Below, in pieces: positions 1 to 56,292 of a stretch of 56,292 nucleotides of DNA; position 1 is the first letter of the stretch, and each line of letters starts with the position of its first letter. The translations under genes and the position numbers were made by a program. The stretch covers positions 1-56,292 of IMG/VR virus record IMGVR_UViG_3300037847_000441; one strand, written 5' to 3'. The notes beneath the pieces are model-generated. The model was not told the origin of the DNA. It worked only from the letters and a program-made list of their open reading frames with translations, and ran no database searches. The DNA comes from a virus (taxonomy: Duplodnaviria; Caudoviricetes).

Positions 1-64
1 CACAGGCTTGGAACTTGCCCTTTTTCTTCGGAGCACCAATATCAACCCAATCACCTTTTGGGCC
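1..64. repeat. Left copy of 64-bp terminal direct repeat (circular assembly overlap)
   Basis: 1-64 matches 56229-56292 at 62/64 positions. Confidence 0.95.
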
Positions 65-91
65 TTTTCCAAACCATTCTTTTAAACTCAT
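1..91 (-). CDS. 5' part of a 96-aa Lys/Arg-rich protein that spans the circular junction (MSLKEWFGKGPKGDWVDIGAPK...)
   Basis: ATG at 91 overlaps the stop of 88..270 (ATGA); the frame continues through the end repeat to TAA at 56029-56031. Confidence 0.85.
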   Translation of the reverse strand, partial: MSLKEWFGKGPKGDWVDIGAPKKKGKFQAC

Positions 92-270
92 GCGTACTTA
101 CCACCACGTTTTTTATAGGTACGTACTAACCAACTGTTTGCATATGCGCTTGGATATACCTTAAATTTACGTTTAGCCTCTGCCTTTACTCGTGCATAGA
201 GACTAGGATTAAGCGGTCTAGGCGATCCTTTTTTTCTTTTTGTTTTTGGCTTTGCTCTTTTGATTGCCAT
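88..270 (-). CDS. Small basic viral protein (PSAYAN...YKKRGGKY family, DUF5872-like)
   Basis: ORF track; coupled to neighbours; recognisable viral motif. Confidence 0.7.
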   Translation of the reverse strand: MAIKRAKPKTKRKKGSPRPLNPSLYARVKAEAKRKFKVYPSAYANSWLVRTYKKRGGKYA

Positions 271-532
271 CTTTTAATACCTTCTTTGCTTGTTTAGCTA
301 TTCGTACAACTTCATTCTTACCCATAACTTTTGCACGTTGTTCCATAACTGTAAGTATTTGTATTTTACGTGCATATGGTTTTTTAATTCGTTTAACTTT
401 AGCCACAGTAGCTCTTGCATCTGCTGGAGTAGCAAACTTTATACTAACTGTATCTTTTGGATTTTCATCAGTATAAAGTCTGCGTCCAGAACCTTTTGGC
501 TTTTTACCTGTGCCTTTTTTAGGGTCAGCCAT
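218..532 (-). CDS. Basic conserved phage protein (GSGRRLYTDENPKDTV motif)
   Basis: ORF track; start abuts the stop of the upstream gene; K/R-rich. Confidence 0.75.
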   Translation of the reverse strand: MADPKKGTGKKPKGSGRRLYTDENPKDTVSIKFATPADARATVAKVKRIKKPYARKIQILTVMEQRAKVMGKNEVVRIAKQAKKVLKDGNQKSKAKNKKKKRIA

Positions 533-741
533 TACCTAGCACGACCACCACGAGAACGATACTTAGTAGCTTTACCACCACCCATGCGTCTTGCTGTGCC
601 ACCACGAGAGCGATATTTAGTAGCTTTGCCACCACCCATTCTTCTCAAAGCACCACCTCTAGACTTATACTTAGTAGCTTTACCACCACGCATACGTCTT
701 ACTGTTCCACCTTTAGACTTCATCTTCGTTCTTTTCATCAT
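532..741 (-). CDS. Very basic protein made of 18-aa RRMxGGKATKYxSRGG repeats
   Basis: ORF track 532..762; GAGGAG about 10 nt upstream favours the ATG at 741. Confidence 0.75.
   Translation of the reverse strand: MMKRTKMKSKGGTVRRMRGGKATKYKSRGGALRRMGGGKATKYRSRGGTARRMGGGKATKYRSRGGRAR
536..720 (-). repeat. Three-plus degenerate 54-bp coding tandem repeats
   Basis: ttagtagcttt-ccacc recurs at 54-nt spacing. Confidence 0.85.
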
Positions 742-1408
742 CTGGATCACACTCCTCTGCATATAAGTTGTTAAAAGTAATATTAGGATTCATATAACTA
801 TTATCTATCTCTGCTGAATGTACATATTGACTTGGTGTAAAATCTGGTGCTCCTTCTCCAGTAACCCATAAAGCAGGATTAGTTACTCTTACTCTGTTAT
901 TAGGCAACGCTACAATATTACCTGTAAATTCATCTGCATCTATAAGTTCTAATACATGTGATTGTTTATGTTGTGCTGGATCATCAGAAATATAACTGTC
1001 TGTATAATCTACTGTAAACATATAACGACCTGTATAAAACTCTCCATTTATTTTACAAAGCCACGGACTAGAAGATATTCTATCCATAACTATTACACTA
1101 TGATTTCTAGCAGAGCAGTCCCAAGGTTGAACAAAATGTGTAGGCATTAACTCAGGCCATTCATCTAACTCTGTGTCTGCTACTAATGCAGCTATTGGCA
1201 TCCTAGCCCACATAGCTCCACCATGTATATTTTCTTCTTCATCACATCCAGTAAATACTACTTGAAAACTTAATGATCTGTCTGGTATAGTATTAACTGC
1301 AAAAGCTAAAGCGTGTAAGTATTCTCCTTGATATTCTTCATGATTAGTTGTAAACTCTTTACGAACCCAACATTTAAAATGAGGGATGTTCGATATTAAA
1401 TAGGACAT
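713..1408 (-). CDS. Conserved phage protein of unknown function (GGAMWARMPI motif)
   Basis: 231-aa ORF with globular composition. Confidence 0.8.
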   Translation of the reverse strand: MSYLISNIPHFKCWVRKEFTTNHEEYQGEYLHALAFAVNTIPDRSLSFQVVFTGCDEEENIHGGAMWARMPIAALVADTELDEWPELMPTHFVQPWDCSARNHSVIVMDRISSSPWLCKINGEFYTGRYMFTVDYTDSYISDDPAQHKQSHVLELIDADEFTGNIVALPNNRVRVTNPALWVTGEGAPDFTPSQYVHSAEIDNSYMNPNITFNNLYAEECDPDDEKNEDEV

Positions 1409-1414
1409 TTGATT

Positions 1415-1720
1415 TTAGCATCTCCATCTTCTACGTGCTTGTCTCAAGCGGCTATTAGGATTCTTAGCTGCTTTTGGAAACTTTTTCATTTGCCCCGCTG
1501 ATCTTGCACAGAAAGACTTTCGCCTTGCTGCTCTTTTTGCTGTTCTAGGTTTTGCTTCTGTTACGGCTGTTTGTAATTTAGAACCGGGATTCTTACGTCT
1601 GTATGCAGCTACACCTTTAGCAGTCATACCTGCACCAGTTTTAGTAGGACGTTTATGACCACCTTTAATGGTCAGTCCTTTCATACCTGTCCCTTTTCTT
1701 TTTCGTTTACGTACAGCCAC
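1415..1720 (-). CDS. Basic conserved phage protein (RRKSFCAR...RRRWRC, DUF6321-like)
   Basis: ORF track; recognisable motif. Confidence 0.75.
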   Translation of the reverse strand: MAVRKRKRKGTGMKGLTIKGGHKRPTKTGAGMTAKGVAAYRRKNPGSKLQTAVTEAKPRTAKRAARRKSFCARSAGQMKKFPKAAKNPNSRLRQARRRWRC

Positions 1721-3420
1721 TATATTGCTCTTGGTTGATAGTTATATGGATTACGTTCTATTACAGACCCACCTCGTTTTCTACTCTCTTCTTCTCTAGC
1801 TAAAGGTTTAGATGCTCTAAGTGGAGCCGCAAGACCTACTTCTTTTAAAAGTCTAGAATAGTCTGGATTACTAGGTTCTATTTTTGCAACAACTTGCATT
1901 GTATAAAATTGTGCTTTAGTCATTCCTTGTGGAGTTTTAAGTTTAGTATCTATTAATTTTGGATATTTTTTTAATAAATCTTTTTCAACTTTTTCTGCTC
2001 TAATCTTTTTAGCTTTTTGTAAAGCTTTTTCCGATTTAGCAAGTCCTTTTGAAACACGCTTAACATTACCTTCTTTCTTTAAAAAATCTATTGGTATAGG
2101 GGTAGAAACACTTATCATTCTATCTGCAAGTGGAGCTTTTAAAGAAAGTCTTAGATTTGTTAATGGAATTTTAGCATTAAATAAATCATTTTCATCATTT
2201 ACAAAAGAAACACCAGTACCATCTTTTTTTATAGCAGATGTGTAATTAACTCCACCAAGTTCTATCGCATCTGATTTAATAGATCCTTCTACAATAGCTG
2301 GTTTACCTTTTAATACTTCTTTAGGATTTTCAACTCTAACATTATTTTCTTGTAATGCTTTTAAAAATTTTTCATTAGATTTTTTACCTGTAAATTTTTT
2401 TCCTTTAAATACATCATTTTTTAAATTAGTTGCACTATTTCCTCCAAATATTTTTCTTTTAAAAACAGCATTGTCTAAATTACCAGCAGCTTGTGTATTA
2501 GTTCTACGAACAGTCATTCTATAATTTTTATTTGGATTTACATTTTGAGTTTTTTTCATTTGATCAAATACAGCATTAAAATCTTCTTTACGCAATCCTG
2601 TAGATTCACCACCTACTTCTTTTAAAATTTTTGTATATTCATCAGGATTTAAATTACCAAAACCTACCTCATCTATACCTTCAATTCCTCTACGAAATTT
2701 AGAAGGATTACTATATTGATCTGCAAAAAGAGTACTTTGTCTGCCTTGCCCTGTACTTATTTTACCGGGTGATGGAGCTTTCTCTTCAGGTAACTTCTCT
2801 AAAATTTTTTTACCTAATTTTGATTTACCTAATTTTGATTCAGCTAGTTTTGATACTAATGTGTCTTTATTTAAATCTTTATCTTCTAATAATTTTTTTA
2901 AATTTTCTTTAGCAACTTTTTGATCAGCAACTGATATACCCTCTTCTTTAAATAATGCTCTTGCTTTTGGAGAATATCTAGCTTCTATAATATTAGCTAA
3001 TCCTTGTGATCCACCTTCTCCTATACCATATGTTTTTGCTATTGGGTTACCACTATAAAAATATTTAAGATAATTAGGTATTTGAGGCAAAGCTTGACTT
3101 GCTGCTGCTTTTAAACCAGCTTTAGTTACACCACCTGAAGGTACAAAAGGTAATAAACCAGCCAAAGCTAAACCTATATTTGTTGCACTAGGATCTTCTT
3201 TAATAGCCATAACATCAGCTACACCACCAGCGATATCTCCAACAATAGGAATTGGTGCTGTTAAAAGAGCAATCTTATCTTGAGTAGGCATTTTATCATA
3301 AATGTCTCCAAGTGTTTCTGAAAGACTTAGACTTCGATCAATATCAGCAGGTAACGGCTGAATATCTCTTTCAGTCGCTTTCATTTGACTTGATACATTT
3401 TCTCTACTGTCTATTACCAC
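1720..3420 (-). CDS. 566-aa Lys-rich protein with an N-terminal pre-toxin-like hydrophobic hairpin; putative virion cargo
   Basis: Long ORF; IPIVGDIAGGVADV...LAGLLPFVP segment; C-terminal RKRGGSV. Confidence 0.6.
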   Translation of the reverse strand: MVIDSRENVSSQMKATERDIQPLPADIDRSLSLSETLGDIYDKMPTQDKIALLTAPIPIVGDIAGGVADVMAIKEDPSATNIGLALAGLLPFVPSGGVTKAGLKAAASQALPQIPNYLKYFYSGNPIAKTYGIGEGGSQGLANIIEARYSPKARALFKEEGISVADQKVAKENLKKLLEDKDLNKDTLVSKLAESKLGKSKLGKKILEKLPEEKAPSPGKISTGQGRQSTLFADQYSNPSKFRRGIEGIDEVGFGNLNPDEYTKILKEVGGESTGLRKEDFNAVFDQMKKTQNVNPNKNYRMTVRRTNTQAAGNLDNAVFKRKIFGGNSATNLKNDVFKGKKFTGKKSNEKFLKALQENNVRVENPKEVLKGKPAIVEGSIKSDAIELGGVNYTSAIKKDGTGVSFVNDENDLFNAKIPLTNLRLSLKAPLADRMISVSTPIPIDFLKKEGNVKRVSKGLAKSEKALQKAKKIRAEKVEKDLLKKYPKLIDTKLKTPQGMTKAQFYTMQVVAKIEPSNPDYSRLLKEVGLAAPLRASKPLAREEESRKRGGSVIERNPYNYQPRAI

Positions 3421-3421
3421 A

Positions 3422-3565
3422 CTATACCTTTACATAAGTATCTTTATATTTTTGAATTAGATAGTAACATAAATCAGACCAATATACTTTAAAGTCTGTA
3501 TAGTCTTCACGATTAGGTTTAACTATATCATAATTTATTTTACTATTATCAATATCTATAGCCAT
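3422..3565 (-). CDS. 47-aa hypothetical protein (MAIDIDNSKINYDIVKP...)
   Basis: Translated manually; fills the gap and overlaps the upstream stop. Confidence 0.6.
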   Translation of the reverse strand: MAIDIDNSKINYDIVKPNREDYTDFKVYWSDLCYYLIQKYKDTYVKV

Positions 3566-4380
3566 CAAAACATTTTGTCTGAGTAAGTAGCTTTACCATA
3601 ACCTTTTATAGCTTGGCCTACACCACGAACTTTACCACCTGCTTGACGCTTAATTCGACCACCTGCTTTATTTTCAACATCAGGTTCAAAAGCATCATCA
3701 CTTGTATCAAAAGTTAGTGTACCTAAAGGTGTCTTAACTTTACGCTTTGCACCCTCTAGTCCTTTTGCTCCTCTCATACCAACAGCACCTTCTAAGTATT
3801 CACCCATAGACATTGCTTCATCTTTAGGTTTAGCTTTAGGTTTAGCTTTAGCTTTTGGCTTCATTGCACCTGCATCAAATCCCCCTGCTGGAATTGATTC
3901 AGTAGCACGTTTTGGAGGTTTTGGTTTTCTTTTAGGTGTAGGAATATTAGGTCCAGAAGCTTTTGGAGGTTCTTTTTTTAGTGCAGAACCTATCGCAGCA
4001 GCAGTCCCTAAAACTGTTCCTGCTTTTAATAAACCTTTTGCCTGATCTTTTGCTGATTCTACATTCTTTTTAGGTGGTTTAGTTTTTTTAAGCATTGGTT
4101 TACCTGAAGAACTTAATTTTACACGACCACTTTTAGTTGTTTGATAAGCTTTATTAACAGGAACTGGTCTACTTCCCGGTCCTTTAGGAACATTTTTTTG
4201 AGTTGTTGCTAATTTATTAGCATCTTTAGCACTTATTTTTTTTGCTGGAGAACGTAATTTATTAACAGCAGCTTGAGATGCTTTTTTACCAATACCTCTT
4301 TTTATTAACATTTTAGCAACTTTAGGTGCTGCCATTCTAATTATTGAACCTATTACTATTGGTATTAATGGTAAAGCCAT
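3565..4380 (-). CDS. Lys/Ala/Pro-rich low-complexity protein with C-terminal xxGG motifs
   Basis: ORF track; GGAGG RBS upstream. Confidence 0.8.
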   Translation of the reverse strand: MALPLIPIVIGSIIRMAAPKVAKMLIKRGIGKKASQAAVNKLRSPAKKISAKDANKLATTQKNVPKGPGSRPVPVNKAYQTTKSGRVKLSSSGKPMLKKTKPPKKNVESAKDQAKGLLKAGTVLGTAAAIGSALKKEPPKASGPNIPTPKRKPKPPKRATESIPAGGFDAGAMKPKAKAKPKAKPKDEAMSMGEYLEGAVGMRGAKGLEGAKRKVKTPLGTLTFDTSDDAFEPDVENKAGGRIKRQAGGKVRGVGQAIKGYGKATYSDKMF

Positions 4381-4382
4381 AA

Positions 4383-4559
4383 TTAACCCTCCACCTTAAA
4401 GGATTTACCTTGAGTGTAGTCTTCATCTACAACTACATCTTGAGGCGGTCCTTTTACATCTGGACCTTTACGTGCAGCACCATAGCCTTGTCCAGTAGGT
4501 CTACCTACAATCTCATCTAAGTTATGTGGACGTTTAATTAATGTATGAGGTCCAATCAT
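4383..4559 (-). CDS. 58-aa hypothetical protein (..GRPTGQGYGAARKGP..)
   Basis: Translated manually; AGGAG RBS; ATGA overlap with the upstream ORF. Confidence 0.7.
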   Translation of the reverse strand: MIGPHTLIKRPHNLDEIVGRPTGQGYGAARKGPDVKGPPQDVVVDEDYTQGKSFKVEG

Positions 4560-4636
4560 TTCTTTCTCCTCTTTTTCTTTCGTTTCTTTTTAGGTGGTTT
4601 AGATATCTGTTGTCTAACACTTGATCTACTAATCAT
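4556..4636 (-). CDS. 26-aa peptide MISRSSVRQQISKPPKKKRKKKRRKK
   Basis: Translated manually; overlaps both neighbours and exactly fills the gap. Confidence 0.6.
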   Translation of the reverse strand: MISRSSVRQQISKPPKKKRKKKRRKK

Positions 4637-4799
4637 CGTACATCATAGATACAATTTGACCACCTGTCATAGCAGCAACTATTCTGCCACCCTTTTTTGC
4701 ATATCCCATTTTATTAACTGTTTCTGGACTTTCTTTTTTTAAGGCTGCTAGTCCCGGCTGTGTTTCAGGATCAATAGGTTTTAAAGCTCCTTTTACCAT
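4629..4799 (-). CDS. 56-aa protein with two xxGG motifs (MVKGALKP...)
   Basis: Within ORF 4629..4874; GGAGAG RBS before the ATG at 4799. Confidence 0.7.
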   Translation of the reverse strand: MVKGALKPIDPETQPGLAALKKESPETVNKMGYAKKGGRIVAAMTGGQIVSMMYDD

Positions 4800-4809
4800 G
4801 ATAACTCTC

Positions 4810-5490
4810 CTATGGTGCTGTTGGTTGTATTGTATTTGGGCCACCAGCAGGTGATGCTGCAACAGCCATATCATCTTGTCTTGTTCTTCTAGCTTGATTA
4901 CGTAGTGCTTGAATTTGCACTACATACTGTGCTTCCCAAAACTGTAGATTATTCCAATCTTTATTAAACATTGTAGCTTCCATTAAAGAAGCATAAAACA
5001 AAGCATTATAACAATACTCACTAAAATAATTAGTTGTTGTTACACTTGTTCCTGTAGCAGATGCTAAAGGTAGTGGTTGAGATTGAGTTTGTATTTCTGT
5101 TGTAATAACAGAGGATGGGGTTGGAACTATTTTTAATGTAAGATTATCTTTTCTAGAATAATAACGTGGTGTGCCAGTAGAAGCACTAACAGGCCAATAG
5201 TCCTTGACATATTCAAAAGTACGTGGTAATAAATTAGTAACGGTAGTTCCAGTGCTAACTACATAGTTTACATTGCGAACTACACGTACACGATCATTAA
5301 GAGTTACTGCACCAGCATTACCAGAAGATACAGAAACATTTGTAAATTCATCTAATCCAAAATCATCAAGATCTTTTACAAGACGAAACTCTGCTCGTTG
5401 TATAAAACCAGTAATAGCACTGGTGAATTCAGTGCCATCATTCTCAGAAGTCTCTTGGATATCTGATTTTAGTTGAGCAAAATTAGGCAT
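4810..5490 (-). CDS. Putative head-tail adaptor / head completion protein
   Basis: FIQRAEFRL, TGTPRYY and ALFYASLMEA pattern typical of phage adaptors; follows the capsid gene. Confidence 0.6.
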   Translation of the reverse strand: MPNFAQLKSDIQETSENDGTEFTSAITGFIQRAEFRLVKDLDDFGLDEFTNVSVSSGNAGAVTLNDRVRVVRNVNYVVSTGTTVTNLLPRTFEYVKDYWPVSASTGTPRYYSRKDNLTLKIVPTPSSVITTEIQTQSQPLPLASATGTSVTTTNYFSEYCYNALFYASLMEATMFNKDWNNLQFWEAQYVVQIQALRNQARRTRQDDMAVAASPAGGPNTIQPTAP

Positions 5491-5491
5491 A

Positions 5492-5854
5492 CTAACCTAC
5501 ATATAATGTAATCGTAGGAGCATCAACTCCTGATACAGATACACTTACAATACCATGAACAGGAACACCCATATCACCTATGTACATATCGTTTGAGTCT
5601 GTAGCACCTACCCGATAGTGGATAGCATTACCTTTTGCTGTTTTATTTGTAATTTGTTTACTACCTGATATTGCAATTTCACCTGCAACAGTAGAAAAAG
5701 TATGTATAGCAACAATACGATTAACTGTGGGTACAGGATTAGATCCATCACCCTCGCCACCTAGTGTTACTGTTGGTGCATCTACAAATCTAAATCCTGT
5801 TATGATTGCACCATCACTGCTTACATTGTGTGCTACTTTAATATTTGAAGCCAT
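5492..5854 (-). CDS. Putative small virion structural protein
   Basis: Beta-rich 120 aa directly after the capsid terminator; GGAG RBS. Confidence 0.6.
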   Translation of the reverse strand: MASNIKVAHNVSSDGAIITGFRFVDAPTVTLGGEGDGSNPVPTVNRIVAIHTFSTVAGEIAISGSKQITNKTAKGNAIHYRVGATDSNDMYIGDMGVPVHGIVSVSVSGVDAPTITLYVG

Positions 5855-5870
5855 TTATATTCTCCATGTA

Positions 5871-5903
5871 ATAAAGGAGGAGGTGACATAGTGCCACCCC
5901 CTC
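5871..5903 (-). terminator. Intrinsic terminator after the major capsid gene
   Basis: GAGGGGGTGGCA-CTA-TGTCACCTCCTC followed by CTTTAT on the minus strand. Confidence 0.75.
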
Positions 5904-5910
5904 GCTCTTA

Positions 5911-6831
5911 TTAAGAACCAGCACTTCCAAAGAAGCCACGCCAATCAGATACACCAAAGCTATATCGCTCTCGTGCCTTAAAGCGCAAGTTACCAGTATC
6001 AAAGTCAGGCTCCATCTTTGTTTGAAGTGGAGAACGGACAAACATTTTCGTACCATTAGGAACATCTGTCTTAATGAAATACGAGTTCGTATCCGTAAAC
6101 CTGCGATTGATAAAGTAACCTTCTGGAATCATGCCCAAGTGACGAGTAGCGTTTATAGCGTTCGTATTTGGGTTTGCCGCTGCCGCACTCGTTTGAGTGT
6201 TGCCGGGGCTTGCCAAGATACGATCTGTAATCGCCCATGAGTCAACAGGAACATGAAGTGAAACAGCACTTGCACCAATCAAAATACCACGATCATCTTT
6301 GAGTTTCTGAATCGTGGTAAGAGCAGTTTCAAGTGTTGCTTCTGTAAGGTCAGCCGCCGCAAGAAGGTTAGACTGATTACCATCAGAGATTGTGGGGTGT
6401 GCGGCAGAAAAGAACGCAGCACCATCACCAATGGTGTCAGAGAAACCATTATTGAAAAGGTTAGCAGCTTTCACCTGTTTGGTATTCGCCATTGCACGAG
6501 CAAGGCCACGAGCACGAAGCTTGGCAAACGAATCATATAGATTGTCTTCCATTGCTTCCTCTGTGACAGCGAAGGCAAGAGCCACCGTCTCGTGTGTATA
6601 ACGAGCCGTGAAGCTTTCTTGTGCGTCATCAAAGATAACGGTTGCACCTTCACCCTTTACAGGGGCAGTACCAAAACCAGTGAAGAGCACTTCCTCTTCA
6701 AAAGCACGGTCTGAATTTTCAGTTTCATAGAGAGGTGCGTGTTCATCGTTGACCTCTCCATACTCCATCCCGAATACAGCATTTAGACCCGGAAGGAGTT
6801 GTTTGCTAATACTAGCTCTATTAATAGCCAT
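5911..6831 (-). CDS. Major capsid protein (HK97 fold, Mu gpT-like family)
   Basis: MAINRASISKQLLPGLNAVFG...DFDTGNLRFKARERYSFG signature; position; distinct codon bias. Confidence 0.9.
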   Translation of the reverse strand: MAINRASISKQLLPGLNAVFGMEYGEVNDEHAPLYETENSDRAFEEEVLFTGFGTAPVKGEGATVIFDDAQESFTARYTHETVALAFAVTEEAMEDNLYDSFAKLRARGLARAMANTKQVKAANLFNNGFSDTIGDGAAFFSAAHPTISDGNQSNLLAAADLTEATLETALTTIQKLKDDRGILIGASAVSLHVPVDSWAITDRILASPGNTQTSAAAANPNTNAINATRHLGMIPEGYFINRRFTDTNSYFIKTDVPNGTKMFVRSPLQTKMEPDFDTGNLRFKARERYSFGVSDWRGFFGSAGS

Positions 6832-6846
6832 AATAAACCCTCCTTA

Positions 6847-7461
6847 TTAAGCCGTTGATGCCGTAGCAGTTACAAAACGATCACGGTGATGGTTCAACCA
6901 AACTTCAAGAATTGGTTTCGCATCATCGCTACCCTCGTCTGGAAACTTAGCTCTGCCAATCGCACGAACAGCAGCAGCAGATTCAACACCAGACGCACCA
7001 TCAAGATAGTAGCTGGATTGACCTGTAACTGTGTTACCACTAGAAGCAGTTGAGCTAACGGTCACATTATAGTTTTTAACAACAAGCAACTCAGCCGCTG
7101 AAACGGTGAGAGATGCTTGAATGTAATAAGTCTGATCAGGATCAGTTATTACAAAGAATTTAATATCCGTGGCTGATACAGTACCCGGCCAAAAACGTGA
7201 GAACTTTTGCTCTCCATTTTCTACATACTGACAACCCATGAAAACTCCAGAAGGCTTCAGAGTTGCAGCAATAAATGGAGATATAGTAGCGAAGTTAGCA
7301 CCCGGCAAAACCACTGGATCACCAGTAAAGATTTTGTTCGTGGGGCTACCTGTCATACCAGTTGAGGTAATCTCAATGGTATCCGTGACAGCTTCATTAT
7401 TATAGTTACCACCTTTTTTACGAGCAGGAATGAAACCACGAAATGCTGCGGTACTAGACAT
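6847..7461 (-). CDS. Putative capsid decoration/cement protein
   Basis: IFTGDPV and GVFMGCQY motifs; immediately upstream of the MCP; AAGGAG RBS. Confidence 0.6.
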   Translation of the reverse strand: MSSTAAFRGFIPARKKGGNYNNEAVTDTIEITSTGMTGSPTNKIFTGDPVVLPGANFATISPFIAATLKPSGVFMGCQYVENGEQKFSRFWPGTVSATDIKFFVITDPDQTYYIQASLTVSAAELLVVKNYNVTVSSTASSGNTVTGQSSYYLDGASGVESAAAVRAIGRAKFPDEGSDDAKPILEVWLNHHRDRFVTATASTA

Positions 7462-7491
7462 GTTTCATTCTCCTTAATAATTAAGAGGCAG

Positions 7492-7980
7492 TTAGTCTTG
7501 AAAAGACGGTTGTCTACCTCTGGTTGTAACAGAACGGCTAGTATTAGAAATAGGCATACGAGAATCAGAATTTTTCATGAGTTGTGCATTAACTGCATCC
7601 ATCATGTTATTAGCTTTATCTTCATAGTATTTCTGTCTAGCCTTTGCTTTTCCTGCTGGTATCTTAGCAAGAGCTAAGTCTCCACGACTTACTGTGCCAT
7701 GATACCTGCCACCCTCTTTCACGACAGAGGATAAAGCCATTTCAGGTACTTCTTCAGGATCAACGAACACCCAACCTTCTTGTTGTTTTTTACCAACATT
7801 AATATAGTCATCTTGGCCTTGAAGGGAGACTCGTATCCAACGTAATGCCATTTGTTCTTGATCAAACCTCTGCTGTACAGCTTCAGGAATATCAAGAGCA
7901 TTAGGCTCTTCAAATGTCCACTGTTCTTCTCTCACTGAATTTTCTCTTTGACTTTTAGTACGTGATTCATTTCGTGTCAT
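7492..7980 (-). CDS. Conserved head-cluster protein of unknown function
   Basis: RWIRVS...EGWVFVDPEEVPE; GGAGG RBS favours the start at 7980. Confidence 0.75.
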   Translation of the reverse strand: MTRNESRTKSQRENSVREEQWTFEEPNALDIPEAVQQRFDQEQMALRWIRVSLQGQDDYINVGKKQQEGWVFVDPEEVPEMALSSVVKEGGRYHGTVSRGDLALAKIPAGKAKARQKYYEDKANNMMDAVNAQLMKNSDSRMPISNTSRSVTTRGRQPSFQD

Positions 7981-7993
7981 ATTTTCCTCCACG

Positions 7994-8965
7994 CTATGTT
8001 ATATTCGTATATTCACCGTCAGCCTGAGTAACTTTCATTTTCTCAGCGGCATATTGTTCAAGTGGGATACCCCATTTATTAGCAAGTCTTACGTCTTCTT
8101 TCGAAAGCTTAACTTTTTTACTAGAGGTCGGAGATGAGCGTGAACTCCCCGACACCACTTGAGCAGGTTCTTTCGTGTTATCCTGCACACGCTGCGAAGT
8201 TTGACCAAAAGCCGTTTCCAACCGTTTGTCAATTTCTTCATAAAATTCGTCATCATTAGGGTCATATCCCTCATTCTTTAATTCTGCATCTAGTGCTAAT
8301 GCAGCAGCAGTTTTAATTGTATCTTTACCAAACCACTCATTTTCTTCAGCCCACTCTTGAGCTTTTGGATCTACAGCTTGAGTTTGTTGTTGTGGCTGTT
8401 GAACCTGTTGTTGTGGTTGTTCTTGTTCTTTTTGTTTAACTTGTCTTTCTAATCTAGTTTTCCAATTTTGTATTGACTTTAATTCTGATTTAGCTTCTGT
8501 TAAAGCTTCTTGTGCAGCTAAAGCTTTATCTTTATCACCAGAATCAAAAGCTTCAAGATATGCTGCTCTTGCAAGTTCAACTGTTCTTTCTAAATTTTGT
8601 TCATTTGTATTAATACTTGAACTTGTTACTTGTGCTAAATCATTAGATTTAGTTTTTAAACTTTTTTGTAACTCTTCATTTTGTGCTATTAATTTTTGAA
8701 TTTGTTCTTCACGTTCTTTACGTTGTTTTACAAGTTGTCTAATTCTTCTTTCAGCACCTTTAGTTTTAATACCATCTAACTCTTTAGGTTGTTCTTGAAC
8801 TTCTTCTTGAGGTGCAGCTTCAACAACTTCTTCTTTTGGTTGTTCTTCTACAGTTTCAAGAACTTCTTCTTTTTCTTCTTCACCCTCAACTTCAAATTCT
8901 ATTTTATTATCTTCATTTTTTGATGGAACTTCAATAGTGTCCCATCCCTCATTTTGATCACTCAT
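7994..8965 (-). CDS. Putative capsid scaffolding protein
   Basis: Acidic coiled coil, WAEENEWFG, C-terminal LANKWGIPLEQYA; lies between portal and capsid. Confidence 0.75.
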   Translation of the reverse strand: MSDQNEGWDTIEVPSKNEDNKIEFEVEGEEEKEEVLETVEEQPKEEVVEAAPQEEVQEQPKELDGIKTKGAERRIRQLVKQRKEREEQIQKLIAQNEELQKSLKTKSNDLAQVTSSSINTNEQNLERTVELARAAYLEAFDSGDKDKALAAQEALTEAKSELKSIQNWKTRLERQVKQKEQEQPQQQVQQPQQQTQAVDPKAQEWAEENEWFGKDTIKTAAALALDAELKNEGYDPNDDEFYEEIDKRLETAFGQTSQRVQDNTKEPAQVVSGSSRSSPTSSKKVKLSKEDVRLANKWGIPLEQYAAEKMKVTQADGEYTNIT

Positions 8966-9010
8966 TATTTTCTCCGCTAGTCACGACCTAAACGATTACG
9001 TTTTTTTACT

Positions 9011-9039
9011 ATTATATCACAAAAAGTTAAATATCACAA
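9011..9039 (-). promoter_or_regulatory. Sigma70-like promoter for the scaffold/capsid operon
   Basis: TTGTGA-N17-TATAAT with TGn extension. Confidence 0.65.
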
Positions 9040-9040
9040 A

Positions 9041-9469
9041 TCATGCAGACCCTTTTGTTAAATTAAATGTAGGATCAAGATCTTTTGGATCAGGTACTCT
9101 CATACTAATTTGATCATCAAATAAAAGTATTAGACGAACACCTTTGTAAAAAAGCTTTGTTCCAGTATGTTTTCCATAGCATACATAGTCTCCTACATTA
9201 CACCATGCTCCATTTGGAAACTTATCTTTTTCACAATATGCTAGATCTCCCATTGCAAGAACCTGACCAACTGTGGTAAGATATGACATGTCTTCCCTTG
9301 TTGAGTCAGGAATAAAGATACCACCTTTAGTTTTACTTTTTACTGATACTGGACGAACTAGGACATGATATCCCGGTAAATCAGGTAGTGGTGATGGATC
9401 AGGTTTTTCTTCTGGATCAGTAATCCATAAATCATTTTTTAATGCCCCGCCCATTTGTACTTGTTGCAT
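9041..9469 (-). CDS. groES: GroES-like co-chaperonin
   Basis: VLVRPV...KTKGGIFIP mobile loop, GQVLAMG, VGDYVCY; start at 9469 or 9481. Confidence 0.85.
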   Translation of the reverse strand: MQQVQMGGALKNDLWITDPEEKPDPSPLPDLPGYHVLVRPVSVKSKTKGGIFIPDSTREDMSYLTTVGQVLAMGDLAYCEKDKFPNGAWCNVGDYVCYGKHTGTKLFYKGVRLILLFDDQISMRVPDPKDLDPTFNLTKGSA

Positions 9470-9470
9470 G

Positions 9471-9665
9471 TTATTCGTCATCCTCCATGTGTAGACGTTT
9501 TTTGTAAATTGAAGTTAAGTTATCTCTGGCCCATTGTATACCAACAATAGAACCAACTATTTGTCTATAGTGTGAATAATCTTCAGCCATACCTTCACCA
9601 AGATTATTTTTTAGTTTGTCTATTTCTTCATTAAACTCTAAAACAATTTCATTCCATATTTCCAT
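9471..9665 (-). CDS. Conserved small head-cluster protein
   Basis: 64 aa; DYSHYRQIVGSIVG motif typical of the gene before phage groES. Confidence 0.7.
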   Translation of the reverse strand: MEIWNEIVLEFNEEIDKLKNNLGEGMAEDYSHYRQIVGSIVGIQWARDNLTSIYKKRLHMEDDE

Positions 9666-9667
9666 TA

Positions 9668-9832
9668 TTATTTAAGTGTTCCTTTCTCCTCACCTTTCCA
9701 AGAATAATCATCCCATTTATTAAGTGCTGAACGAATATTACGTCCACCAGTTACGTCTTGAGCATATGCGTCACCAAAAGTTGTATCAGTTTCTTTTACA
9801 TTCTCAAGATATCCTTTACCTTTCTGCATCAT
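9668..9832 (-). CDS. 54-aa hypothetical protein (MMQKGKGYLENV...)
   Basis: Translated manually; GGAG RBS; overlaps the portal stop. Confidence 0.6.
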   Translation of the reverse strand: MMQKGKGYLENVKETDTTFGDAYAQDVTGGRNIRSALNKWDDYSWKGEEKGTLK

Positions 9833-12371
9833 TTCTCATCTCCGTTATTTGTTGATTCGCTACTTTTAACATATTTTCAATGGCTGTTTGATCTATTTCT
9901 TTTTGATCTTCCATTTGTTTCTTTAACATATCTGACATATATTTAGCTAATTCTTTTCTTTGATCAAGTTCTAGTTTACTTTCTTCTATTTGTATTTTAG
10001 CTTGTATCTCTGCTTCTTTAATAGCTTCTTTAGACTCACGATTAAGTTGAGCCTGTTCTTCTTTCATTTTACTTTGACCTGTAACTTTTAACATATCTAT
10101 AATTTGAGCAGTCTCTTTTATTTCAAGCTCTTTATTTTTGAGTTCTAACTCTGCTGCATCACTGGCCGTATCAGATTGTAGCTTTTGTTTTTCAAGTTCT
10201 ACTTTTGCTTGTTCAAGTGCTACAAGTTGTTGTTCTGGAGATTGAGCCATACCCATTGCTTGATTTGCACTAAGAACTTGTTGTGCAGCTTGAGCCATTA
10301 CCATTTCTATTACAGATGGATTCTGTGCTTGCTCTGGTGGAACTTGCTGCATTAATTGTTGTGTTACACCACTTACTTGCTCTTGATATTTCATAATAGA
10401 ATGTTCTTGAATATTAGCTTGTAAGATTGGAGCAATACGTTCCATTATTGGATTAGCACCATTTTGTGGATCTTGTAAATATGCCATCTTTGTTTGAATA
10501 TGTGCATCATGATTCTGACCCGGAAAAGCTGCAATAGGAACACCCTTAGTTGCTGCCATAATATCAGATACAGGATCAAGTTGTTGAGGCTCAATCTTTG
10601 GTGGAAGTATCTGATCTATATTAGGCATATTAGCTGCATTTAATATTGTACGATTAAGTGCTTCAAGATTAAACATCCCCGGTGGAGATTGTTGTGCCAT
10701 CTGTAATGCCATATTAGCCATCATCATGCGGTGAGCATTAGATGGAATATTAGGATCAGACACAGGAAGAATATCTATACGACCATCAAAGTCTCTCTTA
10801 AATATATTACGAGATTCGTATGGTACATCATATGGATATTGTGTAGGTAGATAATCAAAATCAATACGTGCTAATATTCTAAATTCATCTTTTTGTGCTT
10901 TGTGTAATCTTTTATGAACCGCACTAAAGAATTTACTTGATGCTTCTAATAGTGCCATAGTTGTACCAACGGGTCCATAGGAGGCAGCATCAGAGATAAC
11001 TTGCTCTGTGCTATCCGCAAACTTCTGACCAGCAGCAGTTACGAAATTTAACATCTGGAATAGAGTAGAGGAAGGCTCTTTGTAGGGGAGAGGAACAATA
11101 GCCTTTGATAAGTCTACACCAGTTGCTTCAACCTCCTTGAACTCGCCGGGTGATATAGGATCATTGTCACCAACCATCCTTACACCTTTGGCCTTAAACC
11201 CTCCCGGTAAATTAGCAAACTGACCTGCGTCTATGAGGGACCGCATTGCAGCAGTTGCTGACATCGTGAGATTGCCTAAGAAGTGTATAAGACCAAATCC
11301 ATAGAAACCAAAGCCGGGTACAAACCTATAGTGGACAAAATGATTTATCTTCTCTTTGTTTGCATCGTTTTCCTTATAGTTTCTACGAATACTTAGTACT
11401 TGTCGAGAATCTTTCTCAACAGTTATGATATAGGGAAGAAGTTCTCCTTCTTCTTCTATATCTAAATAGCAATGTTGCTCTAATAAAACATATTGTGGAT
11501 CATTATCTGAAGAGGGAGACAAACCAATAATAGTATCTATCTTTTCTCCAAAATCAGTTATGGCTCCCATAGAAGGTTCTGGTAGATCAACATCTTCATA
11601 AACACCAGCCCTAATGTCTCTTTGTATTTCTACAGGGCTACGATAAATTAAATGCGTATATCTATCTGCGTTACCAAGGTCAGTGGCATAGTAAGACACA
11701 TAGAACTGATCTATAGGTATAAACTCTGACTTAGGACGTTTAACTGTAGCATCGTAATACATCTTTTTAAATGCAGAACCAATCAAAGGAAGATGGAACA
11801 ACATTCTTTCAAACTCATCAAAATACTCTGGCATCTGCTCAGTAAGTTGATAGTTCATAAAGTTTTGAACACGATTAGCTTGTAGTTCTTTTTCTTGTGT
11901 AGCTTGTCCTATAATCTGTGTTTTAACAGGGCCGCTTGAAGGAAACAATTCATTAGAAGCTTTTGATTGAAATTTAACAGCAGACTCAATAAGTAATGGA
12001 TGAACTGCTGTACACGCACCTTCAAATGGTTCTGATCCATGTTCTAGTTTAAGACCAAGAAGATCAAAGCCTTTTTCAAACATAGACTCCCACTCTTGTC
12101 TAGAGTCTTTATCTGCTTCAAAATTTTCAATAACAGTATTAGCTATGTCAGCTAGATCTTCATCATCTAACTCTTCTACCATATTGCCAAACCATTCAGC
12201 AACAGAGCCTGTAGCTTCCATTTCTGTATTTTCAGTAAAGTCTACAATAACACCACCATCATCGTCTACTTCAAAAGTAGCGTTTAGATTATCTTCCATC
12301 ATAGCTTCAGGAGCTATTTTAATATTTTCTTCTTGAGGTATCTGCTCAAGTGGATTTTGTTCTACAGCCAT
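9816..12371 (-). CDS. Portal protein
   Basis: 851 aa; GACTAVHPLLIES, PGFGFYGFGLIH, LPYKEPS; long Gln-rich coiled-coil C-terminus as in podoviral portals. Confidence 0.85.
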   Translation of the reverse strand: MAVEQNPLEQIPQEENIKIAPEAMMEDNLNATFEVDDDGGVIVDFTENTEMEATGSVAEWFGNMVEELDDEDLADIANTVIENFEADKDSRQEWESMFEKGFDLLGLKLEHGSEPFEGACTAVHPLLIESAVKFQSKASNELFPSSGPVKTQIIGQATQEKELQANRVQNFMNYQLTEQMPEYFDEFERMLFHLPLIGSAFKKMYYDATVKRPKSEFIPIDQFYVSYYATDLGNADRYTHLIYRSPVEIQRDIRAGVYEDVDLPEPSMGAITDFGEKIDTIIGLSPSSDNDPQYVLLEQHCYLDIEEEGELLPYIITVEKDSRQVLSIRRNYKENDANKEKINHFVHYRFVPGFGFYGFGLIHFLGNLTMSATAAMRSLIDAGQFANLPGGFKAKGVRMVGDNDPISPGEFKEVEATGVDLSKAIVPLPYKEPSSTLFQMLNFVTAAGQKFADSTEQVISDAASYGPVGTTMALLEASSKFFSAVHKRLHKAQKDEFRILARIDFDYLPTQYPYDVPYESRNIFKRDFDGRIDILPVSDPNIPSNAHRMMMANMALQMAQQSPPGMFNLEALNRTILNAANMPNIDQILPPKIEPQQLDPVSDIMAATKGVPIAAFPGQNHDAHIQTKMAYLQDPQNGANPIMERIAPILQANIQEHSIMKYQEQVSGVTQQLMQQVPPEQAQNPSVIEMVMAQAAQQVLSANQAMGMAQSPEQQLVALEQAKVELEKQKLQSDTASDAAELELKNKELEIKETAQIIDMLKVTGQSKMKEEQAQLNRESKEAIKEAEIQAKIQIEESKLELDQRKELAKYMSDMLKKQMEDQKEIDQTAIENMLKVANQQITEMRNDAER

Positions 12372-12388
12372 ATTTTATTTAATCCTTA

Positions 12389-14269
12389 TTAACTTTCAAA
12401 ATTAGAACCCATTCCAAAATAATCATCTAATGCCACAGCTAATGCTTGATTATATGATATATTAGCTACTTTACTTAAATCTTCTGCTTTAGCTTCAACT
12501 TCATTTCTATCTTGAAAACTTAATTTATCTAACTCACTTTTATTTAAGGCTTCTAAATCTTGTCCTGTAATACTTGTTGGATCAGGAGACTGACCTTTAA
12601 TTGTTTCTGCTTGACTAAAACCAAGAGCACTTTTAATATTATCTAAAGCATTTGGAAATGGAACATCAAATCCAAATTCTTGCATAGCTCTAGCACCCAC
12701 AGAATATTTATCTTTTGGATCTCCAAATAATCCACTTGTAAGTAATGCAGTAGGGGTCACTGCATACATTCCCTTACCAAAATCTTCAGCAAGATCTAAC
12801 CCTGCTCCAAAAGCTTCAGCTATTTGTGATAAAGCATAATCAGCCGCATCTGGTCCACTAAAACCTAGTGTTGAACTTTCAGGTTTACCAGTAGGATCAT
12901 CAGGATCTATTTGAAAATCTATTCCTACATCAACATCTAATCCTTTTTCAAAAACATCTATTCGAGCGTCTATTACATTTTTTACATCTATTGGATCTGG
13001 ATCAATACCAGTTTTTGCTTTAATTTCTTCTGCTACTGTCTGTTCATAAGTTTTTGGATCTGGTTCTGGATCTGGAACAAAAGAGGTAGGATCAGTAATT
13101 TCTTCAAATTTTTGTAAATTAAACTCTTCACGAAAATCAGCTATTTCGGCTTGTCTTTTTTCTCTTTCTTGTTTCTCTTGTTCGTCTTTTATTTCTTGAT
13201 TAATTTTATCTATTTGTGCTTGTATATTATCTTCATCTGTTTCTGAAGGACCATTACCTCCTGACTTGTCATCTGTACCAAAGTCATCATCTTTATAGTC
13301 TTCATCATACATATCTTGTTGTTGTTGTTGTCTGTCTGATTCAGACTCACTTTCAGAACTACTGCTACTACTACTACTATTGCTACTATTACCACCAGCT
13401 TGTCTAGCAACAATAGGTAGTCCAACCAAACCACCTTGAGAAGAATATACTATAGGAAAAGGTTCGGGTTTAGGTGGATCAGGTTCGGGTTTAGGTGGAT
13501 CAGGTTCTGGAGTTAGAAGTTCTTCAAGAGGAGTATATTCTAAATCTCGATCAGGATCTATAGGATTAAATCGTGATTGAAGTCTTTCTCTTGGTAAAAA
13601 ATCTTCATCAAATATTGGAGCTACATATCCCGAACCTACATCTCTAATCGGTTCAAACTCTAAACTTTTTCTACCGCCTATAGGAGTAAAATCTTCTCCA
13701 TAGTCTACTTCTTCTATATTAGCTTTAAATGCAAGTTCACGTTCTTCTTCACTAACTTCTTCACCAAGAAAATCTTTTAAATTAACAAAGTCTTTTCTAG
13801 CTTGTGCTTTAAAATTTTCTAATCTTTGTTCTTCTGCTAATGTGGGATCATCTCTTACATCAGGAGCACCAAAACCCTTACCTTCTTTGGCTAACTCTAA
13901 TTGTTTTTTTAAATCATTTAAACTTTGAATAGGTAAGTCAACAAGTTCTGGTCTTTGTACAAGACGAATAGCACTTGTATTAAAATCTGTTATTGGTCCT
14001 TCTTTAAAAGCAGGATCATCATAATCAACTACATAGCTAAAATCTGAGTACTCAGGATCATACTGAGCAAATTGATATCTATTTAAAAGATCAGTAATTA
14101 AAGGATCATCTTTATATTCTTTAAAAAATTCTGATGCTTCAGGACCACCTAATTTAAGATAGTCTTCTTCAGTAAGCATATCAGGACCAAATGCTTGAAG
14201 ACCTGTAGAAGCATACCTTCGTAAGTCAACGCCACGAGTACCCGGTCTTTTTCTAAAAGTAGCTGACAT
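12389..14269 (-). CDS. 626-aa highly acidic low-complexity protein
   Basis: Long ORF; D/E-rich; Pro, Ser and Gln tracts. Confidence 0.8.
   Translation of the reverse strand: MSATFRKRPGTRGVDLRRYASTGLQAFGPDMLTEEDYLKLGGPEASEFFKEYKDDPLITDLLNRYQFAQYDPEYSDFSYVVDYDDPAFKEGPITDFNTSAIRLVQRPELVDLPIQSLNDLKKQLELAKEGKGFGAPDVRDDPTLAEEQRLENFKAQARKDFVNLKDFLGEEVSEEERELAFKANIEEVDYGEDFTPIGGRKSLEFEPIRDVGSGYVAPIFDEDFLPRERLQSRFNPIDPDRDLEYTPLEELLTPEPDPPKPEPDPPKPEPFPIVYSSQGGLVGLPIVARQAGGNSSNSSSSSSSSESESESDRQQQQQDMYDEDYKDDDFGTDDKSGGNGPSETDEDNIQAQIDKINQEIKDEQEKQEREKRQAEIADFREEFNLQKFEEITDPTSFVPDPEPDPKTYEQTVAEEIKAKTGIDPDPIDVKNVIDARIDVFEKGLDVDVGIDFQIDPDDPTGKPESSTLGFSGPDAADYALSQIAEAFGAGLDLAEDFGKGMYAVTPTALLTSGLFGDPKDKYSVGARAMQEFGFDVPFPNALDNIKSALGFSQAETIKGQSPDPTSITGQDLEALNKSELDKLSFQDRNEVEAKAEDLSKVANISYNQALAVALDDYFGMGSNFES
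13461..13507. repeat. Exact 21-bp tandem duplication (PEPDPPK)
   Basis: ggttcgggtttaggtggatca twice, plus ggttc. Confidence 0.9.
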
Positions 14270-14296
14270 GATTTCCCCTAAACTTTAATATACTAT

Positions 14297-14325
14297 AGTA
14301 TATCATACTTTTTTAATATTCGCAA
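14297..14325 (-). promoter_or_regulatory. Sigma70-like promoter upstream of the acidic protein and portal
   Basis: TTGCGA-N17-TATACT with TGn extension. Confidence 0.65.
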
Positions 14326-14326
14326 A

Positions 14327-15865
14327 TTATATATTCCAATAAGTTGCTCTTTTACTTCTTTCACCATCTTCATACTCAGGATCATCAGGATGTGTAAGAT
14401 GCCACGAGTCTTTCATATAATGCACAGCCATTGTCAAAGCATCTACCTGATCATCATGGGCCGCATTTGGAAAACGTATGAGTTCTTCTATTAGATCGTC
14501 TGCCCACTTTTTATTTGTAGGTATCCATACTCTACCTGATTCCATCATGGGTGTAGATGCGTATACCCTTGCAGTCTTGTCTCTATCAGGCATATATTCT
14601 AAAATAGGTAGACCAGCCCTACGCATATCTTGTATTAAAGACTGACCAGATGCTTTCTTTTCTATCATGCAGACATCAGGCTTATGTTGATTATATAATC
14701 TTTGTGCTAACTTTCTTAACTCTGGATATTCAAATCTACCTTTAATATTACCAAGAAGTATTAGGTGAGGAGCATAATCTTCATATCCTTGATCATCTTG
14801 ATTATACATATAGAAGATACCCCATGTTTGTATTACACTATAATCAGCAGTGCTTGATGTAGAGAACGCTGTATCATAAGTTTGTATTACAAAGTCACAG
14901 GTAGGTGGCTCATCATACTCCCAGTTTTGAAGCCATCGTTTTTTTATGAGGCCACCTTCTTCAGGTGTAGGGTCTTGCATGTAGAGAGCATTCCAATAAC
15001 GAGAACCATTAGAAGCTTTGATTTCATTCTCATCTACTTTTAGTACACTATCTGGTTTCCATTCTGGAAAATAACTAGATCCTACCGGAAGATCTAACAG
15101 ATCTGCTGCTTCTTCATCTAACCACGCTGGTATCTTTACAACTTCCCACGGTATCGTTTCATAGTCACCCATATTCTCTTGTTGTTTTAAGAGCCAGCCA
15201 CAAAGATCATCATAATGATATCTTGTATTTATTATAACAATAGAACCATTAGGCATAATACGTGTTCTAAGTCCAGCAGGATACCATTCTTTTATAAATC
15301 TTCTACCTGCACTAGAAATTGCATCTTCCTCTGACATAGCATCGTCTAAGATTGCTACATGTGCGCCTCGTCCAGCTATCTGTGAACGTACACCAGCAGC
15401 ATAATACGTACCATTTTGGTTTGTCTTCCACTTTCCTGCGGCTCTAACGTCACTTCGTAAAGACACACCACGAAATACTTTTTGAAACTCCTCTGTGTTT
15501 ACTATATCACGTACTGATCTGCCAAAGTCACTGGCTAGTTGGTCACTATGTGAGATAGTTAGGAGTTCATGCTCTGGGTTTCTACCTATATACCATGCGG
15601 GAAACAGTTTAGAGCAGACAACAGACTTAGAAGATCGTGGAGGCAGAAAGACCATGAGTCTTTTTATTTCTCCTGACTCTACTTGTTGTAGTTTTTCTGA
15701 GATAACTTCTATGTGTCGCCCCATTTTGAAGCCAGACACAAGACTAGGTGCTACTAATCTTACAAAAGACAAGAAGTCAGTGTTACATTGTTGATTAACT
15801 TGCTGAGACAACAGCCCTTCAAGCTGTATATAGGACTCTATATAGTTACTATTTAGTTGTTCCAT
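14327..15865 (-). CDS. terL: Terminase large subunit
   Basis: Walker A-like LPPRSSKS, Walker B AILDD, coupling motif NTRYH, nuclease motifs YDTA and HDDQVDA. Confidence 0.93.
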   Translation of the reverse strand: MEQLNSNYIESYIQLEGLLSQQVNQQCNTDFLSFVRLVAPSLVSGFKMGRHIEVISEKLQQVESGEIKRLMVFLPPRSSKSVVCSKLFPAWYIGRNPEHELLTISHSDQLASDFGRSVRDIVNTEEFQKVFRGVSLRSDVRAAGKWKTNQNGTYYAAGVRSQIAGRGAHVAILDDAMSEEDAISSAGRRFIKEWYPAGLRTRIMPNGSIVIINTRYHYDDLCGWLLKQQENMGDYETIPWEVVKIPAWLDEEAADLLDLPVGSSYFPEWKPDSVLKVDENEIKASNGSRYWNALYMQDPTPEEGGLIKKRWLQNWEYDEPPTCDFVIQTYDTAFSTSSTADYSVIQTWGIFYMYNQDDQGYEDYAPHLILLGNIKGRFEYPELRKLAQRLYNQHKPDVCMIEKKASGQSLIQDMRRAGLPILEYMPDRDKTARVYASTPMMESGRVWIPTNKKWADDLIEELIRFPNAAHDDQVDALTMAVHYMKDSWHLTHPDDPEYEDGERSKRATYWNI

Positions 15866-15953
15866 AGTAATATTTTATATTATTAATATTAAAATTATAA
15901 AAAAAATATATCTTAGTAGTTAATTAGCTACTAATTAGTTACTCTATAGGTAT

Positions 15954-15982
15954 ATTATACAGTATTATATAGCTATCCACAA
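15954..15982 (-). promoter_or_regulatory. Sigma70-like promoter for terL
   Basis: TTGTGG-N17-TATAAT. Confidence 0.55.
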
Positions 15983-16154
15983 TAGTAATATAAAAAAATA
16001 TCTAATTAATAACTAATTAGTACCGCACTGTGACATTTTTACAACACTTATAGATATCTTTTTTGATTATAGACCCTAGTATTTTGCTAAATATATGTGG
16101 GGGTCATATATATATAGCGTATGCAATGCATTTTTTTTGTGCAGGGTCTGCAAT

Positions 16155-16307
16155 GTTCTTGTTTTGTTCCTGTTTTGTTCCATAAAAGATACCTTTTGGC
16201 GAACAAATAGAGAACAAATGAGGAACTAGCTAGTATTTTCGTCCTCTAAGAGAACAGAATGGCAACATTATTGCCCAAACCCCCAGAAAATAGAACAAAA
16301 TGAGAAC
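16155..16307. promoter_or_regulatory. Cluster of alphaproteobacterial LexA (SOS) boxes
   Basis: GTTC at 16155/16166/16177; GAAC at 16201/16212/16223 and 16293/16304; all exactly N7 apart. Confidence 0.8.
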
Positions 16308-16351
16308 AACACCCCACCATGTAGGATGACACATTATAATATATAGGACGA

Positions 16352-16461
16352 TTGTAATATTATTTCAATGATGATACTAAAACCTTTACGAATATTACTC
16401 TGAGCCAGAAACTTGTAATATTATTTCAAGAATAGTATTAAAATCTTTTTAAATGTTACCC
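16352..16461. repeat. Two ~49-bp direct repeats at 61-bp spacing with identical core TTGTAATATTATTTCAA
   Basis: Copies start at 16352 and 16413. Confidence 0.85.
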
Positions 16462-16584
16462 AAATCGAACTAATTTTTTTCATTTATTGTTATTTGCACC
16501 ATTAGGCTTGATATCTGGAACTCTATGGATTAATTCTACAGTACCGGAAATAAGTTCTGGTAGTGTTGCAAAAATGTCACACTT

Positions 16585-16605
16585 TAATTTACACTGTAAA
16601 CCATA
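16585..16605. promoter_or_regulatory. Palindromic operator copy 1 (TTTACA-S-TGTAAA)
   Basis: Exact 21-bp reverse complement of 17521-17541. Confidence 0.8.
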
Positions 16606-16620
16606 GAGGGGATTGCAAAA

Positions 16621-17139
16621 ATGTTAGATCAAACCAATTACGAAACTCCTGTTGACGGTCTTACCGAAATAAATGAGATAGTCGCAGCAGGGTTCAAGGT
16701 AGACAGCACCGGAGAGGCAACCGCAGACATGAAAGCTTCATTCTGCGAGGCACTGCACTCTAAGTTCCGAGAGTTGCCAGGTAGCCCACAAGCAATAGCG
16801 GATGATATCGCAAGGGCAAATGATTTTAAACGCAAGGTTCCGGTATTGGCAGAGGGTCAATCGGTACTGAATAAAAACGGTAACCCTGTTATGGCCAAAA
16901 TAGGCACGGTAGAACCTCCTAAGTGTTATAGAACTGTAGTGTCAATCATGATCAAAGTGTATGACACTAACGGCCAGCTAGAGCAAAGCTTTACAGAGAC
17001 TAGGAAAGCTTATCGAGAGATTTTAGATAGTGAGAAAACCAAGGAGGGCGAGGCCAAAAAGATAGTCAAGAAACTTGGCAAAGATCCCGAATTGATGGTA
17101 ATGGTCCTTGATATTCTTAAAGAAGTGGTAAACGACTAA
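16621..17139 (+). CDS. First early gene, hypothetical
   Basis: 172 aa; GAGGGG RBS; visibly higher GC than the genome. Confidence 0.8.
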   Translation: MLDQTNYETPVDGLTEINEIVAAGFKVDSTGEATADMKASFCEALHSKFRELPGSPQAIADDIARANDFKRKVPVLAEGQSVLNKNGNPVMAKIGTVEPPKCYRTVVSIMIKVYDTNGQLEQSFTETRKAYREILDSEKTKEGEAKKIVKKLGKDPELMVMVLDILKEVVND

Positions 17140-17153
17140 TCAACCCACTCACT

Positions 17154-17218
17154 AGACCGGAAGTAACCTCACGGCTCGTTTCGTGGGGTACTTTCGCACG
17201 TCTGCATTTTACTTTTAT
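17154..17218 (+). terminator. Long bulged RNA hairpin with T-rich tail (terminator or processing site)
   Basis: CGGAAGTA-A-CCTCACGG pairs with TCGTGGGG-TACTTTCG, closed by AGAC/GTCT. Confidence 0.55.
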
Positions 17219-17220
17219 TC

Positions 17221-17241
17221 ATGGTTTACACTGTAAATCAT
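17221..17241. promoter_or_regulatory. Palindromic operator copy 2
   Basis: ATGGTTTACACTGTAAATCAT. Confidence 0.8.
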
Positions 17242-17255
17242 AACGAGGTTATCCG

Positions 17256-17519
17256 ATGAAATTACAGTTTCTTACAGATGGTCGTGTTACTTTTGACCAC
17301 TCCCTAATTGGTAGCGTCAAACGTCTACCTAGTGGCAAGTATCTCGTAACTGATATCAGAGATAATTATAATAACAGCTATCACTATGCTTGCGAGGGTG
17401 ATGCACTAGGCCACTTTTACGTGTTTACAAGTTGGAAACAATACACTAATACAGCACCAAAGCCTATCAGTAGGACAATATACAAGCGAATAAATTGTAA
17501 GATATGGGCCACTAATTAA
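17256..17519 (+). CDS. Early hypothetical protein
   Basis: GAGG RBS; 87 aa. Confidence 0.7.
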   Translation: MKLQFLTDGRVTFDHSLIGSVKRLPSGKYLVTDIRDNYNNSYHYACEGDALGHFYVFTSWKQYTNTAPKPISRTIYKRINCKIWATN

Positions 17520-17520
17520 C

Positions 17521-17541
17521 TATGGTTTACAGTGTAAATTA
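17521..17541. promoter_or_regulatory. Palindromic operator copy 3
   Basis: TATGGTTTACAGTGTAAATTA. Confidence 0.8.
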
Positions 17542-17553
17542 TAAACAGATTGG

Positions 17554-17805
17554 ATGAAACAAATGTTTAACTTGAATGAACAGCAAACCAAAGATATTTT
17601 GGATGGTATGCCACGGTGGAACTGGGGTTTTTATAAAACGTGGGATAAGGCGAAAAATAGAATTGAGGAAATGAGATACACAGAAAAAAGTTTTATGAGG
17701 AGCAATCCTAGAATTAAGAAATGTAAGTCGGGCTATACAATCTCTCTTATTGATTGGAGCAAGGCGTACAAAGAAGTTTCAATAAAGTCTGGAGGAAACA
17801 AATGA
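17554..17805 (+). CDS. Early hypothetical protein
   Basis: ORF track; tiles with neighbours. Confidence 0.65.
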   Translation: MKQMFNLNEQQTKDILDGMPRWNWGFYKTWDKAKNRIEEMRYTEKSFMRSNPRIKKCKSGYTISLIDWSKAYKEVSIKSGGNK

Positions 17806-17882
17806 TGAAAATAATGTGTGAAGGGGTAGCATTTGGTATATTAATAACAGTAATAATATTTATCGGAATGGTGATGGTGTAA
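17802..17882 (+). CDS. 26-aa hydrophobic single-TM peptide
   Basis: Manual: MMKIMCEGVAFGILITVIIFIGMVMV; GGAGG RBS. Confidence 0.6.
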   Translation: MMKIMCEGVAFGILITVIIFIGMVMV

Positions 17883-17883
17883 A

Positions 17884-18096
17884 ATGAAAATAGGATTATT
17901 ATTCATTAGTTTTATATTTCTAATAGCGACTATACCTGTTATAGATATAAACCCATTAGTAGGTACTATGAATTTAATGGTGTCTATTATAGCTTTTATA
18001 GGTTTTCTTTTTGCATTTATAGAAGATTATAAACTTGCAAAAGAATATCCAAACCTATGCGGAAATAGAAAATACTTATTCGGAAGGAGAAGATAA
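17884..18096 (+). CDS. Small 2-TM membrane protein
   Basis: Two hydrophobic segments and a basic tail. Confidence 0.65.
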   Translation: MKIGLLFISFIFLIATIPVIDINPLVGTMNLMVSIIAFIGFLFAFIEDYKLAKEYPNLCGNRKYLFGRRR

Positions 18097-18279
18097 ATGG
18101 ATATCAAAGATTGGAATAATATACAGTTTTGGGAAGAATTGCTTGCAGATCTGAATCTGGAGCAACTGATAGAAATTGATAAAGCTTTTAGTGATGCACT
18201 AAAAAAACAGCCCATTACTAAAATTGATCATAGTCAATACTGGTGTATTGTGAGTATGGGAGGTGATAGAAATGTATAA
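18097..18279 (+). CDS. Early hypothetical protein
   Basis: AAGGA RBS; tiling. Confidence 0.65.
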   Translation: MDIKDWNNIQFWEELLADLNLEQLIEIDKAFSDALKKQPITKIDHSQYWCIVSMGGDRNV

Positions 18280-18856
18280 AAGAGATCAATACGAAATACA
18301 GAGGGCGTGTGAAGCAGATCCCAAATATACAAAAGAGGCAATGTTATTTGTTCTTGATAGCATACAACAAAGATTTCATCTCTTACCTATAATAATTGAG
18401 AAAAGAAGATCACTAGGTATAGAGTCGCCTTATTTAAATAATAATACAAAAAGGCTTGGGTATGAGTTTATCTTGGCAAACTACAAACAACTACACAAAG
18501 ATATATTTGATCCTGATCTATCACTAGCAGAAAAAATATTATCAGTATCAAGTATACCCGGCATTGGTATTGTCAAGGCTGGCTTTGTATTACAGTTATG
18601 TATAGGCAAGGTGGGTTGTCTTGATACTCACAATCTGAGAATGTTTGGGTTTAGTGATAGCGCATTTAAGTTTTCTAAAACCACAACCAGAAACACTGCA
18701 CTCGCAAAAGCGAGATTGTATATAGAAACTTGTGAGAAGCTTGGTGGTAGTGAGTTTCTGTGGGATAATTGGTGCGAGTTTATTGCATCAAAATATCCAA
18801 AACACTTCACCAGTGCCGATCAAGTTAGCCAAATGCACGTCGATCTAATTGTGTAA
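18272..18856 (+). CDS. HhH-GPD DNA glycosylase-like protein
   Basis: SIPGIGIVKAGF helix-hairpin-helix followed by CLDTHNLR; GGAGGT RBS. Confidence 0.6.
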   Translation: MYKRDQYEIQRACEADPKYTKEAMLFVLDSIQQRFHLLPIIIEKRRSLGIESPYLNNNTKRLGYEFILANYKQLHKDIFDPDLSLAEKILSVSSIPGIGIVKAGFVLQLCIGKVGCLDTHNLRMFGFSDSAFKFSKTTTRNTALAKARLYIETCEKLGGSEFLWDNWCEFIASKYPKHFTSADQVSQMHVDLIV

Positions 18857-18885
18857 GTAATCAGCAAGTAATCAGTAAGTAATGA
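18853..18885. repeat. Three tandem 11-bp repeats GYAAGTAATSA
   Basis: gtaagtaatca gcaagtaatca gtaagtaatga. Confidence 0.85.
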
Positions 18886-18900
18886 AGAAGGATAGAGGTA

Positions 18901-19026
18901 ATGGAATGTATTAAATGTAATAAATATTTAGGTGAAAAAGGGGAGAAGGGTGTCCTCTTGAAGGGTAAAAATATCTGTTGCCCCTGTTGGATAAAACAAG
19001 ATAAAGAGAGAAGGATAAACAAATGA
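18901..19026 (+). CDS. 41-aa CxxC...CxxC zinc-ribbon mini-protein
   Basis: Manual: MECIKCNK...ICCPCWIK; ATGA overlap downstream. Confidence 0.6.
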   Translation: MECIKCNKYLGEKGEKGVLLKGKNICCPCWIKQDKERRINK

Positions 19027-19433
19027 CTACTCAATACAAATCACTCAGAGAAAAGATTTCGGCTGAGACAAAAGAGCGCAAAAAGAGATACCAATTCTAT
19101 GAACAAGTAGTTTTAGAGGCTCACATTGTAGCGCATCAGGCGGTAAAGAAACATACGCCTACCCCAATGCACGTCACTGATGGCAAAAATAATTGGGTGA
19201 TAGATGATGGTGTATGTGGGTTTGCTGAAGTCCGACTGCCAAAGGGCAATACCTCATTTGCTAGATGGGCCAAAAAGAATACGGCGTTTGAGAAACATTA
19301 CGGTGGGGGTTTGTATCTCTGGGTATCTGATTACAATCAGTCGATGGAACGCAAAGAGGTATACGCTAGAACATATGCCGATGTTTTAAACAGGCACGGC
19401 ATTGATGCCTACGCTAGTTCGAGAATGGATTAA
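19023..19433 (+). CDS. Conserved phage protein (GVCGFA...QSMERKE...SRMD)
   Basis: Recognisable phage hypothetical family; AAGGA RBS. Confidence 0.8.
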   Translation: MTTQYKSLREKISAETKERKKRYQFYEQVVLEAHIVAHQAVKKHTPTPMHVTDGKNNWVIDDGVCGFAEVRLPKGNTSFARWAKKNTAFEKHYGGGLYLWVSDYNQSMERKEVYARTYADVLNRHGIDAYASSRMD

Positions 19434-19446
19434 GAGGAGTAAACAA

Positions 19447-19686
19447 ATGAAAAAAATAATCCACATTAATCAGCACATCATTAAACGTAACGCCAAAACT
19501 GGAGAACGTGATCCTGTAATTACTTGTAAGACATACAAGTCTAATGACTATGCTCACGAGGTTGCTATTGATGGCCCTTGCAAGATAGTGTATAGTCCAG
19601 ACAAACCGCTATCTTGTGGAGCTAAAGTGTGGATAGAGACAGAGGCGGGAGTAGAATTAAAAATTGTAGAGGAGACTTTAAAATGA
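19447..19686 (+). CDS. Conserved phage protein (IHINQH...KPLSCGAKVWIET)
   Basis: GAGGAG RBS; recognisable family. Confidence 0.8.
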   Translation: MKKIIHINQHIIKRNAKTGERDPVITCKTYKSNDYAHEVAIDGPCKIVYSPDKPLSCGAKVWIETEAGVELKIVEETLK

Positions 19687-20018
19687 AACTGCGTGATGAT
19701 TTAGAAAATAGAATACTTAAAACTGTCCTTAGAAAAATAGATGGTTTTATACATCGTTCTATAGATTTTGAGAATAATTTGGAAGATATATCTGAAACAG
19801 ATTTATGGTTTGATATATATGATCAGGTAGATAATACAAGATATACTGTTAATGTATCTTGGGGATATCCAAGTAAAGAAGATCCTTTCAAAAGTTCGTT
19901 TTCTGTCACCGTCTACCCACTAGAGAAATATCAAAACGAGTTTGGCGAAACACGCTATAGAGACATAACAGATGGGAACGGTGTGGTCCTTGTAGGAAAT
20001 GATTGGGAGAAAGAGTAA
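19683..20018 (+). CDS. Early hypothetical protein
   Basis: GAGGAG RBS before ATG 19683. Confidence 0.7.
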   Translation: MKLRDDLENRILKTVLRKIDGFIHRSIDFENNLEDISETDLWFDIYDQVDNTRYTVNVSWGYPSKEDPFKSSFSVTVYPLEKYQNEFGETRYRDITDGNGVVLVGNDWEKE

Positions 20019-20230
20019 TGCCAAAATATTATTGGAATCATGATAATGACCCTATATCACTTTTTTCTTATGTAAAGAACATCTGTGATAATATAGATGA
20101 TATTTGTGAAAGGCTTAGAGAATTTGATGGAGATATGTATCTATCAGATCTTAGAACTTTATATAAAATGAATTACAAACTTCATAACTTAGTCAGCCAA
20201 ATTAAGAAAGAAGAGAAAGAAAATGAGTAG
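20018..20230 (+). CDS. Early hypothetical protein
   Basis: TAATG coupling; GGAG RBS. Confidence 0.65.
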   Translation: MPKYYWNHDNDPISLFSYVKNICDNIDDICERLREFDGDMYLSDLRTLYKMNYKLHNLVSQIKKEEKENE

Positions 20231-20372
20231 AGATTGGCGAGAAGAGATATCAAGAGAAGAAAGATATAATGAGATACGGACAAAGCTTATACAAAATGGT
20301 ATGCCTGTATATGCTGCTGATGTAGAGGCAGAAATTTTATTAATAAAAGAAGAGAATGAAAAGGGAGAATAG
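20223..20372 (+). CDS. 49-aa hypothetical protein (MSRDWREEIS...)
   Basis: Manual translation; fills the gap. Confidence 0.55.
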   Translation: MSRDWREEISREERYNEIRTKLIQNGMPVYAADVEAEILLIKEENEKGE

Positions 20373-20374
20373 AC

Positions 20375-20587
20375 ATGCCAGTATATGACTTCTTAATTAG
20401 ATGCACTGAGTGTAATGGTGAGGGAGAATACCAACTAAGTCTAAATCCATCTTCCCCTATCTATAAGTGTGGACATTGCAGTGAAGGCTATGTAGAAGTA
20501 GTGGAGAGTTTTGACTGTGAGGGTGATCTTAGACTTGACTATCCAGATGCAGTTGATATAATCGCAGATGAAACAGAGGAGATTTAA
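20375..20587 (+). CDS. DnaJ-type zinc-finger mini-protein
   Basis: CTECNGEG...CGHCSEGY; GGGAG RBS. Confidence 0.7.
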   Translation: MPVYDFLIRCTECNGEGEYQLSLNPSSPIYKCGHCSEGYVEVVESFDCEGDLRLDYPDAVDIIADETEEI

Positions 20588-20588
20588 A

Positions 20589-20798
20589 ATGAGAACATCA
20601 GAACTACAAGTACACAATCTAACAAATATCAAAGTTGTAGAGTATCATAATGATAATTTTAGATGTTTTACAGTATCATTAACGTCTACAGATTATGATG
20701 GTAATAGTTATACAACAGACTTAAAAATATTTTCTGATGATACTGATAAATCATTCCATGATTATATTCCAGAAGAAGAGGTAAAGGTGTTAGACTAA
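20589..20798 (+). CDS. Early hypothetical protein
   Basis: GAGGAG RBS before ATG 20589. Confidence 0.7.
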   Translation: MRTSELQVHNLTNIKVVEYHNDNFRCFTVSLTSTDYDGNSYTTDLKIFSDDTDKSFHDYIPEEEVKVLD

Positions 20799-20968
20799 TG
20801 CAATTAGACACAGCTATGTATAATCATGTTAAAATCTTACAAAATGAGATAGAGATTTTAAAAAGTAAAATTAATCCTAAGATAGGAGGTCAAGGGTATA
20901 TACACACAACTATCAGCACTCTTGAAGAAAGAATACAAGAGATAATAAATCAAAATATGTTAAGGTAA
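20798..20968 (+). CDS. 56-aa coiled-coil hypothetical protein (MQLDTAMYNH...)
   Basis: Manual translation; TAATG coupling. Confidence 0.6.
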   Translation: MQLDTAMYNHVKILQNEIEILKSKINPKIGGQGYIHTTISTLEERIQEIINQNMLR

Positions 20969-20990
20969 GTTTTATAATAGGGGAAAAGAA

Positions 20991-21317
20991 ATGCATAGAG
21001 GAAGAAACTATTCTGATGATTTAGTAGATAATGTTATTACTCTATTTGATGAGGGGTTAACATCTACACAAGTAGCTAAGATAATAAATAAAAGATTTAG
21101 ATCAGAAGCACTTGGTAGATTTACTAGATGTTCCGCACTTAGTATTAAATTTAGGAAAGGAAAATGTGAAAAAAGTAATCGTAATTATTATTACCCACCT
21201 AGAAGATCATATGGCTATACTAAATCATTAGCCTTGAATGAAATTCAAGATAGAAAAACTGAACAAGATGAGATAAACTTATCAAAAGATCGTTTACAAC
21301 TAGCATTGAGAGGATAA
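20991..21317 (+). CDS. GcrA-like helix-turn-helix protein (divergent)
   Basis: YSDDLVDNVITLFDEGLTSTQVAK...TRCSALSIKFR parallels the GcrA N-terminus WTDERV..L..GLSASQIA...TRNAVIGK.HR. Confidence 0.55.
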   Translation: MHRGRNYSDDLVDNVITLFDEGLTSTQVAKIINKRFRSEALGRFTRCSALSIKFRKGKCEKSNRNYYYPPRRSYGYTKSLALNEIQDRKTEQDEINLSKDRLQLALRG

Positions 21318-21321
21318 AAAA

Positions 21322-22197
21322 ATGCAACAGTTACTTGAAACAAGAGACATAATGTTCCCAGTGTACAAGCAGAGTGTGCGAGGCATAGGTGGTAAGATAG
21401 ATGCACCTGATGTCAAGATGCTAACTCGTAGAAACAGCCAAGGTATGGAAGAATATATCTCAGTGGTAAACAAGGACTATCGTGTAGTAGAAAATGCAGA
21501 AATACTTGAACCACTACAGAAGCAGATGATAAACTTCTTTGATCCGCTTGTGCTCCAAGATGTCCATATTAAAGATACTATTCTTAAAAATGGTAGAGTG
21601 TGTTATTCTGAATACATCTTTCCAAAAGTAAAATATGGAATACAGACTGATGTAGGACACAAGACTGAGTTTGGTCTACGATTTGTCATGAAGAATAGTT
21701 TTGATGGTAAGGGATCAGTAGTCATGTGGTCTGGTCTGATAGACTTTTTCTGTACAAATGGTACGGTGACAGGTAAGTATGACGTAACTCGTAAGAGGCA
21801 CACTCGTAACTTCAACAGTGATGGTTTTATCGAAGCGTTTGCTATTACTATGGACAACCACAAAGAAATTGTGGATAGTTATCAGAGACTAGCAGATAAG
21901 AAAGTAAACAGTCTAAAAGTCTTTAACCTATTTAATACTCTTACTAAAACTAAAGATGTTGGAAGGTCTGGTACACTTGCAGACAAGTTATTTAGACAGT
22001 ACAATATTGAGAGGTTTACTCGTGGTGACAATGCTTTCGCCGCAATGTCTGCCATGACACATTACTCCTCACATGGTTATGGTCCATTCAACTTGACTCG
22101 TAGTGGAGATCAGGGTACACTTTACAAACGTCAAGAGAAAGTAACTAATTGGTTACGCTCTGACACTTGGAAAGAGTTTGTTGCTGAAGCTGCTTAG
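21322..22197 (+). CDS. DUF932/DUF945-like phage/plasmid protein
   Basis: YRVVENAE, NSFDG, FCTNG and RHT motifs. Confidence 0.75.
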   Translation: MQQLLETRDIMFPVYKQSVRGIGGKIDAPDVKMLTRRNSQGMEEYISVVNKDYRVVENAEILEPLQKQMINFFDPLVLQDVHIKDTILKNGRVCYSEYIFPKVKYGIQTDVGHKTEFGLRFVMKNSFDGKGSVVMWSGLIDFFCTNGTVTGKYDVTRKRHTRNFNSDGFIEAFAITMDNHKEIVDSYQRLADKKVNSLKVFNLFNTLTKTKDVGRSGTLADKLFRQYNIERFTRGDNAFAAMSAMTHYSSHGYGPFNLTRSGDQGTLYKRQEKVTNWLRSDTWKEFVAEAA

Positions 22198-22210
22198 TGT
22201 GGTAAACTAC

Positions 22211-22256
22211 GGAAAGTAAAGGCTTATTAATTTAAGTTTTTACTTTCCACTTTTTT
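22211..22256 (+). terminator. Intrinsic terminator ending the early region
   Basis: GGAAAGTAAAGGCTTA / TAAGTTTTTACTTTCC followed by ACTTTTTT. Confidence 0.7.
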
Positions 22257-22257
22257 G

Positions 22258-22266
22258 TGATATAAT
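22258..22266 (+). promoter_or_regulatory. Extended -10 promoter
   Basis: TGaTATAAT overlapping the terminator tail. Confidence 0.5.
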
Positions 22267-22274
22267 AGAGGTTC

Positions 22275-22505
22275 ATGATGAAGATTCCTACGTTTACAAA
22301 CGAAAGACAAGTATATAAATATCTCAGAGATGGAGACTCTGATCCAATAGTTCTAACTGCTCTTGATGAATATTGGGAGATCGTTTTATGCGATACCCCT
22401 ACAGATGAAGTAAGTTTTGAAGAATTAAATAGTTGGATAGAGTCTCAAGTAAATATGTTCTGGGCTGGATATGAGGAGTATAGCAATGACATTATCAATG
22501 TATGA
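22275..22505 (+). CDS. Acidic hypothetical protein
   Basis: GAGG RBS. Confidence 0.7.
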   Translation: MMKIPTFTNERQVYKYLRDGDSDPIVLTALDEYWEIVLCDTPTDEVSFEELNSWIESQVNMFWAGYEEYSNDIINV

Positions 22506-22632
22506 GGCTGTAGAAGAAGCAGTAGAAATACTATCTGTGCTACATTTAAATGGTAAAGTAGTAACTTCAGATAATGATAAACTATCTGAGGTTATTCATA
22601 CATTTAATTGTTACTTAGATGAAGGTCATTGA
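22486..22632 (+). CDS. 48-aa hypothetical protein (MTLSMYEAVEE...)
   Basis: Manual translation; GAGGAG RBS. Confidence 0.6.
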   Translation: MTLSMYEAVEEAVEILSVLHLNGKVVTSDNDKLSEVIHTFNCYLDEGH

Positions 22633-22833
22633 ATGACTAAGTTTATTATAACTCAGTATGAAACTGATATAATAAAACATCTTACAGACTTTGATGTTCT
22701 TATATCTGAGAACGATGAGTCTATATGTTTATTTGATACCTATGAAGAAGCTGTAGAATTTTTAATGGATGAAGGTGTTCGTTACGTTAATGGTAGATTT
22801 TTAAACAATGTAAACATAGAGAGGTTACAATGA
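22633..22833 (+). CDS. Hypothetical protein
   Basis: ORF track; tiling. Confidence 0.65.
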   Translation: MTKFIITQYETDIIKHLTDFDVLISENDESICLFDTYEEAVEFLMDEGVRYVNGRFLNNVNIERLQ

Positions 22834-23330
22834 ATATTAATTATAAATTAGTTGTTACTCTTATTTTAGCCACGGTAATGATAGTTCTTATGTCCTCAAG
22901 ATCTAAAGCAGATGAGTTAGCTTGTTTATCTGAGGCTGTTTACTTTGAGGCTAGATCAGAAAGTTTTATAGCGCAGTTGGCTGTAGCTAATGTAGTTTTA
23001 GAAAGAGTTAAGTATGATAATTATCCAGATACAATCTGTGAGGTAGTGCATCAGGGTAAATATATAAATAGTAAACCAATAAGAAATAAATGCCATTTTT
23101 CATATTGGTGTGACGGCAAACCAGAAAGAATAAAAAATATAAAAGCTTACAAAGAAGCTATTGATGCAGCATCTCTTGCTATGCAAGGTGTTAAAATAGA
23201 TATGACACTTGGTGCTACACACTACCATGCTAACTATGTAGATCCTTATTGGAGTAAAAATCCAAGATTTATTTATCTTGGTGCAATAGGCACACATATC
23301 TTTTATGTTGACAGTATATTATTAAAATGA
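22830..23330 (+). CDS. SleB-like cell wall hydrolase (Hydrolase_2) with N-terminal anchor
   Basis: CLSEAVYFEARSE, VANVVLERV, FSYWCDG, GATHYHA, HIFY. Confidence 0.9.
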   Translation: MNINYKLVVTLILATVMIVLMSSRSKADELACLSEAVYFEARSESFIAQLAVANVVLERVKYDNYPDTICEVVHQGKYINSKPIRNKCHFSYWCDGKPERIKNIKAYKEAIDAASLAMQGVKIDMTLGATHYHANYVDPYWSKNPRFIYLGAIGTHIFYVDSILLK

Positions 23331-23336
23331 TAGAAC
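23308..23336 (+). promoter_or_regulatory. Possible sigma70 promoter
   Basis: TTGACA-N17-TAGAAC with TGn. Confidence 0.4.
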
Positions 23337-23461
23337 ATAAACATATTAAACAACTAAAAGATATAATAAGAAAAAGAGATGAAGAAATCGCAGAGTTGCG
23401 AAAGAAACTTTCTCAGTATGAAAAAGATAGTAGAAACAAATGGGTTGAAATAAATGGCTAA
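23327..23461 (+). CDS. 44-aa coiled-coil hypothetical protein
   Basis: Manual translation; ATGA coupling. Confidence 0.55.
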   Translation: MIEHKHIKQLKDIIRKRDEEIAELRKKLSQYEKDSRNKWVEING

Positions 23462-23636
23462 AAATCTTTGGGACAGAGAGAGAAACGATATCTTTAAAGA
23501 CCTTACCAGACAGTATGAAGAAGAGGGTTACTCTCTTAAAGATGCCAAACGTCTTGCTAAAAAAGAGGTTGATGAAGTAATGGAAGACAAAGAAGACATA
23601 GTAAATTATCTATTAAGTGATGACTTGTTTGAATAA
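23454..23636 (+). CDS. Hypothetical protein (YEEEGYSLKDAKRLA)
   Basis: ORF track. Confidence 0.7.
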   Translation: MAKNLWDRERNDIFKDLTRQYEEEGYSLKDAKRLAKKEVDEVMEDKEDIVNYLLSDDLFE

Positions 23637-23638
23637 TT

Positions 23639-23779
23639 ATGTGGAAATTATTTATTAATAATAAAATATTATCTTTAAGTTTTAAAACAAAGAGAGAAGC
23701 AATGGAGGAGATAATAAATAGAGAAGGACTACTTAAATATCTAGGGGTAAAAGATGTATACAGGATTAAAAGAGTATGA
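23639..23779 (+). CDS. 46-aa hypothetical protein (MWKLFINN...)
   Basis: Manual translation; fills the gap. Confidence 0.45.
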   Translation: MWKLFINNKILSLSFKTKREAMEEIINREGLLKYLGVKDVYRIKRV

Positions 23780-25412
23780 TAGAGATAACTCTCACGCTAT
23801 TAGCCGCAAGCCTTGCTTTACATGTGATTCAAGTGATGCTAACGTAGAATATGATGACGGCCATCATTTTTGTTACAGTTGTGAGACATACTTTCCACCA
23901 AACTATAAATCAGAGGGCAACATGATACAACAACAGAACTCGTATCAACTTAATAAAAATAAATCTTTTAATTTTGCAGCGATAGCTGACAGAAAAATTA
24001 GTGAGAAGACTTGCAGAGAGTATGGTGTTACTGTCTCTATGCAAGGATCTATGATCACTGACCACCGATATGAATATTACGATAAAGATAACAATCATAT
24101 AGCTACCAAGTTTAGACAGACACAAGATAAAAAGTTTTACTCTGAGGGTAACATGTCTGGTGCAGTTCTGTTTGGGCAGAACAAGTTTAATCAGGGTGGT
24201 AAATACATTACTGTGTGTGAAGGTGAGCTAGATGCTATGTCTGCTTACGAGTTACTAGGTTCTAAGTGGCCTGTAGTGTCCATCAAGAATGGTGCAGCAT
24301 CTGCTTTGAAGAATTGTCAACAAGCTCTGGACTACTTAAATAAGTTTGATCAGATTGTCTTATGCTTTGATAATGACAAGCAGGGTAGAGAAGCAGAACA
24401 AAAGGTAGCTAAGTTATTTGAACCAAATAAATGTAAGATCATGAGTCTGGATCTAAAAGATGCTAATGAGTATCTGAAGACAGGACAACGTGAGAGGTTT
24501 GTTAATACGTGGTGGAACGCTAGAACATACACACCAGTAGGTATAATTAATCTCGCTGATCTTGGTACGTCTCTTTACGATGAGAAGGTAAATGAGACAT
24601 GCCTATATCCTTGGTCTAAGATGAATGAGAAAACCTACGGTATGCGTACAGGTGAGCTAGTGACGTTTACCTCTGGTGCTGGCATGGGTAAGTCCAGTAT
24701 CATGCGTGAGCTAATGCATCACATTATGTGTAACACTGAAGATAACATTGGTGTATTAGCTCTTGAAGAGAATACACGTAACACTGCGTTCAATATCATG
24801 AGTGTAGAAGCAAATGCCAGACTGTACATTAAAGAGATACGTGAGCAGTACACACAAGAGCAACTTAACGAGTGGCAGAAAAAGACAATTGGGTCTGGTA
24901 GGTTCTTTGCCTTTGATCACTTTGGTTCTATTGAAAACGATGAGATACTAGATCGTGTGAGATACATGGCAAAAGCATTAGAGTGTAAGTGGGTCTTCTT
25001 GGATCACTTATCTATCCTTGTATCAGGTCAAGAGGACAATGGTGATGAACGTAAGTCTATAGATATTCTTATGACTAAGCTACGATCTCTCGTAGAAGAA
25101 ACAGGCATAGCTCTACTGCTTGTCAGTCACCTACGTAGACCGTCAGGTGATCGTGGTCATGAGGATGGACGTGAAGTATCGCTCTCGCATCTACGTGGCT
25201 CTGCTTCTATTGCTCACCTATCTGATGCAGTAATCGCACTAGAACGTAACCAACAAGCAGACGATGACGTAGAAGCTAACACCACTACCATACGTATCTT
25301 AAAAAATAGATACACTGGTGACACTGGTGTAGCTTGTCACTTGCATTATGATAAAGATTCAGGTAGAATGTCACAGATTGATAACCCATTGATGGATGAT
25401 GAAGATGAGTGA
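23754..25412 (+). CDS. T7 gp4-like DNA primase/helicase
   Basis: Zn finger CFTCDSSD...CYSC, TOPRIM EGELD/FDND, Walker A GAGMGKS, LDHLS, LRGSASI. Confidence 0.95.
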   Translation: MYTGLKEYDRDNSHAISRKPCFTCDSSDANVEYDDGHHFCYSCETYFPPNYKSEGNMIQQQNSYQLNKNKSFNFAAIADRKISEKTCREYGVTVSMQGSMITDHRYEYYDKDNNHIATKFRQTQDKKFYSEGNMSGAVLFGQNKFNQGGKYITVCEGELDAMSAYELLGSKWPVVSIKNGAASALKNCQQALDYLNKFDQIVLCFDNDKQGREAEQKVAKLFEPNKCKIMSLDLKDANEYLKTGQRERFVNTWWNARTYTPVGIINLADLGTSLYDEKVNETCLYPWSKMNEKTYGMRTGELVTFTSGAGMGKSSIMRELMHHIMCNTEDNIGVLALEENTRNTAFNIMSVEANARLYIKEIREQYTQEQLNEWQKKTIGSGRFFAFDHFGSIENDEILDRVRYMAKALECKWVFLDHLSILVSGQEDNGDERKSIDILMTKLRSLVEETGIALLLVSHLRRPSGDRGHEDGREVSLSHLRGSASIAHLSDAVIALERNQQADDDVEANTTTIRILKNRYTGDTGVACHLHYDKDSGRMSQIDNPLMDDEDE

Positions 25413-25863
25413 AGTAAGAAAAGCTTTTAACAAAAAACTATACGACAAAGCTGACCGGGCTGCAAAAGATGCAGCATTTAAACTTATCAGCACCATGAAC
25501 TACACAACTGTTGATACAACAGAACGTAAAGACTTTGACATTATATGCAAAGCAAGAACAGAGACACATCACCTCTATGAGGTAGAGGTAAAGTATGCAT
25601 GGAAGGGAGAGTGGCCTGAGTCTTGGACTGAGATACGTATACCGCATAGAAAGAAGAGACTACTTGATAAGTGGCAGAAAGAATATCCCAATGCTCTCTT
25701 TACTTTCATGGTGTTTCGTAATGACTGTGAGAAAGCTTGGCACATTGATGCAAATGTTTTACTTGATTGTGAAGTTAAAGAAGCTTACAATAAAAATATC
25801 TCCAAGGGAGAAAAGTTTTTTCATATACCAGTAGAGAAGGCGAACCTCATAGACATACCATGA
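25405..25863 (+). CDS. PD-(D/E)xK-like nuclease-fold protein
   Basis: FDII...YEVEVK motif. Confidence 0.55.
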   Translation: MSEVRKAFNKKLYDKADRAAKDAAFKLISTMNYTTVDTTERKDFDIICKARTETHHLYEVEVKYAWKGEWPESWTEIRIPHRKKRLLDKWQKEYPNALFTFMVFRNDCEKAWHIDANVLLDCEVKEAYNKNISKGEKFFHIPVEKANLIDIP

Positions 25864-27494
25864 CTACAGCAGTAGTAGACATAGAGACAGACAGCTTAGA
25901 TGCTAGTCGTATACACTGCATAGTAGCACAACATTATAAAACAGGAGAGATGCGTGAGTGGGTAGGAGATCAGTGTAAAGAATTTGGGCAGTGGTCAAAG
26001 AAAATAGATACATTCATAATGCACAATGGTCTTAGCTTTGATGCTCCTGTCTTAAATAAATTAACAGGATCTAAAATATCTTCTTCACAAGTACGTGATA
26101 CTTTGTTGGAGTCTCAACTATTTAATCCCATCAGGGATGGAGGTCATAGTCTAAAAGCATGGGGTAAAGAATTAAATTATCATAAGTTTGATTACGATGA
26201 CTTCAATCATTTCACTCTTGAGATGTTAGACTACTGTAAACAAGACGTAGCATTAACTAGAAAAGTAGCGCAGCGTCTTGAGTTAGAAGGCACAAAGTTT
26301 TCTAAAAAGTCTTATGAATTAGAAAGAGATGTTAGAGTTATTATAGATAATCAAGAACGTAATGGCTTTGCGTTTAACATGAAAGAGGGTCAGTTACTCT
26401 TAGCTAAATTAGAAGATGAACAACATGAGTTAGAAAGACAATCAATAGAAATGTTTGAGCCTACTATTGTAGAGCTTAAAACTAAGACAAAAGAAATACC
26501 ATTTAATATAGCATCTCGACAACAAATAGCAGACCGATTGATGAGACGTGGTTGGGAGCCAGATGTATACACAGAAAAAGGTAATGTTGTAATCAATGAA
26601 GCTGTACTATCTAAAATTAAAATGCCAGAAGCGGAGATGTTTAGTAGATACTTTCTCCTACAAAAGAGAACTGGTCTTTTAAAATCTTGGATAAAGGAAT
26701 GTAGTAATGACTTACGTGTTCATGGTAGTGTTCTTACTCTTAAAACTATCACTGGCCGTATGGCTCACCACAGTCCCAACATGGCCCAAGTGCCAGCAGT
26801 CTATAGTCCTTATGGAAAAGAATGTAGAGCACTATGGGGAGTGTCAAACAGCGACACACATAAACTTGTAGGCACTGATGCAAGTGGTCTTGAACTCAGA
26901 TGTCTTGCACACTATATGAACGATACTAATTTTACAGAAGAGGTTTTAACTGGTGACGTACATACTGCTAATCAAAGAGCAGCAGGATTAAAAACTAGAG
27001 ATCAAGCTAAGACTTTTATCTATGCTTTTCTGTATGGTGCAGGGCCAGCTAAGATAGGTAAAGTCGTTGGTGGTTCTGCTTCTACAGGACAAAGATTAAT
27101 ATCTAAGTTCTTATCTAATATGCCAGCTTTGAAAGTACTAAGATCAAATGTATCAGAGGCTGCTCAGAGTGGGACTATTAAAGGTCTTGATGGCAGAAGA
27201 CTACACATTAGATCAGAACATGCAGCACTAAATACTTTACTACAAGGTGCTGGTGCTATAGTCTGTAAGCAATGGCTTGTGCAGATAAATGAAAAGGTTA
27301 GAAGATCTGGAGTTGATGCAAAGCTAGTAGCATCTGTTCATGATGAGTACCAGTTTGAAGTAGCTAAACCAGATGTTCAAAGATTTTGTAAACTAACAAA
27401 GGAGGCAATGTACCAGACACAAAAAATATTTAATTTTAAATGTGACTTAGACTCTGATTATAAAGTTGGAAATAATTGGTCAGAAACACATTAA
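25860..27494 (+). CDS. polA: Family A DNA polymerase with 3'-5' exonuclease (T7-like)
   Basis: DIET, HNGLSFD, YCKQD; motif A DASGLELR, motif B RDQAKTFIYAFLYG, motif C VHDE. Confidence 0.95.
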   Translation: MTTAVVDIETDSLDASRIHCIVAQHYKTGEMREWVGDQCKEFGQWSKKIDTFIMHNGLSFDAPVLNKLTGSKISSSQVRDTLLESQLFNPIRDGGHSLKAWGKELNYHKFDYDDFNHFTLEMLDYCKQDVALTRKVAQRLELEGTKFSKKSYELERDVRVIIDNQERNGFAFNMKEGQLLLAKLEDEQHELERQSIEMFEPTIVELKTKTKEIPFNIASRQQIADRLMRRGWEPDVYTEKGNVVINEAVLSKIKMPEAEMFSRYFLLQKRTGLLKSWIKECSNDLRVHGSVLTLKTITGRMAHHSPNMAQVPAVYSPYGKECRALWGVSNSDTHKLVGTDASGLELRCLAHYMNDTNFTEEVLTGDVHTANQRAAGLKTRDQAKTFIYAFLYGAGPAKIGKVVGGSASTGQRLISKFLSNMPALKVLRSNVSEAAQSGTIKGLDGRRLHIRSEHAALNTLLQGAGAIVCKQWLVQINEKVRRSGVDAKLVASVHDEYQFEVAKPDVQRFCKLTKEAMYQTQKIFNFKCDLDSDYKVGNNWSETH

Positions 27495-27499
27495 ATTAC

Positions 27500-27528
27500 T
27501 TGACAACTAAATTATGGTATGCTATTGT
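27500..27528 (+). promoter_or_regulatory. Sigma70 promoter upstream of ssb
   Basis: TTGACA-N17-TATTGT with TGn. Confidence 0.7.
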
Positions 27529-27594
27529 GTATAAGTTACTAGACAATCAAGGCTGGAATAGTCCAGTGAAACTTAAATGGAGAACATAAAGATC

Positions 27595-28053
27595 ATGAAT
27601 GATCCAATTTACATTACAGGAAAATGTCACTACGCATCAATCACTGAACCAAATACAAAGTTTGACCCAGTTTGGTCTATTCAAGTTGAAGTGAATGATG
27701 AAAATAGATCTGTTATTGAGGGAGCCAATCTCAAAATAACAAATAAAGGTGATGAACGTGGAGACTTTGTTACCATCAAACGTAAAGTGATGCGTAAAGA
27801 TGGCAGTGAGCGAAAGCCACCTGTTGTTAAAGACTCACAGAATAATCTGTGGGATGATAAGTTGATTGCCAATGGCAGTCTTGTAAATGTAAAAGCCATT
27901 CCTTATGAATGGAACTATGCTGGTAAGTCTGGCGTATCTGCCGACCTTGCTGCTGTTCAGGTTGTGGATTTTATTGAATACGCAAATAGCAGGGAAGACT
28001 TTGCCCCGGTTGACGGTGGTTACGTACAAGAGTCAGCCTCTGTTCCCTTCTAA
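27595..28053 (+). CDS. ssb: Single-stranded DNA-binding protein (gp2.5-like)
   Basis: Follows polA; IANGSLVNV, LAAVQVVD; C-terminal VPF. Confidence 0.75.
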   Translation: MNDPIYITGKCHYASITEPNTKFDPVWSIQVEVNDENRSVIEGANLKITNKGDERGDFVTIKRKVMRKDGSERKPPVVKDSQNNLWDDKLIANGSLVNVKAIPYEWNYAGKSGVSADLAAVQVVDFIEYANSREDFAPVDGGYVQESASVPF

Positions 28054-28062
28054 ATAAGGAGA

Positions 28063-28103
28063 GGGGGAGTGGTGTTTCCTCTCTGCACTGCTCCCCCCAT
28101 TTT
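28063..28103 (+). terminator. Intrinsic terminator after ssb
   Basis: GGGGGAGTGGTG / CACTGCTCCCCC followed by CATTTT. Confidence 0.65.
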
Positions 28104-28106
28104 ACA

Positions 28107-28976
28107 ATGAAAACTATTGATACTCTTGTAGAAGATATATATAATTTATTTAGTCTTGATCCTATAGATATGGATGAAGCGCAAGTAGATAAACACATAG
28201 ATACTTTTGGTGAAATGCTAAAGGTACACATTAAAGAATTTTTATATGATGTTCCTAGAGATAGGAAAGGTTTAAGATTATCTGCAATCGGTAAACCAGA
28301 CAGACAGATTTGGTTTGATATAAATAAACCTATTGAAGAGCATCAACTTAAACCATCAACTAGAATAAAGTTTTTATATGGTTATATTTTAGAAGAGCTT
28401 TTACTTTTGTTCTCCACTATTGCAGGGCATGAAGTTAAAGATCAACAAAAAGAAGTATACATTGATGGTGTAGCTGGTCATCAAGACTCTGTTATTGATG
28501 GTGTTCTTGTTGACTGCAAGTCTGCTAGTGGTTTTGGTTTTGATAAATTTAAAAGAAATAATTTACTAGAAGATGATCCTTTTGGTTACGTTGCTCAAGT
28601 ATCTGCTTATGCACAAGCTAATGATATAGATAGTGCAGCATTTCTTGCTATAAATAAATCTACTGGAGAGATATGCTTATCTAAAATACATCAGATGGAT
28701 ATGATCAATGCAACAGCAAGAGTCAAACATCTTAAAGATGTCGTTAATAAAAGTAGTTTGCCTGATAAGTGTTATGCTGATATACCTGATGGCAAGTCTG
28801 GTAATCGTAAGCTTTCTGTTGGTTGTGTCTATTGTAGTCATAAGCAAACGTGTTGGTCTGACTCTAATAAAGGTAAAGGATTACGTATATTTAAATATTC
28901 AAAAGGTAACAGGTTTTTAACACACGTAGAAAAAGAACCAGATGTAGAAGAATTATATGCATTGGAAGTATCGTAA
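28107..28976 (+). CDS. Cas4/RecB-like PD-(D/E)xK exonuclease
   Basis: LRLSAIG, GHQD...VDCKSAS, QVSAY, CVYC..KQTCW. Confidence 0.8.
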   Translation: MKTIDTLVEDIYNLFSLDPIDMDEAQVDKHIDTFGEMLKVHIKEFLYDVPRDRKGLRLSAIGKPDRQIWFDINKPIEEHQLKPSTRIKFLYGYILEELLLLFSTIAGHEVKDQQKEVYIDGVAGHQDSVIDGVLVDCKSASGFGFDKFKRNNLLEDDPFGYVAQVSAYAQANDIDSAAFLAINKSTGEICLSKIHQMDMINATARVKHLKDVVNKSSLPDKCYADIPDGKSGNRKLSVGCVYCSHKQTCWSDSNKGKGLRIFKYSKGNRFLTHVEKEPDVEELYALEVS

Positions 28977-29352
28977 GAAACCAGACCCAAATACACACTT
29001 TGGTTTCGTTTATAAAATAACAAACAAGAAAACAAAAAAATCTTACATAGGCTGTAAACAATATTTCATAACTCGAAAAGGTAAAAAGGTAGAGTCTAAT
29101 TGGAAAGTATATACAGGATCTAGTAAATACTTAAATGAAGATATAAAAAACTTAGGTAAACGTGCATTTAAATTTGAGATTATTTGTGAATGTAAAAATA
29201 AAAGAAGTTTAAAATACTATGAGTGTTACTATCAAGTAATAAACCATGTATTAACAGCAACCCTAGAGGGAACAGATGAACCAGCCTTCTACAATAATTA
29301 TGTAGGAGGTAAATTTTATAGGCCAGTACAAGAACCTCCAGATGGAAGATGA
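28957..29352 (+). CDS. GIY-YIG family endonuclease
   Basis: GFVYKITN...SYIGCK; YTGSS. Confidence 0.75.
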   Translation: MHWKYRKKPDPNTHFGFVYKITNKKTKKSYIGCKQYFITRKGKKVESNWKVYTGSSKYLNEDIKNLGKRAFKFEIICECKNKRSLKYYECYYQVINHVLTATLEGTDEPAFYNNYVGGKFYRPVQEPPDGR

Positions 29353-29665
29353 ATTAGAACAAAAAGAATCTTTATATGATTTAACAGGAAAAGATCCTGA
29401 TCGAAGTTTAAACTTAGCAATTATTTTAAGAGCACTGCTTGACTTATCTAAACCTAAAGAAGATAATGAAACGGTAGAAACATCTTTGCTGAGAGATCAA
29501 GCTCATGCGTGGGTCTTTGCCTCTATTGGTGTTACATGTGAGAACTTTGTTTACACTTGTGAGTTAGCTGGCGTTGATCCTAAAACAATAAGAACCTTTG
29601 CTGTGAAGGCTGTTACATCAAAAGATAATACAGAGATGAGAAAAAAGTTACATTCTTTTTTATAG
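29342..29665 (+). CDS. Conserved phage helical protein, possibly a transcription regulator
   Basis: LAIILRALLD...AW...FVYTCELAGVDP pattern. Confidence 0.65.
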   Translation: MEDELEQKESLYDLTGKDPDRSLNLAIILRALLDLSKPKEDNETVETSLLRDQAHAWVFASIGVTCENFVYTCELAGVDPKTIRTFAVKAVTSKDNTEMRKKLHSFL

Positions 29666-29673
29666 AGGGGAGT

Positions 29674-29940
29674 ATGTCTAAAAGAAACGAATCACGAGAT
29701 GAATATATACTTAGAAAAATGAGAGAAGAATCATCACTAGAAAAACAAGTAGGTGGAGATCACTACAAAGATTGTGCGATACAACCTATAGAATATATAG
29801 AAAAAAATAACTTAACATTTTGTGAAGGTAATATCGTTAAGTATATAACAAGACATCGTACAAAAGGAGAGGGTAGGAAAGACATAGAAAAAGTAATACA
29901 CTACGCAGAAATGATTTTAGATTTATACTACAATGAGTAG
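29674..29940 (+). CDS. DUF3310 / SaV-like (T7 gp1.7-related) protein
   Basis: QVGGDHY, IQPIEY, EGNIVKY..R...DIEK. Confidence 0.85.
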   Translation: MSKRNESRDEYILRKMREESSLEKQVGGDHYKDCAIQPIEYIEKNNLTFCEGNIVKYITRHRTKGEGRKDIEKVIHYAEMILDLYYNE

Positions 29941-29946
29941 GGGCAA

Positions 29947-31737
29947 ATGATTAAAGATGATATTACAATCTCTCCTGAGAGAGACAATCTTTTTGATGAG
30001 TTAGGGATCACTCGTCTCAAAGAGGCTTACATGATGGACGATGAGATCTCACCACAAGAGAGGTTTGCTTATGTATCTAGTTGTTTTGGTTCTGATAAAG
30101 AACATGCTCAAAGATTATATGAGTATGCTTCAAAACATTGGCTTTCGTATTCAACGCCTATACTATCGTATGGACGATCTAAACGTGGGCTTCCTATTTC
30201 TTGCTATCTTAATTATATTGATGATAGCTCTCAAGGGTTAGTGGAGAATTTAAGTGAGACTAATTGGCTTTCTATGCTTGGTGGTGGTGTTGGCGTTGGT
30301 TTTGGTATACGTTCATCCGATGATAAGTCCACCGGAGTTATGCCCCACCTCAAAATGTATGACGCATCCAGCCTAGCATACAGACAAGGTAGAACTCGTA
30401 GAGGTAGTTATGCTGCATATCTAGATATATCACATCCAGACATACTCATGTTTCTTGAGATGCGTAAACCAACTGGAGATCAAAACTTTCGTTGTCTTAA
30501 TATGCATCATGGTATTAATATATCAGATGAGTTTATGAGTGTTCTTGAACACTGCATGGTTAATCCATATGCTGATGATTCATGGGATCTAGTTGATCCG
30601 CATAGTAAAGAAGTACGTGATGTTGTTTCAGCTAAAGAACTTTGGCAACGGATACTTGAGATGCGTATGCAAACAGGTGAACCGTACCTACATTTTATAG
30701 ATAAGTCTAACGCTGAGATGCCAGCATGGTTAAAGCAGAAAGGTTTAAAAGTAAATCAATCTAATCTTTGCTCAGAGATTATTCTCCCTACATCAGAAGA
30801 CAGGACTGCCGTATGCTGCTTGTCATCTGTTAATTTAGAATACTTTGATGAGTGGTCAAAAGATAAAATGTTTTTACCAGATACTCTGGAGATGCTAGAT
30901 AATGTTTTGGAAAATTTTATTCTCAACGCTCCTGATACTATTCGTCGTGCTCGTTATAGTGCGAAACAAGAGCGCAGTGTCGGAGTGGGAGCACTTGGAT
31001 TTCACGCATATCTACAGAGCAAAGGTGTCCCATTTGATTGTGCGTTAGCTAAGTCTCACAACATTAGAATGTTTAAACATATTAGAGAAGGTTTAGATCA
31101 AGCTAATAGAAGTTTAGCTTTAGTGCGAGGTGAGGCTCCTGATGCTGTAGGTACAGGACTAAGGTGTAGTCATGTTATGGCTATTGCACCTAATGCTTCT
31201 AGCTCTATTATCATGGGCAATACTTCTCCATCAATAGAACCTTGGAGAGCTAATGCTTATAGACAAGATACTCTTAGTGGATCTTTCTTAAATAAAAACA
31301 AGTTCTTAGATAGTATTATTAAGACTAAGTGTGAAGAAGATACTAAGCTAAACTATGATCGCATCTGGTCTAGTATCATAGCTAATGATGGTTCTGTGCA
31401 GCATCTTAGATGCTTATCATCTGAAGAGAAAGAGATATTTAAAACAGCTATGGAAATAGATCAGAGGTGGGTAATAGAACACGCATCAGACAGACAACAA
31501 TACATTGACCAATCACAATCTCTTAATGTATTCTTTAGACCTGATGCTGAGATTAAGTACTTACATGCTATACACTACATGGCATGGAAGAAAGGACTAA
31601 AGACTATGTACTATTGTCGTTCAGAAAAGATTGGTAAGGCTGACAAAGTTAGTCGTAAGATTGAGAGACAGATTATTAATGAGTTAGATATGGAAGCATT
31701 GGCATCTGGGGATGAGTGCCTTGCTTGTGAAGGATAA
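29947..31737 (+). CDS. nrdA: Class Ia ribonucleotide reductase alpha subunit (no ATP cone)
   Basis: PISC, SNLCSEI, VCCLSS, IAPNASSS, KTMYY, C-terminal CLACEG. Confidence 0.95.
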   Translation: MIKDDITISPERDNLFDELGITRLKEAYMMDDEISPQERFAYVSSCFGSDKEHAQRLYEYASKHWLSYSTPILSYGRSKRGLPISCYLNYIDDSSQGLVENLSETNWLSMLGGGVGVGFGIRSSDDKSTGVMPHLKMYDASSLAYRQGRTRRGSYAAYLDISHPDILMFLEMRKPTGDQNFRCLNMHHGINISDEFMSVLEHCMVNPYADDSWDLVDPHSKEVRDVVSAKELWQRILEMRMQTGEPYLHFIDKSNAEMPAWLKQKGLKVNQSNLCSEIILPTSEDRTAVCCLSSVNLEYFDEWSKDKMFLPDTLEMLDNVLENFILNAPDTIRRARYSAKQERSVGVGALGFHAYLQSKGVPFDCALAKSHNIRMFKHIREGLDQANRSLALVRGEAPDAVGTGLRCSHVMAIAPNASSSIIMGNTSPSIEPWRANAYRQDTLSGSFLNKNKFLDSIIKTKCEEDTKLNYDRIWSSIIANDGSVQHLRCLSSEEKEIFKTAMEIDQRWVIEHASDRQQYIDQSQSLNVFFRPDAEIKYLHAIHYMAWKKGLKTMYYCRSEKIGKADKVSRKIERQIINELDMEALASGDECLACEG

Positions 31738-31747
31738 GGAGATTACT

Positions 31748-32305
31748 ATGGAACTTACTGCTGAAATAGTTAGAGAATTATTATACTATAATCCTAATAC
31801 TGGAAAACTTTTTTGGAAAGAAAGATCTCTAAAATATTTTAAAAGTGAACGTTTCGCACGTAGATGGAACACTAGATATGCTGGTAAGGAAGCATTTATT
31901 ACTAAAGAGAAAGACTATAGCTCAAAACATGGAAGAATTAGAAGAAAAGTAGGTACAATTTTTGAAATAAAATATTACGCACATCGTATAATTTGGCTAC
32001 ATTACTATGGTTGTTGGCCTAAAGATCAAATAGATCACATTAATCATGATGCAACTGATAATAGAATAATAAATCTTAGAGAAGTATCTGGTTTTGAAAA
32101 TCAAAAAAATAGAACACTTCAAAAAAATAGTACAACTGGATATACTGGAGTGACATGGCATAAAACTAACAAGAAATATACAGCACGTATTAAGGTTAAT
32201 AACAAGGATATCCACTTAGGAAGTTATGATAATTTAGAGGAAGCAATAAAAGCTAGAGAACTAGCAAATATAAATTATAATTTTCACCCTAATCATGGTA
32301 AATAG
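31748..32305 (+). mobile_element. Free-standing HNH homing endonuclease with AP2-like C-terminus
   Basis: AHRIIW...IDHINH..TDNRIINL; GYTGVTW..HLGSY. Confidence 0.85.
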
Positions 32306-32307
32306 TT

Positions 32308-32601
32308 ATGGCTAAATTTATAATTATTATTGTAATGTTCTTTCCAAACTTTAATGATTATCTAGATGGTAATACGTTTATCGTTAGTCATAAACACGAC
32401 AAAGAATTAGTGTTTGAAACTCAGGTAGAATGTTTTGAATTTGTTACAGAAAACATTAGCGATCTAGTATTGTTTGGTGAGCAGACTTACAGTCACATAG
32501 AGGGTGCAGAAGTAAGTGAGTTTCTCTGTGTGACTAAAGAAGAATCTAAAGAGTTTGAAAAAATAGAGAAAGAAGATAGAGAGGAGGGGGTTGATACGTG
32601 A
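32308..32601 (+). CDS. Hypothetical protein with N-terminal hydrophobic segment
   Basis: ORF track. Confidence 0.65.
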   Translation: MAKFIIIIVMFFPNFNDYLDGNTFIVSHKHDKELVFETQVECFEFVTENISDLVLFGEQTYSHIEGAEVSEFLCVTKEESKEFEKIEKEDREEGVDT

Positions 32602-32894
32602 TTAAGTACATAGGAAGTTGTTGGATGTCTATAATGGACAATAGATACAACCCACTAAGTAATATACCAAGTATGTCAGTTAGACACATGATAATGCAAG
32701 TTCTAGCATGGATGTGGTGTATTATATTTAGTATTTATGTTGGATCTTTTGTCGTATTTGGTATATCTGCAATAGCACATATATTATTAATAGCAGGTCT
32801 ATTTATAACTGCTATAACTTTTAAGTTAGCAAAAGATAAACCTGAGATATTTACAGGTGGTTTAGGAAGAGCAAAAGGGGGCGAACATGAATAA
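32598..32894 (+). CDS. Conserved 2-TM membrane protein (DNRYNPL...QVLAWMW)
   Basis: ORF track; GTGA coupling. Confidence 0.7.
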   Translation: MIKYIGSCWMSIMDNRYNPLSNIPSMSVRHMIMQVLAWMWCIIFSIYVGSFVVFGISAIAHILLIAGLFITAITFKLAKDKPEIFTGGLGRAKGGEHE

Positions 32895-33858
32895 ATTAAA
32901 ACTTCAAGATGAACGAGAATACTTTAAACCTTTTCACTATCCTTGGGCTTATGATGCGTGGCTCAAGCATGAGCAATCTCATTGGTTACACACAGAAGTA
33001 CCAATGCTTGAAGATGTTAAAGATTGGAAAAACAAACTAACTACAGAAGAGAAATATTTTCTTACTAATATATTTAGATTCTTTACACAGTCAGACATAG
33101 ATGTGTCTGGTGGTTATGTAGAAAATTATCTACCACATTTTCCACAACCAGAAGTGCGTATGATGCTCACTGGTTTCTGTGCTAGAGAAGCACTTCATGT
33201 AGCAGCATACTCTCACTTGATTGAATCACTTGGTATGCCAGAAAGCACATACAACGAGTTCAATGAATACGAGGCTATGCGAGACAAACATGAGTTCTTC
33301 AAGTATCATGTATCAAAAGATAACATGCCTATACCTTTGCAGATTGCAGCTATCTCTGCATTTACAGAGGGACTAGCATTGTTCTCTTCTTTTATTATGT
33401 TGTTAAACTTTCCTAGACATGGTAAGATGAAGGGCATGGGACAGATAGTTACATGGTCTATCGTAGATGAAACACAACATGCAGAAGGTATGATCAAACT
33501 TTTCAGAACTTATGTTGAAGAAAATCGGGAGGTTTGGAATGACAAAACAAAGTCAGAAATCTATAAAACGGCAACTAAGATGGTTGAACTGGAAGATAAA
33601 TTTGTCGATCTTGCGTTTAAGATGGGTGCGATTGATGGTCTTAGTCCGTCAGAAGTTAAGGAATATATTCGGTATATAGCAGATCGTAGGCTTATATCTA
33701 TGGGTATGAAAGGTATCTTCAAAGTAAAAACTAACCCACTACCTTGGGTAGAGACTATGATCAACGCTCCTACTCATACAAACTTCTTTGAGAACAGAGC
33801 TACAGACTACGCTAAAGGTGCATTACAAGGAGATTGGTCAGATGTTTGGGCAAACTAA
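32887..33858 (+). CDS. nrdB: Class Ia ribonucleotide reductase beta subunit
   Basis: FFTQSD, REALHVAAY, TEG, DETQH diiron ligands; NFFE. Confidence 0.95.
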   Translation: MNKLKLQDEREYFKPFHYPWAYDAWLKHEQSHWLHTEVPMLEDVKDWKNKLTTEEKYFLTNIFRFFTQSDIDVSGGYVENYLPHFPQPEVRMMLTGFCAREALHVAAYSHLIESLGMPESTYNEFNEYEAMRDKHEFFKYHVSKDNMPIPLQIAAISAFTEGLALFSSFIMLLNFPRHGKMKGMGQIVTWSIVDETQHAEGMIKLFRTYVEENREVWNDKTKSEIYKTATKMVELEDKFVDLAFKMGAIDGLSPSEVKEYIRYIADRRLISMGMKGIFKVKTNPLPWVETMINAPTHTNFFENRATDYAKGALQGDWSDVWAN

Positions 33859-34075
33859 AGAACACTTACAAGAAGTAAAAATGTCTTATTGGAAACACTT
33901 TTGGTTTGCATTAAGTATGATTCCTTATCTATTTTTTGCTATGATATTTTCAATAATACATGCAATAGTGCCGGGACTTTTTTCAGAAACTACAAGTGCT
34001 ATTATTGATGAGTTAAGATTTAAACTATCTAAAAATAAAATAGCTGATACAGTGCCAAGTAAAAAAAGTTCTTGA
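33842..34075 (+). CDS. Small membrane protein (HL...MSYWKHF...IHAIVP, DUF6356-like)
   Basis: AAGGAG RBS before ATG 33842. Confidence 0.65.
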   Translation: MFGQTKEHLQEVKMSYWKHFWFALSMIPYLFFAMIFSIIHAIVPGLFSETTSAIIDELRFKLSKNKIADTVPSKKSS

Positions 34076-34100
34076 CAAATGGGTTATAATATAGTATAAT
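34072..34100 (+). promoter_or_regulatory. Consensus sigma70 promoter for hsp20
   Basis: TTGACA-N17-TATAAT, perfect consensus. Confidence 0.85.
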
Positions 34101-34106
34101 ATATGG

Positions 34107-34155
34107 GTGATGCTAATAATAGATCACATTAACTAAGCTTAATAAAGGAGTTAAT
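34107..34155 (+). promoter_or_regulatory. Two-hairpin 5' UTR occluding the SD (candidate RNA thermometer)
   Basis: GTGAT-G-CTA/TAG-ATCAC, then ATTAACT..CTT/AAG-G-AGTTAAT enclosing AAGGAG. Confidence 0.55.
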
Positions 34156-34156
34156 T

Positions 34157-34579
34157 ATGTTTCCATATACAGATTCAATGGTAAAAAACTTTTTAGAAAA
34201 CTCAATAGGATTTGATAGTCTGTTATACGGTCTGAAAGAGCAGACCACTCAGTATCCACCTTATGATATTGTTAAACACTCTGATACTTCCTATGAGATT
34301 ACACTAGCACTTGCTGGTCTTTCTAAAGAAGACATTTCTGTAATACAAGAAAAAAATAATGTTACTATATCTAATAATAAAAAAGTAGATGATGTAGGTG
34401 CTACTGTAGATAAAAAATATATACATAAAGGTATTGCTAAAAGACCATTTACAAAGAAGTTCTCACTACTACAAAATGCCATTGTAAGTGATGTATCTTT
34501 TGAGGATGGTCTGTTAACATTACACATTAACATTGTAGTTCCTGAAGAAGAGAAACCCAAACAAATAGAAATACAATAG
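34157..34579 (+). CDS. hsp20: Small heat shock protein (IbpA-like)
   Basis: IGFD, YPPYDI, LALAG, YIHKGIAKRPF, EDGLL, PEEEKPKQIEI. Confidence 0.93.
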   Translation: MFPYTDSMVKNFLENSIGFDSLLYGLKEQTTQYPPYDIVKHSDTSYEITLALAGLSKEDISVIQEKNNVTISNNKKVDDVGATVDKKYIHKGIAKRPFTKKFSLLQNAIVSDVSFEDGLLTLHINIVVPEEEKPKQIEIQ

Positions 34580-34586
34580 AACTATG

Positions 34587-34615
34587 GAGGGGTGGGTAAA
34601 ACCACCTCTCTTTTT
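34587..34615 (+). terminator. Intrinsic terminator after hsp20
   Basis: GAGGGGTGG / CCACCTCTC followed by TTTTT. Confidence 0.75.
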
Positions 34616-34626
34616 CTGGAGAAACC

Positions 34627-35397
34627 ATGAGAAAAGCACCTAACACAGTTTACATAGGCTATGATCCTAAAGAACAAGTAGCCTATGATGTTTTAAAATT
34701 TACGATAGAACGTATCTCTGTTGAGAATGTTCGTATAGTTCCTATAAAAAAAGATATTTTAGAACTTAATGGTATGTATACAAGGACATATACTACTGTT
34801 GATGGACAACAGATAGATGATATAGATAAAAAACCTTTTTCTAGTGAGTTTAGTTTTACACGTTTTCTTGTACCAGCCATGAACATGTATGAGGGTTGGG
34901 CATTATACATGGACTGTGACATGTATCCACGTATAGATATTAATAATTTATTTGAAGAATATAATTTAGACTATTATCCTTTATATTGTGTAAAACATAA
35001 ATATGAACCGGGTGATGGTTTTAAAATGGATGGCAGAGTTCAACAAAACTATCGTAGAAAAAACTGGTCTAGTTTTATTCTTTGGAATTGTAGTCATCCT
35101 CTCAATAAAAATTTAACACCAGAAGTTGTTAATACTCAGACAGGCCAGTGGCTTCATGCTTTTGGTTGGTTGCCAGACAAAGAAGCTGACATTGGTTCTA
35201 TACACGAAGAATGGAACTGGTTAGACAACCACTCACCTGAAGAGATTGAAGCTAAGAATGTACACTTTACTACAGGTGGTCCTTGGTTTAAAGGATGGAC
35301 TTCTAGTAGAAAAATTGATGGTCAGTATGCAGCAGAATGGAACGCTGATTACACTTACCTTGCAGGAACAGGACAGATAAAACCTTATGAAATATAA
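34627..35397 (+). CDS. GT-A fold glycosyltransferase
   Basis: YIGYD, FSFTRFLVP, DCD (DxD), RKNWSS, WNWL, HFTTGGPW. Confidence 0.8.
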   Translation: MRKAPNTVYIGYDPKEQVAYDVLKFTIERISVENVRIVPIKKDILELNGMYTRTYTTVDGQQIDDIDKKPFSSEFSFTRFLVPAMNMYEGWALYMDCDMYPRIDINNLFEEYNLDYYPLYCVKHKYEPGDGFKMDGRVQQNYRRKNWSSFILWNCSHPLNKNLTPEVVNTQTGQWLHAFGWLPDKEADIGSIHEEWNWLDNHSPEEIEAKNVHFTTGGPWFKGWTSSRKIDGQYAAEWNADYTYLAGTGQIKPYEI

Positions 35398-37768
35398 AGT
35401 AGTTACATGTTTTGATGAAACATTACTAAAACTTAATGGATCAAAACTAATAGAGCAGTTTGCCTCAAGCTGGCAACCTAGCATAGATTTTCATTGTTAT
35501 TATTATAATTTAGATTTATCTAATTATTCTTTACCTAAGAAAAAGAATATTTATTATCATAATCTAAATGATATAGATGGCTTCTCTGAGTTTATGGAGC
35601 GTAATAAAACTCATGATGGTACAGAGGGCGGCAGTGTTCAGTATAATTCTATCATTGATGTTACATCAGAGGGACCAAAAGTATTTGCCATAAGTGAAGA
35701 GGCATTTAAAGATAACGACTCTTGGTTGTTTTGGTTAGATGCTAACTGCTGCACAGTAAGAGACATAAGATTAAATAGTTTAAAAGCTATCTTTAGTGAT
35801 GACTCTAATGCATTGTCCCTAGCTTTAGTTGAGCATAGAAATCATTTTGCTGGTTTTAATTTACAAAGCCAATCTGTTGTAGAACTTCTTGCAGACGTAA
35901 AAGGAGCGTATATTACAGATAGATTTACAGATTATAGAGAGTGGGGATTTAACTTTATACTAGGTTCAATACTACCTCTCTACCAAGCACGAGGTTTAAA
36001 TTATAAATTATTTACAGAAAATGGTATTAGTGTATTAAATAATTTATTCGTAGATTTACGTGACCCTGCATCTAGAAAACTTAGAGATGCAAAAGGTAAT
36101 AGAATAGTTCCTCTATCTGATAAAGAAACATCACCAGATATCTTACCGGGAAGATACAAACAACTTGCAGATATAGTTAGGCACTACAAACCACAGACTA
36201 TCTTAGAGACAGGAACATGGAATGGCGGTAGAGCTATAGAGATGTCTCTTGCTGCTTTTGAAAAGTCAGATAAAGTTCACTACATTGGTTATGATTTATT
36301 TGAAGATGCTACACCAGAGATAGATCAAGAAGAGTTTAACTCTAAAGCTCACAATACTTTAGCTGCTGTTGAAGCTAGACTAACAGAGTTTCAAGAGTTT
36401 GTTAAAAAAGAAAGACAAAAAGATTTTAGTTTTGAGTTAACTAAGGGTAATGTTAAAGATGTACTCAATATTAAAGCAGATAATGATATTGATTTTGCTC
36501 TCATTGGTAGTGGTAATAGCTTCAATACTGTAGAGTATGAATATAATACTTTAAAAGATATACCTGTTGTTGTTGCAGATCATTACTTTACAAAAGATGA
36601 AGCAGAAGAAATACCACCTGATGCCTATCAAGGTGTCAACCAAGTATTTAAAGCTGTCCCTACAAAAAAAGTAGAGACAGATGAAGTACCAGACGTAGAT
36701 GGATGGGTTACATTTGATGATGCAGCTACCACTAGAAAATATGTGCTTCCCTCTAGTGATAGAGTTCTTGGCGGTGGCACTACACACTTAGCTGTATTCT
36801 TACATGATCCTGATTTAAAAGATCTTCCAGAAGATGTTAAACGTGTTCCTATCGTAGTTCATCCTAGAGATTGTGTACCTAAAGATTATATTGTAAGTAA
36901 TATACAAACCAATATAAAAATGATAGGAGAAGACAACTGGGTATCTAAACACCCTCCTCATAGAGAAGTGGGTATTGTTGTATCTGCTGGCCCCTACTTA
37001 GATTGTGTAGCTCTAAAAGAGTTTATGCACACATATTTAGCAAGAGGTATTAGACCTAAAATACTAGCTGTTAAACATGCTTATCCTACTCTATTAAAGA
37101 ATGGTATAATACCGTGGGGATGTATTGTTCTAGATCCTCGTTCAATAGAAGGTAAGAGCACACACAATATTGTGCGTAAAGATTTGTTTAAAGATATAAA
37201 TAAAGAAACTTTATTCTTTGTTGCCTCTATGACAGATCCCTCTGTTACTAAACATATTAGAGATGGTAATGGTAAAATATGGGGATGGCATGCTTTTACA
37301 GACTTCATGAGACAAGAACAAGAACGAGGCACACAGATAATAAATCAAACTGTGCAGCTTAACGAAGAGTTAGGTATACCGCAAGGTGCTACATTAATTA
37401 CAGGTGGCACTTGTGCGGCTATGCGTGGTATTGGCTTAATGCACACGATGGGCTTTAGAGAGATACATCTCTTTGGCTTTGATTGCTGTCGTGAAGAACC
37501 AACAGCAGAAGAAAAGACAGAAACTACAGGTGATATAGAGGGTGGTGAAACACCTAAACCTAAATATATACAGGTCAATGTAGGAGACGTTACTTACTGG
37601 ACTACAGGTGAGCTTTTAGCTATGGCGCAAGACTGTGAAAAAGTATTTGATGATCCCGGTCTTGACGGTGTATTAGAGTTTCATGGTGAAAATACAATGA
37701 TATCAGCCTTGTGGGATATTAAACAAAGTAAGGAGAAGCGTCCAGCGTTTAAAGATTATTATGATTGA
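35387..37768 (+). CDS. Three-domain protein: GT-like + class I SAM methyltransferase + Maf/MptE(DUF115)-like domain
   Basis: N-terminal VVTCF...WLDA; central LETGTWNGGRA/GYDLFE; C-terminal VVSAGPYL, LDPR, GGT..MR, GFREIHLFGFDC. Confidence 0.7.
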   Translation: MKYKVVTCFDETLLKLNGSKLIEQFASSWQPSIDFHCYYYNLDLSNYSLPKKKNIYYHNLNDIDGFSEFMERNKTHDGTEGGSVQYNSIIDVTSEGPKVFAISEEAFKDNDSWLFWLDANCCTVRDIRLNSLKAIFSDDSNALSLALVEHRNHFAGFNLQSQSVVELLADVKGAYITDRFTDYREWGFNFILGSILPLYQARGLNYKLFTENGISVLNNLFVDLRDPASRKLRDAKGNRIVPLSDKETSPDILPGRYKQLADIVRHYKPQTILETGTWNGGRAIEMSLAAFEKSDKVHYIGYDLFEDATPEIDQEEFNSKAHNTLAAVEARLTEFQEFVKKERQKDFSFELTKGNVKDVLNIKADNDIDFALIGSGNSFNTVEYEYNTLKDIPVVVADHYFTKDEAEEIPPDAYQGVNQVFKAVPTKKVETDEVPDVDGWVTFDDAATTRKYVLPSSDRVLGGGTTHLAVFLHDPDLKDLPEDVKRVPIVVHPRDCVPKDYIVSNIQTNIKMIGEDNWVSKHPPHREVGIVVSAGPYLDCVALKEFMHTYLARGIRPKILAVKHAYPTLLKNGIIPWGCIVLDPRSIEGKSTHNIVRKDLFKDINKETLFFVASMTDPSVTKHIRDGNGKIWGWHAFTDFMRQEQERGTQIINQTVQLNEELGIPQGATLITGGTCAAMRGIGLMHTMGFREIHLFGFDCCREEPTAEEKTETTGDIEGGETPKPKYIQVNVGDVTYWTTGELLAMAQDCEKVFDDPGLDGVLEFHGENTMISALWDIKQSKEKRPAFKDYYD

Positions 37769-38441
37769 ATATAATGAAGAATATAGTAGAGATAATACAT
37801 CTCAAAGATATAAAGATCTACTAAAAGAATATGAAAAGTTACATGCATATAGTGAAGGTATGTTTAACGGTAGAAGTTTAGTAAGATTTGCTGGACCACT
37901 TGAACAAATAATTAACAAACATAAGTGTGAAACACTGCTAGATTATGGTTGTGGTAAAGGACATCCTTACACAGATAAGTTTCATACAGTTCCTGACTCT
38001 GATTTCTTAGATAAACCAATACATGAGTTTTGGGGTATAAAAGATATCACTTTGTATGATCCCGGTGAAGAAGAACATAGTAAGTTACCAACTGGTGTTT
38101 ATGATATTGTAATATGCACTGATGTTTTAGAACATGTGCCACATCAAGATCTTACTTGGGTTATTGATGAGATATTTAAATACTCTACAAACGTAGTATT
38201 TCTTAACATATGTTGTCTACCTGCTATGAAACATTTCCCTAATGGTGAGAATGTTCATGTATCATTATATCCTGTTGAAGAATGGCTGCAATTTATTGCT
38301 AGATTATCTATGGATTATCCATATCTAACTATCTATGTTTATGCAGATGATGAAGATAATGATAAGAAGCGTTTAAATGCTTATAAAATAATACCAAGAC
38401 CTACAATTATACCATTAAAAACTAAGCCTAAAAAAGAATGA
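37761..38441 (+). CDS. Class I SAM-dependent methyltransferase
   Basis: LLDYGCGKG, YDP, CTDVLEHVP. Confidence 0.85.
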   Translation: MIEYNEEYSRDNTSQRYKDLLKEYEKLHAYSEGMFNGRSLVRFAGPLEQIINKHKCETLLDYGCGKGHPYTDKFHTVPDSDFLDKPIHEFWGIKDITLYDPGEEEHSKLPTGVYDIVICTDVLEHVPHQDLTWVIDEIFKYSTNVVFLNICCLPAMKHFPNGENVHVSLYPVEEWLQFIARLSMDYPYLTIYVYADDEDNDKKRLNAYKIIPRPTIIPLKTKPKKE

Positions 38442-38758
38442 CTGTATTAAGATACAATAGATTTTATTATGATCCTCTACCTAGTAATGTTAAGATAAAA
38501 AAGAGTGACATACACGGATATGGTATCTTTGCAAAAGAAGATATTAAATCTAAAACAGATTTAGGATCTACACATATTAAATATCCCATGATTGTAGGCT
38601 ATGTAAGAACCCCTATGGGTGGTTTTATAAATCACTCAGAGAAACCAAACTGTCATTTAATTATATCTCAAGATTGGGATGACTTTATAATTTATAACGT
38701 AGTAACACATAAAAAAATATTAAAAGATGAAGAAATACTTTTAGACTATGAAGTGTAA
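38438..38758 (+). CDS. Minimal SET-domain protein lysine methyltransferase
   Basis: SDIHGYGIFA, FINHSEKPNC, EEILLDY. Confidence 0.85.
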   Translation: MTVLRYNRFYYDPLPSNVKIKKSDIHGYGIFAKEDIKSKTDLGSTHIKYPMIVGYVRTPMGGFINHSEKPNCHLIISQDWDDFIIYNVVTHKKILKDEEILLDYEV

Positions 38759-38769
38759 GGAGTAACATA

Positions 38770-39174
38770 ATGTTAGGACTAGCAGATAGTGTTATAGGTG
38801 TAGCTGGTAAAGTTCTTGATAAGTTTGTAGAAGACAAAGACCTCAAGACTAAACTAGAGGCTGAACTAAAACAACAGATGATTAGCCTTGATCTTGCTCA
38901 AACACAAGCTAATATAGAGCAAGCTAAACACCCTTCTATCTTTGTAGCCGGAGCTAGACCTGCCATCATGTGGATATGTGCTCTAGGTCTTGGTTGGCAG
39001 TTTATTCTTGCACCTATATCTTCATGGATTATTATAACTTGGTATCCTACAGTAACATTACCTATGTTAGAAACAGGAGAACTAACAAGTCTTGTTCTTG
39101 CTCTTCTTGGTCTTGGCGGTATGCGTACAGCAGAGAAGTGGAAAGGTGTCCAAAGAGATAATATGAAACAATGA
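38770..39174 (+). CDS. Holin of the 3TM/GTA type
   Basis: FVAGARPAIMWIC...LLGLGGMRTAEK. Confidence 0.75.
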   Translation: MLGLADSVIGVAGKVLDKFVEDKDLKTKLEAELKQQMISLDLAQTQANIEQAKHPSIFVAGARPAIMWICALGLGWQFILAPISSWIIITWYPTVTLPMLETGELTSLVLALLGLGGMRTAEKWKGVQRDNMKQ

Positions 39175-39521
39175 AAGCAGGTAAAGTCTGGGGTCAAACA
39201 TCTACCATATTTCAAAATGGTGTATTTGAATTTCACCACATTATATTTAATAAAGGTAGTAAATGTAGTAAACATAAACACAAATATAAGTGGAATGGTT
39301 TCTATGTAACTAAAGGTCAGCTTATTATCAGAGTATGGAAGAATGACTATGATCTTGTAGATGAAACTATTCTAAATAAAGGTGAATGGACAACAGTAAA
39401 ACCCGGAGAATATCACCAGTTTGAAGCTATATCAGATGGTGAGGCTCTTGAATTATATTGGGCAGAGTTTGATCATAATGATATTGAACGTGAGACAGTA
39501 GGAGAATCTAGTGGCTCTTAA
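39171..39521 (+). CDS. Cupin-domain protein (sugar isomerase-like)
   Basis: KVWG, CSKHKH..K.N.FYV, PGEYHQF. Confidence 0.75.
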   Translation: MKAGKVWGQTSTIFQNGVFEFHHIIFNKGSKCSKHKHKYKWNGFYVTKGQLIIRVWKNDYDLVDETILNKGEWTTVKPGEYHQFEAISDGEALELYWAEFDHNDIERETVGESSGS

Positions 39522-39978
39522 TGAAAAGCAAGAGAAGTTTGCACAGTCCTACATATTACATCGTAATGCTACAGAAGCTGCAAAGAATGCTGGTTATGCT
39601 CCTGACTCAGCAGCTAATCAGGGCTACCGTCTCATGCAGAATCAAGAGGTTGTTGATAGAGTTCACGAACTAGAGCAACAACTTGAAACAGATGTAGATG
39701 TTATAGGTGAATTAGAAAAGCAGTATGAGTTTGCTAAAAACAACGGTCACTCAAATAGTGCGCTCAAAGCGTTAGAATTATTATCTAGAATACGTGGTGC
39801 TAATAGTGATGTCAATTCGGGGTTAGATAAAGACACACTAGAAACAGCTATTGTTGGATGTCTTAATACATTAGGAGAAGATAAAGTTATTAATCTATTA
39901 CAGAAGTGTGACTTTGCAAGTAACATATTTGAAGAGGGGGATATAGAAGAAGATGCCAAGGAAATGGAAGGTGTATGA
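39511..39978 (+). CDS. terS: Terminase small subunit
   Basis: LNEKQEKFAQSY...NATEAAKNAGY..A...L; ALKALELL. Confidence 0.8.
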   Translation: MALNEKQEKFAQSYILHRNATEAAKNAGYAPDSAANQGYRLMQNQEVVDRVHELEQQLETDVDVIGELEKQYEFAKNNGHSNSALKALELLSRIRGANSDVNSGLDKDTLETAIVGCLNTLGEDKVINLLQKCDFASNIFEEGDIEEDAKEMEGV

Positions 39979-40090
39979 TTCTGATGGTAATATAGTTATT
40001 ATTACTACATATAAAGAAGCTGCACTATATATGTTAAAAAAGTTAAAGGGTAAGAAAAAAAGAGGAGCAAAGCTGACCGCTGAGAATTAA
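39953..40090 (+). CDS. 45-aa hypothetical protein (MPRKWKVYDSDG...)
   Basis: Manual translation; fills the gap. Confidence 0.45.
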   Translation: MPRKWKVYDSDGNIVIITTYKEAALYMLKKLKGKKKRGAKLTAEN

Positions 40091-40091
40091 T

Positions 40092-40463
40092 ATGAAACTT
40101 TGTATTTATTGTAATAATGATTTTGCTACAGATTTAGATCATACTATACCTTATTCTTTTTATTCATTAAACTATAAAGGTGGTAGAAAAAAAGCATCTC
40201 ATAATGATCCAGTTCCTATGGTAGATTCTTGCCGTGAATGTAATATTATGCTTTCTAATAAATTAATTCCAGACATAGATGATAGAAAAAAATTTTTATT
40301 AAATAAATATAAAAAAAGATATAAAAAACTATTATCTACACCTCACTGGGATGAGGAAGATTTGAAAGAATTAGATAAAGATTTAAGAAATAAAATTATT
40401 TATGACTTCAAGATAAAAAAGTGGGTAGAAGAAAAAATAAAATTTTTATCTCTTACTGCCTAA
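40092..40463 (+). CDS. HNH endonuclease (McrA-like)
   Basis: CIYC...DLDHTIP...SCRECN. Confidence 0.8.
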   Translation: MKLCIYCNNDFATDLDHTIPYSFYSLNYKGGRKKASHNDPVPMVDSCRECNIMLSNKLIPDIDDRKKFLLNKYKKRYKKLLSTPHWDEEDLKELDKDLRNKIIYDFKIKKWVEEKIKFLSLTA

Positions 40464-40688
40464 CTTACCTGCCTGATAAGCAGCAGCACCAAAGTAAGCT
40501 GCAATTAAACCTGATAAGGCTAGATAAGCCATCTCCATAACATTATTATTACCATAACGATCTGGTACAATTATAATAGCTATAGTCATAGCAAGTAACA
40601 TTCCCATCACAAGCCAAGCCATACGTCTTCTATTAGTCTGATATACAGATTTATCTGGTATCATATCTTCTTTTTTATCTTCACTCAT
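40446..40688 (-). CDS. 2-TM holin-like membrane protein
   Basis: RRRMAW, two TM helices, AAYFG. Confidence 0.6.
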   Translation of the reverse strand: MSEDKKEDMIPDKSVYQTNRRRMAWLVMGMLLAMTIAIIIVPDRYGNNNVMEMAYLALSGLIAAYFGAAAYQAGKLGSKR

Positions 40689-40698
40689 AATAGACTCC

Positions 40699-41175
40699 CT
40701 ATTCTGTAGGTATATTTAGATATACCACTGTACCTATCACTATTATTACAGCAGCAAATAAAGTTATTAAAGCAGCTAGTCCAATGTTTTTTATTTTCTC
40801 TAATCTCTGAGCTTGTTTTTTTGCTGCATTTTGCTTTGCTTTTTTTAATTCAAGTCTTGCTTCTCTCTCCAGAGCTAGAAATTGTTGCCAACTACCCGGA
40901 GTTCCATAGAGTTGCATAAACTCACGAAGCTCTTCTCTTTGTCTTTGTACAGTCTGAGTATGTAACAGACGCTTCATGGCAGTCTCTGAACTAGAACTGC
41001 CCATTAGTTTTGTTCTATTGTTTTCTTCTTGTACTTGTGAACAGCCTTTAGCCCAATCAGTTAGCTGCTTACCACAATCTGCAACTGTTCTACCATTCTG
41101 AAGAAGTTGTTTTACTTCTTTAAATGCTTTGTTAGCTAACGCTATGCCACTAATAACTGTGACCGGATCAACCAA
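40699..41175 (-). CDS. Conserved coiled-coil protein with C-terminal TM
   Basis: DPVT start, ELREFM..YG...W; GAGGGG RBS, TTG start. Confidence 0.7.
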   Translation of the reverse strand: MVDPVTVISGIALANKAFKEVKQLLQNGRTVADCGKQLTDWAKGCSQVQEENNRTKLMGSSSSETAMKRLLHTQTVQRQREELREFMQLYGTPGSWQQFLALEREARLELKKAKQNAAKKQAQRLEKIKNIGLAALITLFAAVIIVIGTVVYLNIPTE

Positions 41176-41197
41176 AATTACCCCTCAATCTATCAAC

Positions 41198-41440
41198 TCA
41201 TACAAATATCTCTTTTGTACTGTTTGATTTACCAACTTCTACTTCTTGACCATACCTATCATACAATGTGGTGGAGGACTCAGATACTCTTACAACAGGA
41301 CCATCCATTGTATATTTACGTGTTATGTAAGTAAGTTCATCTCCACCAGATTGTATTGTATGTCGTGTGTATACTTCTATGGGAGCCATGCTCATGCCCA
41401 TAATATGTGATTGTACAGGCTCCACTACTTGTAACTCCAC
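41198..41440 (-). CDS. Hypothetical protein
   Basis: ORF track; start uncertain. Confidence 0.55.
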   Translation of the reverse strand: MELQVVEPVQSHIMGMSMAPIEVYTRHTIQSGGDELTYITRKYTMDGPVVRVSESSTTLYDRYGQEVEVGKSNSTKEIFV

Positions 41441-41811
41441 ACTGTAGGTCTAGGACTACGATCTGAGTCATCCATATCATCTATATGAATAAATCTTTTA
41501 TTATGTGCTCCACGTTGAGCTACACCTATACCTGTAAATTTATGCTCTATTGCTAATCTAATAAGATCATAAGCATCTGATCCTGTTACAGCTACATCTA
41601 CTGCACGTCCTTGTACATGTGCTGAATTAGGAGAGCCACCTATTGCACTGTTGTGTGCTTGACTTCTATAACCTGATGTGATAATCATTGGTCTATCATA
41701 ACACTCACGAAGACACTCTAATTTTTCCATGAACTTTTCGTCCATTAAACACTCATCTGTACCTTTACATCTCATTTCTTTTTCTGTAAAGTAAGTCCAA
41801 TGTGTTGACAT
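41425..41811 (-). CDS. Peptidase M15A endolysin
   Basis: ITSGYRS..HN, SAH..GRAVD, FIHID zinc ligands. Confidence 0.88.
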   Translation of the reverse strand: MSTHWTYFTEKEMRCKGTDECLMDEKFMEKLECLRECYDRPMIITSGYRSQAHNSAIGGSPNSAHVQGRAVDVAVTGSDAYDLIRLAIEHKFTGIGVAQRGAHNKRFIHIDDMDDSDRSPRPTVWSYK

Positions 41812-42059
41812 TATCTACAAATCCTTTCCATCATATTATCTAGTTTAGTTTCAAGTTTATCAAAACGATCTATAAGTTTTTCTATATCTCGTTCAACTTC
41901 ATCTTTACGTGCATACTCTTTTGCTATCTCTTCTCTAGTCTTACTAACTAATATACGTGCCTCATCTAGTTTTGTATTCACACCACGTATCCACCATATT
42001 ACCATACCAGCAAATCCGCTAAGTATAAGATTCCATATCATTGCACTTTCTGGCATCAC
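41811..42059 (-). CDS. Single-TM coiled-coil protein (holin-like)
   Basis: N-terminal TM, KTREEIAKEY; adjacent to the endolysin. Confidence 0.65.
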   Translation of the reverse strand: MMPESAMIWNLILSGFAGMVIWWIRGVNTKLDEARILVSKTREEIAKEYARKDEVERDIEKLIDRFDKLETKLDNMMERICR

Positions 42060-45000
42060 TCTTCTCCAATCACTAAATCAGGTGGATCTAATCTTAAATC
42101 TCTACCACGATAGAATTTTTCTACATCTAATAAACTTCTTCTTAAAGTATTTATTTCTCCAGAAAAATTTCTATTAGTTTTATTTCTAAGATTATTTAAT
42201 AAATCTCTAAAATATTTTGAATCTTGACTTATTTGCCTTATAGCATATCTACCATTAAATATTGAAGCTAATTCTTTTTGAGAGGGTATTGCTCTACCTA
42301 AATCAATATTATTCTTAAATAATCTTAAAGCTTTATTTTTAGGTAAAAAATATCTAAGATCACCGTATAGTTTAGAAAGACCTTGTTGAAAAGCATACTG
42401 ATCTTTTTGAGCTTCATCATAGTCTTTTAAGATAGGAGCTAAATCATAAACTGCGGTTGGATCATTTAATTTATTTTTTAAACCCTTGTTAAAATCAGAC
42501 CAATTACTATTAGCATTATTACTTAATTGTCTTAATGCAAAACCAGTAGCTTTAGTTAAATCTATTTTCTCTTCTTTAAGTCCAGGTAATGCAATACCAT
42601 TCATATCTAAAAGATCAGCAATACCTTCTGCTCTTTGAGGAGTTTCTCCATAGTATCGAGGATTTAAAAACTTATCTATATCATAAAGAGAACTATCTTT
42701 ATTATCTAATGCACCAGAATCTATAACCATATCTCTTGCAAGTTTTATAAATCCGGGTTCAATAGCTTTTACAACACCACGTAAAACATCTATATCACCA
42801 GTTTTTACATAGCTTAATAAACCTTGTGCTCCATCTAGTGCAAGTGACTGACTAACAAAAGGTTCAAGAAGTTTTACTCCAGAAGTAAGTATTTGTTTAT
42901 CTAAATCTTTAGATACATCTTCTCCTCTAGATGCTTTTAATATAAAAGGAACTACTAGACTAGCTATATGAGAATCTGCATTAAGATAACTTAAATCTCT
43001 TATATAAGGATTACCATCTTTGTCTACTCTAGTTACAACAATAGCATTATCTCTTTGATACTCTGGTAGTATGTATTGTCTTAAATTTTCTAATATTTCA
43101 GATGTTCCTAACGCTTCATTTGTAAGTAAGGCGGCACTATATACTGCTCCTTGGGCTGCATTAAATTGTAATAATCTTGCTGCCGCAGATTTTTGTAACT
43201 CTTTATTATTTGTTTCAAATCCTAAGTTTAAATCATCAGCAGCAGTTTTAAATAACTGATAAGTATTTCTTAAACGCTCTGCTGGATACGCAGTAAACGT
43301 ACCAATAATAGGCACTGCTCTTAGTTTTTCTAATATTAGAGGAATACGATCATATATAGGAGTTAAGTTTGCTGTTCTTATTGCTGCTCTTTCTTTAATA
43401 TAATCTTCTTTTGTTACTGGTCCATCTATATTATATTCACGTTTAAAGTTTGTTAGTAACTCATTTTGTTTTTCAGGTGTAAATGCATCAAATATTTTAC
43501 CTTCTTTTATTTTTTCATTTTTATAGACTCCAAACTTAAATATATCATCGTTAGCTTGATAAATTTCTCTTGCTTTTTTTCCGGGTTTACCTAAGAACAA
43601 TAATTTAGAAGCTATACTTCTATCACCTGTAGTATCTGCAATATCTTGTATTCTGTTTACTGCTTGATTTAAATCAATATTAGAACCTTGTAAACCTTGT
43701 TGTTGAAACTCAGTCCACTCTTTTACAAATTTTTCTGATTTTTCTTTATTAGTTAAATTAGTATAAGATTTAATACCACCAGCTTTAATACCATCATATA
43801 TGCCTTTAATATTACCACTAGAGGCAGCATATCCCATTGCTCCAAGAAAGTTTCTTGCTTGAGCTAAAGGACTATAAACAGTTTTACCTGCTTTAGCAAA
43901 AGTTTGTGTTCCTATAAAAGTTCTATATGCAGCCCCAACAGCATCATCTCTATTTAAAATATCTCTAGCAAATATATTATCATCAAATAATTCTTTTAAT
44001 TTACTAGCATGATTTTTTTCTATATAAATATCTTTTAAATCTTTTTCAATAAAACCTCTAGGTAATTGAAAAACAGATGTTGCTTTTTCACCGGGTTTAG
44101 AACTATCTATAAGACGTACAACTTCTTTACCATCAAATTTTTGAGAAGCTTCTCCTGCACTTTTAGCACGTATGCCTAAATTTTTATTAAGTGCATCAGC
44201 ACCTATATCTGAAGCTAGGTTTGTTCGAGAGGCTGCTTCTGTTATACCATTTATACTATCTAATATACGAAAAGCTGGAGTATTATTATAACCAATTATT
44301 GTCTTTACCGAATCAGGTATATCACCCTCTGGTGCTTTTTTTTCAAATGGACCTTTTAATGTTCTTTTTGCTCTAGAAGGTGTATATAATTCTTTTATTT
44401 TATCTAGTAATACTTTATTAGTTGCCTCTTCAGACATAGCTATATTACCATCTTTATCTAATATTTTATCAGCAATACTTTTGTATGTATCTTTATCCTT
44501 ATTTAAGATAACTGTTGCTTTATAATCTTCAATTATATTAGGATTCTTTTCTAAGAACTTTTTAAAAGGTTCTCTTGTTAGGGCAAAGTATGAATCAGCT
44601 ACGTTACGAGCATAGTTAGAATTATCTCCAAATATTTTTTCTTTAACTTTATTTGGTAATTTAGATTCAGAGGCATACTTAGTTGTCTCATCTATAAGAC
44701 TTCTAAAGTTTGTAACCTGTTGATAAGTCTCAGGCGCATTTGTTCTTAATATATCTAATGCTTCAGCATCATTTTCTAAAGCTCTATTTTGAATATCAAC
44801 ATCAACATTTTCTTTTTCAGATGCTTTAGCAAATTGTTCTTGTATTTCAGAGGCTCTATCTGAGAATGGTTTAATCTCACCAGTTCTTCTTTCAGCTAAA
44901 CGTCTAGTTGAGTCTTTAAGATTGGCAGTAGGTAAAAAGTTTTTAGCTAAAAAATTTGATGCAGTCTTAGCAGCTTCACTATTATCAATAAGTTTACCAA

Positions 45001-45700
45001 CTGAATCTTTAGCACCACCTATTGCTAAACTCCCTGTCACACCAACAGCAGGAGATATAAGTCCTTCTGCTAAACCTTGTAATGCAGCACGACCAAAATC
45101 TATACCACCTATATCTAAAATAGAATCTCTTTCTAAGCCTATATCTTTTTCAACATCTTGAGCAATAATACTTTGAGCCGCACCACCTGCTCCTGCAATA
45201 CCTCCTTCAACAGCTAAACTGTATTGAACAGGTTTAGTTGTAAGAGCTTTTACTCTAGATTTAAGTGCTGACCTAACTCCTTGTTTTGCTAACTCTTTTG
45301 CTCCCATAACAGCAGCACCTCCAGAACCTAATGTAAAGGCTGAAGCAATGGCTGCTACAAAGTTAGTGGGGTCAGTTGCACCAGCTAATAGATAATCTGT
45401 TAAAGCAGCACCCATTGGTGCTCCACCTTCCTGAAAGAAGGTTGGCATTTGTTCTACTTGTTCTAGAGAATATCTTAATAATTGTTTACGATCTTCATCT
45501 AGATCTTTCATATCTTGACCAGTATTATACGTAGAAAGTATATTAGTATCAAAATATCTTTTCTTAGTTAAGAAAGTATCTAGAATATCTTTAGGATCAT
45601 AAGCAACATTTTCTCCTAATCCTTGTAAGACATGATATGTAGAATCAATAAAATCTTTATTTTCTAATAACCCATCATAAGTTATTTTAGGTTCAGACAT
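42056..45700 (-). CDS. Large internal virion (ejection) protein
   Basis: 1214 aa, helical, Gly/Ala-rich hydrophobic N-terminal stretch; last of the virion genes. Confidence 0.65.
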   Translation of the reverse strand: MSEPKITYDGLLENKDFIDSTYHVLQGLGENVAYDPKDILDTFLTKKRYFDTNILSTYNTGQDMKDLDEDRKQLLRYSLEQVEQMPTFFQEGGAPMGAALTDYLLAGATDPTNFVAAIASAFTLGSGGAAVMGAKELAKQGVRSALKSRVKALTTKPVQYSLAVEGGIAGAGGAAQSIIAQDVEKDIGLERDSILDIGGIDFGRAALQGLAEGLISPAVGVTGSLAIGGAKDSVGKLIDNSEAAKTASNFLAKNFLPTANLKDSTRRLAERRTGEIKPFSDRASEIQEQFAKASEKENVDVDIQNRALENDAEALDILRTNAPETYQQVTNFRSLIDETTKYASESKLPNKVKEKIFGDNSNYARNVADSYFALTREPFKKFLEKNPNIIEDYKATVILNKDKDTYKSIADKILDKDGNIAMSEEATNKVLLDKIKELYTPSRAKRTLKGPFEKKAPEGDIPDSVKTIIGYNNTPAFRILDSINGITEAASRTNLASDIGADALNKNLGIRAKSAGEASQKFDGKEVVRLIDSSKPGEKATSVFQLPRGFIEKDLKDIYIEKNHASKLKELFDDNIFARDILNRDDAVGAAYRTFIGTQTFAKAGKTVYSPLAQARNFLGAMGYAASSGNIKGIYDGIKAGGIKSYTNLTNKEKSEKFVKEWTEFQQQGLQGSNIDLNQAVNRIQDIADTTGDRSIASKLLFLGKPGKKAREIYQANDDIFKFGVYKNEKIKEGKIFDAFTPEKQNELLTNFKREYNIDGPVTKEDYIKERAAIRTANLTPIYDRIPLILEKLRAVPIIGTFTAYPAERLRNTYQLFKTAADDLNLGFETNNKELQKSAAARLLQFNAAQGAVYSAALLTNEALGTSEILENLRQYILPEYQRDNAIVVTRVDKDGNPYIRDLSYLNADSHIASLVVPFILKASRGEDVSKDLDKQILTSGVKLLEPFVSQSLALDGAQGLLSYVKTGDIDVLRGVVKAIEPGFIKLARDMVIDSGALDNKDSSLYDIDKFLNPRYYGETPQRAEGIADLLDMNGIALPGLKEEKIDLTKATGFALRQLSNNANSNWSDFNKGLKNKLNDPTAVYDLAPILKDYDEAQKDQYAFQQGLSKLYGDLRYFLPKNKALRLFKNNIDLGRAIPSQKELASIFNGRYAIRQISQDSKYFRDLLNNLRNKTNRNFSGEINTLRRSLLDVEKFYRGRDLRLDPPDLVIGEE

Positions 45701-45711
45701 TATAATGTACC

Positions 45712-47466
45712 TTATGGTTTAGCTTTAGGTGATGCTTGTTTGACTGTTACTTTAGGCAATAAATTTTTTACTGATTGTGGACCACCACCAATTCTACTCA
45801 TTCCAGAGAGAGCTAATCTATCTTCAAGAAGAGGTTGTAATATTGAGCGCATTTGAGGATATTTGTCATAAAATGCTTTTACTGCCCCTTCACCACCCTG
45901 ACTTAAAATTGGTTCTAAATCTTTTATTATTTTTGCTGCATCTTTAGCATCTAGTAATCCTTTTCTACGAGCTTTAGCTACCTCTGCTCTAGCTTTTAAT
46001 AAAGCTGATTGACTTGCTATGCTTGTAGTCATATCAGCAATATCTTGTTTAGCTGCTGCTTCTTCTTTCTCAGAAATAGCAACATCGGCTGCTGATTTTC
46101 CTTTTATTGATTTACCTAAAAATGCATCAAGAGTTGGTAGGATTCCTCCTGTCTCTAAAGCTGCTTTTCTTGCAGCATCAAATGCTTCTATTCTAGTAGC
46201 TCTTGCAAGTGCTTCTTTTTGTTTTTTAATAGCTGCTTTTCTAGCCTCTTTTCCTCTAGCTATAGCTTCTCTTTGTGCTTTTGCAGTTTCAACTAGAGAT
46301 CCTAAACCAAGATCAAAAGTGCTTTTTTGTTTTTGATTAAACAATACATTTTGTATTGGTGCAGAACCTCCTCCTGCCATCTCATCTTCTAATCCTTGTT
46401 CATCTATAAGTTGTTGTTGTCTACTTATAAGTTGAGCTAAATTACCACCACCTAGAGATTTTCTAACTACAGGTAATCCACCTAAACCACGCACATTACC
46501 ACCTGTTGCACCAAAGAATGGTTTAGAAATATTTTTAGCTAAATTGGGAAGACTAAATCCACCTTTAGTTCCACCACCACCCAATCCATATAGTTGTAGT
46601 CCGGTAAGACCAGCACTAAGTAACTGACCAGTTCTAGATCCTGCTGGACCCATCGTAGTTTTTGTTGTATCAGGCGTTCGTAAAAATGGATTACCATAAA
46701 CAAAACTAGAGTATTGAGCAAGAGCTTGTTTAGGAAATTCTTTTTCTTCTAAATAATCAGAAAATTCTTTGTCTAATAATCTTTGACTTTCTGCTCTTTC
46801 AGCTTGTCCTAAGTCTTGTAATAATCCAGCTTCAGCAAGACCAACATTAAATTCATCTAAACCAAACTTTTGTATATCAGCGGCCCTTTGTCTACCAAGT
46901 TGATCGGCTATAGTAAACTGTCTAAATGCATCTTCATAAGCTTTTTGTGATCCGGCAGCTTGTATATCTGCTAATGTTTGTGCTTGTCCTGTACCAAGAA
47001 GGGCAGCTTGAACACCAGCACGACTACCAAGACCAGATAATCCTCCAGCAGCTATAGCTTGTTTTTCAAACTCTGGCATAATTCTTTGTTCAAAATCTTC
47101 TTGAGCTTTTCTTTTTTGTACATCAACAACTGCTTGTTGATAAGGACTCATAAATTTTTCAGCAATATCTGACGTAAATTCAGTAGGCAGTCCTCTTATT
47201 AATTCTTCAGCTTCTTCTCTTCTAGAATCTTGTATGCCAACTAAGCCTTTTAATTTTTCAATAGCATCAAGTTCTAATTGATCACGAGGAGCAATAGTCT
47301 CTCCTTCATATGGCAGATATGGTTCTTCCTTATCTAAAGCATATTGTTCTTGAGCTTCTTTTAAAACCTCTTTAACATAAGGTGCAAGCTCTTCAGGTAA
47401 CTTTGAGACTGTTTTTACAGTTGACGTGGGGCTTGTTTTAGTTCTACCAAATATAAAATCTAACAT
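45712..47466 (-). CDS. Putative DNA transfer / internal virion protein
   Basis: PYEGETIA, FMSPYQQAVVD, AGGLSGLGSR; Ala/Gln-rich helices. Confidence 0.65.
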   Translation of the reverse strand: MLDFIFGRTKTSPTSTVKTVSKLPEELAPYVKEVLKEAQEQYALDKEEPYLPYEGETIAPRDQLELDAIEKLKGLVGIQDSRREEAEELIRGLPTEFTSDIAEKFMSPYQQAVVDVQKRKAQEDFEQRIMPEFEKQAIAAGGLSGLGSRAGVQAALLGTGQAQTLADIQAAGSQKAYEDAFRQFTIADQLGRQRAADIQKFGLDEFNVGLAEAGLLQDLGQAERAESQRLLDKEFSDYLEEKEFPKQALAQYSSFVYGNPFLRTPDTTKTTMGPAGSRTGQLLSAGLTGLQLYGLGGGGTKGGFSLPNLAKNISKPFFGATGGNVRGLGGLPVVRKSLGGGNLAQLISRQQQLIDEQGLEDEMAGGGSAPIQNVLFNQKQKSTFDLGLGSLVETAKAQREAIARGKEARKAAIKKQKEALARATRIEAFDAARKAALETGGILPTLDAFLGKSIKGKSAADVAISEKEEAAAKQDIADMTTSIASQSALLKARAEVAKARRKGLLDAKDAAKIIKDLEPILSQGGEGAVKAFYDKYPQMRSILQPLLEDRLALSGMSRIGGGPQSVKNLLPKVTVKQASPKAKP

Positions 47467-47470
47467 GTTA

Positions 47471-48100
47471 CTATCCTATTGCTGATCTCAATGAAGCTAA
47501 TCCATTTATTTGTTTTGGCTGTTTAGTTGTACCAAAAGCTTTCTGTCGTATTTCTTTTACTACTTTATCCATCACGTCTGCACCTGCATCTGCACTACCA
47601 TTGCCAAGAGCAGACATTGTATGTGCATCTACAATATATTCATCTGGACTTACAGCAAGTCTTGCTACCTGTTTACCTTTTTCTATTATAGGCATTTGTA
47701 TATTATCTTGCATACCATGTCCCTCGCCGGGAACAGGACCACTACCAAAACTAACAACCATCCCCTCTGTACCAGCTTTTGCTTGCATAGTGGGTTGCTG
47801 TTGCATACGCATCATAGCAAGTGTATCCAAAGAAGATCCAGAATCTAAAGCTCTTTTGACATTTTCTACGCCAGCAACTCTTGTAGGATCAGAGGGCATA
47901 ACATTCATTGATCTTTGACTTGGATCTTGTTGTAGCATTGGCATAGCTTGTTCCATGCCTTGAATAACATCTTCTTGTGTTATAGGTTTAATAGCTTGTG
48001 ATGTTTTTTCAAATTCTTCTGTTGTAACTCCTGCTCTTTTTAACAGGTTGTCCATTGCAACAACACCAGCAGTATTTAAAATATCTTTAGGTATTGCCAT
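47471..48100 (-). CDS. Conserved virion-associated protein with a GxGxxDxI...SxxE[YF]IV domain
   Basis: GEGHGMQDNI...VSPDEYIVDA..MSALGNGSADAGA. Confidence 0.65.
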   Translation of the reverse strand: MAIPKDILNTAGVVAMDNLLKRAGVTTEEFEKTSQAIKPITQEDVIQGMEQAMPMLQQDPSQRSMNVMPSDPTRVAGVENVKRALDSGSSLDTLAMMRMQQQPTMQAKAGTEGMVVSFGSGPVPGEGHGMQDNIQMPIIEKGKQVARLAVSPDEYIVDAHTMSALGNGSADAGADVMDKVVKEIRQKAFGTTKQPKQINGLASLRSAIG

Positions 48101-48278
48101 CTAACCCACCTTTAAAATTATTGTCCATCATACTATTATAACTTAATTTTTTCATTTTCACAAATTCTTGTTTTTGATCAAGCCTATATCTATTAGGATC
48201 AATAGCTTGTCCAGTATTTAAATTACCTAATAGAGTACTATTATTAATGAGGTTTATATGATCTATTAATTTAGACAT
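48087..48278 (-). CDS. Hypothetical protein
   Basis: TAATG coupling suggests the start at 48278. Confidence 0.6.
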   Translation of the reverse strand: MSKLIDHINLINNSTLLGNLNTGQAIDPNRYRLDQKQEFVKMKKLSYNSMMDNNFKGGLDGNT

Positions 48279-48553
48279 TAGTTTAAATCTTGCCATGAAG
48301 TTTCTGCACCAAGACTAACATATCCTTTAAACTTACCTGAACTTACTGAATATGCTATGTCACCTTTTTGTGGGCGACCTATCTGAGTTACTGTTGTTAC
48401 AGTAAAAACAGTTGATGCCGCCGCATTATCTATATCTAAATCTCTTGCATCTAACTCTTGAATTAAAACATCTCCCCATGTTCTTACTTGATTATACATA
48501 TCTACCAAGTCTTCATTTGTTAGTGCAAAAGGTAAAATAGGATATGTTGCCAT
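48278..48553 (-). CDS. Small tail-associated protein
   Basis: GDIAYSVSSGKFKGY...WQDL; follows the tail hub gene. Confidence 0.6.
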   Translation of the reverse strand: MATYPILPFALTNEDLVDMYNQVRTWGDVLIQELDARDLDIDNAAASTVFTVTTVTQIGRPQKGDIAYSVSSGKFKGYVSLGAETSWQDLN

Positions 48554-50721
48554 TATCTCTCACCATCACCTTGTAATGCTAGACGAACTGATCCCCATCT
48601 CCAACTAGCATTATTTGATGCACAAGATACCCTAATTTTAGCTTGCCTTCCTCTAGCTCTTATATCAATTTTTTCTGTATTACTAAATATATCAAACTCT
48701 TTTGTAGTCTGTTCTGTGCTTTCAGGATATTTCTTTGTTATTATTTTAAATTTAATTTGTCCCCCTGATAGATCATAGTCAGGAATAATCTTATTCATAA
48801 ACATAACCTGATTACCATCATTAATATCAAAGTCACCAGACTCTACAAAAGATGTTAATGTTTCTTCACTACCTGTAAATATACCCGGTGGTTCATTATT
48901 ATAAATATTATTTCCAGCTACAGTTACGCCAGTTGTTATAGTATTTCCAAATACACTACGATCAGTAAATGTAGTAAATATCATTTCACCGTATACCCAA
49001 TATCTTTCTTCTGGATTATAAATAACGTACTTATTACATTCTGTATTACCATTAGAAACATAGAGCCATATTATTTCTCTAAACTCAGAATTAATACCAC
49101 AGTAAACTTTATCATAATAAGATGTATTAAGATCATCAAATATAAATCTACGAACCGTACAATCTAAAACTTGCACCGCACCAGAATAAACATAAAAATT
49201 ATCATAACCCATCCAATATGTAGTGCCGTTATAATCTATAGCTGCATGTTGCCCTATAAGTCCACAGTTAGTTCCTACTTGTTGAAACTTAAATACAAAA
49301 GCACCACCAACAAATTGCATAAGCCAAAGAGCATTATCTGTCCAAATATTAATAGCATTTCTTGCACGAACAGCACCAACTATTCTAGTTCCATCTGTTA
49401 ATACAACCTCACCAGAATCTGTTGCAGCAGTTGGATTCCATTCATTTCTATCATCTTGGTCAGACCAACGAACAAGCATAGGATCAAATGTACCACTAAC
49501 TGTAGCAGTAGCTTCAAATCTATTTGTACCAAGACAAATAAGATGCCTATCATTAGGAGACACAATAATAGAGTTTGTGCTTACAGGTGATGTTGTAACA
49601 GAAGTAGCTCTTGTTGGTTCTGTACTTGCATCAGAATCATAGTAAAATAATCCACCACCTTTTCTATTAGCTACAACATCATTACCCCAGTTATCAAAAC
49701 TCCACTGTGATATATCTAAAACTATCTCAGTAGCACTAGCTGATGCAGGTTGATTCCATCCTCTTGTTTTAGCTGCTGCTCCACCACCTGTTTGTGGATA
49801 TACAAGAGCAGTCATGTTTATATTAGATGTAGTGTCTCCTGATGCAGATGCTGCTGTATTTACACTAACAATTATCTGTGTTCCATTAACAGATACAATA
49901 GTAAATTGAGGACCACCAATATCTACACTATTATCTGTTGGCTTTGTTAAAACTAAATTACCACCTACAGTAACAGGAGTTACATTAGTGGTAGTTGGTA
50001 CGAAATATACAAAATCATTTGCCACACCTCCATGTGCAGCCGCACAAGATATTGTAACTAATGTATTACCACCAGTTGTAGTTATTTTACTAATACCCAC
50101 AGATGTAGGCTCTGCTGCATTATAAGATCCAGCCGCCCAACCTAAACCTGCCGCCGCTATAGAATTACCTGTTGGTATATAATAATTAAATGTCGCACTT
50201 CCCACATCACTACCAGTTGCATTAGCAGCGGTTGTTACATTAATTGTAAAAGCATTTGCACTTTCAACAGATACAACTTGATATATATTACCTTGTAAAC
50301 TTACAGCATTAAATGCTGCTGAAGATGTAAATAAAACATAGTCTCCTACTACTCTACCATGTGCATTGTCAGAACAACAAACTCTAACTTCACCAGAACT
50401 TGTACCAAAACAATTTGTTAAAGTAGTTTTTTCTGTTATAGGTGTTATATCATATAACTCATCTGATTCATGAATATAAACTTTTTCAGGTGTGCCAAAT
50501 ATTGCAGTAGGAATATTACTAGCAGGTTTCCATGCTAATAGTGCTCTAGCTGATCCATCAAATTTATCTCCCCCTGCTCTTGTTTCATAGCCTCGCATGT
50601 TTTCAGGCTTGCCTTCACGAAACCTAACACGGTTTCCATCAAACCACTTACCCTCTTCTGCATATTGGGTAGATTCTCTATGAAAACCCGGAGCTAGTTT
50701 AAATGTTTGTAATTGTGCCAT
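48553..50721 (-). CDS. Tail hub / tail tubular (DNA stabilization) protein
   Basis: VRWSDQ, IWTD, FYVYSG, IIWLY beta-propeller-like pattern; RARGRQ C-terminus. Confidence 0.7.
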   Translation of the reverse strand: MAQLQTFKLAPGFHRESTQYAEEGKWFDGNRVRFREGKPENMRGYETRAGGDKFDGSARALLAWKPASNIPTAIFGTPEKVYIHESDELYDITPITEKTTLTNCFGTSSGEVRVCCSDNAHGRVVGDYVLFTSSAAFNAVSLQGNIYQVVSVESANAFTINVTTAANATGSDVGSATFNYYIPTGNSIAAAGLGWAAGSYNAAEPTSVGISKITTTGGNTLVTISCAAAHGGVANDFVYFVPTTTNVTPVTVGGNLVLTKPTDNSVDIGGPQFTIVSVNGTQIIVSVNTAASASGDTTSNINMTALVYPQTGGGAAAKTRGWNQPASASATEIVLDISQWSFDNWGNDVVANRKGGGLFYYDSDASTEPTRATSVTTSPVSTNSIIVSPNDRHLICLGTNRFEATATVSGTFDPMLVRWSDQDDRNEWNPTAATDSGEVVLTDGTRIVGAVRARNAINIWTDNALWLMQFVGGAFVFKFQQVGTNCGLIGQHAAIDYNGTTYWMGYDNFYVYSGAVQVLDCTVRRFIFDDLNTSYYDKVYCGINSEFREIIWLYVSNGNTECNKYVIYNPEERYWVYGEMIFTTFTDRSVFGNTITTGVTVAGNNIYNNEPPGIFTGSEETLTSFVESGDFDINDGNQVMFMNKIIPDYDLSGGQIKFKIITKKYPESTEQTTKEFDIFSNTEKIDIRARGRQAKIRVSCASNNASWRWGSVRLALQGDGER

Positions 50722-50722
50722 A

Positions 50723-51796
50723 TTATGTCTTAATAATATACGTTAGTACAAGAGTAGGTTGTACGTTGTTATGTGCTGAACCACTACCAGTAGATCCAGA
50801 GGAACCACTCACAGGTGTAGTTCGTGTAAGATCTTGTCTAAATACAGCACCACTAGAAGAATTTTGTGCCGCATCACCACCAGTATTAATTACATAAGAT
50901 CCTGCTCCATGAGTATGTGCAGCAAGTTGAGCTTCAGTTAGTGTGTGTGTTTCAAGACCACCACCAGCACCAAGAACAGTACCATGCACACCACCTGATT
51001 GATTTGTAAGTCTACCAGCTACTTGACCACCCATGCTATCTAGAGCAGCAATAACACGACCACGTAAGTCAGGTAAATTAAATGTGCTTGAACCGTCACC
51101 ATCACCATATATGCTTGTGATAACTCCAAATAAATCAGAATATGTAGAACGACTTACTGCTTGACCAAAACAAAATAAAAATCCAGAAGGAGCTACAGAA
51201 GCAGCGTAAGGTAAAACACACCCAGTTGGAACAGCAACAATACCTGTTAAGTTAGAACCATCACCATGAAATGCAGAGGCACATACTTTAGAACTTACAT
51301 GCATATTTCCTCCTACAGTTACATCAGATGAGAATGTAGCTGAACCAGTTACAGTTAAAGAACTAAACTCTGTTGGAGCAACATTAAAAACACTTGTCCC
51401 ATTAGTTATTACAAATTGATTTTCTGTTGGTCTTATTGTAACACCAGTTTGTCCAGCAACTTTTAATATAATGTCTGCACCAGCAGAAGCATAAGATACA
51501 GCATTACGTACTACGTAACTTTTAGAATTATTAGGTATAAGAACATTAATAGCACTATGAGTTCCACCTACAGATCCTGTAATTTCAAGAAAAGCAGAAC
51601 GAGCCTGATCTCCACTACCTTGATTTTGAGTTAGTGTAACATTAGCAGTGCTTCCTACTGTTACGACTGTATAACCAGCAACTGCATCATCAACAAGACT
51701 AATAACACCATCATTGAGAACTTGTCCCCAACTATTTGCATTATCTCCGTCACCTTGTTTATTAAGTCTCAGGTTAGTGGTAAAAGTACTAGCCAT
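50723..51796 (-). CDS. Tail fibre protein with tail-collar domain
   Basis: PTG..LPYA..APSGFL.C.GQAVSRSTYSDLF..GDGSSTFNLPDLRGR; HNNVQP. Confidence 0.85.
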   Translation of the reverse strand: MASTFTTNLRLNKQGDGDNANSWGQVLNDGVISLVDDAVAGYTVVTVGSTANVTLTQNQGSGDQARSAFLEITGSVGGTHSAINVLIPNNSKSYVVRNAVSYASAGADIILKVAGQTGVTIRPTENQFVITNGTSVFNVAPTEFSSLTVTGSATFSSDVTVGGNMHVSSKVCASAFHGDGSNLTGIVAVPTGCVLPYAASVAPSGFLFCFGQAVSRSTYSDLFGVITSIYGDGDGSSTFNLPDLRGRVIAALDSMGGQVAGRLTNQSGGVHGTVLGAGGGLETHTLTEAQLAAHTHGAGSYVINTGGDAAQNSSSGAVFRQDLTRTTPVSGSSGSTGSGSAHNNVQPTLVLTYIIKT

Positions 51797-51807
51797 TTTA
51801 TTTTTCC

Positions 51808-52056
51808 TTACTCTTCAAGTTTAGGTTGTGATGCTTTATAAGAAGCTATTACTTCATCAGTCCATACTGCATTAGCTATCGCACTAACTCTTGCAGTTTG
51901 TCCATCAAGATTATCACCGGGAACTAAAAAGTGCCTATGAAAGCTACGATTTATTTCTACATCATCTTTTTTAATAACTGTGGCAGTGCGAACTCTCACA
52001 ATACCATTCTCTACAACTTCAATTTTGTCTACAATTTGTTCTTCTGTAAGTGACAT
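51808..52056 (-). CDS. Tail-fibre-associated small protein (chaperone-like)
   Basis: DKIEV...VRTATVI...SFHRH...AVWT; follows the fibre gene. Confidence 0.65.
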   Translation of the reverse strand: MSLTEEQIVDKIEVVENGIVRVRTATVIKKDDVEINRSFHRHFLVPGDNLDGQTARVSAIANAVWTDEVIASYKASQPKLEE

Positions 52057-52068
52057 TTTTTATTCCTT

Positions 52069-55000
52069 TTATTCATTTGTATGATACATTATAGAAAAAT
52101 ATAAATATCTACCTGTTCCTGCTGAGTGTTGCATTGCTACCCATACATTTGCACCTTCAAGAGTTCCATAAAATCTTAGTAATGTTGCTGATGCTATAAA
52201 TGGAGTAATATTTGCTGTGGTAGAATTAACATTAAAGGTTAGTTGAGACATAACATTACCTGTTGGAATAGTAAGATTTGGATCAAAAGGCATCCCGGTA
52301 ATTTGAACATGTCCAGCCGCACCTGTTGTGTTTACATTAGTAAAAAGCGCATGACAAAAGACAACATTACCAATTTTAGTATAAGCACCAGTTTGAGTTA
52401 CAGAAGTGCTTGGACCTGATGTTGAACCATCAAGTGTTGCAGTCCATGAGCCTTGTTCGTAGTCATCAAGGGCGTTGTTTGTAGAGGTATCACCATTAAA
52501 TGTTATACCACCTCCAGAAAGAAAACGTGCTTTTTCACCACCATTAACATTAAATCTCATGCTATCGCCGTTATGAGCGTAAACAATTTCACCAACAGTA
52601 TCTGAATCTGGATCACCAAAAGCAATCGTACTATTATAGTTAGTGGCAGCTTTTATAAGTTGTTGAGCATTACCTGTTGATTGAAGTTTAAGCTGATATC
52701 CAGCTACGCTTGAGTCGAGACTTGATCCCATATTTACTCTACCAGATGTATCAATACGCATACGCTCTGTGTTTCCAGTTAGAAGTCCAAGAGGTGTTGC
52801 ACTACCTGTACCATTAACTGTACCAACCCGACCAAGGCTACCTGTATTATCAATTAATGTTCTTGATGGCCCAGCACTAAAGTCTGATGATGCTCCTTTT
52901 GAGCCTATTGCTCCATTAACATTTAACGACTCAGTTCCATCAGTAGCATTAATTTGAATCTTTCCACTTACTGATACATCACCTTCAAACTCTGCTTTGC
53001 CTGTAGCTAAGAAAGTACCACCTACAGATGTATTACCAGCTATATTAACTGCACCACTTACTGATACAGCATCTTCAAAAGTTGCTGCACCTGCTACAGT
53101 TACAGTAGATGCTAAATGTGTTGCACCACCTACACTTAAAGTAGATGCAAGACTAACTGCACCTGCAACCGTTACTGTGCTACCAAAATTAGTAGCACCT
53201 CCTACACTTAATGTAGAGGCAAGTGAAACTGCACCTGCTACTGTAACAGTGCCATTAAGTTGAGAAGCACCACCTACAATTAATGCCCCACTAACAGATA
53301 CATCATCTTCAAATTCAGCTTTACCAGTATTAATTAATGTACCACCTATAGAAACATTACCAACTAAATTAGAGTTACCACTTACAGATATATCACTGTC
53401 AAACTCTACCTTATCTCCAAATGTTTTATTAACAAGAGTATTAGTTGTAGATGTCCCTACAAGAGTAACAGTTGTATTAGGAAGAGTAATTGTTATATTA
53501 CCAGCATAAGAAGCATGAGGTGGAGATCTTAATTCTGCATAGTGAGCATTAGCTGATTCACAATAAAATCTAATATTAGCAGGATCAGATGCACTTGTTT
53601 TAATTGTTATACGTCCACCTGATACAGATATTTCACCGCCAACTGTTAAAGCACTTACAGATATATCACCCTCTATAGATGTTGTAATACCAGATAAATT
53701 AGACCCATCACCATAATAAGCACTAGCACACACTCTAGCATTTGCTGCTTGTACATTATTACCAGCAATAGTTACAGTACTTAAAAAGTTTGCAGCACCT
53801 CCCACACTTAATGTAGAAGCTAGGCTAACTGCACCAGCAATAGTAGTAGTGCCGCCAATATTAACATTACCTGATACGGATACATCGTCTTCAAATTCAG
53901 CCTTACCTGTTGCTAAAAAAGTACCACCTATAGAAGTATTACCAGTTACATCTAAAGTTGATCCTAAACTTGTAGCTCCTGCTATTGTAACAGTGCTTGC
54001 AAAATTAGATGCACCTGCTACACTAAGAGTAGAAGCAAGTGAAACTGCTCCAGCTATTGTTACTGTACTAGCAAAATTAGATGCCCCTGCTACACTTAAA
54101 GTAGAAGCTAAACTAACTGCTCCTGCTATTGTAGTAGTTCCACCAATTCTAAGATTACCTGATACTGAAACATCATTTTTAAATGTAGAAGAACCTACTG
54201 CATTAAATGTGCCACTTACAGAAACTGCACCTCCAGCATTTATAAATCCAGAAACAGATATATTTGTTGTAACACCTAATTCTGCTTGTATATTAGTTAA
54301 ATTAGATCCATCACCATGAAATGCAGAAGCACATACTCTAGCATTAGTAGCTTGAATATTTGTACCAGCTATTGTAACTGACCCTCCTACATTTAAACCG
54401 CCTGATACAGATACGTCATCTTTAAATTTAGCAAGACCTCCTATACATGCAGAAGTAGCTACATCTAATCTACCACTTATAGAAACATCATTATTAAATG
54501 TTGCTTTAGATGTAAATGTACTTGCACCCTCTACATTAAATGTACCACTTACAGATACATTATTATTAAATATAGCTTCGCCTTCTACAGTTACTGTGCT
54601 ACCAAAATTAGCTGCCCCTGATACAGATACATCATCTTTAAATACAGCTTTACCTTCTACTGTAACTGTAGAACCAAAGTTTGCTGCACCACCTACCGTA
54701 ACAGTTGATTTTAAATGTGTAGCTCCCACTATAGTTGCAGTGCTAGATACTTGTAATGTACCACCTACTACAGCGTTGCTAACTGATATATTACCTGCTA
54801 TTACAGCAGTAACACCTGTTATATTTGAACCGTCTCCATAAAATGCAGAAGCACATACTCTGTCATCTACATGAAGATTACTATCAAGAGAAACAGAACC
54901 AGTAACTCCTAAAGCACCACTAACTTGTACAGCGTTAGTTGCTACTTTAAGTGCTGTATTAGTGCCATCTCCTGTTTGTATAGGTTTAAGAGATGTATCT

Positions 55001-55083
55001 ACACCTTCATTACTAACAGCAGAACTTACAAGTATAAGCTGTTTATAAGTATTTGAAATAAGTCTTCCTGTTAAATCTGTCAT
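52069..55083 (-). CDS. Long repetitive tail fibre
   Basis: 12/24-aa Ser/Thr/Val/Gly repeats; ERMRIDTSG, LDDYEQGSWT, YTKIGNVV; ATGA coupling gives start 55083. Confidence 0.85.
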   Translation of the reverse strand: MTDLTGRLISNTYKQLILVSSAVSNEGVDTSLKPIQTGDGTNTALKVATNAVQVSGALGVTGSVSLDSNLHVDDRVCASAFYGDGSNITGVTAVIAGNISVSNAVVGGTLQVSSTATIVGATHLKSTVTVGGAANFGSTVTVEGKAVFKDDVSVSGAANFGSTVTVEGEAIFNNNVSVSGTFNVEGASTFTSKATFNNDVSISGRLDVATSACIGGLAKFKDDVSVSGGLNVGGSVTIAGTNIQATNARVCASAFHGDGSNLTNIQAELGVTTNISVSGFINAGGAVSVSGTFNAVGSSTFKNDVSVSGNLRIGGTTTIAGAVSLASTLSVAGASNFASTVTIAGAVSLASTLSVAGASNFASTVTIAGATSLGSTLDVTGNTSIGGTFLATGKAEFEDDVSVSGNVNIGGTTTIAGAVSLASTLSVGGAANFLSTVTIAGNNVQAANARVCASAYYGDGSNLSGITTSIEGDISVSALTVGGEISVSGGRITIKTSASDPANIRFYCESANAHYAELRSPPHASYAGNITITLPNTTVTLVGTSTTNTLVNKTFGDKVEFDSDISVSGNSNLVGNVSIGGTLINTGKAEFEDDVSVSGALIVGGASQLNGTVTVAGAVSLASTLSVGGATNFGSTVTVAGAVSLASTLSVGGATHLASTVTVAGAATFEDAVSVSGAVNIAGNTSVGGTFLATGKAEFEGDVSVSGKIQINATDGTESLNVNGAIGSKGASSDFSAGPSRTLIDNTGSLGRVGTVNGTGSATPLGLLTGNTERMRIDTSGRVNMGSSLDSSVAGYQLKLQSTGNAQQLIKAATNYNSTIAFGDPDSDTVGEIVYAHNGDSMRFNVNGGEKARFLSGGGITFNGDTSTNNALDDYEQGSWTATLDGSTSGPSTSVTQTGAYTKIGNVVFCHALFTNVNTTGAAGHVQITGMPFDPNLTIPTGNVMSQLTFNVNSTTANITPFIASATLLRFYGTLEGANVWVAMQHSAGTGRYLYFSIMYHTNE
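52960..54860 (-). repeat. Coding repeats in the tail fibre (GAVSLASTLSVxGAxNFxSTVT, AEFEDDVSVSG, VCASAxxGDGSN)
   Basis: Visible in the translation. Confidence 0.85.
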
Positions 55084-55355
55084 ATTAGCTGCCAAAATTT
55101 TTCTGTTGAATCATATGTGCTTGTTGCTTGATCCCATGTTAAATTTCTGCCTGTATCATCTGGTCTTGGATTTAGTATTGCAGGATTGTCTCTAACATCG
55201 GGTACTTTATTTTGTGGATGATTTTTTAAATCGTATTGTCCTTCATAGTCTTCTGGACATACTAACATACCATAGCTATTTAATCTCATTACACGATGTG
55301 GATAAACAAACCCACAAATGTCACACATAGCTAAAGCATTTTTAGTACTTGCCAT
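55080..55355 (-). CDS. Conserved small Cys-containing neck protein
   Basis: CDICGF...VCPE...HPQ...NPRPD. Confidence 0.7.
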   Translation of the reverse strand: MASTKNALAMCDICGFVYPHRVMRLNSYGMLVCPEDYEGQYDLKNHPQNKVPDVRDNPAILNPRPDDTGRNLTWDQATSTYDSTEKFWQLI

Positions 55356-56029
55356 TAAATATATCCTAACCTTGGAACCACATGCATAGAGGCTCTTTGT
55401 CTATCTTCCTGCATAGCTCTTGCAAGAAGTTCTTCATAATTAATTTTTAAAAATTGTATTCTATCTGCTGGAACACCGGGACGTTTCATTGACATATAAT
55501 AAGAAAGCCCCATTGTTAAACATGGTAAAAATCTTTTAGGCACATCAGCATTTTGTACTGCTGATTTATTTACATCTTGTAATTCTTTTACTAATTCTAA
55601 TTTAAGAACATCAGTTGAATTATCTGGTAAAGGCCACACACGTAAAACAGGATTATCTCTTTCTCTACGAATAGAGTATTGATTAGGTCTACCTGTTTGT
55701 GTTTTATTTGGTATAAGTAAATATTCTTCTGAGCTAATTCTTTCTAGTTGTAAATCTGTATCGTCTCTATTAATAACAACTTCAAGGGCATCTACAGTAG
55801 AACTATCTAATGAATATGTAGCAGTGCTTGCTGTTACAGTTAAAGAAGAAACAGATGTACTCCAAAGCATCACACCACGATTCTGCCAATCTTTCAGCAT
55901 AAGATTAATAGAGCGTCTAGCAGATGCTGGTTCATGACCAAGTGTGCTTTCACCACCAATCATCTCTGTAGCTTCTTGAATAACTTCATCTATATCTAGA
56001 TTAAAGTTATATGTTCCTGAAACTGCCAT
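55355..56029 (-). CDS. Head-tail adaptor / tail tubular protein
   Basis: SARRSINLML.DWQNRG, IPNK..TGRP, WPLPD, LPCL..GLSY. Confidence 0.7.
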   Translation of the reverse strand: MAVSGTYNFNLDIDEVIQEATEMIGGESTLGHEPASARRSINLMLKDWQNRGVMLWSTSVSSLTVTASTATYSLDSSTVDALEVVINRDDTDLQLERISSEEYLLIPNKTQTGRPNQYSIRRERDNPVLRVWPLPDNSTDVLKLELVKELQDVNKSAVQNADVPKRFLPCLTMGLSYYMSMKRPGVPADRIQFLKINYEELLARAMQEDRQRASMHVVPRLGYI

Positions 56030-56292
56030 TACTTCTTAGTCCTTCTTCTTACGGCTTTCTTTCGCTTCTTGAAAGTCCTGACCATCGTAGGCTTGCCTCC
56101 TACTCCTTGTGCCTTTGCTCTCTTCCTTGCAACAGCACTCTTGATCTGACCTTTGGTCATGCGCTTCGCAGTAGCTCTTGGTACGCATTTTGGATATTTC
56201 CTCTTGCTAGTTTTAGTAGACTTACGACCACAGGCTTGGAACTTGCCCTTTTTCTTTGGAGCACCAATATCAACCCAATCACCCTTTGGGCC
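56029..56292 (-). CDS. 3' part of the junction-spanning 96-aa basic protein (...KYPKCVPRATAKRMTKGQIKSAVARKR...)
   Basis: Open frame ending in TAA that overlaps the adaptor ATG (TAATG). Confidence 0.85.
   Translation of the reverse strand, partial: GPKGDWVDIGAPKKKGKFQACGRKSTKTSKRKYPKCVPRATAKRMTKGQIKSAVARKRAKAQGVGGKPTMVRTFKKRKKAVRRRTKK
56229..56292. repeat. Right copy of 64-bp terminal direct repeat
   Basis: 62/64 identity to 1-64. Confidence 0.95.

What the first reader, a model, noticed from the sequence alone, without database searches (positions are those of the whole stretch)
16155..16307. Array of five perfect alphaproteobacterial LexA boxes in an apparently lytic phage
Seen: GTTC-N7-GTTC-N7-GTTC (16155-16180), an inverted GAAC-N7-GAAC-N7-GAAC (16201-16226), GAAC-N7-GAAC (16293-16307) and a degenerate GAAC-N7-CAAC (16252-16266). 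Knowledge: GTTC-N7-GTTC is the LexA operator of Alphaproteobacteria. The sites lie over 280 bp from either first gene, and the phage has no visible lysogeny module. Inference: a LexA sponge that derepresses host SOS genes during replication, or an SOS-gated switch for a carrier state. It also points to the host class.
Basis: partly seen in the sequence, partly recalled or inferred. Interest (0 to 1): 0.82.

Follow-up and report, generated by a model that had tools for sequence, protein, structure and literature searches.

The report
LexA operator array in marine phage
An uncultured marine phage carries, in the gene-free gap between its packaging genes and its early genes, a tight cluster of DNA words identical to the docking sites of the SOS (DNA-damage) repressor LexA of marine Alphaproteobacteria such as SAR11, so it probably reads or soaks up that host protein, although binding has not been tested.

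Summary
All 5 exact GTTC-N7-GTTC matches of the 56-kb phage lie in 16155-16307. None of 20,000 shuffles of the 755-bp gap gave more than 2.

The words match true SOS operators. The 16-mer of the first box occurs exactly in front of umuD, PA0069-type radical-SAM, imuA and Y-family polymerase genes. 68 of the 80 listed genomes are alphaproteobacterial by title. In a Pelagibacteraceae sample, 30 of 30 lexA genes carry one GAAC-N7-GAAC just upstream.

The array is an accessory module. A sister phage with 99% TerL and 98% primase-helicase identity has none. Another sister keeps a homologous array in which the tetramers are conserved and the spacers drift. This argues against an essential origin or pac site.

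At least 119 IMG/VR contigs carry similar arrays, against 18 for a reversed control.

The array begins about 35 nt after a conserved promoter-like block where homology with relatives stops. I favour an SOS-gated early leader. A LexA decoy is the main rival.

LexA binding is untested. This scan has noted similar arrays on other phage DNA. My paper searches found no published report.

The parts
16155..16180 (-). Three GTTC half-sites in 11-bp phase, giving two overlapping LexA-type boxes. Read on the minus strand they are GGAACAAAACAGGAACAAAACAAGAACA.
   Evidence: The 16-mer GAACAAAACAAGAACA is identical to the operator in front of Pelagibacteraceae umuD.
16201..16226 (+). Three GAAC half-sites in 11-bp phase, giving two overlapping boxes. 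They are the mirror image of the first group, across a 20-bp centre.
   Evidence: inverted repeat I1. All tetramers are kept in the sister phage G005.
16252..16266 (+). Half-degenerate box GAAC-N7-CAAC.
   Evidence: The same GAAC..CAAC state is present in G005.
16293..16307 (+). Single perfect box GAACAAAATGAGAAC.
   Evidence: Its first 10 letters equal the one-mismatch box upstream of SAR11 recA. In G005 its second half-site is CAAC.
16084..16116 (+). Conserved promoter-like block: TTGCTA, 17 nt, then a (TA)n run. This is the putative rightward early promoter, and homology with relatives ends here.
   Evidence: Homology with relatives stops at 16116. The same block precedes different downstream modules in 20 relatives and the window. 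The consensus scan did not list it, because it lacks T at the sixth position of the second hexamer. Inferred, not shown.
16140..16152 (+). Small hairpin TGCAGGGTCTGCA, after a T-run and directly before the first box.
   Evidence: terminator-like scan. Conserved in G005.
16029..16048 (.). Left copy of a 20-nt quasi-palindromic element, the inverted partner of 16562-16581.
   Evidence: I3, 95% complementary. Conserved in relatives that lack the array. Similar elements lie next to arrays in L230, L245 and L267.
16562..16581 (.). Right copy of the same element, 40 nt before the first early ORF.
   Evidence: A variant in run X5 joins 16169 to 16562 through 33 other letters, a one-box short version of the leader.
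15866..16620 (.). The whole divergent intergenic control region, 755 bp.
   Evidence: The cumulative GC-skew minimum lies here and coincides with the switch of gene strand.
14327..15865 (-). Terminase large subunit, first gene of the leftward packaging and structural operon.
   Evidence: phrog_38, E 6e-107.
16621..17139 (+). First rightward early ORF (172 aa), with no known family.
   Evidence: Searches found no relatives. RNA-library contigs cover 16543/16544-16706; this is only a weak hint of transcription.
18263..18856 (+). 197-aa HhH-GPD (Ogg2/EndoIII-like) glycosylase-like early gene that tends to co-occur with the boxes.

Best explanation
The cluster is an array of operators for the host's SOS repressor LexA. 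The host is probably a marine alphaproteobacterium, possibly SAR11. The array sits in the non-coding leader just downstream of the conserved rightward early promoter-like block of a virulent-looking 56-kb phage. The proposed mechanism is inferred, not shown. On an incoming genome, LexA dimers occupy up to 3-4 of the phased GTTC pairs and block or damp transcription into the early module. Repression is lifted when LexA is cleaved after RecA activation, for example by UV or oxidative damage or by phage replication intermediates. It could also be lifted when multiplying phage genomes outnumber the repressor. The array is an optional sensor module: near-identical phages carry none, one, or many boxes at the same place. 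I put the odds that LexA binds at about 0.75-0.8, and the odds that the main role is gating of phage transcription at about 0.45.
For: (1) Non-random and specific. All 5 matches lie in 153 bp, and 0 of 20,000 shuffles reached 5. I examined 47 TerL relatives plus the window, each with at least 600 bp upstream. Spacing N7 gave 25 hits in 13 loci, while every other spacing from N2 to N13 gave at most 5. There were only 4 hits in 487,885 bases outside the upstream regions.

(2) Identity with real SOS operators. Of the 80 listed, I read 68 titles as alphaproteobacterial and 13 as Pelagibacter(aceae). blastp clustering of the flanking ORFs placed it directly before umuD in 13 loci (12 of them Pelagibacter(aceae)), a PA0069-family radical-SAM gene in 13, an ImuA-like gene in 8 and Y-family polymerases in 3. 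One more locus has a ligase-associated damage-response helicase. One representative per cluster was annotated.

(3) The candidate host family uses this operator. lexA was found in 35 of 41 genomes sampled. All 30 fetched lexA loci have one GAAC-N7-GAAC about 25 bp upstream, with invariant tetramers and variable spacers. The umuD box abuts the ATG, and recA has a one-mismatch box. Two complete SAR11 genomes hold only 15 and 16 such words in 1.3-1.4 Mb.

(4) Selection on the half-sites. Against the homologous array of sister phage G005, 1 of 40 half-site columns differs versus 22 of 113 other columns (Fisher p 0.009).

(5) Position. Homology with relatives ends at 16116, the end of a promoter-like block. 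In several sub-lineages (L034/L037, L043, L048/L049, L083/L085, L047) a single box sits 16-62 nt after the same (TA)n block. A variant in run X5 has one box in a short leader.

(6) No phage-encoded binder is evident. No neighbouring gene family is shared by more than 14 of 80 array-bearing IMG/VR loci, which have four TerL and two TerS families and GC content of 30-60%. The three genes next to the array have no homologue in any array-bearing locus.

(7) Published context, from passages only. lexA, recA and mucA are co-expressed in Pelagibacter ubique (PMC2864753). Pelagiphage HTVC027P infection induces host recA, lexA, umuDC and uvr genes (PMC12753301). An array of CtrA sites lies in the divergent gap of a Brevundimonas phage (PMC9437464).
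Against: No binding or expression data exist. The host is unknown: the nearest cultured phages are only 40-46% identical in TerL or DNA polymerase.

The promoter is inferred. The consensus scan did not list it and found fewer promoter-like sites in the region than in shuffles (2 against a mean of 5.0). The boxes lie at about +35 to +190, not over a -35/-10 pair, so repression would have to work as a roadblock.

Across other array-bearing lineages the geometry is not uniform. In 10 loci a perfect TTGACA-N17-TATAAT lies 70-174 bp beyond the array and points away from it. In others a promoter-like site points into it. That heterogeneity fits a decoy better than a classical operator.

Runs of 3 overlapping half-sites and arrays of up to 15 boxes exceed what a gate needs.

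Other conserved elements accompany the arrays: G/C tracts and a quasi-palindrome. Another protein may therefore be involved.

Six cultured relatives (HTVC027P, HTVC023P, HTVC104P, HTVC115P, CRP-901, CRP-810) have no array. HTVC027P still induces the host SOS genes, so that published induction does not need an array.
Confidence: 0.45

Rival explanations
1. LexA decoy ('sponge'). The boxes do bind LexA, but their main purpose is to titrate it. As the genome is copied, tens to hundreds of extra operators outnumber the handful of host operators. The host SOS regulon (recA, umuDC, excision repair) is then switched on for the phage's benefit. One possible benefit is repair of sunlight-damaged phage DNA, a self-induced Weigle-type reactivation.
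For: Complete SAR11 genomes hold only 15-16 such words in all, so a replicating phage with 8-10 half-sites would soon dominate. Box number (2-15), orientation and distance to promoter-like sites vary widely among array-bearing contigs. Of the 43 arrays with 5 or more boxes, 25 are single-orientation. This is expected if only the number of sites matters. The boxes tend to co-occur with a DNA-repair-type HhH-GPD glycosylase-like gene. SOS genes do rise during infection by a pelagiphage (PMC12753301, passage).
Against: In the window's lineage a single box at a fixed place after the conserved promoter-like block is common, and one site is a poor sponge. HTVC027P induces SOS without any array. The arrays sit in control regions next to terminase or early genes rather than at arbitrary gaps. 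No titration data exist.
Confidence: 0.25
2. The sites are for another protein. The phased TGTTC words would be iterons of a phage-encoded origin-binding or packaging protein (as in phage P4 ori/crr, lambda ori or plasmid iterons, or a TerS pac site), or sites of another host regulator with 11-bp tandem sites such as an OmpR/PhoB-type protein. The likeness to LexA boxes would then be coincidental.
For: The words are repeated and helically phased, next to a (TA)n run at 16107-16116, at the GC-skew minimum. At least 31 of 80 array-bearing IMG/VR loci have a terminase gene within 3.5 kb. A conserved quasi-palindrome and G/C tracts accompany the arrays in several lineages.
Against: Sister genome G003 is 100% complete with TerL 99% and primase-helicase 98% identical, and it has no array: only 1 scattered word in 56,268 bp. 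The array is therefore not required in cis by this replication or packaging machinery. No candidate binder gene co-varies universally. The same word recurs beside four TerL and two TerS families at GC 30-60%. The word is exactly that of SOS-gene operators in Alphaproteobacteria. Runs are mostly 2-4 half-sites with irregular gaps, not a uniform lattice. The GC-skew minimum coincides with the gene-strand switch, so it says little.
Confidence: 0.12
3. Structured RNA. The mirrored GUUC and GAAC arms fold into a long hairpin in the early leader, or in a leftward transcript, and act at the RNA level.
For: The arms 16155-16188 and 16193-16226 are 71% complementary. Folding of 16120-16330 gives z -2.5 on the plus strand and -3.1 on the minus strand.
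Against: The z-scores are modest and are expected from any inverted repeat. The conserved letters are the tetramers, not compensating pairs. Of the 43 larger arrays in other contigs, 25 have a single orientation and cannot form such a hairpin. No Rfam family matched: 3 hits, all far below their gathering scores.
Confidence: 0.04
4. Neutral repeat expansion or chance.
For: The gap is AT-rich and contains several other repeats.
Against: See: no shuffle came close, spacing is specific, there is a 6.6-fold or greater excess over a reversed control in IMG/VR, and the half-sites are kept against drifting spacers.
Confidence: 0.02

Closest known systems
SOS (LexA) operators of Alphaproteobacteria, GTTC-N7-GTTC direct repeat (Caulobacter crescentus; passages of PMC9578287 and PMC12700426)
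   Same: Same core, spacing and flanking preference (R before, A after). One box is letter-for-letter the word in front of umuD in Pelagibacteraceae and in front of other SOS genes across the class.
   Different: Host operators are single or double and lie at their promoter. Here 8 perfect and 2 further half-sites are stacked in 153 bp of a phage, about 300 bp from either gene, and binding is untested.
Arrays of host CtrA sites (TTAA-N7-TTAA) in the divergent gap of Brevundimonas phage vB_BsubS-Delta and other Alphaproteobacteria phages, 'lytic deferment' (PMC9437464, passages). The same paper cites Spo0A sites in Bacillus phage phi29.
   Same: A virulent-type phage of an alphaproteobacterium carries a dense cluster of sites for a host global regulator, with the same N7 geometry, in the large gap between divergent operons.
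   Different: The regulator differs: the SOS repressor rather than the cell-cycle or sporulation master regulator. The signal read would therefore be DNA damage or replication stress. The module is present or absent among near-identical genomes.
LexA use by temperate elements (GIL01, CTX phi, coliphage 186-type antirepressor control), as summarised in the introduction of PMC9437464
   Same: Host LexA sites in phage DNA couple phage gene expression to the SOS signal.
   Different: Those are lysogens with one to a few sites at a switch promoter. Here no lysogeny genes were found and the sites form an array.
Iteron origins (phage P4 ori/crr, lambda ori, iteron plasmids). My knowledge of these is recalled, not from a call.
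   Same: Short, helically phased repeats next to an AT-rich run in a gene-free region.
   Different: A near-identical phage lacks the array. No cognate initiator gene co-varies with it. The repeat equals a host operator.

Membership tests
Alphaproteobacterial LexA (SOS) operator | Direct repeat GTTC-N7-GTTC (GAAC-N7-GAAC on the other strand) | tested here: met
   There are 5 exact matches, all in 16155-16307. The motif is as given for Caulobacter in PMC9578287 and PMC12700426.
Alphaproteobacterial LexA (SOS) operator | The same word stands in front of SOS genes (lexA, recA, umuD, imuA and others) in the host lineage | tested here: met
   The exact 16-mer lies before umuD (13 loci), PA0069 radical-SAM (13), ImuA-like (8) and Y-family polymerase (3) genes. 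All 30 Pelagibacteraceae lexA loci fetched carry the box. The caveat is that the host itself is inferred.
Alphaproteobacterial LexA (SOS) operator | Half-sites constrained, spacer free to vary | tested here: met
   Window against G005: 1 of 40 half-site columns differ versus 22 of 113 others, p 0.009. The same pattern holds in host lexA boxes. This rests on one pair of phages only.
Alphaproteobacterial LexA (SOS) operator | Operator overlaps or closely follows the promoter it controls | tested here: inconclusive
   The boxes start about 35 nt after an inferred start site. The promoter-like block is conserved but was not called by the consensus scan. Geometry varies in other lineages.
Alphaproteobacterial LexA (SOS) operator | Bound by LexA, with derepression on RecA-mediated cleavage | not testable with these tools
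   This needs EMSA or footprinting and reporters.
Alphaproteobacterial LexA (SOS) operator | Host is an alphaproteobacterium with LexA | tested here: inconclusive
   The nearest cultured phages infect Pelagibacter and Roseobacter, but at 40-46% identity. The runs holding the sequence are marine metagenomes only. lexA is present in 35 of 41 Pelagibacteraceae sampled. There is no direct host link.
Host-regulator site arrays in virulent phages (CtrA 'lytic deferment', phi29 Spo0A) | Dense cluster of host-regulator sites in the gap between divergent operons of a phage without lysogeny genes | tested here: met
   No integrase, recombinase, HTH_3 or S24 repressor was found, in a record estimated 97% complete.
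Host-regulator site arrays in virulent phages (CtrA 'lytic deferment', phi29 Spo0A) | The regulator binds and delays or gates the lytic programme | not testable with these tools
   No cultured member with an array was found among 6 relatives checked.
Iteron replication origin or pac site | Required in cis by the phage's own replication or packaging proteins, hence present in all phages sharing them | tested here: not met
   G003 (TerL 99%, primase-helicase 98% identical, 100% complete) has no array. G006 has none either.
Iteron replication origin or pac site | A cognate binding-protein gene adjacent to or co-varying with the repeats | tested here: not met
   The largest neighbour family covers 14 of 80 loci and is TerL. 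The array-adjacent genes have no homologues. Only 3.5 kb on each side was examined.

The most novel reading that the evidence does not exclude
Many uncultured phages of Alphaproteobacteria, this marine one included, carry a portable LexA-operator cassette in place of a repressor gene. The cassette would give a purely lytic phage a damage- or sunlight-gated start, a dormancy without lysogeny. Alternatively it would let the phage switch on the host SOS repair system by titrating LexA, repairing its own UV-damaged DNA together with a co-travelling Ogg-like glycosylase. Natural populations would keep gated and ungated versions of otherwise 98-99% identical genomes as alternative life-history strategies.
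Probability: 0.3. Interest if true: 0.85.

Novelty: new variant of a known kind. Interest (0 to 1): 0.68.

Why it matters
If LexA binds, this is a simple, protein-free way for a virulent phage to sense or manipulate the host's DNA-damage state. That host may be among the most abundant bacteria in the sea. Such a mechanism would bear on pseudolysogeny and on the daily timing of viral lysis in sunlit water. It would also bear on how UV-damaged phage genomes survive. The natural presence/absence polymorphism between near-identical genomes gives a ready comparison: the window and G005 carry the array, G003 does not. The at least 119 array-bearing IMG/VR contigs suggest a general strategy rather than an oddity. 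The array also serves as a host-class marker for uncultured phages.

Tried and rejected
(a) DNA search of 15000-18000 against cultured phages found no match.

(b) The first early protein searched in IMG/VR gave no relatives.

(c) Six cultured relatives were scanned for arrays. There were none, only scattered words at control level. No laboratory system was therefore found, and the published SOS induction by HTVC027P cannot be credited to an array.

(d) A short blastn with a 37-nt piece of the array against cultured phages gave only chance-level hits.

(e) For the Fur-type reading of the 21-23-bp palindromes next to LexA boxes in L078/L080, a 13-nt core was searched in 13 Pelagibacteraceae genomes. 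It gave 12 hits against 10 for the reversed control, so the result is inconclusive.

(f) Consensus promoter scans did not give a consistent geometry.

(g) RNA-library contigs (runs X19 and X20, one sample) cover only 16543/16544-16706. Being contigs, they show neither start, strand nor level, and no cover of the array was seen. Nothing follows from that.

(h) Rfam gave nothing near threshold.

(i) My automatic 'in ORF' labels for arrays were discarded, because stop-free repeats create spurious ORFs.

(j) The co-occurrence of the 197-aa gene with boxes (4 of 5 against 3 of 19 loci, p 0.014) counts related loci (L083/L085, L078/L080) as independent, so it is only a lead. I built the 24-locus table by hand.

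(k) Taxon counts for one search are my reading of the record titles.

(l) Supplements were closed. Fig. S6 and Table S4 of PMC12753301, which hold the SOS-gene fold changes, were not seen.

(m) Papers. I saw passages only of PMC2864753, PMC12753301, PMC9437464, PMC9578287 and PMC12700426. All other papers were seen as search listings only. The statement that no paper reports LexA-box arrays in pelagiphages or other Alphaproteobacteria phages rests on the searches. Subscription journals are not covered.

Full report
WHAT IS THERE. The window is a whole IMG/VR virus record of 56,292 bp, estimated 97% complete. Its GC content is about 35%. A leftward packaging and structural arm starts with TerL at 14327-15865 and includes the portal at 9816-12371. 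A rightward early and replication arm holds small ORFs, then a primase-helicase, a family-A DNA polymerase, ribonucleotide reductase and a Cas4-type exonuclease.

The two arms diverge from a 755-bp gene-free gap at 15866-16620. In this gap lie three GTTC in 11-bp phase (16155-16180). After a 20-bp centre come three GAAC in phase (16201-16226). Next is a GAAC-N7-CAAC at 16252-16266, then a GAAC-N7-GAAC at 16293-16307. The five exact GTTC-N7-GTTC matches are the only ones in the genome. They overlap, so they amount to eight perfect half-sites in three groups.

CHANCE. The window-wide expectation is 1.0 match. Of 20,000 dinucleotide shuffles of the gap, none gave more than 2. Two other DNA runs from two studies contain the left part of the array nearly unchanged.

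IS IT A LEXA-TYPE OPERATOR? GTTC-N7-GTTC is the published SOS box of Caulobacter (passages). I asked whether the phage's extended word occurs in bacteria. The 16-mer GAACAAAACAAGAACA, which is the first box read on the minus strand, was scanned over one genome per species. Of the 80 listed, I read 68 record titles as alphaproteobacterial, many of them high-GC, and 13 as Pelagibacter(aceae).

Clustering of the ORFs that start next to the word, with NCBIfam annotation of one representative per cluster, gave the following:
- umuD in 13 loci, 12 of them Pelagibacter(aceae), with the word 0-3 bp before or overlapping the start;
- a PA0069-family radical-SAM protein in 13 loci;
- an ImuA-like protein in 8 loci;
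- Y-family polymerases in 3 loci;
- a ligase-associated damage-response helicase in 1 locus.

In two complete SAR11 genomes the box lies 28 bp before lexA and abuts the ATG of umuD, and recA has a one-mismatch version. In a sample of that family, lexA was found in 35 of 41 genomes. All 30 lexA loci fetched carry one GAAC-N7-GAAC at a fixed distance, with invariant tetramers and variable spacers. Pelagibacter ubique co-expresses lexA, recA and mucA (passage of PMC2864753). The phage words are therefore indistinguishable from operators of the SOS regulon of marine Alphaproteobacteria. The complete SAR11 genomes contain only 15 and 16 such words in 1.3-1.4 Mb, fewer than the reversed control with 34 and 41. 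That makes five in 153 bp of a phage all the more striking.

RELATIVES. TerL has 319 relatives in IMG/VR, and the best 80 were fetched. I examined 47 of them plus the window, each with at least 600 bp upstream of TerL. N7-spaced pairs occur 25 times in 13 loci, other spacings occur at most 5 times, and the rest of the loci (487,885 bases) hold 4. The consensus is R-GAAC-AAAAC-R-R-GAAC-A.

Homology between the window and its relatives runs from TerL to 16116 and then stops. The conserved part ends in TTGCTA, 17 nt, and a (TA)n run. That promoter-like block precedes different downstream modules in different phages.

Whole-genome comparison is the most telling result:
- G003 is 100% complete with TerL 99% and primase-helicase 98% identical. 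It has no array, only one scattered word.
- G006 has none.
- G004 and G007 have one box in the control region.
- G005, with TerL 95% and primase-helicase 93% identical, has a homologous array.

In the window-G005 alignment, 1 of 40 half-site columns differs against 22 of 113 other columns (p 0.009). A variant seen in run X5 has one box followed by a short link to 16562. The array is thus an optional, selectable module placed at the start of the variable early region. It is not a cis element that the replication or packaging machinery needs.

BEYOND THIS LINEAGE. Of the 80 listed, 43 have 5 or more boxes within 400 bp, up to 15 in L267. Their GC content ranges from 30% to 60%. Runs are mostly 2-4 half-sites with irregular gaps.

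Their neighbours share no universal gene. The commonest are four different TerL families and two TerS families. The arrays therefore tend to sit at the head of packaging or early operons in many unrelated phages. This argues for a conserved host protein as the binder.

Some lineages (L230, L245, L267) show the same composite as the window. It consists of a quasi-palindromic element like 16029-16048 and 16562-16581, G/C tracts, mirrored GTTC and GAAC arms, and in L267 a (TA)n centre. More than one factor may act there. This scan's earlier notes list similar arrays in at least 37 other genomes. They are unchecked by me, and one of them preferred an iteron reading.

MECHANISM. The shown results are the words, their non-randomness, their identity with SOS operators, selection on the half-sites, dispensability, and position after a conserved block.

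What follows is inferred. LexA would bind, and the block ending at 16116 would be the early promoter. The boxes would then lie at about +35 to +190 of the leader and act as a multi-site roadblock. The block would be relieved when LexA is cleaved or titrated. Single boxes 16-62 nt after the same block in several sub-lineages support a transcriptional role.

Against a pure gate stand the variable geometry elsewhere and the large arrays, which suit a decoy. The boxes tend to travel with a 197-aa early protein. Its confident model (pLDDT 93) weakly resembles Ogg2-type and other HhH-GPD glycosylases, with TM about 0.5 and best E 0.05. It keeps an invariant Lys and Asp in the helix-hairpin-helix region. 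This hints at a DNA-damage theme but is only a lead.

An RNA hairpin is unlikely. An origin or pac site is unlikely for this phage.

LYTIC OR NOT. No tyrosine integrase, serine recombinase, HTH_3 or LexA/S24-type protein was found. A weak sub-threshold GcrA-like hit at 20991-21317 (E 0.009) is compatible with an alphaproteobacterial host.

HOST. All runs holding the sequence are marine metagenomes. The closest cultured phages infect Pelagibacter and Roseobacter. The host class is therefore likely, and SAR11 is possible but unproven.

COMPARISON AND NOVELTY. The closest known case is the array of CtrA sites in the divergent gap of Brevundimonas phage Delta, with the 'lytic deferment' idea (PMC9437464). 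LexA use by temperate elements is also known, from the same paper's introduction. A stacked LexA-operator array in a phage without lysogeny genes, polymorphic among near-identical genomes, was not found in the papers searched. I class it as a new variant of a known kind.

VERDICT. The LexA-operator identity is well supported by comparison, with odds of about 0.75-0.8 that LexA binds. The function is open: gate about 0.45, decoy about 0.25, another binder about 0.12.

Noticed in passing
window 16029-16048 and 16562-16581; also L230:600-690, L245:980-1090, L267:5460-5480: A 20-24-nt quasi-palindromic element (GTGTTGCAAAAATGTCACA and its inverse) brackets the whole control region, one copy facing each operon. 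It is conserved in relatives that lack the LexA boxes. It recurs, sometimes in tandem, beside arrays in lineages with other terminases. GTGTGACA is enriched about 17-fold near arrays (27 occurrences against 1.6 expected). It may be the operator of a second, perhaps phage-encoded, regulator.
   Followed up: partly
window 16100-16104, 16283-16287, 16313-16316; IMG/VR loci: Short G or C tracts flank the boxes. Words such as GGGGGGT and GACCCCCC are enriched 20-50-fold within 300 bp of arrays in 12-19 of 80 contigs. Their purpose is unknown.
   Followed up: partly
L078 and L080, 200-450 bp upstream of TerL: Two relatives carry five or six copies of a 21-23-bp palindrome (TTGCGAATGATTCTCATTTGCAA type) in the same gap as three or four LexA-type boxes. 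It looks like a Fur-family box. A search of its core in 13 Pelagibacteraceae genomes showed no excess over control (12 against 10).
   Followed up: partly
window 18263-18856: This 197-aa early protein has no Pfam, PHROG or PDB sequence hit, but it gives a confident model that weakly matches Ogg2/EndoIII-type HhH-GPD glycosylases. Lys105 and Asp121 are invariant in 6 homologues. Among 24 relatives it is present in 4 of 5 loci... more precisely, 4 of the 5 loci that have it also have boxes, against 3 of the 19 loci that lack it. The loci are not independent.
   Followed up: partly
L006, L013, L015, L056 and others, 300-900 bp upstream of TerL: Array-free relatives have strong 12-bp-stem hairpins (ctgtagtagtaac...gttactacag) flanked by TAATTAG words before and between their small early genes. 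Copies of CTAATTAG also crowd window 15905-16022. These may be phage-specific terminators or promoters.
   Followed up: no
window 16352-16398 and 16413-16459: Two 47-nt direct repeats (79% identical, 61 nt apart), each beginning TTGTAA, lie between the array and the first early gene. They may be tandem promoters or protein sites.
   Followed up: no
window 16169/16562 (run X5): A population variant replaces 16170-16561 by 33 other letters. It leaves one LexA-type box in a short leader before the same first gene.
   Followed up: partly
window 16543-16706: Contigs from two RNA libraries of one sample both begin at 16543/16544 and end at 16706, at 99-100% identity. As contigs they cannot prove a transcript start, but a start near 16543 is worth testing.
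   Followed up: no
G001 and G002 (complete SAR11 genomes): GAAC-N7-GAAC is about half as frequent as the same pattern read backwards (15 and 16 against 34 and 41). This may reflect avoidance of stray LexA sites in a streamlined genome.
   Followed up: no
window 20991-21317: This 108-aa early protein has a weak, sub-threshold match to the GcrA cell-cycle regulator family (E 0.009). If real, it is another pointer to an alphaproteobacterial host.
   Followed up: no
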